DNA of 64,000 bases from NCBI GenBank assembly GCA_964016885.1, contig OZ024762.1:22630001-22694000 (forward strand). Direction: 5' to 3'. The position numbers were made by a program, and so were the translations under genes. Shown here piece after piece: positions 1 through 64,000 of the stretch (position 1 is its first letter; the number at the start of each line of letters is the position of its first letter). Source of the stretch: Eledone cirrhosa (lineage: Eukaryota). The notes below the pieces were generated by a model. That model did not search any database. It was not told the origin of the DNA and was given only the letters and a program-made list of their open reading frames with translations.

Positions 1-13322: not shown

Positions 13323-14087
13323 TAATGATCTTATGTTGTTTATTACATAACTTATAAGCTCTGTAACCTACATAGAGCACTCTTTTTTCCTGGACCTTTC
13401 CGACGGAATCACTTCATTCATACATACATATATATATACATATATATATACATATTTATATATATATATATATATACAAATATATATATATACACATACA
13501 CATATACATATATTGTATATATCTACATAAATATATATATATATATATACATACATATACATATGCATACACACATACCACGCACATACCCTCATCGACC
13601 TTTATAATATATATATATATATATGTATGTATACATTCAAAATAGGGGGCTGTTCACAGGGCAAAGACTGTGGAAAGATCAACGGAGAGACCCATCTCTT
13701 CAGTCACTCTCCAGGTATTACTATAATTTCGGCTCATTAAGATTGATACATTGATTCCAGTGCACATTTCAACAAAAATATATTTGTTCAATTCCGTTAG
13801 CTTTCCTCATATCTTCTCCGTGGTAATGCATGTATGTGTATGTTTTGTGTGCATGTGTATGTTTTGTGTGTATGTTTTTTTTTTTGTGTATGTGAGGGGT
13901 GTGTGTGCTTTCGTGTTTGAATGTTTATTTCAATATCATTATTATATAAGATAAAAATGTGGAATTAATATATTAATGATCTGCGCTTGGCCCTTGCCCT
14001 GTAGCTGTAACCTCGCTTCAGTAAATATAAGCAAAAACAGAAGCACCACGAACAATGTTTCTACTTTAGACAGGAGACAAATTATTG

Positions 14088-14640
14088 GAGGTACGTAGCC
14101 CAGTGGTAAGTGCGTTGCATTACTTGAAAGGCTTGAGTTTATATGTTCGTAAGCAAACCATTTCACCGGAAAATGTGTACCAGCCGTAGCTGGGTGTTTA
14201 ATCCTGCGTTCGCCTAGTGGTGAGTATGTTCGATTTATGATCATAACCTTTGGGTTCGAATCCTAGACCCGTGTGTATGTGTTGTGTTCTTCAGCAAAAC
14301 ACTTCATTTGACGTTGCTCCACTATACTCAACTGAAAATTAATACCAGCTATAGCTGGGAGTTTAACCCTGCGATGTACTGGCGGTGAGCGTCTTGGATT
14401 TATTATCATAGCGTTGTGGGTTCGATTCCTAGACAGGGTTTTGTGTTGTGTTCTTGAGCAAAACACTTCATTTCACGTTGCTCCAGTATAGTCAACTGGA
14501 AAAGAGTATCAGCAGTAGTTGGGAGTTTAAACCTACGATGGACTGGTGTCCTGTCTATGGGAGTGTCTTGTCACTTAACGCGGCGGAAATAGTTATTAAC
14601 ATCGGCTTGACGAGCCTATGGGCTCGGGACATACTTTAGA
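14088..14640 (+). mobile_element. tRNA-derived SINE cluster with internal duplications (CORE-like middle)
   Basis: A-box-like GTAGCCCAGTGGTAA, B-boxes GGTTCGAATCC/GGTTCGATTCC, TGTGTTCTTGAGCAAAACACTT, and a 3' part GATGGACTGGTGTCCTGTC shared with 59300-60050. Confidence 0.7.
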
Positions 14641-14789
14641 GTTATAGGCAGGTGACGTAATGACAGATTCATTAGAACGTTGAATGGAATACTTTGCGGT
14701 ATTCGTTCCGGCTTTCCCTTCGATCCCACCGAAGTCTACTTTCCCTCGGATCCCGCCGAAGTCAACTTTGTCTTTCATCCTTTCAAGGT

Positions 14790-15730
14790 CATCATCTTCT
14801 TCGTCGCCCACTTATTCCTTAGAGGGTCGTGGTGGCAGAGTCCTCAAACACTCCTTCCAGTGGGTCCTGTCAGAAGCAACCGTCTCCAACTGATCTGGCT
14901 GGATCCCCAAGCGTGACCAGCCAAGCTCATACATGTTATCCAACCATCTTGCTTGGCCTCTACCCCTCAGTCTCTTGCCGGTTGGTTTTGCCTGGAAAAT
15001 CATTCCAGCGATTCTTCCCTGAGACATTCTAACCATATATCCATAGTAACGGAGCTGTGACCTTTCAATTCGGAGAATTAGTGGCTCTACCTGGAGTGAC
15101 TCTCTCATCTCCAAGCTACAAATCTCTCCAGTGATTCATTCCTGAGACATTCTAACCACATGTCCATAGTATCGGAACTGTGGTCTCTCAATTCGGAGAA
15201 GTAGCAGCTCTACCTGGAGTGATTCTCTGATCTCTAAGCTACACATCTCTCCAGTGATTCATTCCTGAGACATTCTAACCACATGTCCATAGTATCGGAG
15301 CTGTCATCTCTCAATTCGGAGAAGTAGCGGTTCGGATTGACATCTGATTTTCGAGTTACGCACTTTATCGAGTAACATCACTCCAAAGACTCTTCGGACG
15401 AACCCCATTTCGTCCGCCTGTATTTGCGATCGTATTCTTTTAGTCATTACCCAAGATTCATGACCATAAGTAAGGGTTGGCACGAAAATCAAATAGAAGG
15501 GAACGAGTTTAGCTTTTACGCCTTCCCCCTTTCTTCTGATTAATGAATGCTGAAGCTAGTGGATTACTGCATCAGCTTTTGCTAGTCTTCCACTTAATTC
15601 AGCCTCCTGCTTTCCATAAGTCGTGCACACGGCCCCGAGATACTTGAACTTCTCTACCTGCTTCAGTGGAACTCCATTCATACGTAGAGTGCACCTTTCA
15701 AGGCCAACAGTTAAAATGTAGCAGACTAAT
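14790..15730 (-). mobile_element. RTE-clade LINE 3' remnant with tandemly duplicated internal segment
   Basis: Minus-strand peptides VEKFKYLG, PTLTYGHESW, QLRYYGYMVRM, GKRLRGRGQARWLD typical of the RTE RT C-terminus; ~120 bp block repeated at 15010-15330. Confidence 0.85.
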
Positions 15731-15766
15731 TCTGGGGTCATTTTCAACTCTCTATAAGTCCTGTAA

Positions 15767-15987
15767 CCCTTTAGCATTTACATTACTCTATATTTACTAT
15801 TGTATTTTTGTGGTAAAGACTTTATCTTGCATAATTATCTCACATAATATCGAATCTAGAAGATTTTGATGTTATTTATTTTGAGAACAATATGTTAACA
15901 TCGATATGAGTAGCCGGTTACAGCTGGTTTGAACAGAGAGAGATGAGGTAATTCTGGCCGGATATAGCCGGTTTAAATGCTAAAGGT
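15767..15987 (-). mobile_element. piggyBac-type MITE, inverted copy of 8889-9109
   Basis: Same TIRs, TTAA at 15988-15991, reverse-complement internal similarity. Confidence 0.8.
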
Positions 15988-16639
15988 TTAATCTCTCTCG
16001 GGACGAAATCTGATGAGATTACTTCAGACCAAAACGGTGAAGGGCTCTGACAGGTTTCAGGTTTAAAATATGCCGGTTTAAAAAATATGCCGGTTTAAAA
16101 GAGACGCAGTATGTCTCAATGACACTCCTATGTCACAAGGTATTACAGATCTATACATTCATATAATTTAGGCACAGGGTATTTCATAGTTCAGAGAGCA
16201 AACGAGACTAATTTAAAGTGAGTACTTAATATATATTAATAGGTGTAATCTCTAGAGAACCTATACTAAGGTTGTGTGTGAATGGGTTGTTATTTATGGG
16301 AGTGTGTGAGCAACTATGTGAGTATGCATGTCTATGTGTCTATCTGTGCTAGATTTTGTGTGTCTGTGTGTCTGAGTTCGTGTGTGTGTGTGTGTGTGCC
16401 TGTGTTTATGTATGAATATGAACATGTATGTATGAATATGAGCATGTATATGTTTATGTGTGGGCATGTGTGTGTTTATGTCAGTGACAAAGAGAGAGAA
16501 AGTGGGTGAGACAGAGAGACCGACAGACAGACAGGCAGACAGAAAGACATACATTGTGCGTGTCCCTGTGTGTGTGTGTCTGTGTTTGTGTCTGTGTTTG
16601 TGTGTGAGTGTGTATGTGTTTTGTCTGTGACAAAGGCAG

Positions 16640-16709
<70 letters not shown>

Positions 16710-16909
16710 GCAGACAGAGAGAAACAGACAGATAATTTGTGTGTGTTTGTGTGTGACAAAGACAGATATAGATATATAGCTAGATAGATAGATAGACCGA
16801 CAGACTGATAAGCAAACAACAGACAGAAAGACACACAGACAGACATTGTGTGTGTTTGTGTGGTGTGACAAAAAACAGAGATAGACAGATTGATAGATAG
16901 AGAGAAGGA

Positions 16910-16972
<63 letters not shown>
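16640..16972. repeat. (GATA)n and (GA)n microsatellites
   Basis: Direct reading. Confidence 0.9.
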
Positions 16973-16977
<5 letters not shown>

Positions 16978-17047
16978 GACAAACAAACAAACATTCAAAC
17001 AGACAGACAGAGAGACAAACCAACAGTTTTATTTCATTTCATTATAT

Positions 17048-17590
17048 TTGGCAGTATCGGTAGAGGGTTGGACGCCATGCTTTCTAGTATAGTTACGTCC
17101 CTTTACGGTCTGAGTTCAAATCTCGTCGAGGTTGACTTTGCCTTTCATCCTTACGGGGTCGATAAAATAAAGTACCAGTAATGTACTGGATAATTGCTGG
17201 CCTTGTGCCTAAAGTAGAAACAATCATTGGCAAAATCCAGTAGAGTGTCAGACGCCATGCTTTCTAGCATAGTTACGTCCCTTTACGGTCTGAGTTCAAA
17301 TCCCGCCGAGGTTGACTTTGCTTTTCATCCTTACGGGGTCGATAAAATAAAGTACCAGTAATGCACTGGGTAATTGTTGGCCTTGTGCCTAAAGTAGAAA
17401 CAATTATATTTGGCAGTATCCGTAGAGGGTCGGACGCCATGCTTTCCAGCATAGTTACGTCCCTTTACGGACTGAGTTCAAATCTCGTCGAGGTTAACTT
17501 TGCCTTTCATCCTCACGGGGTCGATAAAATAAAGTACCAGTAATGTACCTGGTAATTACTGGCCTTGTGCCAAAAAGTAGAAACAATTAT
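17048..17590 (+). mobile_element. Three head-to-tail copies of a tRNA-derived SINE (Nin/Deu-like central domain)
   Basis: TGGCAGTATCGGTAGAG...GAGTTCAAATC (B-box)...GCCTTTCATCCTTACGGGGTCGATAAAATAAAGTACCAG...GGCCTTGTGCCTAAAGTAGAAAC, three times. Confidence 0.85.
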
Positions 17591-18044
17591 ATTTTTATTT
17601 TTTTCAAAGTAAAAGATACTAGCTACAATTGTATCAATAGAATAGATACTATAATACCAAATATAAAAGTATAACAGGAATAAAAACGACAAGGTAGAGA
17701 AGGTGCCATAAACACAGAGTGATTATTGCGTAAAATTCATCTATTTATGATGAAATATGAACATAAATATGAACATAAATATGAACATAAATATGAACAT
17801 AAATATGAACATAACACATGAAATGAAGATCATAAAATTTTGTGACTCGCCTGGGTCGAATAAAACAGATTTCTTGTGATGAATGGAGGACTATTTCGGC
17901 ATTGGCAGAACGATCGCATCCCATTACGCCATTACATTTTGGTGAATATGTATATGAGCATGTCTGTATATATTTATATTTATATATATGTATGTGTATA
18001 TATATATATGTATATATATGTATGTATATATATATATATGTATA

Positions 18045-18129
<85 letters not shown>

Positions 18130-18232
18130 ATTTATATATATATGTGTATGTATTTATATATATATATGTATGTTTATATATATATATATATATATATATA
18201 TGTTTATATATATATATATATATGTGTGTGCG

Positions 18233-18328
<96 letters not shown>

Positions 18329-18566
18329 AACACAAATAAATGTATGTGTGTGTAGATGTTTCTTAGATGCTTCTTTAATGAGGTTAAGCCATAATAGCAA
18401 ATTGAAAAACCTAGCTTATATTTAATGTACATATATATACATGTGACTACATGTATGTATATACACACATATATATATACATATACATTTACACACATAT
18501 GTATATGCATATATATATATATACATATACACACATATATATATATGCATATATATATATACATAT

Positions 18567-18613
<47 letters not shown>

Positions 18614-18713
18614 CATATACACTCACATATATGTACATATACACACATATATATACATATACACTCATATATATATATACATACACACACAGGTAGACAT
18701 ATATATATACACA

Positions 18714-18747
<34 letters not shown>

Positions 18748-18949
18748 CATATATATATATACATACATATAGATACATATACATTTATATACATACATAT
18801 ATACATATATGTATATATCTATATATATATCTATTTCTATATATATCTATATATATATCTATTTCTATATATATCTATATATATATTTATATATCTATAT
18901 ATCTGTATATATATATATCTGTATATATATATATATATATATCTATATA

Positions 18950-19033
<84 letters not shown>

Positions 19034-19199
19034 CATATATATAAATATATATAAATATATATATATATTATATATATATATATCTATATATATATATCTA
19101 TATATCTGATATATATATATATATATATCTCTCTCTATATATATATATATATAAATATATATAAATATTTACATATATATATATATATAAATATATATA

Positions 19200-19232
<33 letters not shown>

Positions 19233-19324
19233 TATATATATATTTACATATATATATACACATATATATATACATATATACTCATATACATATACACCCA
19301 CATACAGATATACAAAAATACATG

Positions 19325-19397
<73 letters not shown>

Positions 19398-19714
19398 CCT
19401 ATCTTTTAGGCTTCTTGGTAAAATACTCAATATGTTTTAATAGAGTGTAGTATCTAATGTATATATAGTCATGTTAATTAGGATTATAAAACTAAACATC
19501 AGCTATATACTTATATACTTACATATACTTATATACTTACACACAGGCACACATACATAATTATATACATCCATATACACATACATATATACATACTCAC
19601 ACATACATACATACTCATGTATACATGCACAAACACATACAAACATATGTAGATTCATACATATAGACACAGTAACTTTCGACACCTACGTTTCTGGCAT
19701 ACGTTAAATAGGAT

Positions 19715-19953
19715 TGGTTACTGCAATCACATATATACACATATATATATATATACACTGCAATCACATATATACTCATATATATATATATATATATATA
19801 CACTGCAATCACCTATATACAGATATATATACACATATATATATACATACACTGCAATCACCTATATACACATATATATATACACATATATATATACATA
19901 CACTGCAATCACATATATATACATATATATATATATACTGCAATCACCTATAT

Positions 19954-20003
<50 letters not shown>

Positions 20004-20057
20004 ACTGCAATCACCTATATACACATATATATATATATACACTGCAATCACCTATAT

Positions 20058-20093
<36 letters not shown>

Positions 20094-20270
20094 TGCAATC
20101 ACCTACACACACACATACACACACACACACATATATATATATATACACTGTCAGACTCCAATCACCTATATATACATATATATACACTATGATCACCTAT
20201 ATACACACACATATATATACATTGTCAGACTGCAATCACCTATATACACATCTATATACACACTGTCGGA
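19715..20270. repeat. Minisatellite CACTGCAATCACCTATATAC + (TA)n
   Basis: More than 12 recurrences. Confidence 0.9.
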
Positions 20271-20484
20271 CAGAGAGAATGACATAATTTGGAAATTCTC
20301 AGAGTCAAACTGATCGTATACGATTAATATCACATGATAGAACATATTAGATAGGATATCGGCATTAATAAATCTGTATCCAATGGGAATATATCCTTGA
20401 ATATCACACAGAGTTTGCCATTAAACCGTCACTAAAGAGCAAACAGAATTGCTCCAATATTTACCACACGCTCGCTATCTCACC

Positions 20485-22790
20485 ATCGTGTCAAATGAAA
20501 GAAGATAGAAAACTAAAACAGGCTTCTTGATTGGCAGAATATATTGTTCAGTCACATATATTTACATTCTAATTTCAAACTAAACACAGGCCATAATTGA
20601 TACCCCGTGTAGTCGAGTTCCTCCGAAAGATCGTAATGTCGGTGGCTTATATGAGGAAGGAAGCCTCGTGAGGTGGGGTGGCTGATGCAGTGGGTGTCGC
20701 TGCTCATTATCCGCGGGCCGCAACCTCACTACCGTTTCAAATAACCGGTCATCGTCGAAACTTCACGCCTGCTTAAATCCCGTACTGCCGAGCTCCTCCA
20801 CAAGATCGGAATGTCAGTGGCTTATATGAGGAAGGAGCCCTGTGTGGTGGGGTGGCTGATGCAGTGGGTGTCGCTGGTCATTGGCCGCTGGAATGCTTTT
20901 GTGTTCTTGTCCACGGAGCGCAGCCCCTCCACCACCACCACGCCCCAACCCCCAACCGTCCGCCTCCTCCCCTCCCCATTATACTCTGACACTAGAGTCC
21001 TTGCTTTTCCCTCCCCTTACCGTATTTTATTTTTTAATCTCACTTTTCTTTATATTTTCCTATTTTACATGCCATTCTTCTCAATTTAAATTTTCCTTTT
21101 CCTTTTTCTATTAGATGACATATTCCAGAAATAAAATGTCTTCTTTAGTCTATAAAATGTGCAAGTAATAATTTTAAATCTCCTTAAGTGAATTGGGAGG
21201 GAAGGGCAGCTTTGATTATTTACTATTTTTAGGGCCTTGCAAAGCTAGAAAAAGTAAAATGAAGAATTTATCTTCACACTTAAATCCTTTATTATAGGAT
21301 ACTCGCCTCCATCACAATTATTGGCCCCCAGGAACCAATTGGTGATCTACAAATTGTAATGAATTACGTGTCTACCATCCAAGAGCTCAGAAATTAAATA
21401 TCTCGGACAAATAACGCAAAATATCACGAGAATTACTGCGATATTTAACAACACTTTCGCGATAGTATCAAATGAAAGAACTAAGTAAAATACTAGGTTG
21501 TTGATTGGTAGAATATGGTAAATAGTCACGTATCTTTTACATTCTAATTGCAAACTAAACATAGGCCATAATTGATATACAGTGGACCCAGGTGTTCGCG
21601 GTCCCGGTTATTCGCGGATTTTTCCTTACAACCTAACTAATAATTGTTCGTGGAATCCACGTAAATATCTTCCGCGGTTTTTTAAAGGCGTTTTTCGTGG
21701 CAATATATATTTTCACACTTCTTAACACTAAATAATTAATAACCATTGTTATCTTTCTATACGTTATGTTTTGACGTTTATAGGCATTTTTATGGGCCAC
21801 GTCCAATATTCGCGGTTTTTCCACACTTCTTGCGTGATCTAGGAACGTAATCACCACGAATACCGGGGAAAAACTGTATATTCTTCTTTAGTCTATAAAA
21901 TGTGTAACATTTAAAGCCCCTTAAATGAATTGAGAGGGAAGGACAGCTATCATTCTTTATTTTAGGGGCTTGCAAGGCTAGAAAAATAAAATGAAGAATT
22001 TATCTTCACAATTAAATCCTTTTTTATAGGATACTCGACTCTATCACAATTAATGGACCCCAGGAATCGATTGGTGATCTACAACCTGTAATGGATTACG
22101 TGTCTACCATCCTAGATCTCAGAAATTAAATATCTCGGACAAATAACGCAAAATATCGCGAGAATTACTGCGATATTTAACAACACTTTCGCGATAGTAT
22201 CAAATGAAACAACTAAGTAAAAAAAAAACCCCCAAAATAGGTTCTTGATTGGCAGAATATGGTAAATAGTATCTTTTACATTCTAATTGCAAACTAAACA
22301 CAGGCCCAAATTGATATACAGTGTCCCCCAGGCATACGCGATCCCGGTTGTTCGCGGATTTTTTCTTTCGTGGAAACGACGTAAATATCTTCCGCGATTT
22401 TTTATGGCTGTTTTCGTGGCAATATAATCTTTCACACTTTTTAACGGTCTATACGGTATGTTTTGACGTTTATGGGTATTTTTATGGACCAAGTCCTGTA
22501 TTCGCGGTTTTTCACTCTTCCCACGTGCTTTCGGAACGTAACCCCTACCACCCAAGAGCTCAGAAATTAAATATCTCCGACAAATAAGGCAAAATATCAC
22601 GAGAATTGCTACGATATTTAACAACACTTTCGCGATAGTATCAAATGAAATAGCTAAGTACAAAAAACAAAAAAAGCTCAGTTCTTGATTGGCAGAATAT
22701 GGTAAATAGTCACGTATCTTTTACATTCTAATTTCAAACCCAACAGAAGCCATGATTGGTATTTATTCTTTGTTAGTCTGTAAAGTAAGT
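20485..22790. repeat. ~450 bp tandem unit (four partial or complete copies) interrupted at one junction by insertions
   Basis: GTATCAAATGAAA...TTGATTGGCAGAAT...TTACATTCTAATT.CAAAC...GCCATAATTGATA recurs ending near 20602, 21579, 22318 and 22760. Confidence 0.8.
21580..21876. mobile_element. Tigger/pogo-like MITE
   Basis: TA-CAGT...ACTG-TA termini, degenerate TIR (TTCGCGG / CCACGAA); truncated second copy at 22319-22545; empty site near 22760. Confidence 0.7.
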
Positions 22791-22876
22791 AATATTTCTT
22801 TTAAGCTTCGTTAAATCAACAGGGAGAGAAAGACAACAACGAAAAATTGAATGTCGAAATTCGAGTGAAAGCTTTG

Positions 22877-22931
<55 letters not shown>

Positions 22932-23055
22932 ATAATAATAATAATAATAATAATGCTACTACTAATGCTACCATTACTACTAATACTACTACAGCCATTA
23001 CTACTACTAATACCATTACTACTACAATCATTAATACTACTATTATAAATTATTA

Positions 23056-23170
23056 TTTGAGTTCAAATTCCGTCGAGGTTAACTTTGCCTTATATCCTTA
23101 CGGGGTGGATAAAATAAAGTACCAGTAATGCACTGGGGTAATTGCTGGCCTTGTGCCAATAGTAGAAACA

Positions 23171-23212
<42 letters not shown>

Positions 23213-23570
23213 GAGGGAGGTGGATTGGCAGTATCGGTAGAGAGTCGGACACTACTTTACAGTATAGAGTTATGTCATTTTACGTTCTGAGTTCAAATCC
23301 TGCCGAGGTTAACTTTGCCTTTCCTCCTTACGGGGTCGATAAAATAAAGTACCAGTCACGTACTGGGGTCGATTTAATCGACTTTCCCCTTCCTCCAAAA
23401 TTGCTGGCCTTGTGCTTATATAAGAAACTATTATTATTACCATTATAATCTGAGTTCAAATCCCGCCGAGGTTAACTTTGCTTTTCATACTTACGGGGTC
23501 GATAAAATAAAGTACCAGTAATGTACTGGATAATTGCTGGCCTTGTGCCAAACGTAGAAACAATTATTAC
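23056..23570 (+). mobile_element. Cluster of Nin/Deu-like tRNA-SINE copies with (ATT)n tails
   Basis: Same consensus as 17048-17590; one full copy at 23217-23437. Confidence 0.85.
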
Positions 23571-23782
23571 CATTATAAAATGTCTGACTAAACATATTTC
23601 ACAAAAGGATTTACACTCATAGCTGTATATATACACCTACGCATGTACCTGTGACTATATATGAACACACATGCGAACATATATATATATATAAAAACAC
23701 ACATGCAGACATTATATATATACATACATATATATATATATTTATAAAAACACACATGCAGACATTATATATATACATACAT

Positions 23783-23813
<31 letters not shown>

Positions 23814-23839
23814 AACACACATGCAGACATTATATATAT

Positions 23840-23870
<31 letters not shown>

Positions 23871-23961
23871 ATGCAATGAAATATCTATGATCGTTGGCAA
23901 ATCACTGATGAGGGACTCATTTTATTACATGCTATCCATGCGCTACCTGCAGTATTTTTCT

Positions 23962-24005
<44 letters not shown>

Positions 24006-24068
24006 ATACATGCAGGCATTATATATATACGTACATATATATATACATATATAAACACACATGCAGAC

Positions 24069-24116
<48 letters not shown>

Positions 24117-24206
24117 AACACGCATGCAGACATTATATATATACTTACATATATATATATATATTTATATAAACACGCATGCAGACATTATATATATACA
24201 TACATA

Positions 24207-24277
<71 letters not shown>

Positions 24278-24759
24278 AATTGGTATATCTACCAACATAT
24301 GTATACAGATGCATACCTATGCTAACAAATATATAGGTTTAACCTTAGAGTCACGTGATTGATTCTTTCGAATTTGCCACGAATTTGCCACTGACCAAGT
24401 AGGCAGTGAATTTTTTCAATGTCTTGGAATTTAGTCCCCGCTCGCTTTTTTCCAACCATTGAATTATTTTATATGAGTTCCTTGTGTCCACACATTGCCT
24501 AGGAACTTATCTGAGAATAGACTCCCTGATGACGTAATGTTTCTCAATGATTACGGTACGTAACCATATTTATTCCCTTACATAAACTAATTAGTTGGAG
24601 TGAAAATTTTAGTAAGTCAATTTTTATAATTCTCTTATTTTACGTCTTTCATATAGATATATAGATATATATTTATATAAACACACATGCAGACATTATA
24701 TAGAATAGGACAAGAAACTAAGATAAAACATTAAAGAATTGGACAAGAAATAAAAAATG

Positions 24760-26795
<2,036 letters not shown>

Positions 26796-26799
<4 letters not shown>

Positions 26800-27111
26800 T
26801 AAGTTATGTCCATAGAATCATTTGATAATATATATACACCATTTCCTCTCCCAATTAGCATAATTAACCACATAAAAAAATCAATTAGACCAGGCTATAA
26901 GAATAAAGGCTCCTATGAAGAAATATTTCATAAATAAACGAAAGCAGCCTCTTCGCGGCCGACCGCAATATAATATTTACCCAACATTTCAATAGCATGT
27001 AGAAATAGACTAAATATACCGTCAACCATACACAATTAGGTATAAATTTAAAGTTAGAAGAAATGCGTACACTCTTTTATCAAATGATTCTATGGACATA
27101 ATTTATGATAT
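26796..27111. mobile_element. ~315 bp element with ~50 bp terminal inverted repeats
   Basis: TATCATAAGTTATGTCCATAGAATCATTTGATAA / TTATCAAATGATTCTATGGACATAATTTATGATA. Confidence 0.6.
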
Positions 27112-27224
27112 ATTGTTCTGATTATTTAATTTATTAATTCTTCATTCAGCCACATCGTGAACGGTTGCCACATATATATCTGTTAATTTGTGTATATGTA
27201 AATCTTTATATTATATATATATAT

Positions 27225-27346
27225 ATAGGAACGAGTAGGACCCCGACGGCTGAGCTCAAGCCGTTTCGACGGCTAAATCTGGACGCGTCCAGATTTAGCC
27301 GTCGAAACGGCTTGAGCTCAGCCGTCGGGGTCCTACTCGTTCCTAT
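27225..27346. repeat. Perfect 122 bp palindrome (61 bp arms, no spacer) made of two hammerhead 3' halves
   Basis: Centre GGACG|CGTCC; each arm reads GAAA-CGGCTTGAGCTCAGCCG-TC-GGGG. Confidence 0.9.
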
Positions 27347-27443
27347 TACCCACTCTACTACCCTAAGTATTGAGTACTTTGGTGCGTTATGGTCCACCTG
27401 GTTCCTTACCACATTTCCTTTGTTATATATATATTTATATATA

Positions 27444-27522
<79 letters not shown>

Positions 27523-27526
<4 letters not shown>

Positions 27527-27905
27527 ACACTAACCAAGAAACTCACTCAGATGGTGGATGGGTGCTACACGAGAATGCTGAGGATGGCTCTGAACATTAA
27601 TCAGTATACACTGAGGATGAAAAACTCAGAGCTGCATGGGAGCCTCCAAAAGTCAGCTCAAAAGTGACACAGAGGAGACTGAGGTTAGCTGAACATGCTC
27701 ACCGGCATCCAGAGTTGACATTGCACTCAGTGCGCCTGTGGGAGCCCCTACATGGACACACTTGAAGAGGAAGACCAAGGTTAACGTATGTTGATGCCCT
27801 AAGGACAGACACTGGTCTGTTGGAGACGTAGGACATGGCAGCGATAATGAGGGACAGAGACCGCTGGAGAGAACTCGTCCATGGATCTCGGGAATTTTAC
27901 CCGCC
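27523..27905 (+). mobile_element. RTE/RTE-X-like LINE 3' remnant
   Basis: [25 protein letters not shown] followed by frameshifted RRLRLAEHAHRHPE and RGRPRLTYVD. Confidence 0.75.
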
Positions 27906-28005
27906 CTAGATATATATATATATATATATAAACACACATGCAGGCATTATATATATACATACATATATATCTAGAAGTGGTAACACAACAGTTAGTTCAC
28001 CATAC

Positions 28006-28043
28006 CGAGAACAATTGTTTCACCTTAGCGGATCCTCAGCTCG
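28006..28043 (-). ncRNA. Minimal hammerhead motif inside a fold-back element (27976-28090)
   Basis: Minus strand: CGAG-CTGAGGA-tCCgctaaGGt-GAAA-C AATT G-TT-CTCG; the opposite arm carries the 3' half GAAA-C ACTT G-TC-CTCG. Confidence 0.7.
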
Positions 28044-28201
28044 TGAAACACTTGTCCTCGGTATGGTGAACTAACTGTTGTGCAACCACTACTACCTCAC
28101 TCGTCTCATGGACTGAGTGCTCTACCACTACGGATATTACCTTCCAGTGTTCTACCACCACATATATATTTATATATATATATATATATATATAAAAACA
28201 C

Positions 28202-28326
<125 letters not shown>

Positions 28327-28361
28327 ACACATGCAGATCATTATATATATACATACATATT

Positions 28362-28578
28362 GTGAAGGCGTGTGGCTGAGTGGTTTGAGATTTGGATTCG
28401 TAATCGTGAGTTTGTGAGTTCGATTCCAGAAGCAGGTGATGTGTTATGACCTTGAGCAAGACACTGTATTTCACGTTGCTGCTTCTACCTGGAGTTGCGA
28501 CCGATAGATAGTATTAGCAATTGGAAAGACCAATGGAAACATTCTTTCCTCGGTCCGATTTGACGAAAGTCGATTGTT

Positions 28579-28583
<5 letters not shown>
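28362..28583 (+). mobile_element. Chimeric tRNA-SINE head fused to an unrelated 3' segment
   Basis: GGCGTGTGGCTGAGTGGT (A-box), GAGTTCGATTCC (B-box), CCTTGAGCAAGACACT; second copy reversed at 45387-45601. Confidence 0.7.
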
Positions 28584-28613
<30 letters not shown>

Positions 28614-59299: not shown

Positions 59300-60050
59300 A
59301 ACTCACAGTAACTTCACATCACAGAAACGGGGATAAACATACGCCTGGTGAGGCTCTGGGCTCGAGACAGACTTTAACCCTGTCCTCTCCAGGGTGAGTC
59401 CTGTACTCCCAGTGACTTCGCACCACTGAAACCATCATAAGGACATGCCTGATATGTCTCTGCGCTTGGGAAGAGACTTTAAACCTGTGATGGATTTTTG
59501 CCTTGTCCAGGGGGAGTTTTGTACTCTCAGTCACTTCACACCTCCGAGTTCAAGACATACTTTAATTTCACATTAAATATATCATTTCCATATCCCTGTG
59601 GTGGATTGGCGTCCTGTGCAGGGGAAGTCTTGTACTTTCCGTCATTTCACACTAAGGAATCGGCATAAGTACCAGCCTGCCGAAGCTCTGTGCTTGGGGA
59701 CAGACTTTAAGCCTGTGATGGACTGGTGTCCTGTCCAGGGGAGTCTTGTACTCTCAGTCGCTTCATACCACAGAAATCAGGATAAGCTCAGGCCTGATGA
59801 GCTTCAAGACTCAAGACAGATTTTAAGCCTGTGATGGACTGGCGTGCTGTCCAGGAGGAAGTCTTGTACTCTCAGTCACTTCACACCATGGAAACCGAGA
59901 TAAGTACTGGCCTGATGAGCTTCCAGGCTCGAGAGAGACTTTAACCCTGTAATGGATTTGCGTCCTGTCCAGGGGGAGTCTTTTACTCTCCGTCACAGCA
60001 GGGAAATCTGGGTAAATACCGGCCTGTTCAGCCTCCAGACTCCAGACAGA
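59300..60050 (+). repeat. Tandem array (~120 bp unit, about 6 copies) derived from a SINE 3' region
   Basis: CCTGTGATGGACTGGCGTCCTGTCCAGGGG.AGTCTTGTACTCTCAGTCACTTCACAC repeated; matches 14530-14640. Confidence 0.8.
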
Positions 60051-60341
60051 CGTTAGACTGTTAGCTAAATATCAGTAAAGGTGAGACCAATCAAAGACTA
60101 ATGGCTTTGGTTGGAACAGGTATTTGTCTCCCTTTCTTTCCTTTATTAAACTTATATACCGACAGTTCCGTGGTTTGTAATACGTTGAGCTCTTTTCTGT
60201 TGACCTTCGCACCTCATACATATTTCAGCTTTGACAAAATGGCACAGCATGTTTTAATATATTTAAGCTACGGGGTGTATAGTTATATACACAGTGACGC
60301 CATTAATACACACACACACACGCATACACACTCACACACAC

Positions 60342-60374
<33 letters not shown>

Positions 60375-60459
60375 CATACATATATATATATACACATAAA
60401 CATACATATATATATATACACATAAACATCTATACACATACTTATATATATACATATAT

Positions 60460-60502
<43 letters not shown>

Positions 60503-60591
60503 TACATATATATACACTTATATATACATATAGATATATACATTGAAATACATATGCACATACATATAAATAGACACATATATATATACAT

Positions 60592-60663
<72 letters not shown>

Positions 60664-60674
<11 letters not shown>

Positions 60675-60767
60675 GAATAGCTTTCACCGTATTGTTGTTC
60701 TAAACCCCATTATCAGTCTAAAATTTCTTTAGTCAAAAATACGGTGAAAGCTATTCTATTTTCTAAT
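60664..60767. repeat. Inverted repeat, ~29 bp arms
   Basis: ATTAGAAAATAGAATAGCTTTCACCGTATT / AATACGGTGAAAGCTATTCTATTTTCTAAT. Confidence 0.8.
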
Positions 60768-61149
60768 TTCAAACCTGTTCACTGTTTCAAAACATACTTA
60801 CTTGTCATATATATATATATTTATACATACATACACACATACATATATACATATATACAGCTACTTGTTTATCTACCAAGCCTCACACAATCTAATTCAG
60901 TGCACAAAGAGCAGAATTATCTTCGAATAATTTCTTTAAAACGTAACGCAAGTTTCTTAAAAACATGTTTGTTTTTATTGATTAAATTAATAGAAAGTAA
61001 CAAAAAAATTTGCTCTGTTTTAATCCGTAAGTAATTTCGGATTATAAATAATGTTATCTAATTTTAATTCTTACTCGGAGAATTTTAAATACCTAAATAA
61101 CATTGCATATATTTCGTACAATATATTGGAAGAAATATATGAAAAAAGC

Positions 61150-61880
61150 TTCTTTCTTCGTCTTCTATTCACCTACTTATTTCTGCAAAGGTCGTGGGGG
61201 CTGAGTCCTCAAACACTCCCTCCGGCGGGTCCAGTCAGAAGCAACCGTCTCTTATTGATCTGGCTGGATCCCCCGAGTAAGACTAGCCGAGTTCATGAAT
61301 GTTTTCCAAACATCTTGCTCGTGGTTTACCCCTGAGTCTCCTGCTAGTTGGTTTTGCCCGTAAAACCTGTCCAGCGATTCTCTCCCGAGACATTCTAACC
61401 CCATGTCCATAGTATCGGAACTGGATCTCCCAAGTAAGACCAGCCAAGCTCATGGATGTTACCCAGACATCTTGCTCGTGGTTTACTCCTGGGTCTTCTG
61501 CTGGTTGGTTTTGCTCGTAAAATCTCTCCAGCGATTCTCTCCCGGGAAATTCTAACCAAAAGCATCAACCAATTTTCTGTATGTGAAGTTTTTCCCAGCA
61601 AGAGATCAAAACTCCGATACTACGGCCATGTGGTTAGAATGTCTCAGTAAAGAATCACTGGAGATATCCTACGGGCAAAACCAACCGGTAGGCGACCCAG
61701 GGGTAGACCCCGAGCAAGATGGTTGGATAACATCCATGAGTTTGTCTGGTCTCGCTTGGGGATCCAGTCGGATCAATTGGAGACGGTTGCTTCCGACAGG
61801 ACAGGACCCGCTGGAAGGAGTGTTTGAGGACTTTGTCCCCACGACCCTATCAGGATTAAGTGGAAGAAGAAGAAGAAGTT
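61150..61880. mobile_element. RTE LINE 3' ends in inverted arrangement (minus 61150-61560, plus 61595-61880)
   Basis: SKLRYYGHVVRMS, AKPTGRRPRGRPRARWLDNIHE; (GAA)n tail; same family as 14790-15730. Confidence 0.85.
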
Positions 61881-62094
61881 ATTACTATCATCCCCACTAT
61901 CAGCTTCATAATCACTACTATCATCAACACCACCACCTCCACCATCAACATCGTCGTCATCACTACCACCACCACCACCACAACCATCAACACAACCACC
62001 ACAACCATCAACACAACCATCATCACCACCATTATCACCATCATGATCATCGTTTATATCTTCGTCGCCGTCGTCGTTATCGTTCATTTGTTCC

Positions 62095-62419
62095 TCAACT
62101 TACCTCCCCCCACCAAAGCTTTAAAGACCGCTGGTACAACCATCGCAATTCATTCAATAAGGAGGCCAAAAGGAAAAGCATGACTCTCTCCGACCTGATC
62201 TGGAAGCTTAAGCTAGACAGGACCCCGTACTCTCTGGCCTGGTACATAATCAGGAAAGTACCACCCGATAAATGGGGATCTTGTATATGCAAACTATGCC
62301 TGAACGAGACCCTCGAGATACTAAGAGGTGGAAGCGGACTGATAAACCTCAGAACCGACTTCTTCGGGACATGCAGACACCTTAGAGCCGGGACCTTCCT
62401 CAAGATATATGGACAGTAG
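62095..62419 (+). pseudogene. C-terminal part of a Penelope-like GIY-YIG endonuclease
   Basis: FKDRWYNHRNSF..TLSDLIWKLK..W.II..CKLCLNETLEI..LINLRTDFFGTCRH matches the PLE endonuclease pattern FKxRxxNH / LSxxIWxLK / CxLCLxE / CRH. Confidence 0.8.
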
Positions 62420-63626
62420 CAACACAAGAAGATGTGAACTCCCCTCAAGCTATAGGGACTTCTACAGAACATGTAAACACCTCTCGGCCAGAGCTCCCTC
62501 AAGCTATATGGGCAGTAACAACACCATAGGTTGTGAACTCCCCTCAAGCCATAGGGAACAACCCAGGCTGAGCAGACACCATGATAGCCTAGAGATTGAA
62601 TCGGACACAGCCATTATAATTTGGCCAACATCTATATAACACAAACACTTTTTAATTTACTTGATTTCTGATTATCAAGTTCCAATTTTAAATCTTGATT
62701 TCTCTTTATTAATTTGTTATTTGTTTTCTGCCCTCTTTACTGTATCACCTTATATTTATTTTTAAGTTGAGATTGATTATAACACAAACACATTTTGTTT
62801 TATTATCTTATTTTAACATCTTGTCCCTCATACCAATCTATCCAACATATTTCTGACCTTGAGATTGGTTATAGCACACACACACTTTATCCTACATTAT
62901 TTTCACTTCTCCATATTCATTTTCATTACTTTTTCACCAATTTTTTATTTATTCTTTATTCTCTATTTATTTATTTTCAAATTATACAAATTATATTAAT
63001 TATTTTATTATAATATTTATTTTCTGTTTTCTTCATTTATTGCCTTATATTTCTTCATATACATGGAAGAACCCCCCCCCTCCCCACCACCACCACCACT
63101 ATGAGAGATGGTGGCAGGAGAGATGAAGAAAAAACACACACTGGATACTTCTAAATTGTCAGCAGCAGCAAGACATAAGCTGACCACAACACCAACAACA
63201 CTACCAAAATAATGGTAGAGGTCAAATGTACTTAACAATAGCAAACACAAACACTACAGGGAGCCTCACCCCAGAAAGAATTCTATAGACTTCTGACTGA
63301 GGAATGCTCTCAGAACTGACCAATGGGAAGTTTGACACTTTTTTTGTTATTTTGTTCCTTTAACACCTTGTCCCTTCTACCACTTTATCAATTTTTTAAG
63401 CTAACTCCAACAATAACAACACTTAGAATGAGGAATGTTCTAATAACTGACCAATGAGAGGAGAAGAAGCCCTGTAACACTGAAATTCGTTTGTTTGAAT
63501 TAATATGATTCCATTGTGAAATAACAACCTCAGTGAAATAACAACCCAACCAGGAACTGGGCATATCAGAGTATTGACAAAATGATACACCTCAACAACA
63601 TATGTACTTGTCTATACCACATTCGG

Positions 63627-63681
63627 ACTGCCTGAAGAGGTCACAGCCAAAGATGGCTGTCACTGAAATATATTTAGCAGT
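63627..63681 (+). ncRNA. Minimal type I hammerhead ribozyme motif
   Basis: ACTGC-CTGAAGA-GGTcACAGCCA aaga TGGCTGTcACT-GAAA-T ATAT T-TA-GCAGT, immediately followed by AATAAA. Confidence 0.8.
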
Positions 63682-63737
63682 AATAAACGAAGCTAAATTT
63701 TAAACATTTGACTTTTTATTTAACTTTATTTTATATA

Positions 63738-63808
<71 letters not shown>

Positions 63809-64000
63809 ATATATATATGTGTATCATGTAAATACACACATATATATATATATATTGACATATATATATATATATATATAATGTATATATATATATATAT
63901 ATATACATGAAATATATATGTATGATGTATATATTGAAATATATATGCATACACACACATATATATAATCATATATATATATATATATATATATGTTACC

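Follow-up and report, generated by a model that had tools for sequence, protein, structure and literature searches.

What produced the perfect 122-bp palindrome at 27225-27346 of the window, i.e. of the 64,000 nucleotides of Eledone cirrhosa DNA analysed here, and to what kind of element does it belong? Scanning the window centre by centre confirmed the palindrome as exact (61+61 bp, zero spacer), as a sequence-only reading of the locus had claimed. It is the only long perfect palindrome outside microsatellites, the runners-up having non-(TA)n arms of 22 and 10 bp. Folding yields a single hairpin (z-score -22.4), and none of 200 shuffles was equally stable. The succession of GAAA, a 5-bp stem, GTC and GGGG, which had been interpreted as two hammerhead 3' halves sharing one stem II, is likewise found on both strands as stated. 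The "stem II" itself comes from the mirror copy alone; since any palindrome pairs with its own mirror, this pairing is no separate feature.

The palindrome forms the two arms of a 196-bp element

The palindrome is part of a larger object, a 196-bp element (27228-27423) between (TA)n runs, in a window of animal DNA with many simple repeats. In this order it comprises two 58-bp arms, the first inverted and the second direct, and an 80-bp one-sided tail. Its features (copy 1) and its two further copies in the window are:

27212..27227, left (TA)n target run
27228..27285, minus strand, inverted 5'-truncated arm, starting at the left (TA)n run and ending at the internal 3' end point (site 1); 58/58 matches to the right arm
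27285..27286, two central filler bases at the junction, differing from the upstream consensus of the arm-tail family
27286..27343, plus strand (inferred sense strand), direct arm, the 5'-truncated 3' end of the element
27304..27326, plus strand, hammerhead-like 3' half (GAAA, 5-bp stem, GTC), mirrored at 27245-27267
27344..27423, plus strand, one-sided 80-bp tail, bounded at site 2 by the right (TA)n run; 76/78 identical in copy 2
27424..27524, right (TA)n target run
45216..45372, plus strand, copy 2, left arm and tail as in copy 1, direct arm shortened by 39 bp, between (TA)n runs
56996..57052, plus strand, copy 3, lone arm ending at (TA)n, with neither tail nor inverted partner, GAAA changed to GAAT

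Copy 2 has the same left end as copy 1 and another centre; the two differ at 3 positions in 61 bp of arm and at 2 in 99 bp of the right part. The arm of copy 3 stops at (TA)n where the inverted arms stop, and A+T-rich sequence lies upstream of it. (TA)n flanks copies 1 and 2 on both sides and copy 3 at the 3' end only. In the arm-tail family the 3' end is fixed at two points, 27343-27346 and about 27423, which lie 80 bp apart, and the 5' ends vary. The 196-bp insert codes for nothing, and a 131-aa frame spanning it had no Pfam match. The insert is most likely not a working ribozyme; its transcript, if made, would form a hairpin of 58-61 bp.

A young high-copy family with many junctions

Among 21 public sequencing runs listed, 16 contain some of the family's words and 6 contain half or more; none of the runs listed as containing them is an RNA run. 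Four (X1, X4, X7 and X19) were compared at 80% likeness, leaving out X2, X3, X5, X6 and X8-X16, the last nine having under 5 words or a small share. X1 yielded 19,203 contigs of the arm-tail family, 8,801 of them at 95% identity or above; as X1 is possibly the source sample, its 13/13 words do not count as independent support. The RAD run X19 holds 25,411 family reads among 12.5 million, and X4 and X7, which carry other species labels, hold 3 and 4 family contigs, respectively. The family is young (cf. the X1 contigs) and of high copy number, tens of thousands by a rough estimate (3 in 64 kb; 0.2% of the reads of one RAD run).

The palindrome's own centre is rare in this family, with less than 1% of the arm depth: X19 has 55-59 reads at the centre (27284-27286) versus about 14,500 on the arm, and X1 has a depth of 11,451 versus 1.45 million. 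The tail reaches about 14,000-16,000 in X19. In the same run 7,001 reads end at 27295, which we read as the AATT cut site of the library, without biological meaning. The loose ends 5' of 27287 (38 contigs in X1, 2 in X4 and 1 in X7) agree on an A+T-rich stretch that finishes in TTTA, and the two central bases of the palindrome are therefore filler; copy 3 has TTA at this position.

Inverted 5'-truncated copies joined head to head are found in copies 1 and 2 and in 14 of the 15 joints listed (55 in all). In these 14 the left arm (27264-27284) is connected to a point within 27304-27380, in nine cases at 27340 or beyond and hence close to site 1 or in the tail itself, although 10 of the 14 are flagged "between: not known" and most sides are shorter than 30 letters at 80% likeness, so that some may be repeat artefacts. 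The filler between the joined arms varies, and one filler row (27271 to 27345) has templated upstream letters that run past the palindrome centre.

Both arms carry a rare allele, T at 27294 and A at 27277, whereas 99.3% and 99.2% of the X1 depth as well as copy 2 carry the other base. The arms thus share one template, or one arm was copied from the other. This upholds the origin in retrotransposition that had been proposed for the locus, but not the proposed cause, a self-complementary stem II, since the palindrome centre is one of many junctions and is thus not fixed by such a stem. Copies 1 and 2 agree in the exact base at which the left arm ends, and two X1 contigs have the same joint with different fillers. 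This recurrent end suggests a hot spot or a common palindromic precursor, and goes beyond the simple model discussed below.

Pattern scans of genome contigs and viral contigs gave 0 matches. One scan of metagenomes also gave 0, and another gave 3, all chance matches of 21-22 bp in contigs of 62-70% G+C. No true relative and no parent reverse transcriptase (RT) or GIY-YIG frame linked to the arm-tail family emerged from these scans.

The same layout in unrelated (TA)n-bounded segments

The combination of terminal arm, inverted copy and one-sided tail is seen in 8 of the 52 complex segments that (TA)n runs delimit in the window; 940 shuffles of the 47 shorter segments never produced it. The eight segments represent seven families without cross-similarity, the six further ones being located at:

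10545-10832
12279-12680, with a CTGANGA...GAAA core in both arms
26798-27211
27958-28170, with a CTGANGA...GAAA core
57238-57458
60666-60806

The arms of the eight segments measure 21-161 bp and total 910 bp (1.4% of the window), the tails measure 41-104 bp, and the spacers 0, 13, 19, 35, 36, 36, 101 and 248 bp; the zero-spacer palindrome is the end of a spacer continuum. CTGANGA...GAAA cores such as those at 12279-12680 and 27958-28170 are a hallmark of PLEs. Motifs of the six other arm families matched no cephalopod Penelope-like element (PLE) in the supplement of PMC8557442.

Several neighbouring features were recorded in addition. The element at 12279-12680, each of whose arms holds a hammerhead core, forms an imperfect palindrome of 356 bp. 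Two 115-bp one-armed copies of the 10545 family, each an arm stub with tail, lie at 25376-25490 and 26551-26665 within a 2-kb (TA)n tract and are 97-99% identical. An endonuclease remnant at about 62080-62419 resembles, by eye, the C-terminus of Hydra-type PLEs, with no Pfam match. Downstream, as far as 63730, come 1.2 kb of 3' sequence, in which a hammerhead core (63632) precedes (TA)n by about 100 bp. Remnant and core together suggest that (TA)n-ending PLEs are present. Tandem 328-bp repeats at 46719-47750, carrying CTGANGA and, 44 nt later, GAAA on the minus strand (46858, 47615), are possibly retrozyme-like units.

In a pair of direct repeats (56486-56711 and 57516-57742) the minus strand carries minimal hammerhead cores at 56602 and 57641, with AATAAA after them; copy 3 and the 57238 element sit between the two repeats. 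A broken LINE at 33700-38600 includes an endonuclease (PF03372, E 2.4e-6) and a weak RT match, and the 385-bp remnant between (TA)n runs at 27525-27909 reads like what we take to be the C-terminus of an RTE-type LINE. Two (TA)n-flanked copies of a tRNA-type SINE, presumably similar to octopus SINEs, lie at 28352-28580 and 45389-45601. The SINE 3' end shares its last 5-7 bases before (TA)n with site 1 of the arm-tail family, TCGTTCC(TA)n, but a homology between arm and SINE was rejected as not significant, its score being reached in 485, 115 and 299 of 3,000 shuffles.

Discussion

Based on these findings we consider it likely that the element is a stump-sized insertion, with ends joined head to head, of a high-copy PLE-type retroelement family that targets (TA)n. 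As inferred from published PLE work, the protein of the element would cut (TA)n DNA, and reverse transcription would begin at two fixed sites of the RNA, 27343-27345 and 27423. Both copies would stop early and host repair would join the truncated ends head to head. In copy 1 both would have stopped at the same base, 27287, and this stop, together with two filler bases, would yield a palindrome without spacer.

Insertions with an inverted 5'-truncated copy and a tail at one end are described for PLEs, with a bias for (TA)n in Naiads and Hydra (Craig et al. 2021, PMC8557442). The elements of that study share with the arm-tail family the (TA)n targets, the strong 5' truncation, the inverted copy at the 5' side and the tail at one end only, but the tail is 80 bp here versus 30-40 bp in the PLEs published there, and the cephalopod Naiads are presented as long-dead remnants, whereas the arm-tail family is young. 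One 8-mer of the family, GTCGAAAC, is shared with Naiad_Obim and Naiad_Ovul, whose 3' ends account for 2 of its 3 matches in the supplement of PMC8557442. The other arm and tail motifs tested, of 8-11 letters, are found in none of the cephalopod PLE consensus sequences of this supplement, whose line breaks may hide matches, and by such short motifs the arm-tail family appears to be none of the cephalopod PLE families named there.

The Penelope elements of the rotifer Adineta vaga (Arkhipova et al. 2013, PMC3846280) are similar in having inverted pLTRs, palindromes at the junctions (18 and 38 bp), solo pLTR units and an optional tail. In that work palindromes are described as common at inverted junctions of rotifer PLEs, and self-priming is proposed as their origin. 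Target duplications of 8-10 bp are visible in A. vaga (PMC3846280), whereas here they are hidden by (TA)n, and the palindrome is longer and perfect here, which we ascribe to the copying of little but the ends.

Biochemical work on Poseidon_Ac (Frangieh et al. 2024, PMC11167929) adds that a purified PLE protein acts in vitro on A+T-rich DNA, cutting and extending both strands, that two RT start sites define the tail, and that insertion by the purified protein needs no hammerhead cleavage; inverted junctions were not reconstituted in the experiments described. Poseidon_Ac has a canonical hammerhead and a tail of 30-40 nt (PMC11167929), whereas the family studied here combines an 80-bp tail with no canonical hammerhead. 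Non-LTR retrozymes are likewise short non-coding repeats related to PLEs (bioRxiv 10.64898/2026.07.22.740005; PMC7229834), but they are described as tandem, with a complete type I hammerhead per unit (bioRxiv 10.64898/2026.07.22.740005), whereas the copies here are dispersed, inverted and without a complete core, and by these features the family is no non-LTR retrozyme. The element behaves like a PLE stump insertion, its membership of the PLEs being probable rather than firm, as the scans reached no parent frame and the tail is longer than those published.

As to the origin of the inverted arm, we lean towards priming from the second DNA end, while fold-back of the first cDNA is a serious contender that we rate somewhat lower. 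Priming from both DNA ends agrees with joints that start at or past site 1. Fold-back with subsequent central deletions also fits the joints, and it would better explain the left-arm end shared by copies 1 and 2 and by two X1 contigs. Longer palindromes that lost central sequence once inserted would likewise show varied joints, which counts against the PLE reading.

What, then, is the hammerhead-like motif? That the arm retains a degenerate, vestigial half-core from the 3' end of a PLE is a reasonable possibility, if short of our expectation, and would be compatible with a PLE stump. GAAA followed by a stem of at least 5 bp and TH arose in 38 of 20,000 shuffles of the arm, a rate too low to be trivial for a 61-mer. 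Locally, folding favours stem III (pair probability 0.82 versus 0.18 for the rival hairpin at 27297-27312). The half-core motif lies about 40 nt before site 1, and the cores of the two core-bearing families lie, by eye, at 45-85 nt. Naiads are described as having no canonical hammerhead, and a half core is given for some of them, Naiad_Ovul being one (PMC8557442). An upstream loose end in X19 (1,246 reads, agreement 0.82) resembles, by eye, the half-core region of the octopus Naiads given there. Together with the arm, it shows several short motifs in the same order as in the octopus Naiad 3' UTR (by eye and from unphased variants), the shared motifs lying about 110 nt from the 3' end versus 123 nt in the octopus Naiads.

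The stronger version, in which two hammerhead 3' halves share stem II, intact copies carry CCCC-CTGANGA upstream and fold-back at stem II removed this part, is improbable, and we give no better chance to a functional hammerhead parent with its core next to stem II. CTGANGA is absent inside all three copies even at one mismatch, the near-matches at 27118 and 27145 sitting in a neighbouring element, and it is also absent, at up to one mismatch, from 56850-57060 around copy 3. The upstream loose ends in X1, X4 (30 letters) and X7 (23 letters) contain neither a core nor a partner for stem II. There is therefore no backing for a hammerhead stem II at the centre, or for a CTGANGA half displaced by the mirror copy, as longer copies run 5' into A+T-rich sequence without such a partner over 23-30 letters, and the search for copies with CTGANGA upstream yielded none among the three loci and loose ends of at most 30 letters. 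As 30 of a median of 76 letters are displayed, a more distant core is conceivable. A stem-II partner is absent from copy 3 and the main loose ends, and one X19 subfamily end (unphased) may hold a short one.

Copy 2 breaks stem III and copy 3 breaks GAAA, leaving GAAA, stem III and the NUH site intact in one of three loci (copy 1), and two substitutions within stem III, 27320 A>T and 27312 T>C, are each common in X19. In a loose form the half-motif is found at 41 places in the window, and Rfam gave 0 gathering-level matches and 53 weak ones to generic hairpin (miRNA) models, none of them to a ribozyme. Junctions between inverted arms are not confined to the palindrome centre either. A type III hammerhead using the tail was rejected as no core lies downstream.

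A non-autonomous DNA transposon, either a 116-bp palindromic MITE with a TA duplication or a Helitron2/Helentron-like element with asymmetric inverted repeats, its centre eroded by deletions, is also quite unlikely, even though the palindrome has TA at both flanks and the left arms of copies 1 and 2 finish at the identical base. Like transposase sites, a 6-7-bp motif occurs in the arm three times and in both orientations, and the tail holds a small hairpin. All eight two-armed segments of the window, however, are asymmetric, with none having both arms terminal. One-armed copies exist in this family (copy 3) and in another (25376-25490 and 26551-26665), and arms run on into a longer template past the palindrome centre. 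Helitron2 repeats are 8-15 bp long, i.e. shorter than the window arms of 21-161 bp. By the features examined the element is no symmetric MITE (TIR transposon), since the right arm lies 80 bp from the end, the centre varies and a one-armed copy exists.

An assembly or library artefact (fold-back chimera) is very improbable. None of the contigs and reads listed spans the whole stretch or shows the exact centre in an independent individual, but missing spanning contigs are expected, as de Bruijn contigs stop at perfect hairpins, and the palindrome copy lacks the AATT site where RAD reads probably start. Moreover, the palindrome ends exactly at the family boundary, with different flanks beyond it, copy 2 has the same boundaries with another centre, and three X1 contigs cross the centre region with other junctions.

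Biological significance

The head-to-head layout of PLE insertions is already known, and the arm-tail family is most likely an additional member; we found no paper on it, and it may already carry a name in Repbase or Dfam. The single locus matters little, being one of tens of thousands of copies that has a zero-length spacer by chance. Such stumps are useful because, within 200 bp, they display the junction as well as the two RT start sites. Repeat annotators would probably label them, wrongly, as MITEs. A genome-wide table of the junctions could separate second-end priming from fold-back, a question of PLE biology, and probe the supply of ADAR substrates.

An unusually high dsRNA potential and hyper-editing are reported for Octopus bimaculoides in PMC5625713, whose account leaves the source repeat unnamed. 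More speculatively, and less likely than not, stumps of many PLE families that target (TA)n may be one of the main intrinsic sources of near-perfect hairpins in this genome and, if the host is an octopus as its SINEs would suggest, may explain much of that dsRNA potential and hyper-editing. The arm-tail family would then be a young relative of the Naiads, left with a vestigial hammerhead half and an 80-nt tail, and its joints near site 1 would record two-site priming on one RNA.
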